Shown here: positions 1-64,000 of the stretch, one piece after another
How positions within the stretch are numbered: position 1 is the stretch's first letter
How the letters are laid out: each line of letters opens with the position of its first letter
The notes under the pieces: model-generated
Databases searched by the model: none
Seen by the model: only the letters and a program-made list of their open reading frames with translations
What the model was told of the DNA's origin: nothing
Translations under genes and position numbers: made by a program
Origin: Salisapilia sapeloensis CBS 127946
Lineage: Eukaryota; Protista; Oomycota
DNA length: 64,000 bases
Assembly: GCA_023334545.1 (NCBI GenBank)
Contig: JAADVB010000003.1
Coordinates: 1-64,000 of the forward strand
Direction of reading: 5' to 3'

Positions 1-200
1 CATTTCCATTATCACTATCCATCACTGGATTTTGTACTCCTGGCTTGATCGGAAAGTTATATGGAAGTGTCTCGTTGGGTTTCCAATGGCATGTGGCAAA
101 CATGATCGACCATTCTCAACGACAGCAGAGTTTGCCGATTCAGTAGTCGGTGCGAAGACGGCCGCGATTTTTCTCGATGTAATGAAGTTATCGCTAAATA
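1..200 (+). mobile_element. Decayed copy 1 of a dispersed repeat (L1/Tx1-like non-LTR retroelement relic, post-RT region)
   Basis: 34-100 (TTGTACTCCTGGCTTGATCGGAAAGTTATATGGAAGTGTCTCGTTGGGTTTCCAATGGCA) aligns with the minus-strand copies at ~12050-12100 and ~46185-46245. It translates as DRKVIWKCLVGFPMA versus DRKAILKCYVRFPMA and GGKVILKCFVRFPLA. Confidence 0.55.
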
Positions 201-661
201 AATTCTGTTAAAAATAAAATCTTTGATATTGAGCGAGTTTTTGTGCATTTCGGACACAATGCGAAAGTCACAAGCTCCTACTAGGTTCCTCGTCGTCACA
301 AAAGGAACTCGACTATCTGCATTTAGCTATGCTTCCAAAATGAACACGTTTAGCACCCCACAGTAGCTTGAACTCCCATCTTCCGAGTTTACATCCCCTA
401 CAATTCGGACGTTTTATGCATGGCGTACGAAAACGAATTGCGACGGTTGATCACGGCCCACTTGGAAGAATGAACTGGCGAGTACTGCTCATAAACGGAC
501 AAGCGACTCTCCGATTGGTAGAACTACGTACGACAAGGAGTAGCAACAGTTGATCATGCCCCATCAAGCATCCTGAGCGATGTACAAACTGCTTTATAAA
601 TAAACGCGCATCCTTGATTGGTGGAAACTTGGTACAGGAGCGTCGTGCATCGCTTGAAGTG

Positions 662-674
662 AGCTCATTTCGCA
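662..674 (+). promoter_or_regulatory. Oomycete initiator (Inr)-like core promoter
   Basis: GCTCATTTCGCA a few nt upstream of ATG 677; matches the known oomycete GCTCATTY Inr consensus. Confidence 0.5.
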
Positions 675-676
675 GA

Positions 677-2108
677 ATGCAGTGTGAAACAGCACCCTTA
701 TCAACGCAAGCAAGCTATGCTGCCTTTGCACTAGCCATGCTCAAGCTCGTACAGCGTGGACGTGACAAGGATATTATCGGAGATGTAAGTTTCCATTGAT
801 GCTGGTATGCATTGTCGCGATCGTTTATCGATGACTTTATAGAGTTTCTTCACTTTCTTCTGGGGCTTGCTGCCGATGGAAATGTCCGACAAACTCTTGA
901 TGATAAATTTTGGCGTGCTCTTTGCGCTTTACAAGTCCAAGCGGTCCATGTTTTCCGGTTGGCTAGGGTCTATCGCTGGCACGGCCCAGCTTATTGCCAT
1001 CGGTCAGCTCTATTCGATCTACAAGAGTAATTTGGACAGCAAGTACGCCATTCGAGAGAGGTTGGCCGCATCAAGCATTCCAAAAGAAAATGTGGCTCGG
1101 ATTGGTGATTTATCCCTACGACGTTGTATTGGGTCTCTCCTGCCGCTTCCAGCGAACACGGGCATCACGATAACGTGTCCGGGTGTAAAGAAAGTTGATA
1201 CCGTCGTGTATGCTCGTGTCGGAAAAACACGCGCGAGACGTATGAAGATGGATGTCTACAAACACTCAAGTACGACTAAAAATGCGCCCATGTTCTTCTA
1301 CATCCACGGCGGAGGATGGGTCTCGAATGACCGTGAGCATCCTCCAATCCACATGATCTACCAAATTGCATCACAAGGCTATATTGTTGCTGTCTGTGAC
1401 TACCGCAAATCACCGGCGAACAGGTTCCCAACGCACATCATTGACTGCAAACATGCGCTAGCATACTTACGACAGAACGCCGGTCGTTTTGGTGGTGACA
1501 AAGACTTTATTGCCGTCGGTGGCGACTCGGCTGGTGGACACTTAGCCAGTCTTGTGGCGTTGACGGCAAATGAGCCGGTCTTTCAACCCGGCTTGGAAGA
1601 CGTAGACACAAGTGTCCAAGCTTGTGTTGAGTCGTATGCAGTGCATGACTTCCTGGACCGACATGGCATTTACTACAAGAAGGACAGATCGATGGCGACG
1701 CTGCGATTCATCCACGCACTTGTCATGCAAAAGGATCCAGAGGAAGACCCAAAAGCGTATGAGGTCGCGTCTCCGATGTGCTGGGTGGAGAAGGACCCAT
1801 CAGAGTTGAATAGAACGTTCCCACCATTCTTTGTCGGGCACGGACGTAGCGACACGCTCGTCCCTTACAAAGACTCGCTTCTGTTCTACGAAAAGTTGCA
1901 GCAACATCGATTAAAGCAGCAGGACTCTCCTGTGGTCGAAGATGTGTACGTGGAGGTACCGGACAGCCATCATGCTTTTAATGGCTTTGTGACACCCCGA
2001 GCGCTCGCCTATGGTGACGCAGCCGTGGCATTTCTCGACAACGTGTATGCAAAGACACAGGGAAAGAAGCACAAGCAGGACAATGCACTTGTTCATGCCC
2101 GCCTTTGA
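677..2108 (+). CDS. Alpha/beta hydrolase, HSL family esterase/lipase (mycobacterial LipC/LipQ-like)
   Basis: HGGGW oxyanion motif, GDSAGG nucleophile elbow, D(TLVP)...H(HAF) triad. Exon 1 677-784 joins in frame via a GTAAGT..TAG intron (785-842) to ORF 867..2108. Confidence 0.85.
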
Positions 2109-2224
2109 ATCTGTCTACTTCTCGACAACGGAACGAAAGCAAGTTCTAGTAAGCGAGAAATACAAAGTTGGTTTACACCGTGTATCCTTGTCTATCCATA
2201 ATACATGCCCACTGCATCGAGAGT

Positions 2225-3684
2225 CTACACACGGAAGCCAGAAGCTGGTAGAAGATCGATCCGTTTCGAATGAGCTGCCTTCTTGATGGGCAGTACGTTG
2301 GTAAGCCCACGCTGCTCGGCCTCCTCCACTGCTTCCGCCGCAATGATCTGAAAGCGTTCCATTTCTTTTGCCAAAGCCTCTTTTGACTGCTTCTCTTCTA
2401 GTAACGCTGCCGCTCGTTCTTGCATTTCGGTACGACGTCGAGCATCTGCTTGCTGCTTTTGAGCAATGGCAAATTGGAGGTTTGTCAGTCGTGTTTCCGC
2501 TTCATCTTGCTTGCTCTGCAACTCACTCCGCTGACCGAAGTCGACCCACTTGGCAACCATTTCCCTCTCCATTCGCCGATTCTCTTCTTCACGTGCCGCC
2601 TTACGGTCCAGTTGCTGCTGGCGACTGGAACGGATGGCTGCTCTGTCCGCTGCTCGGCGATCTTCTCGACTTTGCAGCTCTTTATCTTCCTTCGCACGAA
2701 CTTCACGGCTCTGGTTCTGCAAACGCTCTTCGCCTTGCTTCTCAAGTTGCAGCAAGTTATTCGTTGCAAGGTCGATCATCCGCTGCTTCCTCGCCAATGC
2801 AGCCTCCTTCTTTTGCAATCTCATCTCATCTCTTTTTGCATCGCGCAACTGCTTCTTCTTCGCATCCTCTTCCCGCTTTACATCCTCTAGCCTCTCCATC
2901 TCTATCTGTTTTTCCCGATGCGCCTGCAAACGGAGATTCGCGAGTTTCGTCTCTTCATTCGCCTGCATCTGCCTCTGACGACGAATACGTTCATTCTCTT
3001 CATCCTCTTTCAAGTCTTGCTCGGCACGTGCCAGCATGCGTTCACCCTCTCGTTTCTCTTCGCGTAGCTCGGCAATGTACTTTTGTTTAAACTGTTCAAG
3101 TTGTTCCTTTTGCAATGCAGCGAGCTGAACGCTCTTCTCTTGAAGCTTCTGCTTCTCACGATTCGCAGCTTCCTCCTCTGCAGCCATTCTAGCAAGTACC
3201 TGTCGATCATATTCGGCGGTATCCTGTCGTTCCAGTTCTTCCATCTTTGCTTTCTGCTGGAGTTGGATACCTCGATGCTATGCCAAAGGAGTTAAAATAT
3301 AGTCATGAAGAAACTAATTTTCAATTTGAAATATACATGAACGACGTCCGCTAGTAGTTGCTTGCTTCTCAGTGTCTTCATTGGATCCGTTTGCTCGTAT
3401 AGTAACTTGGTAGCACGTTCAATTTGCTGAGCTCTAACTTTCTGCTGCAGTTGCCGCTCCTGTTCATCAATCTCTCTACGAACTGCTTCTTCCCGTTCCT
3501 CCTTATCCTTCTTCCATCGGTCCTTCCGCTGTCGCATCGCGTCCAATGTATTAGGCCATTGTGCAGCTCTAGCTTGGGATTTTGCTCGAATTGCCAATCG
3601 TCGGGCTTCCTTATCAGATTGGGTTGGAGCTTCGACGCTACGTTGGATACGAGCTAGCTCTGCGTCTGTTAATTTCGTAGGCAT
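2225..3684 (-). CDS. CFAP210: Cilia- and flagella-associated protein 210 (CCDC173-like, TPH coiled coil)
   Basis: N-terminal WPNTLDAMRQRK...IERATKLLYEQTDPMKTLRSKQLL pattern followed by a long E/K/R/Q coiled coil; one intron joins ORFs 3292..3684 and 2225..3244 in frame. Confidence 0.75.
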
Positions 3685-3912
3685 GATAGACGAATGCTGT
3701 GGAGATGCTTAAAGTGAAGGACATGGTCTGATGCCGGATATAAATAGATGTGTAGGATGTGATTGGAGGATGTTGGATCTATTTGCAGAGGCAGATAGAC
3801 GCTTTCCGAGCGTCTGGAGGTAGAATGAATCAACTGTAGCAATGGAAACATATCTGCAGAGGCAAAACAGACATGTATTTGTCTAGCGTATCGAGACATC
3901 GCTGAAAAGAAC

Positions 3913-4973
3913 TTACTTTTCAAGGTGTTTGGATACGAAGCGCGTGATGCTGTCGTACGACATAAAGATCACGCCCTGTCCCGGGATCACCCGCCCTAAA
4001 CGGGGGACGACGCCGGAGTAGAACACGCGGACACCCTCATGCTTGAGCATCTGTCGGATGCAATCGAGTGTACCAGTGTACTGTGCTGCCTTGTGGCCCT
4101 GCATTCTTGTTTTTACAACATCAAACGCTAGATACAGAGAAAATAGAATTAGTATGACCATCTACACGAGTGAGGGAAGGACGTACGATTATTGCCAAAA
4201 GTGCTAAAGATGCCGGCGGTCATGCCGCCAACGAGGCTAATACCAGCATTCACACCTCTTGGAATGTTGTTGGCATCCTTCACGAGTCCCCACTGCTCCA
4301 TCTTTTCAGGTGTCACTCGCTTCTTGTACTCGCTAAACCACATGAAACGGAGTCCTTGGTTACTCGCCTAATGCAGACTACTTTAGCGGATGACCAAACG
4401 AAGATACAAGTACAAAGATCCAACCTGTTTGAGGATCGTGGCTATGAGTCCTTGGTACATTCCAGAAATGCCCTCGTGCTTGAGAATGAACTTGACGCCT
4501 TGCATCACACCTTGATTCGCTCCGATTAGCTTGGTCTTGATCGTCTCAATCTATCGCATTTCGATTAGAATGGGCGTGGATAAGGATGGAAGCGTAGTGC
4601 ATACTGGTGTGGTCATGAGTGTGGCCTCCATGGCTCCTGCCATCATGCCTGCTGCAAGGTTACGCGTCGCAGTCGTGTTTCCATCTTCGTCCGCAAGTTT
4701 GTTTTTGATATAATCAAAAGCTCCAAAGCGGACGGCAGCTTTAGGGACCGAACCAATGAGCACAGGCACTAGACCTCGATAGAGGGACAGGACGCCGTCG
4801 TTCTTGATATGGTACTTAAATCCAGGGATCATGCCCGAGTAATGCTGCTTCATCGTGCCTAGCTGGAGGTTGGTTTTGATCATTTCCATGGGCCATATCG
4901 CTAGCGTTTCGACGCCTCCAGCAATGGCTCCAGCAGTAGTGGCCACGAGTGGGTTCTTGGACTTGTTGGACAT
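3913..4973 (-). CDS. Mitochondrial tricarboxylate (citrate) carrier, SLC25A1/CTP1-like
   Basis: Three carrier repeats with PxExxKT/PxDxxKT signatures (WPMEMIKT, FDVVKTRMQ); multi-exon; likely start MSNKSKNP at 4973. Confidence 0.88.
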
Positions 4974-5218
4974 TTTCGCTTGTGCAAACAAGTACCACCG
5001 GAGAGGTGCCGGCTCCGCGTCACTCAACAGCGGTTTGCAGCACGAGCTACGTCAGTCGATAGATGGCTTAAGAAATGAATTAATTTGTTGCAATTCGTTA
5101 ACGAATCATTTATTAGAAGAGCGAATAAACTTGTGGATTGTATGCCTCGGCCGCTCAGCCAACCGAACGAATTCAGGCACAAAGTGGTCAATTGGCAGAA
5201 AGGAGACCCCAAGGAAAC

Positions 5219-5917
5219 ATGGTTATCAAGTACGTCTACGTTTTTCCAACTCGATCGCTTGTTGAGGATACTTATATGTTATGATCATGACAGGACCGAT
5301 ACGTGTGCGTTCAGCGAATCCCGCATTTACCCCGGCCACGGCTCCCGTGTCGTGCGTCGTGATGGCTCGGTCCACATTTTCGTGAACCGTAAGTGCAAGT
5401 CCCTCTTCTTGCAGCGCAAGAAGCCGGCCAAGATTACTTGGACCCTTGCGTGGCGCCGCATGAACAAGAAGATCAAGGTATGAGCTATCGGATGGAAGAT
5501 CGAGGGGGTAGCTTCTGACACGACTTTATTATAGGTGGAGGAGACTTCGCGTCGTCGTGTCCGCAAGACGGCCAAGACCCAGCGTGCCATCATCGGTGTC
5601 TCTGCTGAGGAGGTACTATATCGATATATACTTGACTTGTAAAGTTGATATACTCATCACACGCCCTAATAGATCCGCAAGAAGCGCAACCAGAAGCCGG
5701 AAGTCCGTGCTGCTGCTCGCGCTGCCTTGAAGTAAAATTTATTGGTGTAGCCTGAAATCGATTGGATACTAAAGTGTACAATAGCGAGGCTAAGGACCGC
5801 AGCAAGGGCAAGAAGTCCACGTCTAGCCGTCTCGAAGGCCAGCGCAAGAACGGCGGTGCCAAGGGTGGCGCTGCCCCTCGTGCCCAGAAGAAGACGGGCA
5901 ACCGTGGCGCCATCTAA
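5219..5917 (+). CDS. RPL24: 60S ribosomal protein L24
   Basis: Spliced MVIKTDTCAFSESRIYPGHG...WTLAWRRMNKK; four short GT-AG introns (first 5230-5293); Lys/Arg-rich tail ending TAA at 5917. Confidence 0.95.
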
Positions 5918-6077
5918 GCCGCCTCCAGGGTCTTCTTTGCTTCCAGCCTCCAGTAGGATGACGGAGCAAGAGAGAGGAAATAATCCGCCAGCATTTGGAA
6001 ATGAGAGCTGTCTCGTGCCAATTGACACTTTGTCTTTTCTTTTCTTTTTCTTTTGACCTATAGACGACCTAGTCTAG

Positions 6078-7319
<1,242 letters not shown>

Positions 7320-7423
7320 AGATAGAACCACCATTTCGCTTGTAGATGCAATATAACTTTTTTTCTTTCATCCACATGATATTCCTATCTGAAAACTCTT
7401 CTCTTGAGAGATATCGGAGTGGA

Positions 7424-8340
7424 TTATAGATCATTGTCCACTTCCATCTCCGTGTCCTTATCAGCACGAGGCTCTTCGACAGTCAAGTCTTCCTCCGCCT
7501 CTTCTGCCGAGTTGTTATCTTCTTCTTCATCTTCATCGTCTTCAGCAGAATCGTTCTCGACACCTTGGCCGATGACAATGTCCTGATAATTACTGTCGAG
7601 CTGAGCGGCTGCCTTCATCAATTCTTCATCGTCCACGTAGTTCAGGTCCAAGTCATTCCCTCCGTCCTGATCCATACCCGTGTCCATGGAACTTTCACCG
7701 ACGGACGTCGGGTTCTCGCCGTCCATGGCCATGTCCTCTTCCTTCGCTGTACCATCATTGGACCACTCGATCGGGAAGCGAGTGACGCGAGGTTTGTCCG
7801 CCAAGATGTTTCGCTGCAGCTTGGTGATATCCACAGAGGCGGGAGGGTTCTCTGCTAGCAGAGGATCGGCGTACTCGTTATTGACATAGTATCCGACTCG
7901 AACGAACTCATTGCCACGATATGAGCATGTGATTAGCACCACCGTGACGCCTAGTTTATCTTCATCCGGTATCAAATCTGGCTTAGGAGGGTCCGACTAT
8001 ATCCATCCAGTCGTTATGATCGCAGCATACTACTTGTGGACCTGACTAAACATACCTGAAAGACGAATTTGTTCGTGCCGACGGGGACGGGGCCCACGAG
8101 TACTTCCTCTAGCACTTGATCCTGCGTCTCGTTCTCCGCACTACCGACGTACGTGATCTTCCATTCCAGATCTATTACCAGTGTATACAATTAGAGTACA
8201 GAAGCGCAATGACTGGCCAACAACTATGTACCATCTTCGAGCTGGTGGGCACATTCGAACGTAACTTCGAATTGGAAGGGGTTGCTGAAAGCAGTCGGGT
8301 TGTTGAGCACAGTGATGTTCGTGAGTGTGACGTATGCCAT
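7424..8340 (-). CDS. ASF1: Histone chaperone ASF1
   Basis: [30 protein letters not shown]..., [27 protein letters not shown], acidic C-terminal tail; several introns. Confidence 0.96.
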
Positions 8341-8838
8341 GCTTCAAAGAGACTAAAAGGCGCGCAGGCACTTGACTAAACGAAAATGGCGCTGGAGGTG
8401 CTGATCTTGGCGGGAATGCTCGATTGTAGCAGTGTATGATTGGTGGAAAATCGAACGCTATATTTGCATCAGACACTCGATCAAGTACGCGTTTCGTTAC
8501 CCGCTGGGTGAATTTGGACACCAACTAGCCATCTCAGCTTCAATTTAGATTATTATGACTATGTATAGATAGAGAATCAATGTTGTAAGCAGCGTTAGTG
8601 CATAAGAATGTTATGTCGACTATTGAGCGTTGATCAGTAGGACGAAACAAGATGCCTTAATGCTTCCGTCGGTTACATAGGAAGAATCGTGATGGCAGAA
8701 CTAGCCGCTTTCGACATCTTCAAGTACGATGGCGAATTCTACTATGCAGTCACGTGCATCCTTATCGACATCAGACCAAACATAGTGTACCGCATATCAA
8801 ATACCGACGCACGCAATGCGTCCCGTAGATACACGTAC

Positions 8839-9027
8839 TGCAAATTAAAGAGATTCACCCTGATCTCCAACTTTCGTTCCAGTCTGTGCTGCGTTTGATT
8901 TTGGATACGAAAGACGAATAGAGGATACCGACTTCGATATACAACTTCCACGCTGCATATCTGGAAGGAATCGAGAGTATGGCATCAGCTACCCGACCAC
9001 AAGGGTGCGCATCCGGTAATCGCTCAC
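8839..9027 (+). repeat. Left arm of a 189-bp inverted repeat
   Basis: Reverse complement of 11483-11671 with 8 substitutions and no indels in my manual alignment. Confidence 0.95.
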
Positions 9028-9322
9028 ATCCAAATGCACATCGATTACAGTGTACAGAAACGATCGTCCGGCGATCATAGCGTTGGATGCCAAAGCGTGA
9101 ATACCGTCAAAACTTCCTCGACTTGTTTGTGTTAAAGCTTACGTTGTAGGCATCGATGGGAATCTAAGACGATGAAAGTAGAGTAGTGGTAAGACGCAAG
9201 AGAGCTGCAACACACTAGAGCGCAGCCACCATCCAATACGACGCAAGCCTTCGTCGAAACAAACATGACGATCCCCACAAAATATACTAGGAATAAACAA
9301 ATAGAAAGAGTAAAGATGCTTC

Positions 9323-9679
9323 ATGTTTATATTCGCTGCCACGAGGACTTCTCAATTCGTGTACCGCCTTCGTCGTCGTCGAGTGTACGGAAAGATAATT
9401 GCCAGCGATCTGCTGGTGTCGACGACGGGTGCCATCCTGGACGTTGCGTCACCATTCCCTCGCATGCTTCTTCCAGCCCTCGCTCGCTCTCCACTGTCTT
9501 CGATCACGTTTGGGCTGCGTCCCAGTCCGCTCTCGCATCTTCGTCAGATCCAGCTCGACGTCACCTTGACATCCCGGTATGCCAACAAAGGGAGCTGGCG
9601 CCGCCTCGACCAGACGCTCACGGTCGCAGCGTGTCCCGTGACGCTCGTGCTTGCTGCTACTGGGACAGTCGACCTCTAG
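9323..9679 (+). CDS. Hypothetical protein (118 aa ORF, or last exon of a longer gene)
   Basis: Coding-like codon usage; Arg-rich, acid-free N-terminus. No recognised family; upstream exons unresolved. Confidence 0.4.
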   Translation: MFIFAATRTSQFVYRLRRRRVYGKIIASDLLVSTTGAILDVASPFPRMLLPALARSPLSSITFGLRPSPLSHLRQIQLDVTLTSRYANKGSWRRLDQTLTVAACPVTLVLAATGTVDL

Positions 9680-9814
9680 CTTGGTCACCCTCCCCGTCCG
9701 CACGAACTAAAACGCACCAACGGCTGTCTATCCTTAGTCCACCAGTCTGGCGCGCATGCATGTGTGCTCTAGGCATCTTCTTCTACTGACATGCAAGGGA
9801 CGTACCTGAGCGTT

Positions 9815-10801
9815 CAGTCCAGCATCTACGTTGTTAGCGATTATACCTGGCCAGGCTCGATAGAACCCGCCAGGCAAGTACATCATCATATATATGGTAA
9901 GATAGGGTGGAAATTGCTTTCCAGACTACTGTATTCATGCACCCGCATAGACCAGTGTACATAGGATAAACATACCGAGGGAGCTTTTCCATTCCGATCG
10001 GACCCGCTAGAGGGGCGAAGCCGTCAGTCTGTTTCCGCAGTAGAGCTCGCACTCACATCACGGGCACTGCTAAACACGCAAACGTTGTCGAGGTTAGCAC
10101 CAATCACACCATTGTCAGCAACGAAGGGATATCGAGGATACAGTCAAACCAGAGAGACGAGTCCGCTCCAGCTTCCCAAGAGCACAGTCGCTCCGTGGTC
10201 AGCGACGTGGAAGAATCCGGTCGAGCTTTCCAAAGCGCTCGAGGGGGTCGAGGATGGCGTTTTGGTCGAGTACGTCTCTTGCAAGTCCAATGTAGCTCGC
10301 TCTTGTGCTGCAAGGCACCTCCGCTTTCCCATTTCGCCTTCCGTTGGGCGAAAGTGAGTTTGTTTCTATGACACGAGTTAGCATTCGAGCTTTCCAAATC
10401 AAGAGGGAGAGATGAACGTACCTAGTGTCGATGCACGGTACTGTTGAGAAGTTCGACTCTTGAAATTCGACGTGCGCGTGGAGTGCCTCCGACTCAAAAG
10501 ACATATACGTCGGGGTGAGACAGATGGTAGCGTAGATCGCTGCCAAGAGGGTCTGTTCGGGAGGCAAGGGATGCCGGCGCGAGGTGATACCGAAGGTGCA
10601 CACGGCTGGACTCTAGGTGTCCGCTGGAATGCCGGCCGATGGCGTACTCGTTGCCAGTGCTTCTTTCGTCGGACTGGAGTCGCGGTTCGAATACCACTTT
10701 TCCTCCTGCCATCGCACTCTTCGCGTCATTTCCGCTCCGCCGATACTTTTGTACCCATGTGACGTTAGATACGCCCCGATGTTGAATGTAGCCATTTCCA
10801 T
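9815..10801 (-). CDS. Unresolved multi-exon gene or pseudogene
   Basis: Clear introns on the minus strand (10056-10007 GTGAGT..CTGAC..CTAG; another GTACGT..CTAAC..TAG at ~10420-10365), but no single stop-free reading path is obvious. Confidence 0.4.
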
Positions 10802-11482
10802 GCGGCATGTGACGGAGCGTCTGGAAGCGAGATCGACGATTCACGATCCGCGATCCGCGGTCCGCGAGGAGGGCGACGAGCGGCACTTGGCCTTTCCCCC
10901 GCCTTCCCCCCTTTTTCTTCCTTTCCCCCTTTTTCTCGCTTTTCTTGTTTGCTTGCTGGGGGGAAAAGTCGACTGGGCTTGACAATAGGCTCGAACGAGG
11001 GCGATCCTCAGAAACGTTTCAACTCAATTGGCAAACCCGATGCAAGGGCGAAATGCCACTTCGACGTGCTCAATGACGCTCCTCTGTCACCTGCATGGGG
11101 CCCAAATGTCTGCCACGGCCAAGCAAAAACTATCGGTGGAAATCGCCGCGACGGAATCACTGCTTGGCGACGATGCATGCATCGCATCAGCAGTGAAACG
11201 GGCATCGTGTCTGTCATCGATTATCGTTTTAACATCGACTAATGACTACTAGGTGTCCATTTACAATTGCTCCGTGACTACCGTCTGCTGTGTATTATGC
11301 AGAGCATATAATGTACTATATGTCGTGCTTCGTACTTCATGGTGTTTGATTTTTAGTCGGCAATGCACGTATGTGGAAGCATGTCTTGTTTTGCATCACC
11401 TCTGCAGTCGTATTCAGACTGAGATATCGAGATAGCTTTGCTAGCTGTACTGCGTGCCAAAAAATTCTTAGGAGATCAAAAA

Positions 11483-11671
11483 GTGCGTGACTACTGGATA
11501 CGCACCCTCGTGGTCGGGTAGCTGATGCCATACTCTCGATTCCTTCCAGATATGCAGCGTGGAGGTTGTATATCGAAGTCGGTATCCTCTATTCGTCTTT
11601 CGTATCCAAAATCAAACGCAGCACAGACTGGAACGAAAGTTGGAGATCAGGGTGAATCTCTTTAGTTTGCA
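11483..11671 (-). repeat. Right arm of a 189-bp inverted repeat
   Basis: Near-identical inverted copy of 8839-9027. Confidence 0.95.
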
Positions 11672-11699
11672 TTATTTGTCTTGTATTTAAGAGGCCGTT

Positions 11700-12830
11700 T
11701 TGAGTCCAAATGGTTGATGACTAGGTAGAATAGTTTGGCCTTGTAGTGCTGAGATGACACCTAAGGTGAATTTGTAGATGCCACCGGCTCAGATTGTAGT
11801 CACGTTCGCTATGATGCTTGGGATGTGTGACGACTTGCAACAAGTTTTTACTTTACTTTGTTGTCTCTGGGACCTTTCCATTCTTGTATGATTCTCGTGG
11901 CATCTTCGTGTAATGATCAAGCGGGCTTTAAGGCCGTGTTCGCGCTTAAGACCGACTCAGCATAATCGGTGATTCAGATTTTGTAGCTGTATTAACGATA
12001 ATTGAATCGGGCAATTCCGCGTTCGTTAAAAATGCCCGAGTTTGCTTTACCGCTTGCCAATGGAAACCTAACGAAACACTTCAATATGACTTTCCCGCCA
12101 ATTAGGGGTGCAGAAAAAAGTGTTTGGTGCCCGCAATAGAGATGCCGCTTTATTTTGTTAATAAATCTTGTCTCTCGTACTCTATCCTATGTTAAAATTG
12201 AAATTCCCGTTGCCATGTTCTGTAGCGTGATCCGTGTGAGCTTCGCAAGAGTTAAACAACTCTTTTTCGGGACAAATTATGCATAAATCGGAATACTATT
12301 CAACATAATACCGATTAAGGCTTTCTCGTGTTTGTTCAATAAATGCCCATTATTTCTCGCATAATCCCCGATTATATGCTCAACGAACACGACCTAAACT
12401 ACTTAGTATTTTCTCGAAGACCCATCGACCTGTAATCGGTAGGTTGACCATCCTGAAAATCTCCCAAATTGCCTACGCCGGTCTCCGACTCATTATATCT
12501 CCATCTGATCACTCTTTAGACTACATGAGCAACTATTTTAACAATAATCATCCTGACGTCGTTGGCTTGCGTTTGCGGACTTTAAGTCGTACAGGTCCTT
12601 CCAGACGTTTGACTTGTCCCATACCTAATCAACTTGCTTGCATGGTGATGATCTGGTACCATTTGGTGCTCAACCATTTTTAATGACAGTGGTCGTAAGT
12701 AAGATGCTGCTGTACGAAATCCATGAATGGCGCTAAAAGCAATCCCGGTGGCAACTCGCTATGGCAATTGTTTAATGGGCATGACGAGAAAGAGAAAGGA
12801 TCAGATGGTGGTGATTATTTCAACTCATTT
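11700..12830 (-). mobile_element. Decayed copy 2, L1/Tx1-like non-LTR retrotransposon relic
   Basis: Stop- and frameshift-riddled translation with QANDV (YADD-like), GHLLNKHEKALIGIMLNSIPIYA (like GRLTLIKSVLNSIPIY) and KVILKCFVRF; homologous to copies 1 and 3. Confidence 0.55.
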
Positions 12831-13137
12831 TGAAGTCGGTTCTGGTTAGATCACTAGTAGTACACCCGATTGACTATGATTGTTCCACGTGCTATCGTCC
12901 GTCTCATCAATAACGCCGTAGTTATACTCATTTGTATCTCACTGCTACCTCATTCCGAGGACGAGGCCAAGTTTCCACATTGCGCCTGTATTCTTATGAA
13001 AATATTAATTTCAAATATAAATTAGTATGATTTAGGTGCGAAATGAAAGTATTGATGTACTCGAGTCCAGTTTCATATGCATGTGCGATTTGAAAGTGTG
13101 AATAAAATGGATGACTTCAAAACGAGAACTACTCTAT

Positions 13138-14400
13138 CTACATTCTCTTCTCACCAGATACAAACGCGTCAAGCGGTAACTGACGCGCTGTCTTTCGTTT
13201 TTTCTTTAGTCCACTTGCCTTTGGTGGTGTTTCAGCGCGAATGGCAACTTTGTCCAGGCGCTTATGCTGCTTTTTATTCACATCTTGGTTCTCCGCTTCT
13301 GTCACGTCGGAGTCGTCCGACGACAATTCGATGATCTTTGGCTCATGATTTCGCAATGGCGGTGACGACGATGATAGCACGTGTATGGACGCGTTCTCAA
13401 TACATGAATTGTCACGCTTGATGGATCGTCGTTCGCACCAAAAGCCTCGAAATCGACTTTTGCTTTCATTCTTACTCTTTCGTTCGAATAAGGCAGAGAA
13501 TTTCTTGGACACCGAGTCTTCACAATAAGACGTTTGTGTGCGTTTGTGTGGCGTCGGTGAATTTAAGCCTCCTACATTTCCCATGTACGAAAACGTCAGC
13601 AATTCCTTTCGACTTTAATTCTATGATAAAATCTCACCATCGAAAACTACCGACTCCTTTTCTTCATTTATAGCACCTATCGAAAGCATTGCTCTATGAG
13701 TATTATCACGATGGGTTTTACTAGACTGAAACAATACTCTCCGAGTAGTCGACCCAAGGGCATGTCGGTAGTTGGAGTGAATCTCGTGATGCGTCCGTCT
13801 GGCCGTCTATACGTAAGATCTTCATATTCAACTTTTGGATGCATTTATGTCGAAGAAAAGTGGTACCGTCGAAATCTTGACTGGCGTGCATGTAGAGACT
13901 ATCAATGTCGGGCGTGTTCTACAATTGTACCATTGCCATCATCAGAATTTCATCTGCACAATTCAAGACAAAAGTTTCTCTTCAGACAGCTTACATATTC
14001 GATAAAAGCGGACACGACGTTTTCATCGCGGGGTCCTTGATGAAACTGCTTCTCCCGCCGTGATAACCTCGGTGTCTCGATTTCTTTGTTGCAGCTTCTT
14101 TGCTGCATCAAGCTGGGTGGAGATGATACTTCCTCATCCGTTTTCAAAGTCGCTCTTGCGACCCATGGACAGTGCGTGCGGTCCATTTCGACGTCAAACG
14201 ACGATAACGAATAACTTTCGCCGACTACGTCGCCGTCGGCGAAGGTCATATTTCTTGTAAGGCGCTATGAAGCCAAATGTACAATCTCTCGGCTCTAGTA
14301 GCTTTCACCCTTCACGCTCGTATGAACCTCAAGCTGACTCTTCAAATCCTCCGTATGCGATGGAAGTGGAACACCGAGCGCAACACCAAAGTTAGCTGTG
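13138..14400 (-). CDS. Hypothetical nuclear protein with a SIM-like motif and a C-terminal PIP-box-like motif
   Basis: Spliceable ORFs 13950..14249 and 13138..13602; IIELSSDDSD and KKKRKTARQLPLDAFV; start codon uncertain. Confidence 0.5.
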
Positions 14401-14537
14401 TATTTCTGGTTTGATGTGATTCGGTTTACACATCAGGGGTAGGGGCACAGAATAGTGGCTCAACTTGCATTTGATTGGATGACTGCTCTGTCATCTTTCG
14501 ATGACGCTAAAAACACCAATCACGGATCGTAGGAGGT

Positions 14538-15081
14538 CTAATACGCTTCATTGCTTGGGTCAAAGCCACTGTTAAGTACTTCTCGGAACTCGTCGTTTGC
14601 GCGCAAGAGCTCTGCAATCCGCTCGTATCGCTCTGGGTCTTTGCGAATGAGAAAGATGAAACATTCAGTATCAAGTTTGCCCTTGATGGCCGCCAATTCC
14701 ATCGCTTTTTTCGTCTGTACGCATTTGAATGAAAAATTTCCTAGCGTCGCATGAAAATTAATTCGAACCATGTTATGGACGTATTCCTCGACCAGCTCTT
14801 CCATTAGCTCTGCACTTTCGTCCAATGGCTCCGGGTCATCACCAAACCCGAACATCATTTGCTTGACTATTTTTAGCGTTCATATGCACAAGAAACTTTG
14901 AATTTATGACAAATCACAACGTACTGCTTTCGACTAATTCGCCTTGCACGAATGGCTTGGCTTCATTCGGGTCATTCGCACCTTGTCCTCCATGTGTCCC
15001 GTCCTCCTCATTTATAGCGATTCGCTTAGCGGACGACGTAGGCGATAGACTCGCGTCGCTGCTCTTCCTCTTCCGGTTCAT
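14538..15081 (-). CDS. TAF13: TFIID subunit 13
   Basis: MMFGFGDDPEPLDESAELMEELVEEY...KGKLDTECFIFLIRKDPERYERIAELL histone-fold; start MNRKRK at 15081; two introns. Confidence 0.93.
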
Positions 15082-15285
15082 CCTACCAGTAGCTCTAGGG
15101 TCGAAGCCGTTGAGGTCCGATATAATAGTGGTATGTTTTATGCGGCTTCATTCTCATTGGCTGAAACTTCATGATGAGACTATCTATTGGCTTAATTTAT
15201 AAATCTTCAAGCGTTGCATATCCGTTTTGGTTCTGGAGCAGTAGTATGGCGTTGCTTCATTTCCAGTGTTTCTCTTTGATTGTCC

Positions 15286-16783
15286 ATGGGTACAACGCAA
15301 TCTTCTCGCAATTTAAAACACAACTCGAGTGTGAAAAGTAGTCAAGATGAAAGGTCTACGAGGAGGAAATCGTCGGTGGCAAAAGAAGACTCGGATCGGA
15401 CTTCCATTGGGTTTTTTCGAGCTGGATCACGAATGCTACTCGGACCACTGTCCGCAACGAGTGTTCGCCCTCGAGGTCCAAGTTTGGCACAATCGACACC
15501 ACTAGATCTAAAGTAGGATTGGTGTGTCGTCTCAAGGAGGTATTTGCATCGGAAAAACTTACCTTGTGATTCGACACTTAGGATCATGAAAGCACTTCAG
15601 GAGCTCAAGCAACAGCAAGACAAGTACAGCCATCACGTGCTACGTTTTAATGGTTGAATTGTAGTATAACTGATATCTTGCACGCAGAACGAGTAGTGCG
15701 AATACCTTTACACGAATCATGCTAAACTTCCCGTCTGTCGGAGTACGAGGATCTGTATGCTTAACACGCTCCGGCCGAATATTTATTTCTTTTGTGTCGT
15801 AGCGAGCGTTCCAAAGCGTCGAATTCGTGTTTCAGGAATATGATCGTGAACACAAAGGCTATATCGTGTACTCGGAACTGGATGGTGCGATGCGAAAGCT
15901 AGGACTGGTATGTTCTCCGGATGAACTCCGGGAGCTGCTGGAAGAATCGGATATGGAACACAAGGGCCAGTTGAATTTCAAAGAGTTTCTTGCCTGTCTC
16001 ACGATCATGTTCATCCTTCACGTAAGTTCCCTTCACCAATCTTCTCAAACTCTCGACTGAATACTTATCTGGTTTCACATTGAAGAGAATACCATCCAGC
16101 TCGGATGACACGATAAATATCTTGCGTTTACCAATGTAAGTCGTGCTCTATCGTAGACGCTGTATACGTGTATGAACATGAATCGATTGAACTTTCATGC
16201 TGACAGGAGTAGCAGGTCCATGGGTAGAGATATATCAGCAGAGAATGGAGAAGCTGTTCACGGCGTACGTCCAACACTTCCAAGCATTTGCTTCTTATAG
16301 TCACACTACTTTCTATCTTATAGGACAACAAGCTGCGAGCAGCGCTTGAGCTAGCGATCGATACGTTCTTGTGGTTTGACGTCGATGGCAATGGAGTCAT
16401 CGACAAGTACGCCATCCTCTTGCTTTCATGCGCTTAAATCTTAATTTTTTCCGTAGAGGTGAAACTGCACTGCGGCTAGCTGATATCATGTCGAAGCACT
16501 CACCAACAAAGAAAATGTCGAGTCAGAGAACACAGCCAGGTCTTACGAAATCAGGTACCTTTACTACCCTCCACTCCACCATTGCCGCAAGTTACTATAC
16601 ATGTTTCTAGGTTCCTTTGACGCGTCGAGCATGAACCTCGCGATTTGGGAACAGCGTTTTAGTGAGATGGATCGAGACAAGGACGGTGCGATCCACTTTA
16701 AAGACTTTCTCCTCGCTTTCGAGTCGTGGGTCGGATTCGAAGACGACGAAGAAAAGAAAGAGAGCGATCACGACCTCGAGTGA
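15286..16783 (+). CDS. EF-hand calcium-binding protein, probably N-myristoylated
   Basis: EF loops DREHKGYI, DMEHKGQL, DVDGNGVI, DRDKDGAI; N-terminus MGTTQS fits MGxxxS; many introns. Confidence 0.85.
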
Positions 16784-16953
16784 ACATACTTCAGGATCAA
16801 ATGACGAATGTACTCGGTCGATTAATTAGTCCAAGACTACACGATGGTGTATTGTAAGAGACAATAGAGCACATGTATGCACTTTCAACTGCCGTTTAGT
16901 TTCTTTTGCGTACAACAAGACGTAAGTTTCTAAATCACCCCCCGCCAGCTAGA

Positions 16954-19900
16954 CTAGACACAACGATAGACCCGGCGGCGTTTCGGCTGGGCACTAGATA
17001 GCGATGGCACGAGGGCATCACTTGGGAGCTTCGGCATATGCTCCAAGAGGCCCCACGGATCCACCGTCTTCAAGTCTCCAGACGTAGGATCTCGTGCTAA
17101 CCCTGGCGAGGCAGTCGTACTAGGTCTGGGCAAGACTGTCCACACGCGTTGCTTAAGGTCCTCTGGCAGTTTAAGTGCTTCCACCAGTTCCTACATTAAA
17201 GCATTTATCCATGAGCACAAGAGTAGAAGAAACAGCAGATGAAATAGCTTACAAATTGACGCGAATAGAAGACAGTAGCATGCAGTGTCGGTAGGAGGTC
17301 AAGGATCCAGCTAAAGAGGGACTGACCGACATCCATGGAAACGCAGGATGTCCCAAGGAGAGAGAAGAGTGACTTGGCAATACGATCACGGTAGCAGACG
17401 GTTAGAGCAACATGCTTCACCGTCGCCAATGTACCTACTAGTTGCAGTCTCGTCGCCAACTTGCGTCTCGCGCGTCGAAGGTAGCTTGGAGGATAACTTC
17501 CAGGTGACGCATCGAACGCGAGACAAGCGTTCAGAAGCGTCTCCGTCTGTGCCGCGAGAGACATGAGATATCGAGGCAAGGATGATGCAGCAATAGGTGC
17601 CGTGACAATGCCACAGACGAGTCGGACGATGCCTGTGCCATTGACTTTACGGTTGAACTTGCCCTTGATCGTCGTCTTCACATCATCCTCGAGGACTTGC
17701 AACACTCTCGCGAGCACAGACGCCATGACACGTTTCGAGACGTTGCAGACAGTGGCAGCGTACAAGGCAGCAGACTCTGCCTCCTTACACTCCTTCACAG
17801 CAACCTGCTGCCTCTTCTCGATGCCGCTACCGGCAAACGCGTCTTCCTCCTGACTCCACTCCATTTTTCGACTGGCATCACCAGAAGCAGTTTCCAGTCT
17901 CTTCGGCGAAGAGGACGGTACGGAATGCACTTGAGGTGTTAGCATCGGAGACATGTTGTATGGAGGCGAGGCAGATGGAGACTTGAGTGCTCTAGCGTTG
18001 CTATTAAGAATCCGCTGGAGGATCAAGTTGGACAATTGCTTATTATCGTCCGTAAAATCCATCTCGACATCTTCTTCATCTGACGACAGATCGTCTAGTA
18101 CCCCCCACATGATACTCTCACACTTGTTCTCCGCCACAGGCTCTGCTTCTCGACTCACAGCAGCTTCTTTCCCATTACGCAGTCGCTGTCGTTTACTCGG
18201 TCGAGACGACTCGACGACATTCGCCTTGCGTTTATTCGGACGAGGCGTATTCGGTTTACTCGAACGCTTCACCTTGAGTTGCTGGCGACTGATCTGCAAG
18301 TCCAAGTACGAAGGTCCGACGCGATTGAGAGACCAGAAGCTCAATTGATCGAGGATCTGGTCGACACTGAGCAGTTGCACGTGCTCCTTAGCGTCTTCTG
18401 CCGGTGCAGATGGAGGTCGGAAGAGGTGTGTCAAGAGCACTGCCGTGTGCCACTTGTGATAGATGGGCTTTAAGAACTTTTCATGCGTCTCCTTGGCGTT
18501 TCGGAACAAGACTTCACGGACGATGGCGTCTGCCGTGAGGTTGAACAGCGCTAGCTTTGCTAGTTGCCCACGTTCCTCTCGTTTACGCAAGAGGAAGTTG
18601 TCGTCCATCTGATACGCGACTTGACACAAGTGGTTCACGAGCTGGAAGAGCAAGACTGGGGCTACTTGTGATCGTAAGAAACGGACGTGATACTTGGTGA
18701 GTGGTTCATCGAGCATCACTGGCTTTTGACTCGCATCCAGCACGACTTGCTGTGGTGGTTCCGAGTACAATTGATACACGAGTGCTATCGCGAGCAACTG
18801 ACTCGGTAGATTCGGATCTCTCGATGCACGGCCTTGTGCTAAGACGCGTAAAAAGTGAGGCGCAAGCACTTGATGCAAGAGCTGGCCCAAGTCGATGACC
18901 TTGTGGACGCAAAGGCTGAGGAGGAAGGCCTTGAGGCCGTATTGGACGCGATCCAGTCGACCTTTTTGGTTCAACGCTAATGCTTCCTTGCTGCTTTCGA
19001 GACTCGTGAATGGGTTCTTCCGTTTACTACCGTCGCTACCGGCAAAGGCCGGTATCACTTCTTTTTGCAGCCACATAAGCACATTGTTTTCCATCTTCTC
19101 CTGAAAGTTCTCGCCGTCTTGATGCTGTCCAGCGACTTCTCGGACAAGGCGAGCGCAGCGATGGACATAGTGTGGCGTCACGACAGGTCGACGACTGCCA
19201 CTTTTAGCCCTAGCACTTAATCCTGCAAGCCACTTGTCCATAGCTTCGCTTAAGACTGCTCGAAGGAAGAAGATGTAGCTCGGACTTCTCCTCTCTCGCG
19301 TCGCATTCGCGTTCGTGGCACCGATAGATGGTGCCATGCTGCGGTTGATACTCGCAGCAGCAAAGTCCAGCGCTGGGTCTCTCGCTCGTCCATCCGTGTG
19401 CATCACAGCTTCCTTCCAGCTCGGCATCGCTGGCATGGTGAACCTATCGGTGGAGTTCTCACTATTATCCGGACTCTGTGCCGGCGTCTCTGGCGTCGCT
19501 GCCTTCTCTCCTTCGTTCGTACTCGTCTGCAGTGCTTTAAACGCTCTTGACATGGCTTTCGTAAGCTCTGGAGGAGTGGCTTCCCTTGCTGGAGGAATAC
19601 GTACTGGTGGCCTAGGAGGAGCTTCGAGTGACAAGTCCCCTTTCTTCTGCTGCGTCGCATTGTCCTTGACAAAGTTCGCGATGGAAGCTAAGAGGACTGG
19701 AGGTACATCCAATTGCTCAATCTCCTTTGTCGATCGATGTGCATAGTACATCTTTCCAAAGCACTTGGCAATACTTCCACCACTGTCATCCGCATTCTCT
19801 GAATGTTGGAAACGATCGACGAAAGCTTGCATGAGGAATGCGATTTGACCGGATGCACAATACGCTGCTTCATGTCTTTCGACGACAGGAATGACAATGT

Positions 19901-22805
19901 GTTTCACGAGATAGACCGGGGAGTTACGTAAGAAGTAGACGAGTACTTCTAACAAGGCGAGGATATCTGCAAGCTCGAGGACGAGACAGACGAGTCGTAG
20001 GATATGTTCGACACTGCCGAATTCAGAAAAACGAAAGAAACTATCCTCCTTATACACTTGCTTGAGGAACCAAAGGGTAAAGCGACCCTTGTCGTGTCCA
20101 CACATGGTCTTGACGGCAGACACGAGTTCACTGACTTTACCTTGATACTCGATTTCCCTCAAGATCCGATTCTCCATCGTACCCACTTCACTCGACGTCT
20201 GACCGTGTGTATGGAAGACGTAGATACAGAGCGATTGAGCTCGTTCGAGTGTCTTTGCATACATCGCCTGGTCTCGCTTTAGCTGCGTTGCTTCCAACCA
20301 TCGTAGGAAGACCGTGTCGGCGTCATATTCGTCCAGTCGTTCCATTGGCAGTGACGTCGGGAGAGGACACGCGCCTCGAGGGAGCTGCCAGAGGTACAGT
20401 CGGAGCTTGTCCATGCGCGAGAGGGCGAGGATATCCGACGACTTATACCCTCGTCCAGGTCCACACTCGATGTTGTATGCGGTGGAGACGACACCGGCAG
20501 ACGGTGCGTTTTCATCTCGACAAGAGCGAACAAAGTCGACAAAGTCTTCGACACTGAAGAGTCTCCTGCGTACGAGAAGACAGAAGAGGTCGATAACTTG
20601 CGTCACTTCCGTCGGTGCTCGAGGCGCAAAGTCGAAGAGGAACGACTGAAGCGAACCTTGTAGTACGACTTGATGTTGCCAAGTCGGAAGCGACAGTAAT
20701 CCTTTCTCACGGCCAATACGTTGTACTTCATCACTATGCTTTTCAATCAACGTGACCGCAGATAGATATCGATACTCTGCCGGTCGATGTCGACTAACTG
20801 CCCATTCACATACAAGAGATAAGGACTTGGTGTTAATCGGTAGTGCATGCGTGAGAAGCGGAGAAGACGCAAAGACTTGGTGGTACGTCTGACTTAAATC
20901 CAAGTCGCCATCGATCTGATGGAAACGATCTAACGCACTTAACATATCTGCTTCATTTCGTAAGAAGCCATTGTTCGCTTCCGTCGGACTCGTCTGATGC
21001 ATCATGTTACTGGATGTCGTCTAGCTGATGCGATGTGGACGTACCTGATGGAGACGAAGGATACGGCCACTCACTTCCTCACTCTTCTGTCGGCATCGAG
21101 CTAATGTCTTTTCGATTCTATTTGCATCGAATGACGTTTGATCGAAGAAACGATCGGAGTAGACATATCTTGGCCAAAGGGATGGAGCTAAGGACAATAA
21201 GTATGAGTATAAAGACATATAAATACATGAAAATAGATAGAATATACCTGATTCATCCTTTAGACGTACGAGAATGTCTGTGCCGTTTAATAGAACGTCA
21301 CGTAGCAATTGACATAACGACGTCACGAGTTCTTCTTGCAGGACACTACCGAGGTTATCCGGTACGTCTTGTTCCGACGGAATGAGGTAGCGTAAGTGCT
21401 GGAGCGTCGTCTTAACTAAAAGTAGTGTCGGACCTTGCCATCGAATAAGGTCCGGCAAGAGTTGCTGTAGCTTTACTACGAGCTCCATGACTTCATTCAC
21501 ACCCATCGTGATCTGACACGCACCGTTGCCACCAACGACACGAGGTGTCAAGGCCTTTTGATACAACGATAGTAGCCCGTCAAAGTACGCATGGACATCC
21601 AGCATACTCATTTTGAATTGGAAGGACGCGAGATGGAGTGCGTATGACCACTTTTGATGCATCGTCGGCACTGGACCTGTGTGTACGTCTCCATTGACTC
21701 CATTTTCCACTGATTTCGTACCCATCTGCTGTGCAACGTCATGTAGAAACAAGACAAGTTGCTCCGTCCACCCTTGCGCTCTCCTCTGCCATCGTTTCGG
21801 ACTAAAGAACCAATCGTCTAGACGATACATACTATCACGCTTGATCTCCTGCATCTCCGTGTACACGACGTTGACGCGGATGAACCACGTCGCTTCGACG
21901 AAAGGAGGTCGGTATCGAACGACGTGCTCGAGCAAAGGACACGTCGTGAGGTTATTCACAGCACGCCACTGGAGGAACGGGATCCCATTCGCTTGTACAA
22001 GTTCCTGTAGACTTTTACGACCACTAGACAAGTCGACAAGCCACGTGCGTACTAGTTTATCATCCATCCGCTTCACGTGTTGTATCAAGAAGGCTGTGAA
22101 GGCATGGTCTTGTCCAGCCTTCTCCTGTGGTTTATCTCGTTGGTCTTGACTATGGATTTGACGAATCACTTTCGCTGCTTTCGACGTCACGTCAAACGGC
22201 CGCACGCGTTTATCCGTAAAGAAGGAATACTGCTGATGCCAACTGACCGTGAGCACTCGTGGTAAGTGGTTCACATACGCTGCATTCCGCATCGCGTGAG
22301 CACGAAACTGTTCTTCCGGTGCATTGGCATTCGTCGGTGATACGCCTGGATATCCCATGCGCTCCGTGATTTGAGCGTTATCAACGTCTTGAAAGTATGA
22401 CTCGTCTACACCTAAGACTCGTGTCGCCGTTTCGTTCGTAGACAACGATCCGCGTCGACCGGCAGCTCGATGCATCGCCAGGATATTGTTTCGTTCACGC
22501 AAGCGTAACGCAGGGCTTCCAATCGCCAAGAACGGGTGTGTGGAAGTTTTATCCCGGTATGAATCGCGAGGCTTCGACCGACCACGAGATCTGTCCCGAT
22601 CTCGCATGGAAGATCGGTCGTTGCGACGAGGTGGAGGTCCATTCGTATTTCGATGGGAACTTCGAGAATCTTTCGAATGCGAATTGTTACGTGTGTCTGT
22701 ACCATTATGCTTTCTTGCCGCGTGATCATTCGTTCTGGAGCTTGTACTACTTTTATCTATCGGATCCGAAGCCGGTATGGACGTCGTCGAGCCTTGGCTG
22801 TCCAT
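16954..22805 (-). CDS. MED12: Mediator kinase-module subunit 12
   Basis: WLVDLSSG..L..L...IPF and VVRYRPPFVEATWFIRV (Med12 N-domain), C-terminal VDPWGLLE; three ORFs joined by introns. Confidence 0.85.
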
Positions 22806-23490
22806 AATTAATCTTCACTCGTTCTACCACGATGGTCTGTACAACGATGATGTACCTATCTAAGAAATAAAAATGTGCTCTTTCGAGACTCTGCAATGCA
22901 CGTCTGTGGTCGTACACTGTCTTTGCTCTTCCAAGCAAAATGTGACGGACTTGAATGCACAGGCCGTCAGCTATCGCAGAGAACACGCTTTTCTTTTTAC
23001 AAGCACAAACGTCGACACCGTTTACTTTGACGTACAAGAGGTGCTGGTGCAAACGGATGCTCTTGTTGCACCGTGTGGCGCGAAGGAAAAGGAATAAAAG
23101 TGTAGTTTAATGCGTTCGTTCCTAAAAAGACCAACGCTTGGACACGATCCTTCGTCTAGTGCTTGGATACTTCTAGACGAGTGGGAACAGTCGAGAGGAA
23201 GTGGGGATCTTGTGCCTTCGTCTAGTGCAAGTCGCGCCGAAGTCAAGTCGTGTGTCGCTACCGTTCGCTCCAAGTCGAGCTGAAAGCACATTTGCCAACC
23301 TCGCCTTTTAGCTGGTGCGGTCCACAATTCCGGCACATTTATCGCTGAACGAAACGCATACATTGTCAACTATGAAGGTAATTTTTCAGATTCGTATTTA
23401 CATGAAAACCGTACTTGTATGAGGGATTACGGTAGTTAAGACGACTACCGTCTGAAGCTATGCAGTATCAGATCCAGACGGCGGGTAGAG

Positions 23491-25030
23491 ATGAGCGAGC
23501 AGGAGCGATTGCTGCCGGAGCGTCATGATAGGAACAGTCTGAGTGTGTTAAGTAGATACAGTTCAGACCTGCCATCGATTCGAGCGGATTTGTGGACAGT
23601 CTTACGCTTTCGATCGTCTCAACCTCATCGGACGGCGCTCCAGCAGGCGTCCTGTGCATTCGAAGTTTTCATCCTAACGCTCATCTTGCTCAATGTCGTG
23701 CTGGCTATGTGGGAGACGGGGCAGGTTGCGGCTTCACCGACCAACTCATGTACGTTTACTCAAGAGATGAAGTGTAGATGCATTAATTAAGCGTCTTGTG
23801 GAGGAAATAGTGACAGCTCAGGGTTGGTATGATACGTTCCTCTACGTATCTACTGTAGTGTTTTCGCTAGAATACAGTCTACGCTTCTGGGCTTGTGTGG
23901 AAGATGAGCGATATTCACATCCAGTATGGGGCAGGTACTAGATCTTCTTCATTTTCTACCTGACAAGAAAGTTTTACGTTGATTGACGTAGGCTCAAGTG
24001 GATGCTCCAGCCAATGTCGATCATCGATGCCATCGTCCTCATCCCATTCTACGTAGAAATATTCTATCAAACCTGGTGCATAGTCTCTTTATGTAAAAAT
24101 CAACTTTATACTCATCATACGACACCATTAGGGCGTTAACTTCCTATCGTGGAGTACTCACGCTTCGAGGTTTTCGATTGCTACGGATCATGTCGTTCCT
24201 ACGTCTCGAACGTACGTACAATGCGATCCACAATCTCCGTAAAATTGTAGCGAGCAAGAAAGAGGAACTGGGTATCGTCACCTACTTTACTGCCGTCATC
24301 ATCCTCACTTCTTCCACTACCATGTACGAATGTATGCCATGCCATCCCCATTATCATATCCATTGGCCATACTCCTTATCTACTGTCATCATTATATTCG
24401 AAATCGAAAAATCGATTGATATTGTATAACGATAGGTTTTTCCTGGAGAATGATGCCCAGCCGGAAAAGTTCGCTAGTATTGGAGCATGTGCATACTGGA
24501 GCGTCACGACTATGACGTCCGTCGGCTATGGTGACATCGTCCCTGTGACTGCAGCTGGACGGTTGTTTGCATCAGCATTGGCTTTATGGGGCATGATGCT
24601 CTTCGCTATTCCAGGCGCTGTGCTCTCGAGTGCCTTTGTCGAGGTCATGCTCGATCGGCAGCAACTGCAGCACAATCGACAGGAGAAGCAAGCGTTTGAA
24701 CAGGTCTTGCGAGAATCCTTTAGCCAAGGTGCACCGCACATCCACTCCGGTTCTGGACCAAAGATACGTAGTACTCAGATCGATTCGTTCCTATCACATG
24801 AAACGCTTCCGTCCGACGCGGTGCAAACGCAGCTCGAGAGTATGCAGGAGACAATGCAAACGCTTTTGACGACGCAGCGTGTCATGCAGCAGCAATTGGA
24901 AACGCAACAGGCTCAACTACAGGCAATGCTCAAGCTACTTGGACCAGCAGTATCAGAGACAAGAAATCAGGAGAATAGCGTCGTGCATGCACCCGACAGC
25001 ATCCTCTCGACATCATCGAGCGATAGATAA
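23491..25030 (+). CDS. Voltage-gated potassium channel (Kv-like, 6TM)
   Basis: Pore TTMTSVGYGDIVPVTAAGR, S4 LRGFRLLRIMSFLRLER, S6 FAIPGA; C-terminal coiled coil. Confidence 0.92.
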
Positions 25031-25373
25031 GCGATTAATCGTTTCGTGTACATGATATTTGTGTGTGATTACTTCATCCTAGAAAGTGAATATCTTGCAA
25101 GGTCAGAATTACAATAAGCCACGAACGTGGAAATGGCGCCTCTAACGCTACCTCGATCTCGCGCTTTGAACTCGTACTTGCGTAATTTTACTAGTCCTAT
25201 GGATGCAGATCGGACGGCGGATATACTAGAGATCACGCTATGTTATGGAATTCACTGCCTCGCACAGTTATTCCCATTGCAAGGTATCACGCTGGAGGAA
25301 CTTCAGGGTATTACAGGTATATTTGCATCTTCCATGGGCTTTTTAACATTTTGATCCCGTGGATCATCTCACT

Positions 25374-27011
25374 TATGCTCTATTCTGCTACAGACTATAG
25401 CGCGATCAAGAAGAAAGACTTTTACGTCAGGAGTATAGCTAGAGATGGGAAGAGAGACCGGTCGATGAGTAACCGGCACAACCCGCCACTGTATAAGAAA
25501 CCATCTCATGCATGGAGGAAGGGAGATAGTCTTCCATCCTACGTCAATACTACTAAAAGTATGCCACGACAAGTAGAGGAGTCAGAGGCACTAGAACAAA
25601 CGGACATAGCGATCGCTCCTTCACCAGCACCAGCACCTTCACCTTCCCGTATGATACGCATCATCTAGTACTTTACACACAACTACTTGATGGCTTAATT
25701 GACTTCGTATGGTAGCAGGTCCATTGGATTCTATTGACTTGTTCAAAAATTTGTTTGGCGAGCACCTCGTGGACGTTACATGGAACGTCTTTACGGGTAT
25801 CAAATACTCGAAATCTTCGACCGATCGGGACGTCCAAATGATCTATCGAGATGTTGACCAACGTAAGCGAAAGGACCGCTTCTCAGATCTGAATGATCCA
25901 AAGCAGTCTTTTGAAGATTTTATTCGTAATTACGTTGCTCGATGTGTTCGAGAGTATGTCGATCCTGCAGACGACGTGCTGTTAATTACACAAGGTGAGT
26001 CTCAAGCTACACAAGCACCAGAGCGTTGTCTGCAGCATGTAGATAGTAAGAGGGATGCAGCAGTGGACACGAAACGAGGACCTCGAGCAGAGTTAAGTAA
26101 TCCTCAGCCATTAGGACGCAGACAAACTGCATCCAAGATAAAACCAGAGCTGCAGAGGAAGCGAGACAATCTGTTACGAGTTCGAAAGACGCAGACGCAG
26201 ATTATGAAAGAAAAATTGGCAAGAGCACGACTGGATGAGTATGAAAAACAGGCGGACAATGTACAAGTGAATACGAGGAAGAAGTCATCTCTCGATGACA
26301 TTACCCCCGGTACGTTTCTTCTTCTTTCCTCTTGTCTTCGATGAAGTTGACGGGGGAAATAGGTGCGGCTGCACTGGAGATTGCGGACGATTTTGTGAAA
26401 GGACCACTCTTGCATTCCTTCACAAAGTTCGCGGACGGTGAGGATGATGACGAGACGGGACAGTCTTTAAGTCGTCGTAAGGACCCTCTCAAGGAAGAAC
26501 TATACGGTACATCTGCTGCGGGTGACTCGTTTATCGGCTGTAAGACACCAGTTAAGTCCAAGAAGGACGAGTCCAAGCGATCTCGTCGAAAGAAAGGTAT
26601 ACTTGCTATCCAGATTGCTATCCCAATTGATGTCTTAAGGCTCTCTTGTCTATCAGTTCACAATGGATGGCTTGGGGACTATGGGCCTCTTCACACGAGA
26701 GCGATTCGGCCGACGTGGGAACATGACCTGGATGACAGTGACTCGGACGTAGCACACAGCTTGAAGCCGAAAGTAACCAAGGCATCGAAAAAACAGTACG
26801 AATGGAAGTTTGGAACGTACGTTACATACATACAATTGGATATGCAGTTGCCTCAATGTGTACTCTCTTCTATAGTAGTGACGAAGAGGAAAGTGGGTCA
26901 GAACGTCGCAGCAGCCGTGGGAATCGCAATCGAAGCTCCTTGTCGAGTAGTAATCCTGCAAGTAGTGATACATCAGACCCTGTCTTCCAGTGGCTTAAAC
27001 GCAAGGTTTAA
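25374..27011 (+). CDS. Hypothetical protein
   Basis: Spliceable ORFs 25240..25668, 25709..26344, 26332.. and final exon SSDEEESG...VFQWLKRKV*; no family recognised. Confidence 0.6.
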
Positions 27012-27068
27012 TAGCAACAAGATTTTGTGTCGTACAGGCTTTCTTTCCGATTTTACATACACAGCAAA

Positions 27069-28906
27069 CTACTCTCCATCTACTATCGCCAGCATCAAGT
27101 TCGTGACGGTGAAGGCACCATAGTACAGGATGAGAAATCTGCCATACCAAGGTGGGCAGAAGAACTTGTTCTTCCTCATGACGAGCCATGTCGTGAAGAG
27201 ACCTGTGAGGAGGAAGCCAAGAGCTACGTAAGTGTGTTTATCCAATGCCATCGTAGCAGTGCCAGTACGGATATACGCGATCGTAAGTGGACCTCCAAGT
27301 CCGACGAGAATGTTAAACACTGGTCCACCCAAGCATCCTGCGATTGCCATTTCAGGAAAGCCAGCTCGTGCGACAGATACGTCCGTCACCAAGTCTCCGA
27401 TGGAATTGCCCCAGCTCAAGACTGTTAGCCCGAGGATACTTGTACTAGCATTCGTGATGACTCCAATCGCGACGAGCAATGCCATCAGTTCGGATGCAAA
27501 AGTATAGATCCAACAGACGCAGGAGGTGAATGCAAGAAGTAGAAAGATAGCAGAGTACAACTTGGAGCTTGGTGGACGGCTCCGGTGGGTTGTGAAGGAT
27601 ACCATGGAAGCGAAAAAGGAGGAAACGACTAGTCCAGCGATCCATAGCGGAATATCCAGCACGGAATACATCGTATAACCAGTCGCAAAGAGAACAAGCT
27701 GAGGGACGGTCAAGACAGCAGCAGTCGCGTAGAATCGAGACCACGTGTCTACATCCACGAGCGGGATTGTCACGTCCCGAATAGCAACTGCTGCTGCCTG
27801 AGGCAAAGCCAAGGCTTTCATCGCAATATTCTGGTCATCCGTCAGCACTTGCTTGAGACGCTTTTGGACCTGCCAACGCCATCGTAAGTGACGATAGTAG
27901 GCAGCATCTGCAACGCGAGGTAGTCCACTGGAAGATCGGAGGAATGACGGTCGGAATCGCCTTTGGTTCGAATGATTCTTGTGGACCAAGAGAGGGGCCG
28001 AAAGCTCTTCTTCTGTTTCTTCAAAGTAGTCTTCGTGGACTGCACTTGTAAATTCGGACGATGTCATGTCGTCTGAAAAGTCTACCTTGGAATCGTCCTG
28101 AGAGCTCTCTTCGGGTGCGAAACTATGCCAGAAAGCGGCGAGCATACCGCCATCAGATGGAGAAAATGCACCACTACTGGTGGTTGAGTATTCAGCCGTG
28201 GTGGCTCTTTCCTTAGTCGTGTTTACAGGCATGCACTGAGGAGCGATGACAACGCCTACGTAGAGTACGTAAAAGAATAGAAAGCAGAGCATCTGCCAGC
28301 TCGTGGAAAAGTAGTTTAGCGCTGGTATGAGAGCTAAAGATAAGATCAACGCGATGACGTCTCTAGAGTATGACTGAGCTTGCACGAATGCAGTGCTGAC
28401 GAGTGAAACGCTGCCTACGACGACAGTGGAGACGAACATGGCACCACCGAGTAGTTCATTCGTACCAGTTGTGCCGATACCAGACGAAAACGCTGCAAGG
28501 GAAGAAAAGACATCCGGTGCACCATTGCCAAAAGCGAGGAACGTCACGCCGGCGATGTTATATGGAATATGCAGCTAGAGAGCATGTCAATCAACGCATC
28601 TGATAAAAGTGGTACGAGTGCTATCAAGTACCTTGTCGCTAATACTCGCAAGTGTCGGAGAGAAGTATCCGTCTGCTGTGCTTCCGACTAGAATGCAGCA
28701 CGAGTAAGTAAAGAAAGGTAGAGAAGGAAGAGCATGAATGTCGGACGGAAGAAGAAGACCGCGAGGAGCCACGTAAAGATCACGAGGTACGAGATCGCAG
28801 GGTATCCATCAAAGACGCAATAGTGGACATATAGGTAGTCGATACCGAGTACCCCCGTCGACGGTGTCGCTTCCGATGGATAGCTCGGACAGTATTCGTC
28901 CTGCAT
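27069..28906 (-). CDS. Cation/calcium exchanger (CCX/NCLX-like)
   Basis: Alpha-1 repeat TFLAFGNGAPDVFSS and alpha-2 repeat LGLTVLSWGNSIGDLV...GGPVFN. Confidence 0.93.
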
Positions 28907-28989
28907 CTGATTCCTTTGTATTGTTATTTTTGTTCCAAAGGAAGAATCAGAATATGATTTTAAATCATGAAAGATGTTCTATTTAACTT

Positions 28990-30796
28990 CCTGGATGTGA
29001 ATTTCTATCAATTGCAATTAATCCAAGTCGAAGCATCTTTTTCATACCATTCTTTATCGGACTGGGCGTATTACCAGCACGAATCGGTCGTACTTGAAAA
29101 CACGTAGATTTTCGTCTCTTATTAAAGCGAGGTTTCATTTCCTCTTTGCATGGATATTTCTAGGCGCAAATGTTAATGCTTTTCCGGCACTTCGTTTACT
29201 ACACCTCTCATATACTCAGTAGCGAGACTCTAGGCTGTATTTCATAGTCTTGATTAATGTGGACAGACAAATCACACCTCGTTTCCGACCTCGGACGATC
29301 ATCCACATAACGCAACTGTCGCAAAAAGCTAGAAACTACTTCGTAATAGAAAGCGCTATACTCGTCCTCTTGCGTTTCGATTGATAGTGTAACATGTCTT
29401 CTGCTGTCAAGGGTATCTGGGACTTCAATCAGTAGACTCATGAGACTACTGGCAGTGACGCTTACTGAAGGCAGCATCAGCGACTTTATCATGGGTAACA
29501 TCGCCAACGCCTGCAAGCCAGCGTCTGCTAGATCTACAAACATGACCAGAGGATAGTAATTTTCATCCACAAAGTACAGGCTTTTAATCTGTGGACAATT
29601 CATAACAAGTAGCATGCAGAGTACGTCGTTAAACCATCCAATGTCAAGCTTACCGGATGTCGGGAAGGATTGCTCATCCTCCACATCGATTAGAGGCAGA
29701 TCACCAGACGCATCTATGAAATTCTCTTGATCCTAATAGCAGTCATCAATACTAATTTCAATTTCTCTAAGATTTGGATAAGCCTCGCGTACCAAGTGCA
29801 CGTCTCTAGCATGGTTACCAAAAGAACTTTGTTGAACTGAATTGTCCACAGCCTCGTGATTAAAGTACGATCCCATTGCCGGAGCCACTCAGCGGCTAGT
29901 TTCAAGGGATATGATTTCAGCTTTGGTTACTTGGTCCAGATCTGGAAGAAGAGATCGGAGTAAGGAACGAATGTCCATTCGAATTCACGTAGTTCGGTGC
30001 AAGTGGCACAAAAGCGTTCCCATAGGTCTGAACTAACCTTCCATTGCTCTTGATACATACCAAAACTAGGGTCGTCCACACGACGTGCGTATTCATCTAA
30101 ATACTCTATCTCGGGGTAATACTGGATCACTAGTTCGAGTAACTGCCGAGCCGGATTGTTCGAGCTACTATCATTGTACACCCACATCCAAAGATATTCA
30201 AACTTCTTTCTAATCGTTTGTATACCACGAACAAAATGCATTCTCCAGTGTCCCCATAAATACTGCCTGAGGCTTGCCTTGATTCGAATCGGATTGAAAA
30301 TAGAAACTTTCAAATAGTTAGACATGATCCTCAATATCTGGACAATGGACACCAGTGACTTAGATGTCCCTATTAAAGAAAACACTCCATACGTAAGCTT
30401 TTCCGAGAATTAATTGGTTTAAACCTGGGCAGTATGCGAAATTCATGTGCCAGTCTACCTCTGATTCATCGACCTCATGGTCGTGAGAAACGAGAGTTGA
30501 TCATCTTTAAGCACTAAGAGTAATTCAATTCTCTTGTACATAGCCTCCCATGATGGCCATCTCCCGATACAAATTTTCGAGATAGTTACGATCCATGGAT
30601 TATATTCAGATACGGGACATATGCATTCGAAGGCGTGCCTGAACGTCATGCAAAGCTTCATTCCAGTCTTTTAAACAAAACGGAGATTCATCATTGCTTA
30701 CGATTAAGTATAATGCCACCTGCCATAAGAAAGTATCGATATGTGGTGACTGCGTATTCGGAGATACGAGGGATAAGTCCTAGTTAGATTCTCTAT
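28990..30796 (-). pseudogene. Decayed tandem paralog of the F-box/LRR gene at 31072-32904
   Basis: LWERFCATCTELREFEWTFVPYSDLFFQ and DAGLQALAMLP match the intact copy. The start is mutated (AAAATAGAGAATCTA vs AAAATGGAGAATCTA), with stops and frameshifts. Confidence 0.85.
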
Positions 30797-31071
30797 TTTC
30801 GTGTTTGTGTTTTGGGTTGAGTTTTGAAATTATGTAGCCACATCATTTACTCTTCAACCCTACTTCAAGAAAACAGTGCCAACACAGTAGTAGGCTCCAC
30901 GTTTCTTGAGCAAGGTGCATTTGCATAAGAGATGAGGATGGGTCTCGATGCACATACACTAGTGGAGGCACGAGCTAACCATGTATTGTCTTCAGTGGAA
31001 ACGAGCTTGAACAGGCAGAGATCATCTCAAAGTAAAATGTAGTGAAAAATCGAACATCCTTGTAGTCGATA

Positions 31072-32904
31072 TTACTCCTCAGATGCAAACTCCTCGCACT
31101 TACGATAAAGCCAAATTGGATCATCTCCTCGTTCATACTCCTGTGAGTGATACCAATCGTAGTAAATGGATGGCTTGGCCGTACTTGTATAGACGCCAAT
31201 TTCGAATAACTCTGGATCCGGGTCGTCTCTTCCTCTATTCGAAACGAGTTTTAGACAAAGTAGCGGATGCTTCTTCGATACTTCATTCGCTAACTTTGCC
31301 ACCTCATCAATAGTGAGATCAAAGTCTGCGTCTAAAGGAGTTACTCGACCACTTTTGATGCGCATAGCACACTTGTGCTTTAACCCAGGGGGACAATCCA
31401 TATCACGCAACTGTAGCAAAAACGTCGAAATCACTTCGTAAAAGTCTACTTGGAAATGGCCATGTTTCTCTCCAATCGTCAATGAAACATTTCGTTGGCC
31501 ATGGAAAGTGTCTGGGAATTCAGTTAATAAACTGATGAGTCCATTGGCAGTGACGTTCATAGGAGGTAGATCCAGCATTTTCAGCTTGGGCAAGGTCGCC
31601 AGCGCTTGCAAGCCTGCATCTCCTAAGCCTTCAATAAAGGGACGAGGAATCGAATCAGCCACACGCCAGAAACTTATTTGCTCAAGATGTGGACACTTGC
31701 TCACGACTCGCATGCAAAAGTCGTCGTTAAATAGCTCAACATTAAACATAGGACTTGTCGGGAGGGACCGCCAATCGTCCATCTCGTCCATAAGGAACGA
31801 ATCATCGAACACATCTTCAAAATCCAGTTGACCGTCATTGTAGCCGTACAGCATAACATGTATAGCCTTTAGGTTCGGGCATGCATCGAGTACTAAGCAC
31901 ACATCCTTGGCATGATATCCATAGGGACTCTGTCGAATCGGGTCATCCATATCCATCTGACTAAAGTATGCTTCCCAATCCCAGTTCATCGGAATGGATA
32001 GTGTCAATGAGTTCAATCTTGGCTTAGGATACTTGGCCCAGGTCTGGAAGAAGAGATCGGAGTAAGGAACGACGATCCATTCAAATTCACGTATTTCGGT
32101 GCAAGTGGCACAAAAGCGTTCCCATAGATTTGAACCTATATGCCATTGCTCTTGAAAGTTCATTTCATCCAAGACAGACACATGTTGTGCGTATCCATCT
32201 AGATATTCTATCTCGGGGCAGTACTGGATCACTAATTCCATCAACTCTTTCACTGGACTGTGCATCGTGTTGTCGTTATTCATCATCATACGAAGCTGTT
32301 TTAACCCTCTTTTCCGACCGTTCGTATACCACGATCGAAGTGCGTTCTCTAGGGTCTCCATGAACGCTGTCTGAGGCTTGGCTTGATGCGAATCGGCTTG
32401 TACGTAGGAGCTATCTGTTTGCAAGATAAGAGACTCTATGTCTAGACAGCGAGTACTAGCAGCTTGGAGAACAGAGTTAAAGTCTGGGCTTTGGATAAAA
32501 GACTCCTCCATATCTAGTCGGCAAACGTTTGGACAGTACGTTAGCAACGTGTCCCAGTCTACCTCTGCTTGATCGGCGTCATGGTCGTGGGAAGCAGGAG
32601 TAAATGCTCTTCTCGCATCGAGAGAAACGCAAAGCTCTCTTACATAACTCCCTTTGATGGCTACCTGCCGATACATATCCTGCAGCGAGTTACGATCGAT
32701 TTCATGCGTTTCAACGAGCAGTGTACTCATCACATAGCGTGAATAGATGTCATAAAAAGCTCGATTCCAGCCCTTTGAAACCAATCGACAATTCGTCAAG
32801 TCACGATCATTGATCAAACGAGTTTCAGGATAATAATTTTCCACATAGGAAGTATCTGCATACTCGAAGATGTGCGTGATAACGCCTGGAGGTAGATTCT
32901 CCAT
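31072..32904 (-). CDS. F-box / RNI-like LRR protein (610 aa, intronless)
   Basis: N-terminal LPPGVITHIFEY...CRLVSKGWNRA F-box pattern; LRR-like xCPNLxxLxL repeats (CPNVCRLDM, CPNLKAIHV, CPHLEQISF). Confidence 0.75.
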   Translation of the reverse strand: MENLPPGVITHIFEYADTSYVENYYPETRLINDRDLTNCRLVSKGWNRAFYDIYSRYVMSTLLVETHEIDRNSLQDMYRQVAIKGSYVRELCVSLDARRAFTPASHDHDADQAEVDWDTLLTYCPNVCRLDMEESFIQSPDFNSVLQAASTRCLDIESLILQTDSSYVQADSHQAKPQTAFMETLENALRSWYTNGRKRGLKQLRMMMNNDNTMHSPVKELMELVIQYCPEIEYLDGYAQHVSVLDEMNFQEQWHIGSNLWERFCATCTEIREFEWIVVPYSDLFFQTWAKYPKPRLNSLTLSIPMNWDWEAYFSQMDMDDPIRQSPYGYHAKDVCLVLDACPNLKAIHVMLYGYNDGQLDFEDVFDDSFLMDEMDDWRSLPTSPMFNVELFNDDFCMRVVSKCPHLEQISFWRVADSIPRPFIEGLGDAGLQALATLPKLKMLDLPPMNVTANGLISLLTEFPDTFHGQRNVSLTIGEKHGHFQVDFYEVISTFLLQLRDMDCPPGLKHKCAMRIKSGRVTPLDADFDLTIDEVAKLANEVSKKHPLLCLKLVSNRGRDDPDPELFEIGVYTSTAKPSIYYDWYHSQEYERGDDPIWLYRKCEEFASEE

Positions 32905-33145
32905 TTTCGTGTACGGTTTTCGTGTAATTTCATCAAATAGTCCTCATCATCTGATACTGATCTCGTCAATTATAAATAGATGGCATTGTATAAAGCTATC
33001 TGATTCGACATTTCCTTTGATGAGGAATGAAGACAAGTTAGTAGTAGATGTAGATGCTGGATAAAGATCTTGTTTGTTTGTGTATTGCAAAGGCGTATTA
33101 GTTCTCAGCATCTTGTTGGGATAAATAAGTGAATAGGAAGTGTCA

Positions 33146-33979
33146 TTAAGAGGAGAAGGCATCAATGATACTGTCATCCGTCGGCATCATGTCCAAGTCC
33201 ACTTCAAGCTGATCTAATCCGAGTAATGCATTGTCACCAAAGTATGAAGGGAAAGTATCAAGTGGCATGGTGGATGGGGGAGTCAATGGCTGGGACGGTT
33301 GAGACGGCTGCTTTGGTGGTGGGTGCCACGCCGTCTGGGACGTCGGAGCTGCCGCTTGTTGATGCTGCGGAGGCACGACGATGGAGGCCAAGAGATGTTG
33401 AAAAAGTTGCTGCGTGAGCTGAACTTCACCTCGCAGCATGCTGATCTGCGCTCGCAAATCAACCATGGCTGCACCAAGATCTTCGCCTTCCTCCTCTTCC
33501 TCTTTCGCCGGCGTTTTCGTCGGATACCGGACTTTGAGCGACGGTGAAGGCTGGTGCAGACGACGTAGCAAGTCCGGTCGGCCTCGTACGAAACACCGAT
33601 GACGAAACTCAAGCACTTCTTTTCCACCGCTCTTTCGTCCGGAAGGTGGTAAGGCTAGCTTTCGTTTCTGAAAGCCATGAGCTTTCAATTGCCGAGCAAA
33701 GCAGCTAAAGTTTCGATGCTTAAAGTGAAGTGGAAGGACATTTCGAGCCAAGCCAGAAGGGTCGAAAACGAGGAACGCGTCTCCAGTGGCATTCCAGGCA
33801 GCCAGTGGTGGTGGGCAGGTATTGATGAGGTGATACGTGCGCTCAACGAATGCCCGGCTGGGGGCGTCGGAAGATGAGGCTTTCTGACCGTTCTTCGAGG
33901 CCATATCGTGTAGATTACAATCGGTAGACACGGGGGACACGGAAGGCCGTGCGTCCGACGTCGGACCGGAGGTTTGCAT
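33146..33979 (-). CDS. HSF-type DNA-binding transcription factor
   Basis: FVERTY...WNATGDAFLVFD...VLPLHFKHRNFSCFARQLKAHGF...EFRHRCFVRGRPDLL, followed by a heptad region. Confidence 0.88.
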   Translation of the reverse strand: MQTSGPTSDARPSVSPVSTDCNLHDMASKNGQKASSSDAPSRAFVERTYHLINTCPPPLAAWNATGDAFLVFDPSGLARNVLPLHFKHRNFSCFARQLKAHGFQKRKLALPPSGRKSGGKEVLEFRHRCFVRGRPDLLRRLHQPSPSLKVRYPTKTPAKEEEEEGEDLGAAMVDLRAQISMLRGEVQLTQQLFQHLLASIVVPPQHQQAAAPTSQTAWHPPPKQPSQPSQPLTPPSTMPLDTFPSYFGDNALLGLDQLEVDLDMMPTDDSIIDAFSS

Positions 33980-34282
33980 TCGGTATAAAATTCGGAAGTG
34001 ACTCCCGCTCCTGGCTTTTTGTCCTTCGAGTCGGAGCCTTCATTACATTCGCTATCGACATCCACATGGCATTCCCGAAACCAGTGTGTGGCTTTTCTAT
34101 TGAACCCCAACCAATACGACCAGAGGCGGTAGTACAAGAGAGAGAAGCATCTCTAGTGCTCTTCGATACATCTATTTTCGTTCGTGTCTTTCATTTCGCA
34201 AGTCGAGGTATATAAAAACTACTGGCAAATTCACATTCGAGAAAATTGGGAGAAGCCCACTTTTCTACGAACAACAGATCAA

Positions 34283-35938
34283 ATGGAGCACGCGCAATGG
34301 ATGACAGCGCTCCACGAAGTGGAAGCTTTACGAGCACAGTTTAATCGGTCGGAAGTGGCCGCGGATGTCCAATCTCGACAGCCGAGTCAGCAACGACTAG
34401 CACATCGCCTCATCCAATACCTTCATAATGACCAAGTTCTGGTACGATATGCGGCCAAGAACGCACTTGACACCATATTCTTTGAATTCTCGCCAGGCGC
34501 AGCACAAGACGAATGGATACAGTACGTAGGACCGCGTGCGACTTGTCGAACGTGTAATTTAATCGAGTACGTAGGATGATCGTGAACGAAATGTCCGACG
34601 CGAACCGACTCGTGCTATCCGGTGGTGTCCACTTTCAATTATTGAAAGGGCTCATGCACCCGCGAGAAACCGAGGCGATTTATGCTCCATCGAATGGCTC
34701 AGAGGACCAGGATGGAAATAGCTCTGGCGCACAGAGTGAGTCCATGTCGCCTGATGATAGTAGCAAACAGCCCGTCTACCTTACCACATTATTTCCTCAC
34801 CTTGTATCCTTTTCCAAGGCGGTGAAAAACGTCTTGGCATTGACACCGTCCGAAAGTGTCGATGCTACTTGCTATTGCTCTTTGAAATTCATGGAGGAAC
34901 TAGTCAAGTGCTCTTGCAAAGCAGAAATTGATTTGTTTAAGCGTAGTCAGTTATTCCGACTACTTCTTGACGTAACCAACTCCCTCGCTACGATTGATTA
35001 TTCGAAACGGAATATCTACGTGACGAACGCGATGCTGGAATTCGTGGCACAAAGCTGCTCTCTAAGCGACACCTCACTCTCGTCTACATCCAGCAGCGAC
35101 GAATCGATGAACACGAACGATAGTATGGACGATCAAGATGCTGCGTTGCAAACACAGTGGATCGAATGTGCCATTCAACTACTGCTTCAGCCTTCATGTT
35201 CATCACTGGCGATTCAATCTCTCCATGAGTCTAGTGCGTCGGATGATTTTAGTGCAGTCGCGTTCATCTCGTCGTCCAGCAAGTACCCATTCGTCCAACA
35301 GTGGATGAAAACGTTCTCTTTGCTCTTTGTCAATCTAATCGAAGGATTCAATTCCGACTTGTCGGTCCTCCACTCATCGTCTCTGAGTATCACTAAGCAG
35401 CAAGTACCGAACAGGAATCAAGTCTTGGCAGCATTAAGTGAACAGGACGACGTGATGGTCGATGTACTCGACGCCATGCTCCGAATCTATATGAAAGCGA
35501 AGAAACAGCAGCAGATGCTGACACTCTTCAATGAGTCGATTGTAGGTCAGACGCTACTCGTCGAGTTCCAACCGGACTTGCTCTTCGCTTCCATGGTCCA
35601 GAGCTTGGGAAATGACCATCTCGTCATTCTCGACTGGCTCATTTCGTCTGGTATGCTCTCTCTTGTCACGTCATGTCGATTGTACCTAATGTATGATGGT
35701 AGAAACGACAATGCTGCAGTATTTGATGCACTACCTCCGCTTCTTCCAATCGAATTGGACGGAGAGCTGTCAACTCTTGCAGCAAGCGCAGTTACTAGAT
35801 AGCATCATGACAGTCTTTGTTCGTCTACGTCTGGAGATTGAACGTCTTGTGGATGCGAATATCTTTCCATATGCACCCCACGCCTTGTTGCGTCGATTGC
35901 AACAAGTGGAAGAGCGATATGAAAGCTTAGGACAGTAG
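34283..35938 (+). CDS. Protein Lines homolog (LINES N/C domains)
   Basis: EQDDVMVDVL, LGNDHLVILDWLISS-ETTMLQYLMHYLR, RLRLEIERLVDANIFPYAPHALLRRL; start approximate. Confidence 0.75.
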
Positions 35939-35982
35939 AAAGAATATAAGTTATCGATTTGCAATCTCTTCTTGCCATTACT

Positions 35983-37102
35983 TTATACGTCCTCTCTCCT
36001 GTTCTCGATCAAGACAGGTGACGGCATGCCTCGAGGTGGACGATGGACTTTGCTCTCTAGTTCCTGCTCCATATACTGGAATTGACTTGCTTTCGTCAGG
36101 AGCATTGGTTCTGATCCTACAAGGTGATTATCAAAGCGTGGGAAGAGGAGGAGGAAAGTGTACCTAGTTCTTGCTGTTGTGTGCGAAGGATGGCAGAGTT
36201 GACTTCATCTGCGACTCGATGACGCTCGGATGGCTCTAGTAGATGCTGGAGTGGCGAGTCTGGGAGATCTCGGAAGACTAGCAAAGCAGTCGCGTCTTCC
36301 AATTGCTGTAGCAGATCAGGCTACAGGATGGCAATGTGTTATTCCTTTGGAGGTTTTATGATATTAGAAGCGTTTTACATCTCTTTCAGCTAGAGGAGCG
36401 ACGTTTTCAGAAGCAAAGGAGAGTGCTTCCGCCTCTTTTCCGTCCTTGATGAGCTCAATGAGCTCTTGCTTTGCGAGGAGGAAGCTAAGGTCTCTGTTCT
36501 TCTCGAGCAACTAGGATGTTCGACTTTAGTATCAATAGTCTCATTTGTGGTAAAGTGAGGTGTACGCTTGCATCCATCTCGTTCAGCTTCTCTCTTGCCT
36601 GATGAACACTGCCATCTAGGAGCAGTCGATGGATGTTCATGCGATTCTCCACGGACTTGAGATCCACCGGAGCTGTTGGACAATACGTTCATGTCAAGAG
36701 CACTACAATGTCATAGGATAGAACGCACGTTGGGTGTCCGAATCCAGGCAAAAAGCTTCTGCTACATCCCGATATCCCTTCCCAACAACATAATCCATAA
36801 CCATGCGATTCATCTCCCTACACCATGCACATATTCCTCAGCTAGTCACTCGCTACAACCTATAAAACAACCTACTCTCTTGGAATGCCACAATACGATG
36901 CTTGTGCATCATCACAGAGTGCAGTATTCCTTTCACCACGTCGACGCTTTCGCTCGGGGCTATCAGTCGCTAGACGCGCCGACTCCATCTCGTCTAAAGG
37001 TTTTTCGACACCCTTTAGCTTGTTCTTTGTATGATACCTTCGTGCAACCATACGTCCTTTCACAGTACACGCACCATTATTCTCAAAAGCCGAACGAAAC
37101 AT
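35983..37102 (-). CDS. GID8: GID8/TWA1-like CTLH complex subunit (LisH-CTLH-CRA)
   Basis: VENRMNIHRLLLDGSVHQAREKLNEMD (CTLH) and MEDATALLVF...SPLQHLLEPSERHRVADEVNSAIL (CRA). Confidence 0.75.
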
Positions 37103-37164
37103 CGGAAGACATCATAGTACGAGTCTCGAGCCTTTGTGTGTCTGTGTGTGTCTAGTAAGAAGCA

Positions 37165-39403
37165 ATGCAACACGGAGGTGAGTTCTCGATCTCATTCGCG
37201 AATGGACCTATTACCTTTCGGACGGAAGAAGGCACGTTTTACAATAGGTTGTTTCAAATCGTACGTCTGTTCTTGATGGACTTGGCATCGAGTTTAGTAG
37301 CTTAGTGTGTGCAATATCATGCTAGGTGGATACGGATGAAGATGGGTATATTGGTGGGAAGGAAGGTGCTGAATTCATTCGTCGAGCGAGGCTTCTAAAT
37401 GACGCGAATCGAGAGGTAGGTGAGCAGGTCGAAGCTGTCATGATCGAGCTGATAGCGTAGATAGATATGGCGATTGGCTAGTGGAGGCAAGTCTCAAGGG
37501 AAGCTGAATAAGGACTCGTGGTTTGTCGCCATGAAACTCGTCGCTTTGGTCCAATGCACTGGTCAGTGTCAGATGCAGAGCTTGTATTCAGGTGAAGCGC
37601 TGCCGCTCGCGGACTTTCAGCTGGATCGTCCGCCAGATAATGAACTCCCAGATGACGGATTAACGGCAGAAGAACGCGGATCGTTCGACGTGTCCGTCAG
37701 TACCCCTGTCGTCGTTGGCACAGGATACTCTCGATACACGCAGTACGTCATCAACACAAAGGTAGAGCCATAGTGATAAGGCTGTGGAAGAGTACGCACT
37801 AATCTGGTTGGTACTGTATGTATTAGACGGATTTTCGGCATTTCCCATGTTCCAAAGCTCAGGTCAAACGTCGATTTAGTGACTTTGAGTGGCTACATCA
37901 ACGCCTGCTCATGCATTTCCGAGGCATGTACTTCCTGTCCGACTTTATTTTTTGTAAAAAGATATATAACACAATTGTGTTGGTAGGAACGATCATTCCT
38001 CCACTTCCAGAGAAGCGATGGACAGGGAATATGGACGCTACTTTTGTAGAGGAACGTCGTCAAGCACTAGAGCATTTCATTGTATATTCCCATTTGTCCT
38101 TCCTACCGAAGCACTATCCATAATACTTTATATTGTCGAGTAGAATGAAGTCTGTCGGCATGAAAAGCTCTCGCAGACTTTGGAGCTCCAGATCATGCTG
38201 ACTGCCAGCAATGAGGTACGACTGACTAACGATAAACCACCGATCTATACTCGTCTTATAGCATGCGACAGGGTCTACTCGCTGGGAAAGACATGTTAAA
38301 AATCCGTTCCATCGCTTCGAACTACGTCCCTACGTCCGCGACCGTGTCTTCTTTCTGGAACACCGTTCGTGACGGTGGTCTCTTTGCGTCTTCTGCACAG
38401 CAAGTGGACATCGAAACCGATGACGATTACGAAAAGATTGGAGAGCACATTGATGAGTACAAGAAACACATTACGGAAGTCAAGAGGTGCTCGGACTTGG
38501 TGTATGCTGCGCAACGTGCAGAAGGGTATGAGATGTCTCGTTTTGGCACGTACCTCACTGCGCTTTCGGAGCATGAGCGACAGGACGTGGACATGCGACA
38601 GCTCGCTGGTGCTGCTGGAGACTACTTTGAATCCGTCTCCAATGCCTATCAAGACCAGGTACATTGTATACGACCTAAGGATGGAGTAGTAGCTGATGTT
38701 AGTGCTTCTAGTTGGACAAATTGCTAGCCATGTATGTTTCCATTATCAGGTACCAGGCTGGTAAAGTGGATGCCGTCAAGGTACATCGTTCTTGTCTCCT
38801 TCCTCCTTGTTAATGGTACTGAAGTAGACGTTTGTAGACGGTCATGAGCAATCGTGATTCAGCTATTAGCGAAGTCCAGCAAGCGAATGCATCCATGCAG
38901 CGCAACAAGGAGCGCTTTGCCGCTGCACGCGCCAGTAGTGGAGCTGCTGCGTCTGCCATGCGTGCAGAGCAGAAGATGGCTTCGGTACGTCTTGTTTCTT
39001 ATCTGCAAATGAAAGCACAAGATTTAACACGGTTGATGGTTCTACTAGGCGGAGGATCGGATGAACCATGCGAAAGAACAAGTAGACTTTATAGCGTCGA
39101 GTCTCAAGGTTGAGTCGAAGAGGATGGAAGGAGGAAAAGCCGAGGAGCTCAAGAACGCTCTCTTGTCTCTCGCAAGCATCGAGCGTGACTATCATGCACA
39201 GGTACCTCGATCCTTCTTTATCGATTCATCCATAGATTGAAATGTTTGTGTGGTCCTAGGCGCGTACGACATGGGAAGATTTGATCCCAGCGCTTCAAGT
39301 GTCTGAGGAAGAAGTGGAGGAGAGTCGGCAACGAGCTATGCAGCAAGTACCTCACCGTGCTCCAGGCGAGAAAAGTGGCAATCATATCATTGGTCTGCTG
39401 TAG
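37165..39403 (+). CDS. Sorting nexin with EH-PX-BAR architecture
   Basis: EH: VDTDEDGYIGGKEGAEFI...IWRLA...FVAMKLVALVQ. PX: YTQYVI...KRRFSDFEWLHQRL...IIPPLPEK...ERRQALE. BAR-like helical C-terminus. Many introns. Confidence 0.85.
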
Positions 39404-39478
39404 GTTTGCACAATACAATCGTGGCTTTTAACGAGGATGTCCAAAACAATCATATATTTCCATGCCCACCTCCCCTGG

Positions 39479-42252
39479 CTACATGTCTGCGGCCATGTCG
39501 GATGTCGGCTCTCCATCCTTGGTCTCCGTCTCGACTTTACTATCTCCTGCTGTCTCCTGTTGGTCCTCGTCATTGTCATCGTCGACAACGTCTTGCGCAA
39601 GTGTATCTTGATCCGCAGCGCTTGTGCTCTCGACTTCGACATCAGCATCGGCGTCTGTTTCATCAAACTCTTCCTTGACATCGATCGTGTCGCCATCATG
39701 ATCGGCGTTCTCGTCTAGTTCGATGATATCGCCGTCTTCGAACTTGAGTCCGTCAAAGATCGACAGCTCTCCGTTGAGACTGAGCGACATGAATGGGTCT
39801 TGATCACCTTCCGTCGGTGTCGTCTCTGCAGTAGTAGACTCCGCACTGCCTTCAGCTGCATTGCTATCATCTTCCTCCTTTTCTTCTGATTTATCTGTCA
39901 TGTACTCCTACATTAATAGTTTATTAATATCACGAATATTTATCTTTATAATAGTTCCAATACCTTTTTGACTGGGAAGATGGCTTGTAGTCGTTGCTTG
40001 GCAAGTTGCTCCAATGCGTTTTCATCTGACTTGGGTGTCACTTGCGTCTACGTCATCAGGTTACTCGCCTGCTCCTTGCTAATGACTGGCATGTATGCTA
40101 GACAGTACCTTGTAGAGACTTTCTAGCCTCTTCATGCTCTTCTTTGCTCCTTGCTTCCCGCTCTTGAGTTTCACGCCATTCGCTAGTCGATCCACTTCCT
40201 TCCCACTGTCATTTGTTTTCGTCTTACTCCATTTCTCTAATAGTCGCTGGATATCTGCTGACACAGGTCCAACGCCTTTGAATCGTGGTCGCACAAGACC
40301 TTTCGCACAAGTCACCGTCGTCTTGTACTGATCGACAGTGTTTCCACTCGGTCGACACCAACATCCATTTGGCTGTTGACCGTTGATCAAAAAGTGTTCA
40401 ATCGTTTGGATCACCTGAGCAGCTCGTTCTTCCATTGCAGAGCCAAAGAGTTTCATGCATTGGAGATACTTTCCTAGGAGTTCATACTCGAGCTGCTGCA
40501 TGATCTGACTAACGATAGCGCCGTTGAAAATGAGTTGTACTTCTGGCTGGAAGAGCTCTGGTCGAAGTTGCAGCATACCAAAGTCACTCGCGACATCTAA
40601 GAGTCCAAAGATCATCCGCATCCTGTCAGTCAGAAGCAAAAGTAGCTTAGTTTATGCATTTGGAGAATAAAAAGAGAAAAAGGTACTGGTCAGAGAAAGC
40701 TTCCCATGGATGTCCAGCAGGATCCACTGGCTGTAAACCTTTATACAGTGATCGAACAGAGCTCGTGTGGCTAAAAACATCTTGTAGTGATGCACCGATA
40801 GAAATACCAACGCGTTCTCCCCAGTATGACGCTAAGAGTCCACTCGCATACTTTGTAAAGGTCGATGGGAACGCAAGTGGTCGTCGACATTTGCCGCAGG
40901 TATTCAACTATCTTCATGTTAGCACCTGACGTACTATCATGAGAACGTGTAGGAGCTCACCTCTGGCGAATTTCGGATCCCGCAGACGGTACACAAGGCC
41001 GAGCACCGTACTTGTGGTCCTTCTAGTCCTGGATGCCACCCGAGAAAGTCATTGACAGAGAACTGTTTTTCCTGTACGACGTGCTCTATCTTGTCCTTCA
41101 ACCCATGTGCGATACTCGTCTCTTGGAGACTATACAGTCCAATCATGTAGGTGAAAACGTCTCGTACGTTTAACTGCATCTTGTCTGCTTCCGACAGCTT
41201 CTCGCGCATCCATCGCTGCAAATATGGTTCGATGAACTTGGAAGCAAAGGGTTTTAAAGGATAGCCAGCCATTTCACCTATCTCATGCAGTCGCAAGGAC
41301 GCAAGGTGTCCGAATCGACTAAATGATTTATCTGTGTTCGTTTCCATATTTAAAAACAAAATCGCGCGTCGAATGGATAAACCTGCGATACCAGCTTTCT
41401 GCATATCCTCATCCTCATTATCAGACGACCTCGTCTGCTGCATGATGGCACAACTGCCACACAACTTGCCTAGCTGCGTACTTGTCAAGGTTTCTGGACC
41501 GATACACGCTGGATGGAATGCTAGACCACACCCACCAGCACATAGCTGAACGTCAGCATCACTCTTTTCGCATAATAGACACGTCTTCGGCTCTTCTGGC
41601 TTAGTGGCAGTCACTGCCGGTCTCTTTCCCGTCGCAGTGTTTTGTACTTTTGGCGCTAAAGCCTGTGTCTGTGCCTGCATTTGAAGCACATCCTCTTGCT
41701 TTGCTGCTGACTGAGCAGTGTTACTTTTCCACATTGTGTTCTGTTGCATCGGATATGAAGCCGATGCTGTATTGTAAGGTTGCAATCTGGACGCTTGTTG
41801 CATTTGTGGGTACGCTGCTTGCATGAACTGCATTTGCATTAATTGTGGCTGCTGAACTTGCTGACCGACAGAGGCGTTATTTTGCCAGTAGGATTGCTGA
41901 TACATGGTTGGATCTAAGACCATGAAGAGCGTATTAGTGCTGCTTGATGCGAATGAATATTGGAAGGAGGGCACGTACTGGCGTAGTTTGCCGCTTGTTG
42001 CGGTTGTACATTCTGCGTATCTGAACGAGGATGCACCGAAGACGCATATGCACCATTGGATGGCATGGTATTACCCATGGCATTCATCTGCACTTGCTGC
42101 GCAGCCACGTCGTAGCCATCGTCCGTCCGTGGTCTCTTCGACTGCTGTTCATCAGCCGAAGTCGTTGCATATAGACTCTGCAGACCTTCCCCTGCATCCA
42201 CAGAAGCAGGTACTTGTGTGCTCCAATGCGTTGGATCGCTCATACCTTTCAC
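39479..42252 (-). CDS. PHD-finger protein fused to a zinc-ribbon / QW-motif alpha-alpha toroid-like domain, with acidic tail
   Basis: C4HC3 PHD (CLLC..CAGGC....H..C..CGSC); CTVCGIRN..CGKC ribbon across an intron; FLINGQQPNGCW QW-like motif; Gln-rich N-terminus; acidic last exon. Confidence 0.75.
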
Positions 42253-42387
42253 TCAAGCCCGACGGATTGGTCCGCCGCCTGTAGTCGAACTCACGTGCGA
42301 GATATTTTGTGTCTTCTGATATTTACTTTTAAGGAAACGTACAATGTATTATGTGGAATAACACGAATTGTGACAAAGCAGATCGAG

Positions 42388-43519
42388 ATGCTCGCGATTA
42401 GTGTGGCGAAGCGTTCTGGTGCGAGCAAGTACATTGCTAAGCGATGCATGTCCACGGTAGTGGATGATGAAGTGCGTAAATTTAATGAGGCATCTTCGTA
42501 CGGTTTTTAGAGTGTCAAATGGCATGATTTGGAGTTCGAAATGGAGTATGACCATGGTATTGCTTGATTTGTAGAGATTGGTGGACGCCTGGTGCTCGAA
42601 CAGGCTTTGGACCGTTGCATGATATCAATCCTGTGCGTGTCAAGTACATTCGTGAGCATGTCATCAAGCATTTCAAGGGCAGTATGAACGACCCCGAACC
42701 GCTCACGGGCTTCCATGTCGCTGACGTCGGATGTGGAGGCGGGCTTCTCTCCGAGGTAGAAGCATTCTTACGTACAGACTGCGCTCAAATGGTGATACCA
42801 AGTGTTCACATACGTAGTCCTTATGTCGTCTTGGTGGTTCCATGGTTTCGGTCGACCCTGGTGAAAGCAATATTGCCATGGCAAAGAAGCACGCGATGAT
42901 ACATCCACGCACGAGAGATATTGAGTACCGTTGTGCAACATCCCGTACGTTTATATCTATTTCTTTTGTTATCTATGTGCTTAAAATCTCGTACCGTTAT
43001 AGACGACTTGGTGAATGAGTCTGCTCAATTCGATGTTGTCTGCTCCTTGGAAGTAGTGGAGCACGTATCAGACGTGACAGAATACCTCCACTCTCTCACT
43101 GCACTCGTCAAGGTGCTATACTATTTACCTTATATCCCTATGACTATCCTAACTGATAAATATTGGAATCATCCAGCCTGGTGGACTTTTGTTCATGTCG
43201 ACTATCAACCGCACTCCACTGGCTGCAGCTCTTGCTGTTGGCGCAGCAGAATACGTCCTTGGTGTCGTTCCTCCTGGGACGCATGACTGGCGAAAGTTCG
43301 TCCAGCCAGAGGAAATCACGTCGGTGCTACAAGAGGTATAAGCGATCTAGTACTGCTGTACGTGCAAAGGTGTGACGACTATGTTTGTGAAATTGATAGG
43401 ATGGATTAGCTGTGCGGGATATCTCTGGCATTGTTGGCAATCCGATCTGCAACGACTGGAAGATTGACCCGGACATGACGGCGATCAACTACATCCTATG
43501 TGCATCCAAACCGCTTTAA
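42388..43519 (+). CDS. COQ3: Ubiquinone biosynthesis O-methyltransferase
   Basis: EVRKF...WW...GPLHDINPVRVKYI, ADVGCGGGLLSE, FDVVCSLEVVEHV, GTHDWRKFVQPEE; basic N-terminal presequence. Confidence 0.95.
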
Positions 43520-43561
43520 CGTGCATAAAATCGTTGCTTTGGAAGGAAAATCTGTTTGCAT

Positions 43562-45474
43562 TTACGTCTTTAGATTATGATAGAGCTCTACTTGATGGTA
43601 AGCTGCCATTAGCGCTTGTCGTCGCTCACCGACGTCGACATTGTCACGTTCTTTCAACTGAGCTTGCTCCTTCATCATTCGATGTAGTAGTCTCTTGCGT
43701 CCCCTTGGCGTCATTGGCCAGTTATCCATATTGGAGAGAGAAGCGACATCTTTCCATTGATGTAGAAGTGCATCTACGAATATGTATTTAGTTCTTGTAG
43801 CTACTAGGATATCAAGTCGAGACAATATTTATACTCTTTGGATTAAATTCCACATATCCGCGTACTACATCGCGACTTGCACTAGGACCAAGTTGTCCTC
43901 TTTGATGACATTTTGTTATGCACGGCCGTTATGATCTGATTGTTCTATACAAGCTACCTGATATGGTCGAATGATGTTGATGAGATAAACGCGATTGGAA
44001 TGCTCGATTTTTCGGCTAGGAGAGCTGATGTCCAGGGTGATGCCATGTGTGGGAAATTTGGGTCGACAAAGATGACTCCTTGCATACCATGTGCCGCAAA
44101 CAGTTCAACTTGGGTCGACAATGAACAGCCAGATTGAAGGTAGAGCATGAGAAAGCTGGAAGCCGAAGCTTGGTTGCTCTGACTTGATTCCAGGACGGAC
44201 GCATAAGATTTCATATCTTTTGTCGTGCACAATGGTTTTGATAACTTCTTTGGGAAAACAATCATGGAATTCTTTCCTAGTGGAAGTGTTGGAGCAGTCT
44301 GACGCGTGAGATCCAAGCTACTTGGTCTTAGAAACTATCATGATAAAGTATATACCATTAGATACAAGCATCTGAGTGACGAGTAGCAGTAATACCTCGT
44401 ACGAAAGCGATGAACCTTTGCTGTCATCTAGTCTGCTTTTGAAGATTGCTAACAGTCCGGCAACAGCCTCTTGCGTGGCAAAAATGCTCGACGTTTTCTC
44501 AACCCCGGTATCTGGATGGGTAGTATACTCGCTTGCAAAGCATGATTCTGAAAAGACCATACGCAGTTGGTTTCTAGCTATCTTTGATGATGATTGTTGT
44601 AGACGTGTGAATAAGGTTGTGCCCGAATCCATCGTGATCATAACAATCGGTATGTCGATTTTTAGAGGTAGATGCGACGGGATAAGGACCTGCTGTAGCT
44701 CAAGGCCGGATCTCTGAACTAGGATAATGCCACTAGCGCCAGCTTCTTGTACAAAGGCAGCCTTCTGATGCGGTGGACAGCCTGACATTGCCTATAAGTG
44801 TGGAATGATTAGTGCAAGTACTACAAGTCGAATTAAGTTCATTAAAGTCGTAAACACGCACTGGAACGACAACATATTTGTCAGTAGCATTGTTGTCTAT
44901 CGGGAAGCATGCATCGAGAGGGTTGGCTACAACAATATCTCGAAACCCACAGGGTGGAATTGGAGCCATTGTTGACATGAGAGCGTAAAAGCTCTCATCT
45001 CGACTTACTACGCCGTCACTGAGCACCTAGTAAGAATACATTTGAGCATTATCACAATGGTCATTATAAGCTTGGATGGCTTACCATATACTCGAGGGAG
45101 TTTGATATTTGAGGTGACTCCTTCGCACATCTTTCATCGTATGGCATAAAGTATATCGTCTTGGGAATCGTTGCTTCAGTAAGCACATTAATGGCTTCAT
45201 TCAATGATGCGTCGTGTAGACTTTGGTCGTTCACTTGCACAATTCGATCTCGAAGCATAACCATTTGTGACGCTTCAACAGTCCTAGATTGGCCATTGGC
45301 GTCCGATATGAACTCCATGACTTGTAAGCCATCATTAAGTCGAAGTCCGAGTGGCCCAGGTTTCGCAACAACAACCGAGAACCTTTGTGCTTCTTCATTT
45401 CCTTCACAGCTAGCATTTGCATCCACCACAGTTGTGCTTATCCATATAAAAACGAAGAGGCATATCCACTTCAT
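43562..45474 (-). CDS. Secreted PDZ + two PA (protease-associated) domain protein
   Basis: Signal peptide MKWICLFVFIWISTTVVDA; PDZ (GPLGLRL..DRIVQVND); PA motifs NPLDAC, GCPPHQKAAFVQEAGASGIILV..IPIVMI and GCSLSTQVELFAAHGMQGVIFV..IPIAFI. Confidence 0.75.
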
Positions 45475-45759
45475 GACCGGTCGTCGAGGTCGGAAATGAC
45501 GGATATATAGAAAGGATTAAAGGAGTATCTATTTAGGGCCCGTTTAGATCCCCACAATATTGGGTTGTATTTTCAAAACCGCAAAGTCAAACAGCTTCAT
45601 GCCTGCTTATATTCTCGCAGGAATGGCAATAAAAGCCTGAAATTTTAATATAAAGTCCGATTGTGATTATTTGAACAACTGTGTTGCCAAGCATTCCCTA
45701 CCTCTACCTCGGCGTGAAAGCAAGTGAATTTAAACACGTCTTCGGTGTGGCATTTTTCT

Positions 45760-47230
45760 TCTAAGCCTACTTGTCATTCCGTATTTCTTTCTGGTAGTCT
45801 TCGAATTCACCGACCTTGGAGCTACTCATCTCTACCCGCTGGATGTCTGAGTACAAGATTCCCATTTCTCTCCAGCCGTCCGAGTCGTAAGTTATCTTCC
45901 CTTCGTCCTCCTAGTGATAGCAGCTGATCGTTATCCACCGTCCTTATCGTCCACGAAGATTACTAGAGCAATGATAGCTTTGTCGTAGCTTTCGTAAGTA
46001 CTTCGCTTACGCTTGCGACTCTCCGATGTTCTCCTCTTCATGTTCTTCTTGTCAAACGTCTGGGTCGTGTTCGCGCATACTATCGATTCGACAAAATGGG
46101 GGATTCACCTTTTGTGATTCTGTTTATAATGGTCGATTCTGCCAATTCCGTGCTTGCTGAGAATAGCCGACTATGTTTCGCCTTTTGCCATCGGAAACCT
46201 AACGTAGCACTTCAATATAGCTTTCCTGTCAAACTAGGAGTTCAAGAGCAAGTGATTGTTCGTCTTTGATAACATAATAAAGAAACCATCTTCGAGAAGA
46301 CTTCAAGGCATGCCTGGTGCTCGAAATGTGCGCATATGAAAACGCGCGAAAGACTCAATGAGCTCTTCGCTTTACTTGCGCTATTGAGCTCTTTGCTATT
46401 ATTTCGGAACAGTAGTAGTACAGTGTTGGATGGAATAATTAAGCGATATTTATGACGCGCACTGTAACCGTCCCAGTAAAGCAACGAAGAGCTCAATAGC
46501 GCAAATATAGCGAATGAAACTTCGACCTGGATGAATTCCGACGAGACATCACGATATGCTCGACACTCGGTCCCACTGGGGCACGACGGAGGAGCGAACG
46601 ATACACGTGTATAGAATTAAAAAGATGGATAGTCGTGTACGCATAGAACGATCAGCCGACGACTTGGACATTGATCTCTACTACAGTGTTTGTGTGTTTC
46701 CTCACAAAATGCGTACTACTTCTTGATACACGATTATCCACTCAACAAACACGACCGTAAATTCTTCACGGAAATTTTGCCCGCGATACGGTGTTATGAC
46801 GAGCAGGTTAGAGGCCTAGATATTCTGGCGGACTTTGTCGTTCCGGACGAAAAACCTTGGTCGATTTATTCCAGGGGTTATTTCTAAAGTTATGGATTGG
46901 CAGGACGAGAGGTGGTGAGATGTTAGTGGATGAAGAGCAAAAGGAATTGGATGACTTAGGGCTTGATTGGAGCGCAGATGAGTCGAGATGAAAATAAATG
47001 ATCTTATTAGCCTGTAAGGTGTATGTAGAAACTTGGGTTCGTGCGGGTATGCTACAAAGGTTCAAGTTCTGGCTACGGATCTTTTTCCAAGAAACATGTG
47101 CGAGCATTTGAGACCTCATGACGGCATATCGGCAGCGGATGGCAGTCGAATTTTGAGTCGAGAGAGGCTCCTCGAATATTGATGGTGGTATGTCTACTAC
47201 ATTGAGTACTAAGAAATCCCATGTCTTCAT
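45760..47230 (-). mobile_element. Decayed copy 3, L1/Tx1-like non-LTR retrotransposon relic
   Basis: ORF 46808..47230 has LQANKIIYF, WNKSTKVF and PEYLGL (RT C-terminal-like). Downstream fragments PTLYYYCSEIIAKSSIAQVKR and KAILKCYVRFPMA...*SAILSKHG are homologous to copies 1 and 2. Confidence 0.55.
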
Positions 47231-48005
47231 CCAGAAAGCGATAGGTTAATTAAGACAAGCTTTAAAGACGTACATCGACATGTACGCAATTACAAGTGTA
47301 GGCAATCAAAGTTCTTCTTAGCAAGAAGAAGAGATAAAGCTGAAAAACATTGCACACACTGTGACGCCACATATACTGCACTTGGTTCGCTTACTCTGTT
47401 CACGCTAAAGCTAAGCCCATTCACGTCTGGAAATCACCTAGATCCTTTTTTAAAGGATGAGCAGCCACTGCTGGATCTGTACGTTTCTTTATCTTTATTT
47501 CCAAACAATTGAAATGGAACAATTAAGCACGCTCGTCTGTAACTATGATATCTCTGCTGATTGATGGCCAATCTAGCTCGGGTTGAATTTCCTATCTGCT
47601 CAAGGTCAACAGTTACTTTATCGATTTGCATTTCCCAATAAAAATAGCCATGTACATTTTGTCGTGTATTTTTGCTATTAGGAGCGCTCTTTGCTTCGAG
47701 CCGTTATCTCTTCCCAATGCGACATTATATTCATTGCATCTCGTGCTAGTTCGTGCCATTCTTCTCAAGACTCCATATGATAGTATGATGACGTGGGCGA
47801 GTAGGTCTACAGGTAGTAGACACGTATGAACACACCTGGATGACGTGTCCAATATTTTCAAGTACTCAAACATCAAATGTAGGGAGTACGAAGACAAGCT
47901 GGCAGACGTGGACGGGCATGCTGCATACAACTTGTTATCAACTCGAGCCATGCAGTCACTACACAATCCAATTGAAACCCTCAGAAACAAGTCAGCTACT
48001 TCACC

Positions 48006-48386
48006 ATGCTACTTCTGTTGTTCATGTTGGCCATGGTAAGCACCACGGCTTTGCCTATATCAAATCGTGACAGGAAGCTTCCCGACAAACCTACGCTGAG
48101 TATAAGCAACTCTTGCGACGATGGCATCCCAGACCGTTCCATAATCCAGCTCCAACTTTTCGCGAATGAACCTAACGTTCGCAAATGTCTTGATGAATTC
48201 GATCTATCCGCCAATGAGTTGGGCAAACTCAAAGACGATCATGAAGATGAGCTGTGCGAGAAAGACAGTTGCATGGAGATGATAAACTTAAGTCCGTACT
48301 TGTGGGACGTCATGGGGTGCTACAAAACAAGACCGTTTAGCCTCGACTATCGGAACCAGCACTGCAAAGGACAGCCAGGGGTTTAA
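48006..48386 (+). CDS. Secreted elicitin-like (ELL) protein
   Basis: Signal peptide; six Cys spaced C-23-C-22-C-4-C-15-C-14-C, close to the elicitin C-23-C-23-C-4-C-14-C-23-C pattern. Confidence 0.65.
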   Translation: MLLLLFMLAMVSTTALPISNRDRKLPDKPTLSISNSCDDGIPDRSIIQLQLFANEPNVRKCLDEFDLSANELGKLKDDHEDELCEKDSCMEMINLSPYLWDVMGCYKTRPFSLDYRNQHCKGQPGV

Positions 48387-49345
48387 ACTTTCCAGTATTT
48401 TGGTCTGTGAACGAGTCACATTAAAGATGATCTACGTACAAGTCTACAGGCCATCCCAGAGGAACTTGTCACTATCAATACCGGTAATTGCCGATAATAT
48501 AACTGCTATCTCCGATTGATTCTCGTATGTAATTTCATGAAGCAATCATTTGTACAGCTCTGTTGTGTCCGAGCAAATTTGATGCTTAGTTTATGATAAG
48601 CATGTGACTGCCGACCTACTGAAGCGTTGGTTCCCTGCCGATAGTCCATATCATATCTTTCTTAGCCTTTTGCCGAGTAGAAGCCATTTTCTTTTCTACT
48701 TACATTATCTAGCTCACAAGTATTGATGCCAAACATCACGCTACCTTCACATCATTCTCTGACTGCTTGGTACAAACCGTATTAGGGTCATTTCACATTT
48801 ACTCCCACACCTATCTGTTATCCTCAAATTTACCGATAATCCGAACGCCTAATGTGAATCTCTTTGCCGAACATCTCGATAGTAACCTCTGTTCCATTTC
48901 GAACCTCTCCTAGATAGAGAAGTCTACAAGCAAAAGCAGGGTTTAAAGAAAGAAATGCAAACTAGCGCTTCCACTTCCACCTCGATGTGGATAATCGATG
49001 CAATCAACTAAATTTTAATCCACACCCAAAGGTCTATTCCGTAGCTGCGCATCTGGACTATACGACTATCTACTCTTTGTTCTTGATCATCGTTTGTTGT
49101 GGTTGGTAGAACATTGTCCATACTCAAGTTTCACTTCTCACATTCTCTATACTTAAGATAAAGTAACCTTGATCAACTTGCGATAGCTGAAGGACAACTG
49201 ATAGACCATGAGACAGATATAACTTCACCAATCTCTTCAAGATGTCATATGCAAACTGACATGCATCCAATATCCTATTGCTACCAACCCAGCGTATAGC
49301 TAAAAAACGATTACATGTAACTCCAAGTCGTCTTTGCTTGTTGCG

Positions 49346-52300
49346 TTATGTCGAGGAGCTAGTCACGACCAAACCAATGGTTTCATCTCCAATTCTAGAG
49401 ATACCACAAACATCACACAAGCCACCAGCAAACTCTGGTACGTACGTCGCCGAACAATACGGACACTTGGCATCCTTTTCACCCAAGTAAATGGGCGTGA
49501 ATGATCGCGCACAGAGCGAGAATGGCTTCCCATCCTGATACTCGAGATGATGTTCGTTCCGCGCCTCCTTCTCTGCCTTCTGCAGCACCTTTTTCGCTGT
49601 CTGACGCAACTTTTCATGACGCGGATGTGACTGCACTTCCGGAACTTCCAGCAACCGACGACAGAAGGACGCCGCAGTGATAAAGTTACCAGACTTGAAC
49701 GCATTTGTCATGGCAGTCTTAAGCGTCAGGACCAAGTGCGGCGGCTGGAGTTCACAGTGAGTAAAGTAGGCACTAAGCTCGACATTCCGCTTGGGGTCAC
49801 TCTCGAGCGAGTGTCTAGCCACTTCCTCCTTTACTCGGCACCCGAGAAGGTACTCGCGACAGACACTCAGCAGTCCTTTCACCTTCTCTGCTTCTCCCTT
49901 ACTCTCTACCGACAAGAACGGAATGGTATGCAAGATCTCAAGACAACAGCTTCGGACGTTGCCGAACTTGGCACCAGTGAACGCTCTGTAGGCTTCCTTG
50001 AGTTTCTCAACAAGAGCAGGGAAGGAAACTGCGATATCTGCTTGTGAATTATCTGTCTTCTGGAGGTAGATGTGGAGAGACGGGTGGCTGCCTTGCGTCG
50101 GAAGAGACGCACTACCACCTGCGAATACAGACATGAAGACTGGTTTCAACGGTTCAAAGTTCACCACGCCGATTTGACGATGGAGTAGCTGCATGGCAGT
50201 CTCAAAGGATCCGACAGCAGCGTGATCAGCCGCGAGAGACGAGTTACGAACCCACTGCGTCGCGACGCTCGTGCCCATACTCGGTGCAGCGACGTAGTCT
50301 CCAGTCGGAGCATCACCAAAGTCATCTTCGAGCACATCTGCGTCGTCGCCAAAGTCCAGATCGTTGTCGTCAATCTCCAATTCGCCATCGCCCCATGCGT
50401 CGCCAGCATCCATCGCTAGGTCGAGACTCTCCTTCCTCTGCTCCTTCTGAGTCGTCTGCTGCGTCTGAGGTGCTGGTCCTTCCATCTCCTTCTTATCTGC
50501 AGCGATGGCATGATCCTGCATAGTGGGTTCGTTAATCTCTACCAGCGGCCAGTTCTCGTTCTCGACTTGCGCGACGCTGACGGGAGGCATCAAAAGCTGC
50601 GCATCTGCCTTGACTTCTCGACTGACGAAAGCATCGAGATCGACATCGGGATTCGTCTCGCTTAACGTCTGTCGGAGTCGTGTCGCAGCTTCCTCGAGTC
50701 CATGCGTCTCCGCCGTCAAGAGCGCTAGACCGAACTGCCCTGCAGCTTCCAGTGTAAGCACACGGGACTCGGCATCTCCAAGGTATAAGGCGTTGTGGAA
50801 ACGAGACATGACGTCATTCCGGACTTCAGCGATCTTGAGCATCTTCTGCAGCTTCTCACGGTTTCCAGTAACGAGGTAGAGGAACGAGAGACGATCAAAG
50901 TTCTTCGTACGTTGATACGCCATTTCGACGACTTGGACGTTCCCTTGTCGCAGTGCTTCGACACCGAGTTGATGCCAGCACTGCGCATCATCTAGTTCAT
51001 AAGCTGCGTTCAATGCGACTTCGAGGTTTCCACATGAAATCGCGAGTTTAAACTTGGTCTTGTCGTCCTTAACAAAGTGCAGAGCGACTTCCGGATACCC
51101 CTTTTGCGTCAAGTAGGCAATGACAGCACGACCACAGAGACGTGAATGGCGGACCATGCGCATGACTTCGGTAAATTGTTTGCGACTGAGTGCGAGTTTG
51201 AATTCACATTCAGTTAGATCGACAGCCATGGCACGCATCTTCGCTTCTCTGTCGAGACAGTAGAGCTTGGAGCCTTCCAGATGCGTTAGGTACACGGGCG
51301 AATCCAACGTCCGGATGAGTCCACTGTCTCCATTCGTCAGCGCGTACTTGATGTGATTGAGTGTCGTGTAGACAAAGACCTGGTCGGGTGCATGGCCCCA
51401 GATACCGCTCTTGATGCGGACACTTTCGGTCACAGTAGTCAAGTGGGATAGTTGCTTGTCTGCGAGGATGACTGAGTGCTTGCTGATCAATGCTACGTAC
51501 TCATAGTTTGGACTCCAGATGACGTGCTTGACGCGTGGAGCCTGGAGTTCTGCTAGGACACGTCGACTCTGCGTCTCATATAGCATCATCTTGTCATCCA
51601 CGTGCAAGAGGACGCGACCGATTACACCACCGAAGAAGAGACCGTCGGCCATACCTCCTGGAGGCGAAATCTTCTTTGTCACTTCATTCTGGAAGTTCTT
51701 GATCACAAGATGATGCGATTTGTCCAGGACAGCGAAACGGTTGCGAGCGACGAAGACAGCAGCTAGACCAGAACCGCGGCTGGACTCGGACGTGTCACCT
51801 CCAGAGCCATGGGCGAACGTCACGAGCTCGTAGGATCCACCTTCTGCGTCACTTACAAGCAACACGCTGTTGGAACCAGACGTTTGATCGAACGGATTGT
51901 AGTTCATGTGACGAGGGATGTTCCCCATGCCTGTTCCAGGCGTACCAGAGCGTCGGATTGCTGCGACTGGGACGTCGCTTCCGTCCGCGAACGAGTACAT
52001 GCGAATGTATCGCTCCTTGACGTAATAAGCGCACGAGTCATGCATGTCCATGGCAGGTCGTTCTCTCTCTAGCTTGAAGACGATCATACCAGAATCGTGG
52101 CCTGCAGCAATGAGGTTTTGTGTCGGATGCGCTTCAAGCACCCAGAAACGGTCATTCTCACGGCGGAATGTCTGGAGACCCATGCGTTTGGAGATGTCCC
52201 ACACACGAATCGATCGATCTTCCGAGTTACTTAAAATGAGCTCCTGTCGAGGATGGAAGAGGACGCACGAGACGTTGGATGTGTGTCCACGCAGCGTATC

Positions 52301-53035
52301 GACTTCCCATGCCTTAGTTTCGTTCATGCGCCACAACTTGATCTGACGGTCGTCGGCGCCAGAGACGATGAGAGGGAGCGTCGGGTGGAAACTGGCCCAG
52401 TTCACGCCTCGATCATGGCCTTCTAGAACGTACTTGACAATGGCGTCGGTCGCACCAAAGATGTCATTGTTGTTGGAACGCGGCACGGGAATGTCATCTA
52501 AGGCAGATGGAGCGCCACGCACCGTCTTCTTGCGCAGACCGGTGGTATCCCACACACGCACTGTTTGGTCGAGAGAAGCCGAGACAATCAAATCGTCTTT
52601 CGGGTGAAATTGTGCACTCATGACATAGTGGTTGTGTCCCGTGAGAATCGATACGCAGGATCTGGACTGCCAGTTCCAAATGCGGACCGTTTGATCGTCG
52701 GAACAACTTAAGATCCATGGATACTCGTGATGGAACTGCACTGTACGAATGTAGTCGAGGTGCCCTAGTAATGTAAAGAGGCAACGACGTAGTTTAAAGT
52801 CCCAGACTTTAATCTTATAGTCATCTCCACCAGAAACAAACAGTGGCTGCGACCGGTGAAAGTCGACGCCACGCACAGGACCGTCATGTTCATCAAATTT
52901 ATCTAGTAAAGTGCCCATCCGGTAGTCCCATAATTGGATCACACCATTGTGGAGGGACGTAAGGACCCAAGGGCGACTCGGATGGAACGCGAGTCCCTTG
53001 ACACGGTTGCTCTTGGACTCGAACTTGGTCAGCAT
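49346..53035 (-). CDS. COPA: Coatomer subunit alpha
   Basis: MLTKFESKSNRVKGLAFHPSRPW... WD40 repeats and C-terminal CPYC...CDVC. Intronless; true start at 53035 rather than the ORF-track 53119. Confidence 0.98.
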   Translation of the reverse strand: MLTKFESKSNRVKGLAFHPSRPWVLTSLHNGVIQLWDYRMGTLLDKFDEHDGPVRGVDFHRSQPLFVSGGDDYKIKVWDFKLRRCLFTLLGHLDYIRTVQFHHEYPWILSCSDDQTVRIWNWQSRSCVSILTGHNHYVMSAQFHPKDDLIVSASLDQTVRVWDTTGLRKKTVRGAPSALDDIPVPRSNNNDIFGATDAIVKYVLEGHDRGVNWASFHPTLPLIVSGADDRQIKLWRMNETKAWEVDTLRGHTSNVSCVLFHPRQELILSNSEDRSIRVWDISKRMGLQTFRRENDRFWVLEAHPTQNLIAAGHDSGMIVFKLERERPAMDMHDSCAYYVKERYIRMYSFADGSDVPVAAIRRSGTPGTGMGNIPRHMNYNPFDQTSGSNSVLLVSDAEGGSYELVTFAHGSGGDTSESSRGSGLAAVFVARNRFAVLDKSHHLVIKNFQNEVTKKISPPGGMADGLFFGGVIGRVLLHVDDKMMLYETQSRRVLAELQAPRVKHVIWSPNYEYVALISKHSVILADKQLSHLTTVTESVRIKSGIWGHAPDQVFVYTTLNHIKYALTNGDSGLIRTLDSPVYLTHLEGSKLYCLDREAKMRAMAVDLTECEFKLALSRKQFTEVMRMVRHSRLCGRAVIAYLTQKGYPEVALHFVKDDKTKFKLAISCGNLEVALNAAYELDDAQCWHQLGVEALRQGNVQVVEMAYQRTKNFDRLSFLYLVTGNREKLQKMLKIAEVRNDVMSRFHNALYLGDAESRVLTLEAAGQFGLALLTAETHGLEEAATRLRQTLSETNPDVDLDAFVSREVKADAQLLMPPVSVAQVENENWPLVEINEPTMQDHAIAADKKEMEGPAPQTQQTTQKEQRKESLDLAMDAGDAWGDGELEIDDNDLDFGDDADVLEDDFGDAPTGDYVAAPSMGTSVATQWVRNSSLAADHAAVGSFETAMQLLHRQIGVVNFEPLKPVFMSVFAGGSASLPTQGSHPSLHIYLQKTDNSQADIAVSFPALVEKLKEAYRAFTGAKFGNVRSCCLEILHTIPFLSVESKGEAEKVKGLLSVCREYLLGCRVKEEVARHSLESDPKRNVELSAYFTHCELQPPHLVLTLKTAMTNAFKSGNFITAASFCRRLLEVPEVQSHPRHEKLRQTAKKVLQKAEKEARNEHHLEYQDGKPFSLCARSFTPIYLGEKDAKCPYCSATYVPEFAGGLCDVCGISRIGDETIGLVVTSSST

Positions 53036-53235
53036 CTCCCGAACCCGATGAAAAAGCTTTTGGCGTGACCACGTGGGGGATCTCGATCCGCTTACTCTTG
53101 CTTTTTGTATACAAACCAATCATATTAATAGAAATGATATATGCTAGCCAATAAAAAGCTGTAGATTTTATTTTGTTTATATTTATTTCCCGGTATTAAT
53201 CCGTTACTTGTTATGGATGATCTGTTAGAGGACGA

Positions 53236-55112
53236 ATGGAGCAAGATTATGGTGATCGATCGTATGCTAGTGATGTAGTAGCTCGATGTGAAGCAGAAGT
53301 GGAGAGAATACGGACGGATGGTGATATGGCACTTATTAAAACGCAAGCGGAGGAACGACATCTTCTTTCGATAGAAGAAGAGATACAGAAGACGCGATCG
53401 AGTATCCAGAAAGCACGGAATGAGTTACTGAAATACACGCAAGTTCCTACTCGTGCAGTGAAAGTATCTGCAAGTAACTCGTATCGACCAGGTCAAAAGA
53501 GTAATCAAGAAGAACGATTAAAGACTAGTATTAATGAAGGAGTAAGTGCGATGCAAAAGTTACGTTGTGAAATTGATGCTAGTCGACGAGATCTATTAGC
53601 TGTGCGTAAAGAAGATGAGAACGTATCTGCTCAATTAGCTGCGATTGAAAAAGAGAACTTGGATGCGACCGATGAATTGAGCACGCTTCGAGATCGAGCA
53701 AACAGTCTGAAACACGAAGTTTCCGATTTGAAGAAGGACATTGACAAGGAGAAGCAAGCTTTGAAGACGGATCAGAATAAGCTAACAGCAGAGCTAAATA
53801 AAATCGTCAAAGCCGATAAGCAGCAACAGAATACAAAGCAAAGTCGCAGAGTATGTATTGTAGCACTTCCTAGTCATACGCAGATTGCAGACTATCATAA
53901 CAATATCTACCTACAGCTGACCCAGCTCCCAAATGGAAACATCATCATTCGCAAGAATCACAGGTCGGAGCTCATGACTTTCTTACCTAGGCATATGCAA
54001 ACACATATCATTTTTCATGTGTATAGATCGTCGGGTGCTTATTCAGAAACCAAAGACGACCCTGCTGCATCGATAGAACAAAAACGAAAGCTATTAGACA
54101 TCTTGACAACCGAGGCTGGCACCACGGATATCCACGATATTATTGTACGCCATAAGGCACAGGAACAAGCGAAAGCAGAGCTGTTATCTTGCATTCATGC
54201 CAAGTCGGAGATATGTAGGCTTCCCTTTGCCTTCCACTAGACCAATTGCTGTTGCTCAAACACACTGTTGGGATGTACAGATGAAGCGCTTACGGAGGAA
54301 GTTGCAAAGTTAGAGGCTAGTATGACCAGTGCAGAGGAAGAACAAGATGCAGACTCGTCTGTGAGGGCGTCTACTGCTTCAAACCCTCAAGGTATGTGCC
54401 GATCCGATGTATATGGCACAGAAAAACTCATGTCAGATCGTAGAGCTGAAACGAGCTATTGCATACGACGAAGCTCAGAGGAAGCATTGGGAGGAACAAA
54501 CGGAGGGATTTAATTCGATGTACTGTCACGACACTCCAATGCACTTGTTCTCACTAATACAAGTTTGTGCTAACGCCGACGTCGTATAGATTGAAAGCTT
54601 TACAAGATCCAGTAAAGAAGCTATACTTTGCTCTTGACTCGGATACGGAATGGATAGATGAATCCGTCGATAGTCTGGTATACTTCACATACGATTGCCA
54701 TAACAGCGTTGCGATCATGCTCATGTACAATGAACAGAACCCAGCAGACCGCATTCTGAGGTTTCTAGGAGAAATTGAAGAACGAGCGATGCGATGTATG
54801 TGGTCAAAAGCCATGTCGGAATCCAATGACGCACCTGAGAGCCCAACGCTGCACCGTTTACTACAGCAACAGCAACACTTCACATCTTTACAAGACACTG
54901 CTAATACCAACCTGAGCATGATTGCTCCACCTCTACTAGATGACAGTGATGAAGATTCCGTTGATCTCGCAATAACGTCAGACTACAAGATCTACCACTC
55001 CGACCATTCCAAAGTAGACATTCCTAAGAGTCATGATAATACGAGGGATGCACCAGCTCCAAAGCCACGAAAGAAAGTCGTCCATAGCCTAGATGACCAT
55101 CGTCTGAAGTAG
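53236..55112 (+). CDS. Outer dynein arm docking complex subunit (ODAD1/CCDC114/ODA-DC2-like)
   Basis: Coiled coil with EERLKTSINEG..AMQKLRCEIDASRRD and ILRFLGEIEERA patterns; multi-exon. Confidence 0.65.
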
Positions 55113-55324
55113 AACTAACTAAATATTATCTTTAGAGGTTCGTGATGGTAGTATTTACTTTTACAGGTATTGTCAAATTATCGATACAAAGCGTTAAGTA
55201 GACCGATGAAAAAGGATCAAGGAGCTCCCAAGACCTCATGTACCTATTTACTATCTAATTACTCTTCACTAGTAGCTTTAATTAATTCTATTGTCGATAT
55301 GGAAACTATGCACTCCATTATTTA

Positions 55325-56608
55325 ATGGTTATTATAGTGAAAAATGGGTCGAAGGTGAAGGTGACAGCGTCCGAATCGAGTACATCCACTGCTTCTACGA
55401 GTTCTAGATCCAAACGTCAAGATACGATGCAGGAAATAGCTCGAGGTGGTAGTTCTTGGACATCTCCAGCTAAGAACAGAGATGGTTCTGCACAAATGCG
55501 TGTTATGCATATGAATTCTAGCGGTGATAAGAAGGCATCAATGAGCAATTCGCTTGCGTATGACATTGTCATGTCCTTTGAAACGAAGGACCCGACTGCT
55601 GGTATGCGCACTTTGCATACGATGGTAGCTCTGGGCAATGTACTTCCGACACCTTTGCTTTTTAACGAGCTCCTCGCTCTCTTACAAAAGGAAGAGCTAG
55701 CAGATGCTGAAGAAGATCGAGAAGACCATGCTGCTACCATCTCCCAATCACTCCATTTTGCTTACGATCATGCATCACTTAGTTCTACTTTGCCCATCTT
55801 CCCAGACAAGTGGGAGCCAGTAATGGACACGTTGCAGGAAATTAGCATGCAGCCAGTGGATGAACGATGGCACCGTCGTCTCCTGGCACTGCGCTTTTAC
55901 ATCTACTGCTTCCAGTGTGACTTTGAACGAGTGGAACGCTCTAATCAGAAACAGGATTCATCCTGGCTGGTAGAAACGCAGCTATATAAGCTTGTACAGT
56001 CAGACTCTATGCCTCCTAGCAGGCCTCGAAGACGATTAAGTGGTGGTGGGAAGCAAGCTGTAGAAGCTGTTCGTTGTTCATTAATGGTTTGGGAAAAAGT
56101 GTATCGCGATGGTCAGGAAGAAGATCATTCCGAAGCCGAGTACGCATGTTTTGCAATCGTTCGTTTGATTGAAATGCTCTTCCTTTGCTCTAGTCAGAAA
56201 GAAAACGTAATTCAGGTACTTCAAGCTGGACTTGATAAGGATACTTTATCCGAGTCTGTACGTCGCAAGTTCTCGATGAGAGTCCATACACCAGAGCTCA
56301 AGACAGCGCTTGCTACAGCATATCTAGGACACACCAAGATCTCTCGTGTCACGAATAGTACTTGGCACGAGTGTAATGCTATCGGACGTTCGCTCTTGGC
56401 TAATCGCTCTGGTATGCTCATATCGTATCAAAGAGGTCGACAGGTTCTCAAGTAAAACATAACTTTATTTTGAAATGAAGCAAACTCGGAGTCTCTAGCT
56501 GCAACGGACTTATACTCGTGGTCTCACTATGACCAATTTCTAAAGCAAAAGGTGCATTCAGACACGGCCAAGCTTCTGCAGGAGATCCACGACAAGATGA
56601 ACAAGTAG
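55325..56608 (+). CDS. Hypothetical helical protein
   Basis: 376-aa ORF plus a short last exon ending KMNK* at 56608; no family recognised. Confidence 0.65.
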
Positions 56609-56627
56609 CTAGCGGCCATGCAATCCT

Positions 56628-58861
56628 TTAGAAGTTGAAAAGGCTGTCCTGCCAATGCAAGTCGGTAGGAGGGAATGCGTCGGAGGAGATGGAAGCATTC
56701 TCATCGTACAAAGTCACCACGCCGAGACTATCGCATCACGAAAATAGAGTAAGTAGTGAAAGTAAGTTGGAAATACGTTGAAGAATGTACTTGTCCGAGA
56801 CGGCGAGAACCGATGCAGAGTCTTTTGTGAATGCCCCACTTGTCTTGTATCGTTGTCCGTTAGATGACATTTCATGCGCTTGATGCCTATAAGAACTGTG
56901 AGCGACAAAGAATGGAGATTGTGCTTGATGCAAGTGTACGTACAAGATGAGTGGCTCGAGCTGTTTCGACGCTTCTTTCCATTCTGCCATGACAAAGCTA
57001 CGATAGTTCATAAAGCATTAGTAGTTTATGCGCCATGAGGTTCATCAATGGAAAGAATTTGTATTACCCGTCGTAACCGAAGAAAAGCTGCTTGTTCCGA
57101 TCCGAGCAGGCTTCTCCAATGGCAGTCAAAGGAGACTTCATCGTAGCGTACCTATCGGCAAAGTTTTATAAGTTCGCTCTTTCCATACGTTATTGTGTAT
57201 GGCTAAAGTAATAGCTTACCAGCTTGCTTGGTCTGGCATCCTAATATCGACCAGGGCGATGTTTCCACTCTCAAATCCCAATGCAATCATGTGCTGGCTC
57301 AAGTATGTGTGTGTGAACAGCCCTCCCAAGGCTTCAGCATGCTATAAAATGTACAGCATTAGCCAAATCATCACGTAGAAGCTATTTTGATAACAAGAAT
57401 GCAGACTTACGAGGAACGAACCACGTGAGGTACAGATCTGGGCGCCTCGGCATCTGACGTCGACAAATTGAAGATCGCCGGTGTCCGTTGTCCAGCTCAT
57501 GACATCTCGAGTGTGTGACCAGCGTAGACTAGAGACGACGTTCTGTGCATCAAACTTGGCAATGATAGCAGCTGCACTTGGATCACTATCGCCTCGGAGG
57601 TCCGTGAGTACCACGGTCTCGTCAAAACCTACGAGCATAAGCATGCTTTAATTAAACATTTGAAAGCATTACGCAGTAGAATAAAGCTCACCGCCAGAGA
57701 CGAAACAAGAAGGCTTCGTAGGCCATACTGCCACTTCGCGAATGACATCACAGTGCACGCGCCCAGGTCCATCTAAGGCAGCAGCATTTATGTTTAAGGA
57801 AAAGTGCGATTTGGATTGTTGCAATATGAAAATTACGATGGAGTTGCACGGTGCGTCCTTCACGATCGTTTCCTGTTGCCAGGGTGTAAATGTCGCTTCC
57901 AATGGCAACAACTGCACTGTGGTTCGTCATCCAGTCCAGATCCCTGACCTCCTACATTATAACGTCATATTGGGGTCTAAACTCCAAGTTTCCATAAAGT
58001 GTGAGCACTTACATGTTGAATCGGTATGTAGACCGGAGGTTGGAAAGCTAGTGAGGACCGGTAGTTGGTCACGAGTATATAATTGCGCGTGCCTGTTGGA
58101 TTGTTGGATGACTGAAGCATTTCAGTGCCAACAATAAGCAGTCCATCGTCGCGAAGAATTGGCTTTGACAATGCTAGTTCATGCGAACACATAACGTTAG
58201 AGCCTTAACTGAAGATGGCATCTAGCAGACAGAGCTTACGCATGCAACTGCCATCATTTAGACATCCTATAGACAAAGCAAAAAGCGGCTCCTTTTGTCG
58301 ATGTGGCACATATGTGTACGGCTCCTCTTTTATCGTTGAGGAGTAGCTTTGCATCAAAGCTGCTGAGCTGTTTTGTCTGTCACATACGTAAGACAACAGT
58401 TATGGATATATAAATTGCCGGTGGTCTTACTGATAGCGCGACGACGAAGGTATTGTCCCCAATAGATGATCCGAAGTGGTTAATCTGCTCAGTGAAGATA
58501 CATCGTCGCTGGATGCATGAGGAGCTGTAGAATAGTAGGATGGCATTGTTTGCTGGTAGTTCGTCGGTACGAACGCAAAGTTACTCGGCATGAAGCCCTC
58601 AGATCCGGCAACAAACGGATTGGTCATAGCGCTCATATTGCTTTCCGGCATTGCATTCTCATTGAAAAGACGTTCCCACAAAGCAGAAGAGTAGCTGTCA
58701 CTTTCCTCTTCCATCATTTGCACAGGCTCTCCACTCTTCTCCTCTTGTTCAGATGGTGGAGAAGGTGTTGAAAATGGAGTACTCGGAGGAGATATATTCG
58801 CACAGGATGAATGAGTCGAGCTTGTTTCCTGGTTCGCCATTGCTTCAGTTGTTTGATCCAT
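56628..58861 (-). CDS. WD40-like beta-propeller protein with low-complexity N-terminus
   Basis: DVIREVAVWP...FVSGG-FDETVVLTDL, VVSSLRWS...SWTTDTGDLQFVDVR, LGFESGNIALVDIR; many introns. Confidence 0.7.
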
Positions 58862-59378
58862 TGGAAAAGTGCAATGGGTAGTCAGGTAGAAAAAGCGAAG
58901 TGAGCACAATTGCGAGCATGTCAGTGGTAGTCCAATCCTATCGGGGTGTAAAGTCTCTTGTCTGACGCACTGGCCATAGCTTGCTTCATTGACATTTCAC
59001 CGTCTTGATTCTGGATCCTTTGATCCAGATCTTGTCAAGACTGAATCCTTCAGAAACCGACTTAAAGATACGTATATCATGTCATGACCACAAAGGCTCC
59101 ATTTCCTTCACTCATACCTGTATACGGTTCCGAAAACTAGGTTAAGTCCATATCTATTTATTCTCTTCATATACATAGATCGCATGTATACTCCAGTCCC
59201 CTATTCAGGTCATGGTTCAGATTATTTGCATGCACATGCTCGTCCATCAAAGATGTACAGTAATTAATGCTGAATGCAATATAAAACAGTTCAAAGAGCG
59301 AATGGTAATCGAATGAAGTAGATAGTTCAGAAGACAATGAGCATAGGTAAAGGTTTAGCTTCTTCATGCAACTCTTCG

Positions 59379-61423
59379 CTACTTGTCTACAGGCCGCACG
59401 TATGTGATGTCACCCGATTTAGACACAACTAGACCAGACACTCTTGGCTTTTGCATCTTGTCATCTAGTCCCATATTCGCCCAAATGCGTCGATTACCCA
59501 AAGCTGCGAGCTGAGCTCGTTTCATCGCAATCGACTCTCGATCGAGATTTTCCAACGGAGCAAACACCGTCTCGACATTCAGCATACCTAGATCAAGCCA
59601 GCGTTTGTATAAGAAATAAAAAAGGAAGACTAGAGAGACGTACTGGTATCCGGAAGTTCTCCAGCTTCTTCCTCTTCTCCCGTCGGATCTGTCGATTCAC
59701 CATAGTATCCATCCTTTCTGCCAGTCGATTTTTCCACAGGACTCCCATCCGATCCGACAGAGCCATCAGGAGATGGTGGTGGAGCGTCATAGTCATTTCG
59801 GCGATGAGAAGGGCGTTGACCTACATAAAGAACGTTTGAGAACCAAAAATATATAAGAAAAGATACGTGATCTTACCATAAGTGTTACTGGATTGGGTGC
59901 AGGAGCAGACACTGTTGCAAGCGCAGTGTGAAAAGTGGCAGAAGCGTCCACGTTGACAAACACCTTTATTCTGAAAGTCATAACAGACACCTTTGCCTGC
60001 AGAAGGCGTCGTACCTCGTTTCTTCTTACTCACGTGCCCATAGTCTTGTGCCGGGCTAGCAGGTTCTGATCTTTTCTGAGATGCAGCAGCATTCGCTTTG
60101 CGATTCGGATCATCCGAGAGTAAGTTTTCCACCTCATCTAGCCGCATGTCCTCCGACACTGCTCGTTCGATAAGCGCTAACGAACTCTTTTCCATCGGCA
60201 TCGCCATATCTGGTCGAGTTCGTACATATCGCCATCCACCTATGGCATAACATGGTTAGATCAGAGTCTACTGGATGGAAGATCCTAGAGCTCGACTACC
60301 TTTCCGCCATCCAAGGCCACGATCAGTGGCGTTAAACTCCGGATTACCGACATCCCATGAGCTCTTATCATTCGATGGGATAAACGTAAGCCATTCAGCG
60401 TCATACATGCACTCGATGATCCGAGAAGATGATTTTTTGTCCTGTCGTAACGACTCGAACACCTCTGCAGGTATAAGCTTAGACTTCTTCGAGTTTTAAT
60501 TCTCCTTTTATAAAGATATACCTGATGGGAAGGTGACCCAGTCATGGAAAACTTGTGTTCTCTTATCGTGTAGCATGAGCTTGAAGCCTGGCATAGGTGG
60601 TCTGCCTCTCCACTCGACACTAAGCTGGAACTCGGCCGTTTGTTTGGCTCCTGGCGTCCAATAGTAGAGCGCTTTGGCTTGTCCTGGTGTGTATGGTAGC
60701 AGGACAGGCGTGAAAACAAGTCCGAGGTTTTGCCTCGTCTGAGAGACGCGAGGTAGGATGCTACGAATGACATGCCCGAGGCGGTTTAACGGGTACATGG
60801 ACTGTAAAACAAGCTGAAAGGGCTCTGGCGGATGGTTCTTGGGTAGAGATATCTGTTTACGTGGACCGATGACGTCGTTCTGAATGAGTTTCAACCGATC
60901 CTGGAGCTTGGAGGCCATCACAGGACTTCCATTAAGTGCCAGAATGTCGTATAACAAAAAGGTCACGACGCTTTTCGATCCTTCCTGTTGTCATAAAATG
61001 AATTAGCTCTTGCAAACAGTACTGTAAGAGTCTTGCTACCTTATCACAGACGAGTAATCCGTCTACGATAGTCCAATGGTGTTGGACGGCGACATTTCGG
61101 TCGGCTCCAGGCTGCAGGCGATCGGGGCGCACGGGACAGAATAGCGGCACCTCACGGATGTCATAGCTCGGATAAACGAGGTAGCATCGTCCCTGTGCCA
61201 ATATCGCAAGCGTCCGTACGCCTACACTGCGCTCACAGACGAAATAAGGATGGTCTCCGATCTGCGCTTCGTTCCCTCTCACGAACGGTTGGCCAGTCGA
61301 TATCGGCGCTCGCTCCGTATCCGACCACCCGACGATACGGTTCAACTGCACCTGCACCTGTTTCTTTCCTGCAAGAGGCAAAGGCTGTCCTAGCTCCGTC
61401 GGCAGCTCCTTGGTACTCGGCAT
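59379..61423 (-). CDS. mRNA-capping guanylyltransferase-like pseudoenzyme with CCCH zinc finger
   Basis: GTase motif order preserved but degenerate (YFVCERSVG, IVDGLLV, FLLYD, LGLVFTP, LYYWT, IIECMYD, WRYVRTRPD); C-x8-C-x5-C-x3-H finger CYDFQNKGVCQRGRFCHFSH. Confidence 0.85.
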
Positions 61424-61510
61424 CTTCCTTCGTCTTAATTTTACAAATGTGCAAACGATTTCAAATGTACGTACAAGACGAAATGGACTTGTTATTGCTT
61501 TCTCGGATGT

Positions 61511-63103
61511 CTATAGCTCACTTTCATGCGCCCAGAACTTAAAAGTACGATCGAAACCGGAGGATACGACGTGTCGGCCATCAGGTGCAAAGTCCGCGGA
61601 CATGACACGACCGTCATGAGCTCTTAAAGTCGATAGTAAGGAAAAGTCTCTAGCTTTCCATAGCTTGACACTCGCGTCGTATGATGTACTCATGAGCAAT
61701 TCGCCATGTCCTGGAGCATACCGTACATCTGCTACTAGACCAGCATGTGCTGGTAGCGTATACCTACACTTTCGTTTTCTTAAATCCCAAATGCGCACAC
61801 TTCGGTCGTCACTACTGGACGCCAATTGAGTCCCATCAGGAGCAAAGTCGAGACCGAGAACCTGCTTCGAGTGTCCTTGGAACGACATAATCGCTTTGCC
61901 TGATCGCAAGTCCCACACGCGGATGAGACCGAGGAGGTCAGATGTAGCCACGAGGGATCCGTCCGGGTGGAAAGCGATGGCATAGACTTCCTTGTAGTGA
62001 CCTTCTTGTAGCAAGAGCTCCTTGCCAACGCTCACGTCCCACAGTCGCCATGTATGGTCGAAACTGGTGGTGCCAACGTAATCCCCTGATGGGTGGAAGG
62101 CGACTTTACCCAATCGAGCTTGATGGCCTTGTAGCACGGCCACGGCTTCCTTCTCTCCACTCTTCCATAGTCGAGCAGTGTAGTCGGCGGATCCACTGCA
62201 TAGACAGATGCCTTGATTTTGCTCCTGCATGTCCGCGTAGACGTTGGAAGGGTGCCATGCGACGCCAGTGATGCGGTCTTCATGGCCACTGAGCGTCTGT
62301 GCTAGCTCTGCGTCCTCTGTATTCCACACTTTAACCATACCACTCCATGATCCTGTCGCGACATGCTTCCCGTCACTTGAATAACGGACGCTAGCGACTG
62401 GACGTACGTCTGCGTTCTGACTCATGACGTTGACCATGTCTGAGGTCGCTTTATACGCTTCGAGGGCGATGCTGTCTACCATCTTTTCCGTCTCCTCTAC
62501 ACTTAACGCTTTTTCATACCTCTCTTTCGCTAATCTACTTTCTGCCCTAGTGCGTGAAAAGTCTAGAATATGACTACGAGCTTTCTTTAACAAGTCTTCC
62601 TTGATCGGGATGTAGAAGAGTTCGTCCTCTAGTTTCTTTTCTCTTTCGAATGAGGATTTCTGCTCATTCCCGTCGGTTGATTGGAGACCTAGTTCTTCCC
62701 CTTCAATCTCTCGACGACCGAGGATCTGCCGTAGACGCTCACGCCGGTCGGCAGGACGCTCACCGAATAGTGTCGCTGGTTCATTCAGTGCTCGTAGACG
62801 CTGGATAACATCCTCAGCACTTGTCGGTACTGTGATATTCCGAGCTCGTCTCTCGGCTTCTGCACGACGTAGCAGCTGTGCATGCTTTTCCTGCGCAATG
62901 CGACTGGTTTCCGACAGTTCGAGTACTTCTGTCTCGGCGTTGGCTGCAGCAATATTCACGTTCCCACCACGACTCGTACCGTCCATTCTGACATCCGAGG
63001 CGCCATTCGAACTAGCTGAACCTTGATCTCGTTTCACATGCGAAGGTACGAGGTCCGTCGTGCCTGCAATTGTGCCAAAGTAGATACCCTTCCGGTCGCC
63101 CAT
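61511..63103 (-). CDS. PRPF4: U4/U6 snRNP protein Prp4
   Basis: PRP4 domain (VPTSAEDVIQRLRALNEPATLFGERPADRRERLR) plus seven WD40 repeats; intronless. Confidence 0.96.
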   Translation of the reverse strand: MGDRKGIYFGTIAGTTDLVPSHVKRDQGSASSNGASDVRMDGTSRGGNVNIAAANAETEVLELSETSRIAQEKHAQLLRRAEAERRARNITVPTSAEDVIQRLRALNEPATLFGERPADRRERLRQILGRREIEGEELGLQSTDGNEQKSSFEREKKLEDELFYIPIKEDLLKKARSHILDFSRTRAESRLAKERYEKALSVEETEKMVDSIALEAYKATSDMVNVMSQNADVRPVASVRYSSDGKHVATGSWSGMVKVWNTEDAELAQTLSGHEDRITGVAWHPSNVYADMQEQNQGICLCSGSADYTARLWKSGEKEAVAVLQGHQARLGKVAFHPSGDYVGTTSFDHTWRLWDVSVGKELLLQEGHYKEVYAIAFHPDGSLVATSDLLGLIRVWDLRSGKAIMSFQGHSKQVLGLDFAPDGTQLASSSDDRSVRIWDLRKRKCRYTLPAHAGLVADVRYAPGHGELLMSTSYDASVKLWKARDFSLLSTLRAHDGRVMSADFAPDGRHVVSSGFDRTFKFWAHESEL

Positions 63104-63221
63104 ATTCGACTGCTTTGATGTGGTGTCTTGTAAAAGCTATACAATGCCACTTTTAGATGTCTACTAAAACGTTGGAATTAAACGCATAATTCGTTATTCA
63201 AGTACACGGGACATCGGACGC

Positions 63222-64000
63222 ATGGGAGCTTTTGAGGGAGACGACGCATGGGTTGCAACGCAATTGCAAGAAGCTCAAGCACGTAAAAGACGGCAAGAGC
63301 AAGATGCTCAGAAACTCATTGTAACATTTGATCGCAATGCGTTTACGAAACGTGTGCAGGTAGATGGTGTATTCTTTTGTGTCATACTTGCTATTCTCCT
63401 TGGCATGTATCCATTCTTACGTGACGAGTGTATCTGATATTGTTACATGACTAGTCTCTACTAGAGAATGACGTGAGCGATGGATTCGTCATCGGGTTAA
63501 AGCATCGGCAGGAGTTTGCTCGTCAATTATGTCATGAATACCCACTCTTTACCGAGCAGCAAAAACTCGACTTGATCCTAGCACTCGCCATCGACCTAGG
63601 GCTACAGGACCTTAACGTTATGGTCAAGACCCTGCCTCCAGTCGACCGCTCTCGCCTCGTACTGAGCGTGCTAGCCGCGACGCTAGGTTTCCATCCTCGA
63701 CACGACCCGAGTCTATCGAAGAACATCAAGCGAGGCCTCGTACCTGTCGCCGAGCGCTTTTTCCACCTCGTATCTCCTGTGCCAGAAGGCCCCGAGTTCC
63801 TCATGACCTTACGTAAAGATATCCAAAGCATCTTACGAAAACATCGCACCAAGTTCGAGAACAAGACCGTGAGGGCGCTAGAGTTTATGGATATGGTCAT
63901 GAAGATGCTATTCGCGACACAAGCGGGGATGAAAGTCCGTCGGATCGAACTATCTAGTCCTGAACTATCCTCCTTTGTCTTGTTGCACGAACGTGTGCAT
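63222..64000 (+). CDS. Malonyl-CoA decarboxylase-like protein (5' part, runs off the window)
   Basis: After an intron: LILALAIDLG...EGPEFLMTLRKDI...MDMVMKMLF...VRRIELSSPELSSFVLLHERVH, like MCD FLVxLRxD...LERITWxSP...YEAVH. Confidence 0.65.

What the first reader, a model, noticed from the sequence alone, without database searches (positions are those of the whole stretch)
39479..42252. PHD finger fused to a zinc-ribbon/QW-motif toroid domain of apparent bacterial affinity
Behind a Gln-rich region and a C4HC3 PHD finger lies a ~330-aa globular domain with a CxxCGxxN..CxxC ribbon, YWGERVGISIGASLQDV, LRPELFQPE, LLGKYLQCMKLFG and FLINGQQPNGCW...QYKTTVTCAKGL. The last fits the QW motif of prenyltransferase/terpene-cyclase alpha-alpha barrels. 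From memory (unverified) it resembles an uncharacterised bacterial family that has YAxTHxxYxLxD where this protein has FGLLDVASD, so the active site may be altered. A chromatin-reader plus toroid-enzyme fold plus acidic tail would be an undescribed nuclear protein type.
Basis: partly seen in the sequence, partly recalled or inferred. Interest (0 to 1): 0.7.

Follow-up and report, generated by a model that had tools for sequence, protein, structure and literature searches.

The report
PHD finger fused to remodelled toroid
An expressed oomycete gene joins a histone-reader (PHD) finger to a barrel-shaped domain inherited from a bacterial enzyme family whose conserved catalytic-looking residues have been replaced, and relatives of this barrel are fused to other chromatin modules across stramenopiles, pointing to an undescribed chromatin-associated domain.

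Summary
On the minus strand, 42243..39479 is one six-exon gene of 821 aa. Spliced transcript contigs from three runs join all six exons at the predicted GT..AG sites.

The protein has these parts:
- a Gln-rich N-terminus;
- a C4HC3 PHD finger;
- a ~357-aa domain with an embedded CxxC-x10-CxxC zinc ribbon;
- a basic helical linker;
- an acidic tail with one strongly conserved motif.

An AlphaFold2 model of the Phytophthora oleae ortholog (58% identical, gapless; pLDDT 92) is an (alpha/alpha)6 toroid. It matches MstE and squalene-hopene cyclase at Z 14, and Acidobacteriota DUF6895-like proteins at TM 0.84. Profile-profile comparison with that bacterial family gives 99.9% probability (E 1.8e-35, 337 columns, ribbon included).

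The invariant bacterial polar residues are replaced in all oomycete orthologs by other conserved residues: two His, Glu, and three Asp become Gly, Lys, Lys, Gln, Asn/Asp and Leu.

In other stramenopile proteins the same toroid is fused to ARID, Tudor-like, chromo, TFIIS-N and DEK_C domains. A DEK_C-toroid-TFIIS-N paralog lies elsewhere in this genome; the scan had already noted it there.

My best reading is a chromatin-tethered toroid with a remodelled pocket, probably non-catalytic, whose ligand is unknown. I class it as a new variant of a known kind (DUF6895 superfamily).

The parts
41979..42243 (-). Exon 1 (ATG at 42243): N-terminal low-complexity region and start of the Gln-rich stretch
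   Evidence: Gene model. The 41913/41979 junction is in spliced contigs of runs X1-X3, and the contigs reach 42291-42298, giving a 5' UTR of at least 48 nt with no upstream ATG.
40961..41913 (-). Exon 2: Gln-rich region, PHD finger, first ~150 aa of the toroid, first CxxC of the zinc ribbon
   Evidence: junctions 41913/41979 and 40907/40961.
40687..40907 (-). Exon 3: second CxxC of the ribbon and the middle of the toroid (YWGERVG...)
   Evidence: The six-frame profile hit is 2.3e-19.
40109..40622 (-). Exon 4: C-terminal third of the toroid (altered His-motif, QW-like motif, QYK motif) and the basic linker
   Evidence: 9.4e-42. The 40621/40686 junction is also spliced in run X5, which comes from a ~96% identical relative.
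39964..40047 (-). Exon 5: 28 codons of the helical linker
   Evidence: junctions 40047/40109 and 39906/39963.
39479..39907 (-). Exon 6: acidic tail and stop codon (39479-39481)
41450..41581 (-). PHD finger, residues 200-243, with C4HC3 ligands
   Evidence: All eight ligands are invariant or nearly so in 21 orthologs. The ortholog profile matches AIRE PHD1 at 4.5e-10, and also NSD2, CHD4 and PHF21A. The window sequence alone is below the Pfam cut-offs. The ortholog model has pLDDT 85-91 here.
40223..41410 (-). (alpha/alpha)6 toroid domain, residues 257-613 (spans introns 2 and 3), a distant DUF6895-superfamily member
   Evidence: Ortholog model pLDDT 92.3, pTM 0.91. VIA gives Z 14 to MstE, SHC and GH-type barrels. 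TM 0.84 to Acidobacteriota DUF6895 clusters. hhalign 99.9%, E 1.8e-35.
40887..40993 (-). Embedded zinc ribbon C396-x2-C399-x10-C410-x2-C413 (spans intron 2)
   Evidence: The four Cys are invariant in oomycete orthologs and in 97-100% of 120 bacterial homologs at the same alignment position. Bacterial members hit the Pfam Zn_Ribbon_1 and DZR families.
40583..40609 (-). FGLLDVASD: the position of the bacterial (Y)AxTHxxYTLND motif, where Thr-His has become Phe-Gly (G486)
   Evidence: Column table: His in 100% of 120 bacterial sequences, Gly/Ser/Thr in oomycetes.
40358..40393 (-). QW-like motif FLINGQQPNGCW (residues 557-568)
   Evidence: Exact F-L-x3-Q-x3-G-x-W pattern. This stretch of the family profile matches squalene-hopene cyclase at 1e-22.
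40295..40330 (-). QYKTTVTCAKGL: the position of the bacterial RYHxTWTAIDGL motif, with His replaced by K580 and Asp by K587
   Evidence: both Lys are invariant in 11/11 oomycete orthologs.
39905..40222 (-). Basic linker (24% K+R), residues 614-680; a candidate nuclear localisation region
   Evidence: Composition. In the ortholog model, two helices modelled after the toroid have pLDDT 65-92. They probably correspond to this linker by the tail alignment, but I did not map their exact window residues. The linker is conserved in the tail alignment. The NLS role is inferred.
39716..39793 (-). Conserved linear motif in the acidic tail (residues 718-743, ...SLSLNGELSIFDGLKFEDGDIIEL)
   Evidence: Aligned in all 14 oomycete tails, including Saprolegnia and Aphanomyces. 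It is not docked in the ortholog model, where pLDDT is 31-47.
39482..39904 (-). Acidic tail, residues 681-821, 36% D+E

Best explanation
This is one expressed gene for a nuclear, chromatin-associated protein that is conserved in all sampled oomycetes. Its parts work as follows, with the status of each step marked.
- A PHD finger, whose closest solved relatives are histone-H3-tail readers, tethers the protein to chromatin (inferred).
- The ~357-aa domain behind it is an (alpha/alpha)6 toroid with an inserted zinc ribbon. It is homologous over its whole length to a soil Acidobacteriota family in the DUF6895 superfamily (shown).
- In the oomycete PHD-type lineage the polar residues that never vary in the bacterial proteins are replaced by other residues that are themselves conserved. 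Two His, a Glu and three Asp become G486, K580, K531, Q534, N565 and L292, and an Asp becomes K587 (shown).
- The pocket is therefore remodelled from acidic with two His to Lys-rich, and it stays under strong purifying selection (shown for the residues; that they line one pocket is inferred).
- I read the toroid as a non-catalytic binding module, a pseudoenzyme, for a peptide or small anionic ligand that is still unknown (inferred).
- The basic linker supplies nuclear import, and the acidic tail with its conserved ...LxIFDGLKFEDG... motif recruits a partner (inferred).

The same toroid is fused to ARID, Tudor-like, chromo, TFIIS-N and DEK_C modules in other stramenopile proteins. This supports a chromatin or transcription role for the domain as such.
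For: One gene, expressed:
- Five GT..AG junctions sit in single contigs of three runs.
- One junction is also in a ~96% identical relative.
- No intronless copy is in the genome.

PHD finger:
- The ligands are invariant.
- The profile matches solved PHD fingers at 4.5e-10.

Toroid fold:
- The AF2 model of the 58%-identical, gapless ortholog has pLDDT 92.3.
- All 50 top VIA rows are (alpha/alpha)6 barrels, with Z up to 14.1.
- Nearly all top Foldseek hits are alpha/alpha-barrel proteins, such as squalene-hopene cyclases, MstE, AprG, transcobalamin and glycoside hydrolases.

Bacterial kinship:
- phmmer gives 1.5e-6 against 1.84e9 proteins.
- hhalign gives 99.9%, E 1.8e-35, over 337 columns.
- TM is 0.84/0.83 to Acidobacteriota DUF6895 clusters.
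- The ribbon is shared.
- 257 loci were found in GTDB genomes, nearly all of them Acidobacteriota.

Remodelled site: see the column table of 120 bacterial versus 12 oomycete sequences.

Constraint:
- The domain is 58% identical across oomycete orders.
- Synonymous to nonsynonymous differences are 20:0 in the toroid.

Chromatin link, with Pfam matches over cut-off:
- ARID in P0013, P0016, P0022, P0023 and P0070.
- PHD plus DUF6895 plus ARID together in P0070.
- Chromo in P0037.
- Med26/TFIIS-N in P0020, P0025 and P0035.
- DEK_C plus toroid plus TFIIS-N in this genome.
- Atlas clusters: Oomycota Med26+DEK_C, and Chlorophyta DUF6895+Nse4_C.
Against: - No ligand, partner or localisation has been shown.
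- I had no model coordinates, so it is inferred, not shown, that the replaced residues line one pocket.
- The catalytic residues of the one characterised DUF6895 enzyme are unknown to me, because the paper is not held. 'Catalytic' therefore rests on bacterial invariance only.
- Conserved Lys, Glu, Arg and Tyr residues (K580, K587, E386, E507, R458, Y461, Y579) could still form an active site.
- The window's PHD alone is below the Pfam cut-offs and lacks the usual Trp before the last Cys pair.
- The tail motif is not docked on the toroid in the long model.
Confidence: 0.58

Rival explanations
1. The toroid is still an enzyme that acts on chromatin proteins or another nuclear substrate. It would use a new catalytic set, for example K580/K587 with E386/E507/Y579, and the PHD finger would deliver it to nucleosomes.
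For: - The replacement residues are invariant across oomycetes, and the domain is under strong constraint.
- A DUF6895 member is reported as a peptide epimerase (title cited in PMC13352647).
- Med26-type relatives (P0025, and P0035 from Tribonema gayanum) keep both His and the acidic residues, so an active eukaryotic ancestor is plausible.
- (alpha/alpha)6 barrels host many enzyme types.
Against: - Six or seven of the invariant bacterial polar residues were lost together, with charge reversal.
- The branch leading to the oomycete PHD-type group is long.
- The paralog in this same genome has also lost both His at the aligned positions.
Confidence: 0.27
2. The toroid is a small-molecule sensor, for example of an isoprenoid, sterol or phosphorylated metabolite, that couples metabolic state to chromatin through the PHD finger.
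For: - The fold and the QW-like motif are shared with terpene cyclases, and transcobalamin-type ligand carriers are among the fold matches.
- Lys-rich replacements would suit an anionic head group.
- Peronosporalean oomycetes take up sterols; this point rests on established knowledge and on the elicitin gene noted in the window.
Against: - There is no DxDD motif and no second cyclase domain.
- The family also occurs in Saprolegniales and ochrophytes.
- There is no direct evidence for any ligand.
- This reading overlaps the best explanation and differs only in the class of ligand.
Confidence: 0.1
3. The architecture is an artefact: two neighbouring genes (a PHD protein and a toroid protein) read as one, or a contaminating bacterial fragment in the assembly.
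For: The nearest non-eukaryotic relatives are bacterial.
Against: - Single spliced contigs join all six exons in three runs.
- The toroid itself is split by two spliceosomal introns.
- The same architecture occurs in more than 25 oomycete species.
- In the tree the eukaryotic sequences lie on one side of a fully supported branch.
Confidence: 0.01

Closest known systems
Acidobacteriota zinc-ribbon/DUF6895-like proteins (e.g. the Pyrinomonadaceae and Bryobacteraceae hypothetical proteins P0076 and P0093; Pfam PF21836 in part of them)
   Same: - Homology runs over the full length (hhalign 99.9%, 337 columns).
- The (alpha/alpha)6 fold is the same (TM 0.84).
- The zinc ribbon is inserted at the same place.
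- The RPY, PE, GSW and Y motifs are shared.
   Different: - The bacterial proteins are stand-alone, 340-400 aa, and many begin with a hydrophobic stretch that I read by eye as signal-like; this was not tested.
- They keep the invariant His-His-Glu-Asp-Asp set, which the window protein has lost.
- They have no PHD finger, Gln-rich region or acidic tail.
- Their function is unknown, and the two gene neighbourhoods I examined showed no conserved context.
DUF6895 family lasso-peptide epimerase (Shi et al., ACS Catal. 2026, 16:1757; known here only from its title as cited in PMC13352647 and PMC13453073)
   Same: It belongs to the same Pfam superfamily by transitive evidence. 16 of the 60 aligned relatives match PF21836, and P0023, P0025 and P0070 pass its cut-off.
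   Different: - The window protein does not itself match PF21836.
- I could not read that enzyme's sequence, catalytic residues or mechanism.
- It acts in a bacterial RiPP pathway, not in a chromatin setting.
Single-domain class II terpene cyclases and squalene-hopene cyclase (MstE 6sbb, 8paj/8pak, SHC 1gsz)
   Same: - The (alpha/alpha)6 toroid fold matches (Z 13.8-14.1, 254-264 residues aligned).
- One exact QW-type motif is present.
- The family profile matches SHC at 1e-22 over that motif.
   Different: - There is no DxDD proton-donor motif.
- There is only one QW repeat and no beta-gamma didomain.
- Sequence identity is about 10%, and TM only 0.43-0.46 by Foldseek.
- Glycoside-hydrolase and epimerase barrels score about equally well.
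DEK_C-toroid-TFIIS-N paralog of oomycetes (this genome, G000:C25; Atlas cluster of 62 Oomycota proteins)
   Same: It has the same toroid (TM 0.79; profile hits 2e-13 and 2.7e-8) placed in a protein with chromatin or transcription modules.
   Different: - It has no zinc ribbon and no PHD finger.
- It is flanked instead by DEK_C and a TFIIS N-terminal domain.
- Ochrophyte members of this type keep both His, but the copy in this genome does not.
PHD fingers of AIRE (PHD1), NSD2, CHD4 and PHF21A
   Same: The C4HC3 spacing is the same, and these are the best profile matches at 4.5e-10 to 3e-7.
   Different: - The oomycete finger has Leu where most PHD fingers have Trp before the last Cys pair.
- Ochrophyte relatives keep the Trp.
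- Binding specificity is untested.

Membership tests
Pfam DUF6895 (PF21836) | Match to the family HMM at or above the gathering score (23.8 bits) | tested here: not met
   There was no match at E<=1 for the window's exon translations. The ortholog domain P0001:250-615 gave none. The six-frame search of the genome gave none, but the control genomes were silent too. Relatives P0023 (27.2), P0025 (26.4) and P0070 (25.2) pass.
Pfam DUF6895 (PF21836) | Homology to family members by profile-profile and structural comparison | tested here: met
   hhalign of oomycete versus Acidobacteriota alignments gives 99.9%, E 1.8e-35. TM is 0.84/0.83 to Atlas clusters that carry PF21836. Language-model look-alikes score 0.93-0.94 to DUF6895 clusters.
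Pfam DUF6895 (PF21836) | Conserved polar constellation of the bacterial relatives (His in ..TH.., His in RYH, Glu-x2-Asp, Asp of NPDGSW, Asp in the helix 2 motif) | tested here: not met
   The window has G486, K580, K531, Q534, N565 and L292 at these columns. Whether these are the catalytic residues of the characterised epimerase could not be checked.
Class II terpene cyclase / squalene-hopene cyclase (PF13243, PF13249) | (alpha/alpha)6 toroid fold | tested here: met
   Z is 14.1 (MstE), 14.0 (SHC) and 13.8 (8paj) on the ortholog model.
Class II terpene cyclase / squalene-hopene cyclase (PF13243, PF13249) | QW motif | tested here: met
   There is one copy, F-L-x3-Q-x3-G-x-W at residues 557-568. 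The family profile matches SHC at 1e-22 through this stretch. The basic residue and Gly/Ala that usually precede the motif are absent.
Class II terpene cyclase / squalene-hopene cyclase (PF13243, PF13249) | DxDD general-acid motif | tested here: not met
   There is no D-x-D-D in residues 257-613.
PHD finger (PF00628) | C4HC3 ligand pattern with canonical spacing | tested here: met
   The pattern is C-x2-C-x9-C-x3-C-x4-H-x2-C-x14-C-x2-C, counted from the finger sequence at residues 200-243. The ligands are invariant or nearly so in 21 orthologs.
PHD finger (PF00628) | Match to the family model | tested here: inconclusive
   The window alone scores 14.3 bits against a cut-off of 24, and related PHD models give E 0.004-0.04. 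The ortholog profile matches solved PHD fingers at 4.5e-10, and relatives P0029 and P0070 pass Pfam cut-offs.
PHD finger (PF00628) | Binding of a histone tail | not testable with these tools
   This needs peptide arrays or ITC.
Zinc ribbon (PF13240 / PF12773) | Two CxxC knuckles about 10 residues apart | tested here: met
   C396-x2-C399-x10-C410-x2-C413 aligns with the ribbon of bacterial homologs, 9-10 of which hit PF13240 or PF12773. The window pieces alone give only weak LSD1-type hits, because the ribbon is split by an intron.
TND-interacting motif (TIM) of transcription elongation factors | Short helix, acidic linker and optional FxGF, as described in PMC9987994 | tested here: inconclusive
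   The tail motif contains I-F-D-G-L within an acidic stretch and is conserved. The order and spacing of its elements were not shown to fit. The complex prediction with the paralog's TFIIS-N domain gave no verdict.

The most novel reading that the evidence does not exclude
The DUF6895-like toroid would be a previously unrecognised chromatin or transcription domain of stramenopiles, and possibly of green algae. On this reading it descends from a bacterial peptide-modifying enzyme. Forms with the intact His pair (the TFIIS-N type of ochrophytes) would still modify histone or polymerase-associated peptides, for example by epimerisation. The oomycete PHD type would have become a reader of that or another mark.
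Probability: 0.15. Interest if true: 0.85.

Novelty: new variant of a known kind. Interest (0 to 1): 0.6.

Why it matters
Chromatin proteins are built from a fairly closed set of reader, writer and eraser domains. Here an (alpha/alpha)6 toroid from a bacterial enzyme superfamily turns up repeatedly next to PHD, ARID, chromo, Tudor-like, TFIIS-N and DEK_C modules. It is under strong constraint and is expressed.

If the domain binds or modifies a chromatin component, it adds a new module to that set. It would also give a lineage-specific handle on gene regulation in oomycetes, a group that includes major plant pathogens.

The graded loss of the conserved residues is also a natural series for studying how an enzyme becomes a binding module. 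The residues are intact in ochrophyte TFIIS-N forms, partly lost in ochrophyte PHD/ARID forms, and replaced in oomycete PHD forms.

Tried and rejected
- Direct family scans of the exon translations (Pfam, NCBIfam) gave nothing for the globular domain.
- A six-frame search of the genome with PF21836 found nothing. Its control genomes were silent too, so it is uninformative.
- The word-based protein search with the 317-aa exon-2 piece was blank, because full-length relatives fall outside its length range.
- The window's own protein was not returned by any search. The spliced sequence has no reference, so I used it only inside scripts and folded the P. oleae ortholog instead.
- Class II terpene cyclase membership is rejected because there is no DxDD.
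- I tested whether the tail motif binds the TFIIS-N domain of the paralog. The complex prediction score was 0.02, which is no verdict and counts neither for nor against.
- I tested whether the tail motif docks in cis. In the 706-residue ortholog model the tail has pLDDT 31-47, so there is no support.
- Two long Acidobacteriota contigs showed no shared neighbours or RiPP-like cluster.
- The DUF6895 epimerase paper is not held. No paper mentions PITG_17075, and none describes a toroid-PHD chromatin protein.
- The direction and date of any bacteria-to-eukaryote transfer could not be settled. Bacteria and eukaryotes are two sides of one branch and there is no outgroup.
Full report
**1. Gene and expression**

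The region holds a minus-strand gene with five short GT..AG introns.
- Joining exons 42243-41979, 41913-40961, 40907-40687, 40622-40109, 40047-39964 and 39907-39479 gives an uninterrupted 821-codon frame.
- Contigs from three public runs of one study (X1-X3) match the window without a mismatch. They skip exactly these five intervals within single records of 4.2-4.3 kb.
- They reach 42291-42298 at the 5' end. The first ATG of the transcript is therefore 42243.
- A fourth run from a ~96% identical relative (X5) carries the 40621/40686 junction.
- The runs are only guessed to be RNA. However, the genome holds no intronless copy, so these contigs are best read as cDNA.
- The PHD and toroid exons therefore belong to one transcript.
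- Of 35 coding differences from the relative, 30 are synonymous. All 20 inside the globular domain are synonymous.

**2. What the protein contains**

Along the protein:
- residues 76-180 are 27% Gln;
- residues 200-243 form a C4HC3 finger;
- residues 257-613 form the globular domain;
- residues 614-680 are 24% Lys+Arg;
- residues 681-821 are 36% Asp+Glu.

The finger scores below the Pfam cut-offs on its own. Its eight ligands are invariant or nearly so in 21 orthologs. The ortholog profile matches solved PHD fingers: AIRE PHD1 at 4.5e-10, then NSD2, CHD4 and PHF21A. In a long ortholog model the finger has pLDDT 85-91.

**3. Relatives**

Exon 4 alone, searched against 1.84 billion representatives, finds only 38 proteins at E<=1e-3.
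- The best are full-length orthologs in Phytophthora, Bremia, Peronospora, Plasmopara, Peronosclerospora, Pythium, Lagenidium, Albugo, Saprolegnia and Aphanomyces. All are annotated as hypothetical or 'Zinc finger PHD-type domain-containing'.
- The window's domain is 58% identical to Phytophthora oleae P0001:253-609 without a single gap.
- In a tree the window sits in the clade that holds Phytophthora, Bremia, Plasmopara, Pythium and Lagenidium, apart from Saprolegnia and Aphanomyces.
- An elicitin-like gene noted nearby by the scan fits an oomycete.

The weaker hits are ochrophyte proteins (Florenciella, Tribonema, Discosporangium, marine transcriptomes). In them the same domain sits beside other chromatin modules, with Pfam matches over cut-off:
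- ARID in P0013, P0016, P0022 and P0023;
- PHD plus DUF6895 plus ARID in P0070;
- a chromodomain in P0037;
- a TFIIS N-terminal (Med26) domain in P0020, P0025 and P0035;
- a sub-threshold Tudor-like match in P0016.

**4. Bacterial kinship**

- One hit, P0018, belongs to a large family of 340-400-aa proteins of Acidobacteriota (Pyrinomonadaceae, Blastocatellia, Thermoanaerobaculia, Bryobacteraceae).
- That family gave 201 hits in the protein search and 257 loci in species-representative genomes, often several per genome.
- The joint alignment is collinear from end to end. It places the oomycete CxxC-x10-CxxC ribbon exactly on a ribbon of the bacterial proteins.
- Profile-profile comparison of oomycete-only and bacteria-only alignments gives 99.9% probability, E 1.8e-35, over 337 columns.
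- Of the 60 aligned sequences, 16 match Pfam DUF6895 and 39 weakly match SQHop_cyclase_C. The window protein and its oomycete orthologs match neither.
- Language-model look-alikes point to the same clusters.
- In the tree, bacteria form one side of a fully supported branch. The eukaryotes fall into three groups: oomycete PHD type, ochrophyte PHD/ARID type and TFIIS-N type.
- Without an outgroup, the direction and date of transfer remain open.

**5. Fold**

- The model has pLDDT 92.3 and pTM 0.91 and is all-helical.
- Foldseek finds mostly alpha/alpha-barrel proteins, at weak E-values (best 0.015, TM 0.43-0.46).
- The exhaustive aligner gives Z 14.1-13.8 for a putative glycosyl hydrolase (3k11), the terpene cyclase MstE, squalene-hopene cyclase and 8paj. 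All 50 rows are (alpha/alpha)6 barrels covering residues 5-344.
- Z values of this size are common for helical repeats. I take them to show the fold class, not a particular enzyme family.
- Against predicted structures, the model matches Acidobacteriota DUF6895 clusters at TM 0.84/0.83. It matches an Oomycota cluster with Med26 and DEK_C domains at 0.79, and a Chlorophyta cluster with DUF6895 and Nse4_C at 0.76.
- The family profile matches squalene-hopene cyclase sequences at 1e-22 through the QW-like stretch. The window has the exact pattern F-L-x3-Q-x3-G-x-W there, but no DxDD anywhere in the domain.

**6. The altered site**

Across 120 bacterial members several polar residues never or almost never vary. 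The table gives what the window has at each.

| Bacterial residue | Window | Note |
|---|---|---|
| His of ..YAxTH.. | G486 | |
| His of RYH | K580 | invariant in 11/11 oomycete orthologs |
| Glu of GEFLD | K531 | |
| Asp of GEFLD | Q534 | |
| Asp of NPDGSW | N565 | |
| Asp near the N-terminus | L292 | |
| Asp of AIDGL | K587 | invariant in 11/11 oomycete orthologs |
| Tyr three residues after the first His | D489 | |

- The residues kept are E386, E507, R458, Y461, W568, Y579 and the four ribbon Cys.
- The TFIIS-N-type proteins of ochrophytes keep nearly the whole bacterial set.
- The ochrophyte PHD/ARID type keeps about half.
- The substitutions in oomycetes are themselves conserved and shift the charge from acidic to basic.
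- Together with the 20:0 synonymous ratio, this argues for a remodelled, still functional site rather than decay.
- I could not inspect coordinates, so it is inferred from their invariance that these residues surround one cavity.

**7. Paralog in the same genome**

- A profile search of the whole assembly finds this locus and one other, on contig C25.
- There a DEK_C domain (8.8e-10), a ribbon-less toroid and a TFIIS N-terminal domain (2.7e-16) lie in consecutive exons.
- That copy has Thr at the first His column, with a His one helical turn upstream. It has Tyr at the second His column.
- An earlier first-stage note of the scan had flagged the same architecture in this genome.

**8. Tail**

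- The acidic tails of all oomycete orthologs, Saprolegniales included, share one block...LTSMSLNxDLxIFDGLKFEDGDxID... (window residues 718-743).
- It loosely recalls the helix, acidic linker and FxGF make-up of TND-interacting motifs (PMC9987994).
- A complex prediction with the paralog's TFIIS-N domain gave no verdict.
- In a 706-residue ortholog model the tail is disordered (pLDDT 31-47), while two helices after the toroid are well predicted.
- The partner of the motif is therefore unknown.

**9. Reading and rivals**

- The anatomy, the fusion partners of the toroid across stramenopiles and the basic linker point to a nuclear, chromatin-bound protein.
- I favour a non-catalytic binding role for the remodelled toroid (0.58).
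- Second is a retained but rewired enzyme (0.27), and third a small-molecule sensor (0.10).
- The artefact reading is excluded by the RNA evidence.

**10. Novelty**

- The searched literature holds only two papers that mention DUF6895. Both cite a 2026 report of a lasso-peptide epimerase, which I could not read.
- Nothing turned up on the Phytophthora infestans ortholog or on toroid-PHD chromatin proteins.
- The fold and the superfamily are known. The eukaryotic, chromatin-linked branch with a replaced site appears undescribed.
- I therefore rate it a new variant of a known kind, with interest 0.6.

Noticed in passing
G000:C25:30600-32650 (locus L007:2100-4140, + strand): This is a paralog with DEK_C (8.8e-10), a ribbon-less toroid and a TFIIS N-terminal/Med26 domain (2.7e-16) in consecutive exons. 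The aligned His positions read Thr and Tyr. The scan had already noted this architecture (s1-303238).
   Followed up: partly
window 39300 and below (the 3' side of the gene): The spliced contigs of runs X1-X3 continue about 1.5-2 kb beyond 39300. That takes them into the convergent neighbouring gene, which the scan noted as an EH-PX-BAR sorting nexin at 37165-39403. The 3' ends of the two genes therefore abut or overlap, or the assembler merged them.
   Followed up: no
window 42377-43400, + strand: A divergent neighbour starts about 130 bp upstream of this gene's 5' end. Separate contigs cover 42377-42497. The ORF at 42564-42899 carries a VADVGCGGGLLSE stretch typical of SAM-dependent methyltransferases.
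   Followed up: no
runs X5-X7 (organism B), laid on window 39300-42500: A relative about 96% identical at the DNA level is present in three 2025 studies. It differs at 35 coding sites, 30 of them synonymous. The five amino-acid changes all lie in the acidic tail.
   Followed up: partly
P0037 (ENA contig of 15.5 kb, organism unknown): Here the toroid is followed by a chromodomain (58 bits). The sequence sits on a long branch next to the oomycete PHD group in the tree.
   Followed up: no
ESM Atlas cluster, Chlorophyta (fold search row 4): Green-algal proteins of about 856 aa carry DUF6895 together with Nse4_C (the SMC5/6 kleisin C-terminus), at TM 0.76 to the model. This may extend the chromatin link beyond stramenopiles, or it may reflect fused gene models.
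   Followed up: no
L010-L089 (GTDB genomes): The bacterial family is almost confined to Acidobacteriota MAGs and is multi-copy in some; for example, three loci come from one Pyrinomonadaceae MAG. Single titles name Clostridia and Alphaproteobacteria bins.
   Followed up: no

What the first reader, a model, noticed from the sequence alone, without database searches (positions are those of the whole stretch)
59379..61423. Catalytically dead mRNA-capping enzyme fused to a CCCH zinc finger
The whole nucleotidyltransferase plus OB-fold layout is retained, but the catalytic residues are replaced together: motif I KxDG becomes RSVG (the GMP-accepting Lys is Arg, codon 61231-61229), motif III DGE becomes DGL, motif IV DGLIF becomes LGLVF, motif V KWK becomes YWT, and motif VI RxDKxxxN becomes RPDMAMPM. 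The frame is intact and spliced and carries a perfect C8-C5-C3-H RNA-binding finger, so it looks maintained rather than decayed. Precedents for dead GTase folds (snurportin-1 cap binding, the CMTR1 GTase-like domain) suggest a new cap- or RNA-end-binding adaptor or a Pol II CTD-binding regulator. It lies immediately downstream of PRPF4.
Basis: partly seen in the sequence, partly recalled or inferred. Interest (0 to 1): 0.78.

Follow-up and report, generated by a model that had tools for sequence, protein, structure and literature searches.

The report
Dead capping-enzyme copy with zinc finger
This water-mould (oomycete) gene encodes a copy of the enzyme that caps messenger RNA; it can no longer do the chemistry, yet it is switched on, correctly spliced and kept almost unchanged in every oomycete examined, so it must now do a different, probably RNA-binding, job.

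Summary
A six-exon minus-strand gene (61423-59379, 586 aa) encodes a full guanylyltransferase (GTase) body, nucleotidyltransferase plus OB fold. The catalytic side chains of motifs I, III, IV, V and VI are all replaced. A perfect C-x8-C-x5-C-x3-H finger follows.

Spliced transcript contigs from three runs match all five introns exactly. A sister species differs by 33 synonymous and 7 non-synonymous changes (dN/dS about 0.06).

Orthologues occur in all sampled oomycete orders: Peronosporales, Pythiales, Lagenidium, Albugo and Saprolegniales. All of them are dead. The motif I lysine varies (K/R/V/L/Q) and is among the least constrained positions. The zinc module is the best conserved segment.

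New here: a marine metagenome sister protein carries the same zinc module with intact catalytic motifs. The fusion therefore predates the loss of activity. The PRPF4 adjacency is not conserved.

[quoted passage not shown] Cap binding in the old pocket looks unlikely.

I could not verify a separate active GTase. That rests on unchecked scan notes, which also report a different dead paralogue elsewhere in this genome. No literature on the family was found.

The parts
59379..61423 (-). Coding region of the pseudo-guanylyltransferase gene. Six exons: 61423-61040, 60984-60522, 60464-60300, 60239-59877, 59820-59644, 59587-59379 (stop included). 586 aa.
   Evidence: Frame and GT-AG boundaries. All five introns are skipped by transcript contigs in runs X1-X3 with 0 mismatches.
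59300..61488 (-). Minimum extent of the mature transcript: 5' end at or beyond 61488, 3' UTR at least to 59300.
   Evidence: Contig pieces, table 8.
60649..61291 (-). Nucleotidyltransferase domain (aa 45-240, interrupted by intron 1) with degenerate motifs: I (61234-61214), III (61063-61049), IIIa (60963-60940), IV (60726-60712), V (60663-60655).
   Evidence: PF01331 hits. PDB alignments. Motif table.
61229..61231 (-). Codon 65, Arg in place of the GMP-accepting Lys.
   Evidence: The same position is K, R, V, L or Q in orthologues.
60052..60636 (-). OB-fold domain (aa 245-400, interrupted by introns 2 and 3) with degenerate motif VI (60222-60190).
   Evidence: PF03919 hits in orthologues. AlphaFold2 pLDDT above 95 through residue about 390 of orthologue P0174. 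Foldseek alignments of 390-430 columns to full-length GTases.
60010..60021 (-). KKKR basic cluster, a candidate nuclear localisation signal.
   Evidence: Conserved as SKKKRG in Peronosporales and Pythiales and KKQR in Albugo. The function is inferred.
59926..59985 (-). C-x8-C-x5-C-x3-H zinc finger (C423, C432, C438, H442).
   Evidence: PF00642 E 0.0075 in the window and 20.7 bits (above the cut-off) in Aphanomyces. Closest solved fingers are TIS11d and TTP. Invariant in all orthologues and in P0009.
59899..59925 (-). Adjacent invariant C-x-C-x3-C-x-C cluster (C443, C445, C449, C451), a candidate second zinc site.
   Evidence: Invariant across the oomycetes and in the active sister P0009. Zinc binding is inferred.
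59777..59877 (-). Conserved GQRPxxRRNDYDAPP segment (aa 459-473, spans intron 4).
   Evidence: Alignments.
59382..59570 (-). Family-specific C-terminal tail (aa 524-586): a predicted helix (KRAQL...NRRIW) plus two short strands.
   Evidence: Conserved from Phytophthora to Saprolegnia. Found in no other protein in a region-restricted search, whose candidates were limited to 333-1059 aa. Helix predicted at pLDDT about 60. Absent from the active sister P0009.

Best explanation
The gene encodes a pseudoenzyme: a guanylyltransferase-shaped protein that can no longer make the covalent Lys-GMP intermediate.

Shown:
- The complete nucleotidyltransferase plus OB fold is retained.
- Every catalytic side chain is replaced.
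- The gene is expressed and spliced, and it is under strong purifying selection.
- It appears as one family in all oomycete orders sampled.
- It descends from a GTase that already carried the same zinc module and that still has intact motifs in a marine relative.

Inferred:
- The protein is nuclear (KKKR cluster).
- It works as a non-catalytic RNA-binding adaptor. The rigid GTase body serves as a docking module, most plausibly on the RNA polymerase II elongation complex, where real GTases and the dead GTase-like domain of CMTR1 dock.
- The near-invariant TIS11-like CCCH finger, with its adjoining four-cysteine cluster, holds single-stranded nascent RNA.
- The oomycete-specific C-terminal helix recruits a partner.
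- Capping itself is done by another enzyme.
For: - Homology and fold: PF01331; PDB capping enzymes. The AlphaFold2 model of orthologue P0174 (65% identical, same K to R) has pLDDT above 95 over residues 10-390. It matches Pce1 (E 3e-26) and human GTase (TM 0.82-0.84).
- Deadness: motif table for the window plus 20 named oomycete orthologues, the metaclust sequence P0165 and two environmental relatives. The nucleophile position is K/R/V/L/Q. The former Lys and Asn positions sit at the 86th-95th percentile of variability in the domain.
- Maintenance: spliced transcripts. There are 33 synonymous against 7 non-synonymous differences from a sister species, giving dN/dS 0.06 and binomial p 3e-15. 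165 of 586 positions are near-invariant across the oomycetes.
- Zinc module: 74% near-invariant, the best conserved segment. Closest solved fingers are the RNA-binding TIS11d/TTP fingers.
- Ancestry: P0009 has KADG, DAELV, NDGLIF, KCK and REDKSMAND plus the same CCCH and Cys cluster. It is sister to the dead clade with SH-aLRT 97-99.
- Precedent: the CMTR1 GTase-like domain anchors on the Pol II stalk RPB4/RPB7 (PMC11139899).
Against: - No direct evidence for nuclear localisation, RNA binding, Pol II association or any partner.
- CTD-binding sites differ between every GTase studied (PMC4066402), so sequence cannot test docking. The Arg157 equivalent of Pce1 and Cgt1 is Ser here.
- The zinc region and tail are modelled at low confidence.
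- The window's own spliced protein could not be handed to the fold or database tools by reference, so an orthologue stood in.
- A separate active GTase in this genome is known only from unchecked notes.
Confidence: 0.5

Rival explanations
1. It is a cap or 5'-end reader. The relic nucleotide pocket still binds GpppN, m7G or GTP non-covalently, as the first reader proposed by analogy with snurportin-1.
For: Several pocket residues stay invariant: motif I Gly and Arg(+5), motif III Asp-Gly, motif IIIa Asp, motif V Trp, and motif VI Arg, Arg and Asp. The cleft-forming two-domain fold is intact.
Against: All phosphate- and ribose-contacting charged residues are replaced by neutral or hydrophobic ones, and those positions now vary freely (86th-95th percentile). 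The guanine-stacking aromatic is Y in 14 of the 21 sequences compared but S, T or N in 7. There is no hit to the snurportin cap-binding model PF21974, whereas another oomycete paralogue does hit it.
Confidence: 0.15
2. It is a protein-protein regulator of the real capping machinery. As a pseudoenzyme partner or decoy it binds the active triphosphatase-GTase or the cap methyltransferase, or it competes for their polymerase docking site. The finger would play only an accessory role.
For: Pseudoenzymes commonly regulate their active paralogues (general knowledge). GTases bind their triphosphatase partners (Cet1-Ceg1 structure 3kyh among the hits). The oomycete-specific tail exists only in the dead clade.
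Against: The most conserved element is the RNA-type zinc module, and it predates inactivation. No partner has been identified. The active enzyme could not even be retrieved here.
Confidence: 0.2
3. It is still an enzyme, using a non-canonical nucleophile or a different nucleotidyl or phosphoryl chemistry.
For: The window has Arg and 12 other oomycete sequences keep Lys at the nucleophile position. Motif III Asp and motif VI Arg and Asp persist.
Against: The nucleophile position is V, L or Q in seven species. The motif III Glu, motif IV Asp and both motif V Lys, which contact the nucleotide in active GTases, are absent from all members. From my own knowledge, alanine scans of Ceg1, PBCV-1 and Mce1 found these residues essential.
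Confidence: 0.03
4. It is a decaying pseudogene or a strain-specific lesion of the real capping enzyme.
For: The K to R change at the nucleophile is specific to a few lineages: the window, Globisporangium and one Pythium-like sequence.
Against: The frame is intact, the transcripts are spliced, dN/dS is 0.06, and the same losses occur in all oomycete orders with 44-66% overall identity.
Confidence: 0.01

Closest known systems
Cellular mRNA guanylyltransferases (S. pombe Pce1 4pz6, C. albicans Cgt1 1p16, S. cerevisiae Ceg1 3kyh, human/mouse RNGTT GTase 3s24/3rtx, PBCV-1 1ckm)
   Same: The same two-domain nucleotidyltransferase plus OB fold and motif order. Sequence E-values are 1e-14 to 1e-7. 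Foldseek gives E 3e-26 and TM up to 0.84.
   Different: Lacks the motif I Asp (and here the Lys), motif III Glu, motif IV Asp, both motif V Lys, and the motif VI Lys and Asn. Carries a C-terminal CCCH finger, a Cys cluster and a unique tail.
Environmental GTase-CCCH protein P0009 (marine metagenome contigs L001-L003)
   Same: Sister lineage. It shares the family-specific inserts (RPDR..., EWRG.PP.PGFKL, GLGWRKGGW) and an almost identical CCCH plus C-x-C-x3-C-x-C module followed by GQRP.
   Different: All catalytic motifs are intact. After an intron its C-terminus is an acidic, low-complexity stretch ending in KKTK, without the oomycete tail. The source organism is unknown.
GTase-like domain of the cap 2'-O-methyltransferase CMTR1
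   Same: A catalytically inert GTase fold retained as a structural and docking module. It anchors CMTR1 on the Pol II stalk (PMC11139899).
   Different: In CMTR1 the domain is fused to an active methyltransferase, a G-patch and a WW domain. Here it is a stand-alone GTase body with an OB fold, a zinc finger and no active enzyme domain. Its origin is independent.
Snurportin-1 m3G-cap-binding domain
   Same: A GTase-related fold without catalysis, used for RNA 5'-end recognition (my own knowledge).
   Different: No match to Pfam PF21974, no IBB domain, and the OB domain is retained. A different oomycete paralogue (Thraustotheca P0046) does match PF21974.
TIS11d / tristetraprolin CX8CX5CX3H fingers
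   Same: Same spacing and the best PDB sequence match for the finger (1rgo, E 2.8e-4). The aromatic residue in C-x-F-x-H is kept.
   Different: A single finger rather than a tandem pair, no lead-in R/KYKTEL motif, and it is followed by an extra four-Cys cluster.

Membership tests
mRNA guanylyltransferase (covalent nucleotidyltransferase superfamily, EC 2.7.7.50) | Nucleotidyltransferase domain followed by an OB-fold domain | tested here: met
   PF01331. PF03919 in orthologues at 24.5 and 19.1 bits, just below the 26.5 cut-off. AlphaFold2 pLDDT above 95. Foldseek top hits are all GTases.
mRNA guanylyltransferase (covalent nucleotidyltransferase superfamily, EC 2.7.7.50) | Motif I KxDG with the nucleophilic lysine | tested here: not met
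   RSVG in the window. KSVG, RSVG, VSVG, LWSG and QWTG in orthologues. None has KxDG.
mRNA guanylyltransferase (covalent nucleotidyltransferase superfamily, EC 2.7.7.50) | Catalytic residues of motifs III (Glu), IV (Asp), V (Lys-x-Lys) and VI (Lys, Asn) | tested here: not met
   L123, L215, Y236/T238 and M349/M353 in the window. All are replaced in all 21 oomycete sequences compared.
mRNA guanylyltransferase (covalent nucleotidyltransferase superfamily, EC 2.7.7.50) | Formation of an enzyme-GMP adduct and transfer to ppRNA | not testable with these tools
   Needs an [alpha-32P]GTP labelling assay.
CCCH (C-x8-C-x5-C-x3-H) zinc finger, Pfam PF00642 | Cys/His spacing and a profile match | tested here: met
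   Exact spacing C423/C432/C438/H442. PF00642 scores 16.6 bits in the window exon (below the 20.5 cut-off) and 20.7 bits in Aphanomyces P0006. PF00642 and PF18345 are precomputed for P0204. TIS11d E 2.8e-4. Invariant in all members.
CCCH (C-x8-C-x5-C-x3-H) zinc finger, Pfam PF00642 | Zinc and single-stranded RNA binding | not testable with these tools
   Needs metal analysis and RNA-binding assays.
Snurportin-1 | Match to the m3G-cap-binding domain model PF21974 and an N-terminal IBB domain | tested here: not met
   No PF21974 or PF11538 hit for the window exons at E up to 1, or for orthologues at E up to 0.1.
CMTR1 | GTase-like domain joined to an RrmJ/FtsJ methyltransferase, a G-patch and a WW domain | tested here: not met
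   The only domains found are PF01331, PF03919 and zf-CCCH.
Oomycete pseudo-GTase-CCCH orthologue group (P. infestans PITG_17110, Albugo AlNc14C27G2649, Saprolegnia SDRG_08950 and others) | Dead motifs plus the invariant CCCH/Cys cluster, GQRP segment and C-terminal KRAQL...NRRIW tail | tested here: met
   63-66% identity to Peronosporales and Pythiales members, 54% to Albugo, 44% to Aphanomyces, collinear over the full length. Lies inside the clade with SH-aLRT 99.

The most novel reading that the evidence does not exclude
Oomycetes, and a few uncultured relatives, turned an ancestral zinc-finger-bearing capping guanylyltransferase into a stand-alone, non-catalytic nuclear factor. It would still ride on the transcribing RNA polymerase II and hold the nascent transcript through an almost invariant CCCH plus four-Cys module. 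That would make it a third, independent invention of a 'dead GTase' RNA-processing factor, after snurportin and the CMTR1 GTase-like domain, and the first that keeps the whole two-domain enzyme body. The active ancestor-like form is still available in nature for direct comparison.
Probability: 0.3. Interest if true: 0.72.

Novelty: new variant of a known kind. Interest (0 to 1): 0.58.

Why it matters
- Dead copies of RNA-capping enzymes are rare. The two known examples, snurportin-1 and the CMTR1 GTase-like domain, each revealed a new way of recognising RNA ends or polymerase surfaces.
- This family is conserved and expressed in every oomycete sampled, a group that includes major crop and animal pathogens. 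It was not seen outside oomycetes and a few uncultured relatives.
- Databases label it 'mRNA capping enzyme' or 'C3H1-type domain-containing protein'. The first label is a functional mis-annotation.
- A natural active sister with the same zinc module allows a clean before-and-after study of how an enzyme becomes a pseudoenzyme.
- Together with the second dead paralogue and the reported TTM-GTase fusion, it suggests an unusually elaborate set of capping-enzyme-derived proteins in oomycetes.

Tried and rejected
- **Window protein not submitted.** The window's spliced 586-aa protein has no single reference. I did not type it into the fold, database or contig look-up tools. Exon references and orthologue ids were used instead, and P0174 was folded as a proxy.
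- **Search for the active oomycete GTase (the TTM-GTase fusion).** Pfam scans of 23 representative hits with N-terminal extensions and name look-ups of 30 clusters found none. They found only cysteine-phosphatase-type enzymes from other eukaryotes and the second dead oomycete paralogue (P0046). This is inconclusive, not evidence of absence.
- **PRPF4 linkage.** Rejected: the neighbours differ in Aphanomyces, Albugo and P. infestans.
- **Snurportin identity.** Rejected: no PF21974 hit and no IBB domain.
- **Tail and zinc module in other proteins.** The ESM Atlas feature search gave nothing. The region-restricted homology search returned only family members.
- **CTD-binding residues.** Mapping Pol II CTD-binding residues from Pce1 and Cgt1 was uninformative, because each GTase uses a different surface.
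- **Literature.** Searches by locus tag, by 'oomycete capping enzyme' and by pseudoenzyme terms found nothing on this family.
- **Organism identity.** The species was not resolved beyond 'oomycete, roughly equidistant from Phytophthora, Pythium, Globisporangium and Lagenidium'. Its weak grouping with Aphanomyces is probably a long-branch effect.
Full report
**1. The observation**

Reading the minus strand of 59200-61520 and joining GT-AG-bounded exons gives a 1,761-nt reading frame of 586 codons. The exons are 61423-61040, 60984-60522, 60464-60300, 60239-59877, 59820-59644 and 59587-59379.

The model is not just a prediction. Contigs of 1.8-1.9 kb from three runs of one study lie on the window without a single mismatch. 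They skip exactly these five introns of 55-60 nt. They extend from at least 61488 to 59300. The runs have small contig sets and the contigs are spliced, so they behave as transcriptomes, although the record does not say RNA.

Pfam's capping-enzyme catalytic domain matches exon 1 (E 6e-6) and exon 2 (E 2e-12). phmmer against the PDB finds only capping enzymes (3rtx, 4pz6, 3kyh, 3s24, 8p4a, 1p16; E 2e-7 to 3e-5).

- Motif I YFVCEKSDGIR is replaced by YFVCERSVGVR. R65 is codon 61231-61229, exactly as stated.
- Motif III DGE is replaced by DGL.
- Motif IV DGLIF is replaced by LGLVF.
- Motif V KWK is replaced by YWT.
- Motif VI RxDKxxxN is replaced by RPDMAMPM.

The finger is C423-x8-C432-x5-C438-x3-H442. 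The upstream neighbour (61511-63103, minus strand, intronless) is PRPF4, with the PRP4 motif PF08799 and seven WD40 repeats.

**2. Is it maintained?**

Contigs from a second organism (run X5, about 96% identical) also carry three of the spliced junctions. They differ at 40 listed coding positions, 33 synonymous and 7 non-synonymous. Over the 532 covered codons this gives dS 0.095, dN 0.0057 and dN/dS about 0.06. It would be 0.12 even if the seven unlisted differences were all non-synonymous. The binomial p is 3e-15.

An exhaustive HMMER search with exon 2, followed by two word-index searches with full-length orthologues, recovered one family. Members come from:
- Phytophthora (six species)
- Hyaloperonospora, Plasmopara, Bremia, Peronospora and Peronosclerospora
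- Lagenidium and Globisporangium
- Pythium insidiosum
- Albugo (two species)
- Aphanomyces (five species)
- Saprolegnia, Achlya and Thraustotheca

The names come from the sources. The window protein is 63-66% identical to the Peronosporales and Pythiales members, 54% to Albugo and 44% to Aphanomyces. It is not itself in the database. The organism is therefore an oomycete outside the sampled genera. Earlier scan notes about elicitin-like genes in this window pointed the same way.

**3. The deadness is family-wide, and the lysine is not special**

- All 21 oomycete sequences compared lack the motif I Asp (V, T or S instead).
- All lack the motif III Glu (L, T or V).
- All lack the motif IV Asp (A, S, L or T).
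- All lack both motif V lysines (H/Y/N/S... and T).
- Nineteen of the 21 lack the motif VI Lys, and all lack the motif VI Asn.
- The nucleophile position is K in 12, R in 2 (the window and Globisporangium), V in Pythium insidiosum, L in Aphanomyces and Q in Saprolegnia, Achlya and Thraustotheca.

Measured by column entropy within the GTase body, the former Lys I, Lys V-1, Lys VI and Asn VI positions sit at the 86th to 95th percentile of variability. The structural residues stay invariant: motif I Gly and Arg, motif III Asp-Gly, motif IIIa Asp, motif IV Gly, motif V Trp and motif VI Asp. The guanine-stacking aromatic of motif IIIa is Y in 14 sequences but S, T or N in 7.

This is the signature of a pocket released from constraint inside a scaffold that is still constrained. 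165 of 586 positions are near-invariant. The K to R change is lineage-specific, but no orthologue has an intact KxDG or any of the other catalytic residues.

**4. The fold**

The window's spliced protein has no single reference, so I folded Globisporangium P0174 (65% identical, also Arg at the nucleophile) with a 60-sequence alignment. Residues 10-390 have pLDDT of about 95-98. The zinc region and linkers are below 50. The C-terminal tail forms a helix and two short strands at about 60.

Foldseek against the PDB ranks only capping guanylyltransferases at the top: Pce1 E 3e-26, Cgt1, human RNGTT at TM 0.82-0.84, Ceg1 and PBCV-1. The alignments span 370-430 columns, covering both domains. DNA ligases follow far behind. 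The claim that the whole nucleotidyltransferase plus OB-fold layout is retained is correct.

**5. Ancestry: the fusion is older than the inactivation**

P0009 (three marine metagenome contigs, L001-L003) is 40% identical to the window protein. It shares the family-specific inserts and an almost identical CCCH finger, C-x-C-x3-C-x-C cluster and GQRP segment. Yet it has KADG, DAELV, NDGLIF, KCK and REDKSMAND, so every catalytic motif is intact.

On L001 a 67-nt GT-AG intron follows. The last exon encodes an acidic, low-complexity end with KKTK, not the oomycete tail.

In an IQ-TREE analysis, P0009 is sister (SH-aLRT 97) to a clade of two further environmental sequences (P0196 and P0012, both with degenerate motifs) plus the oomycetes (SH-aLRT 98 and 99). 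The zinc module therefore served an active capping enzyme first. Catalysis was lost later, and the C-terminal tail was gained in the dead lineage.

**6. What is conserved instead**

The zinc module (aa 421-462) is the best conserved segment, 74% near-invariant across all oomycete orders. Its nearest solved relatives are the single-strand-RNA-binding fingers of TIS11d and tristetraprolin (E 2.8e-4 and 2e-3). The aromatic residue of C-x-F-x-H is kept.

The four cysteines immediately after the finger's His (C443, C445, C449, C451) are invariant, also in P0009. I take them as a candidate second zinc site (inference).

A KKKR cluster precedes the finger in most orders, so I infer nuclear import.

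The C-terminal tail is conserved from Phytophthora to Saprolegnia. A region-restricted search found it in no other protein, although its candidates were limited to 333-1059 aa. The ESM Atlas gave no lead.

**7. Mechanism**

Shown:
- a conserved, expressed pseudoenzyme with an intact GTase body
- a dismantled and now unconstrained active site
- an extremely conserved RNA-type zinc module

Inferred: the body acts as a docking module and the zinc module binds nascent RNA. The best precedent is CMTR1, whose inert GTase-like domain anchors the enzyme on the Pol II stalk (RPB4/RPB7) (PMC11139899). Real GTases bind the Ser5-P CTD and Spt5 (PMC4066402).

That paper stresses that each GTase reads the CTD through a different surface, so sequence cannot test docking here. 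The equivalent of Pce1/Cgt1 Arg157 is Ser, next to an invariant Lys, which is inconclusive.

I put about 0.5 on the adaptor reading as a whole. That is above 0.9 for 'maintained pseudoenzyme' and about 0.3-0.35 for Pol II-coupled RNA binding specifically. The rivals score as follows:
- a regulator or decoy of the active capping machinery, 0.2
- a cap or 5'-end reader using the old pocket, 0.15, disfavoured by section 3 and by the absence of a snurportin-model match
- residual unconventional catalysis, 0.03
- a decaying gene, 0.01

**8. Context**

The PRPF4 adjacency is not conserved in Aphanomyces, Albugo or P. infestans, so it says nothing about function.

Scan notes report two other GTase-like genes in this genome. 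One is a TTM-triphosphatase-GTase fusion (s1-289013, s1-314527, unchecked). The other is a second dead, OB-less paralogue (s1-318888, followed up). I met the counterpart of the latter in Thraustotheca: P0046 has a DSPc-like domain plus a GTase-like domain with RARG at motif I, and it matches the snurportin model PF21974. Thraustotheca also has a member of the present family (P0206).

I could not retrieve an active oomycete GTase with the tools at hand. Seven orthologues have no possible nucleophile and oomycetes need capped mRNA, so another GTase must exist in them. This is an inference.

**9. Novelty**

The proteins are in public databases as 'hypothetical', 'C3H1-type domain-containing protein' or, wrongly, 'mRNA capping enzyme'. 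No paper in the searchable library mentions the family or its locus tags.

Dead GTase folds are a known kind (snurportin, CMTR1). This is a new, independently evolved variant that keeps both domains and adds a zinc module, with an active sister still living.

Noticed in passing
window 61488-61511: The PRPF4 stop codon (61511-61513) lies only about 23 nt upstream of the 5' end of the pseudo-GTase transcript contig (61488). The PRPF4 3' UTR and terminator must therefore overlap the promoter or 5' UTR of the next gene. PRPF4 is intronless, while its neighbour has five introns in 2 kb.
   Followed up: partly
window 59238-59322: The transcript contig of run X1 leaves the window at 59322 and continues with 17 letters that match 59238-59254. 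This could be a roughly 67-nt 3'-UTR intron without obvious GT-AG ends, or an assembly artefact. The contig of run X3 is collinear there.
   Followed up: no
window 59571-59769 and 59857-60096 (run X5 contigs): In the sister organism (run X5), two contigs run unspliced through intron 5 and into intron 4, while other contigs of the same run are spliced at introns 1-3. This means either a DNA/RNA mixture or intron retention. Intron 5 carries small deletions relative to the window.
   Followed up: no
P0046 (Thraustotheca clavata THRCLA_07237), related to scan note s1-318888: A second, different dead capping-enzyme paralogue exists in oomycetes. It has a weak DSPc-like domain plus a GTase-like domain with RARG at motif I and no OB fold. 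Its GTase-like part matches Pfam's snurportin m3G-cap-binding model (PF21974, E 5e-7), so it might be the oomycete snurportin-like factor.
   Followed up: partly
L001 1918-3620 (marine metagenome contig): An apparently active GTase-CCCH gene from an unidentified marine eukaryote. It has one 67-nt GT-AG intron and a short acidic last exon ending in KKTKMGC. The metagenome gene call stops at the intron. The neighbouring 457-aa ORF has no Pfam hit.
   Followed up: partly
P0012 and P0196 (environmental contigs): Two uncultured relatives show intermediate decay. P0012 has RPEG at motif I and keeps the second motif V Lys (EWK). P0196 has lost motifs IV-VI, and its gene call reads through an intron inside the Cys cluster. 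They may belong to early-diverging marine oomycetes.
   Followed up: no
database entries P0165, P0173, P0181, P0204, P0001, P0172: Several public gene models of this family are fused to neighbours (an LRR protein; one is named 'Plasma membrane ATPase'), are frameshifted variants, or retain an intron (Peronospora effusa, inside the zinc module). Annotation of the family is unreliable.
   Followed up: no
window 58427-58909 (minus strand): The next ORF downstream (160 aa, Ser/Thr/Pro-rich) has no Pfam match. I did not check whether it is a gene.
   Followed up: no
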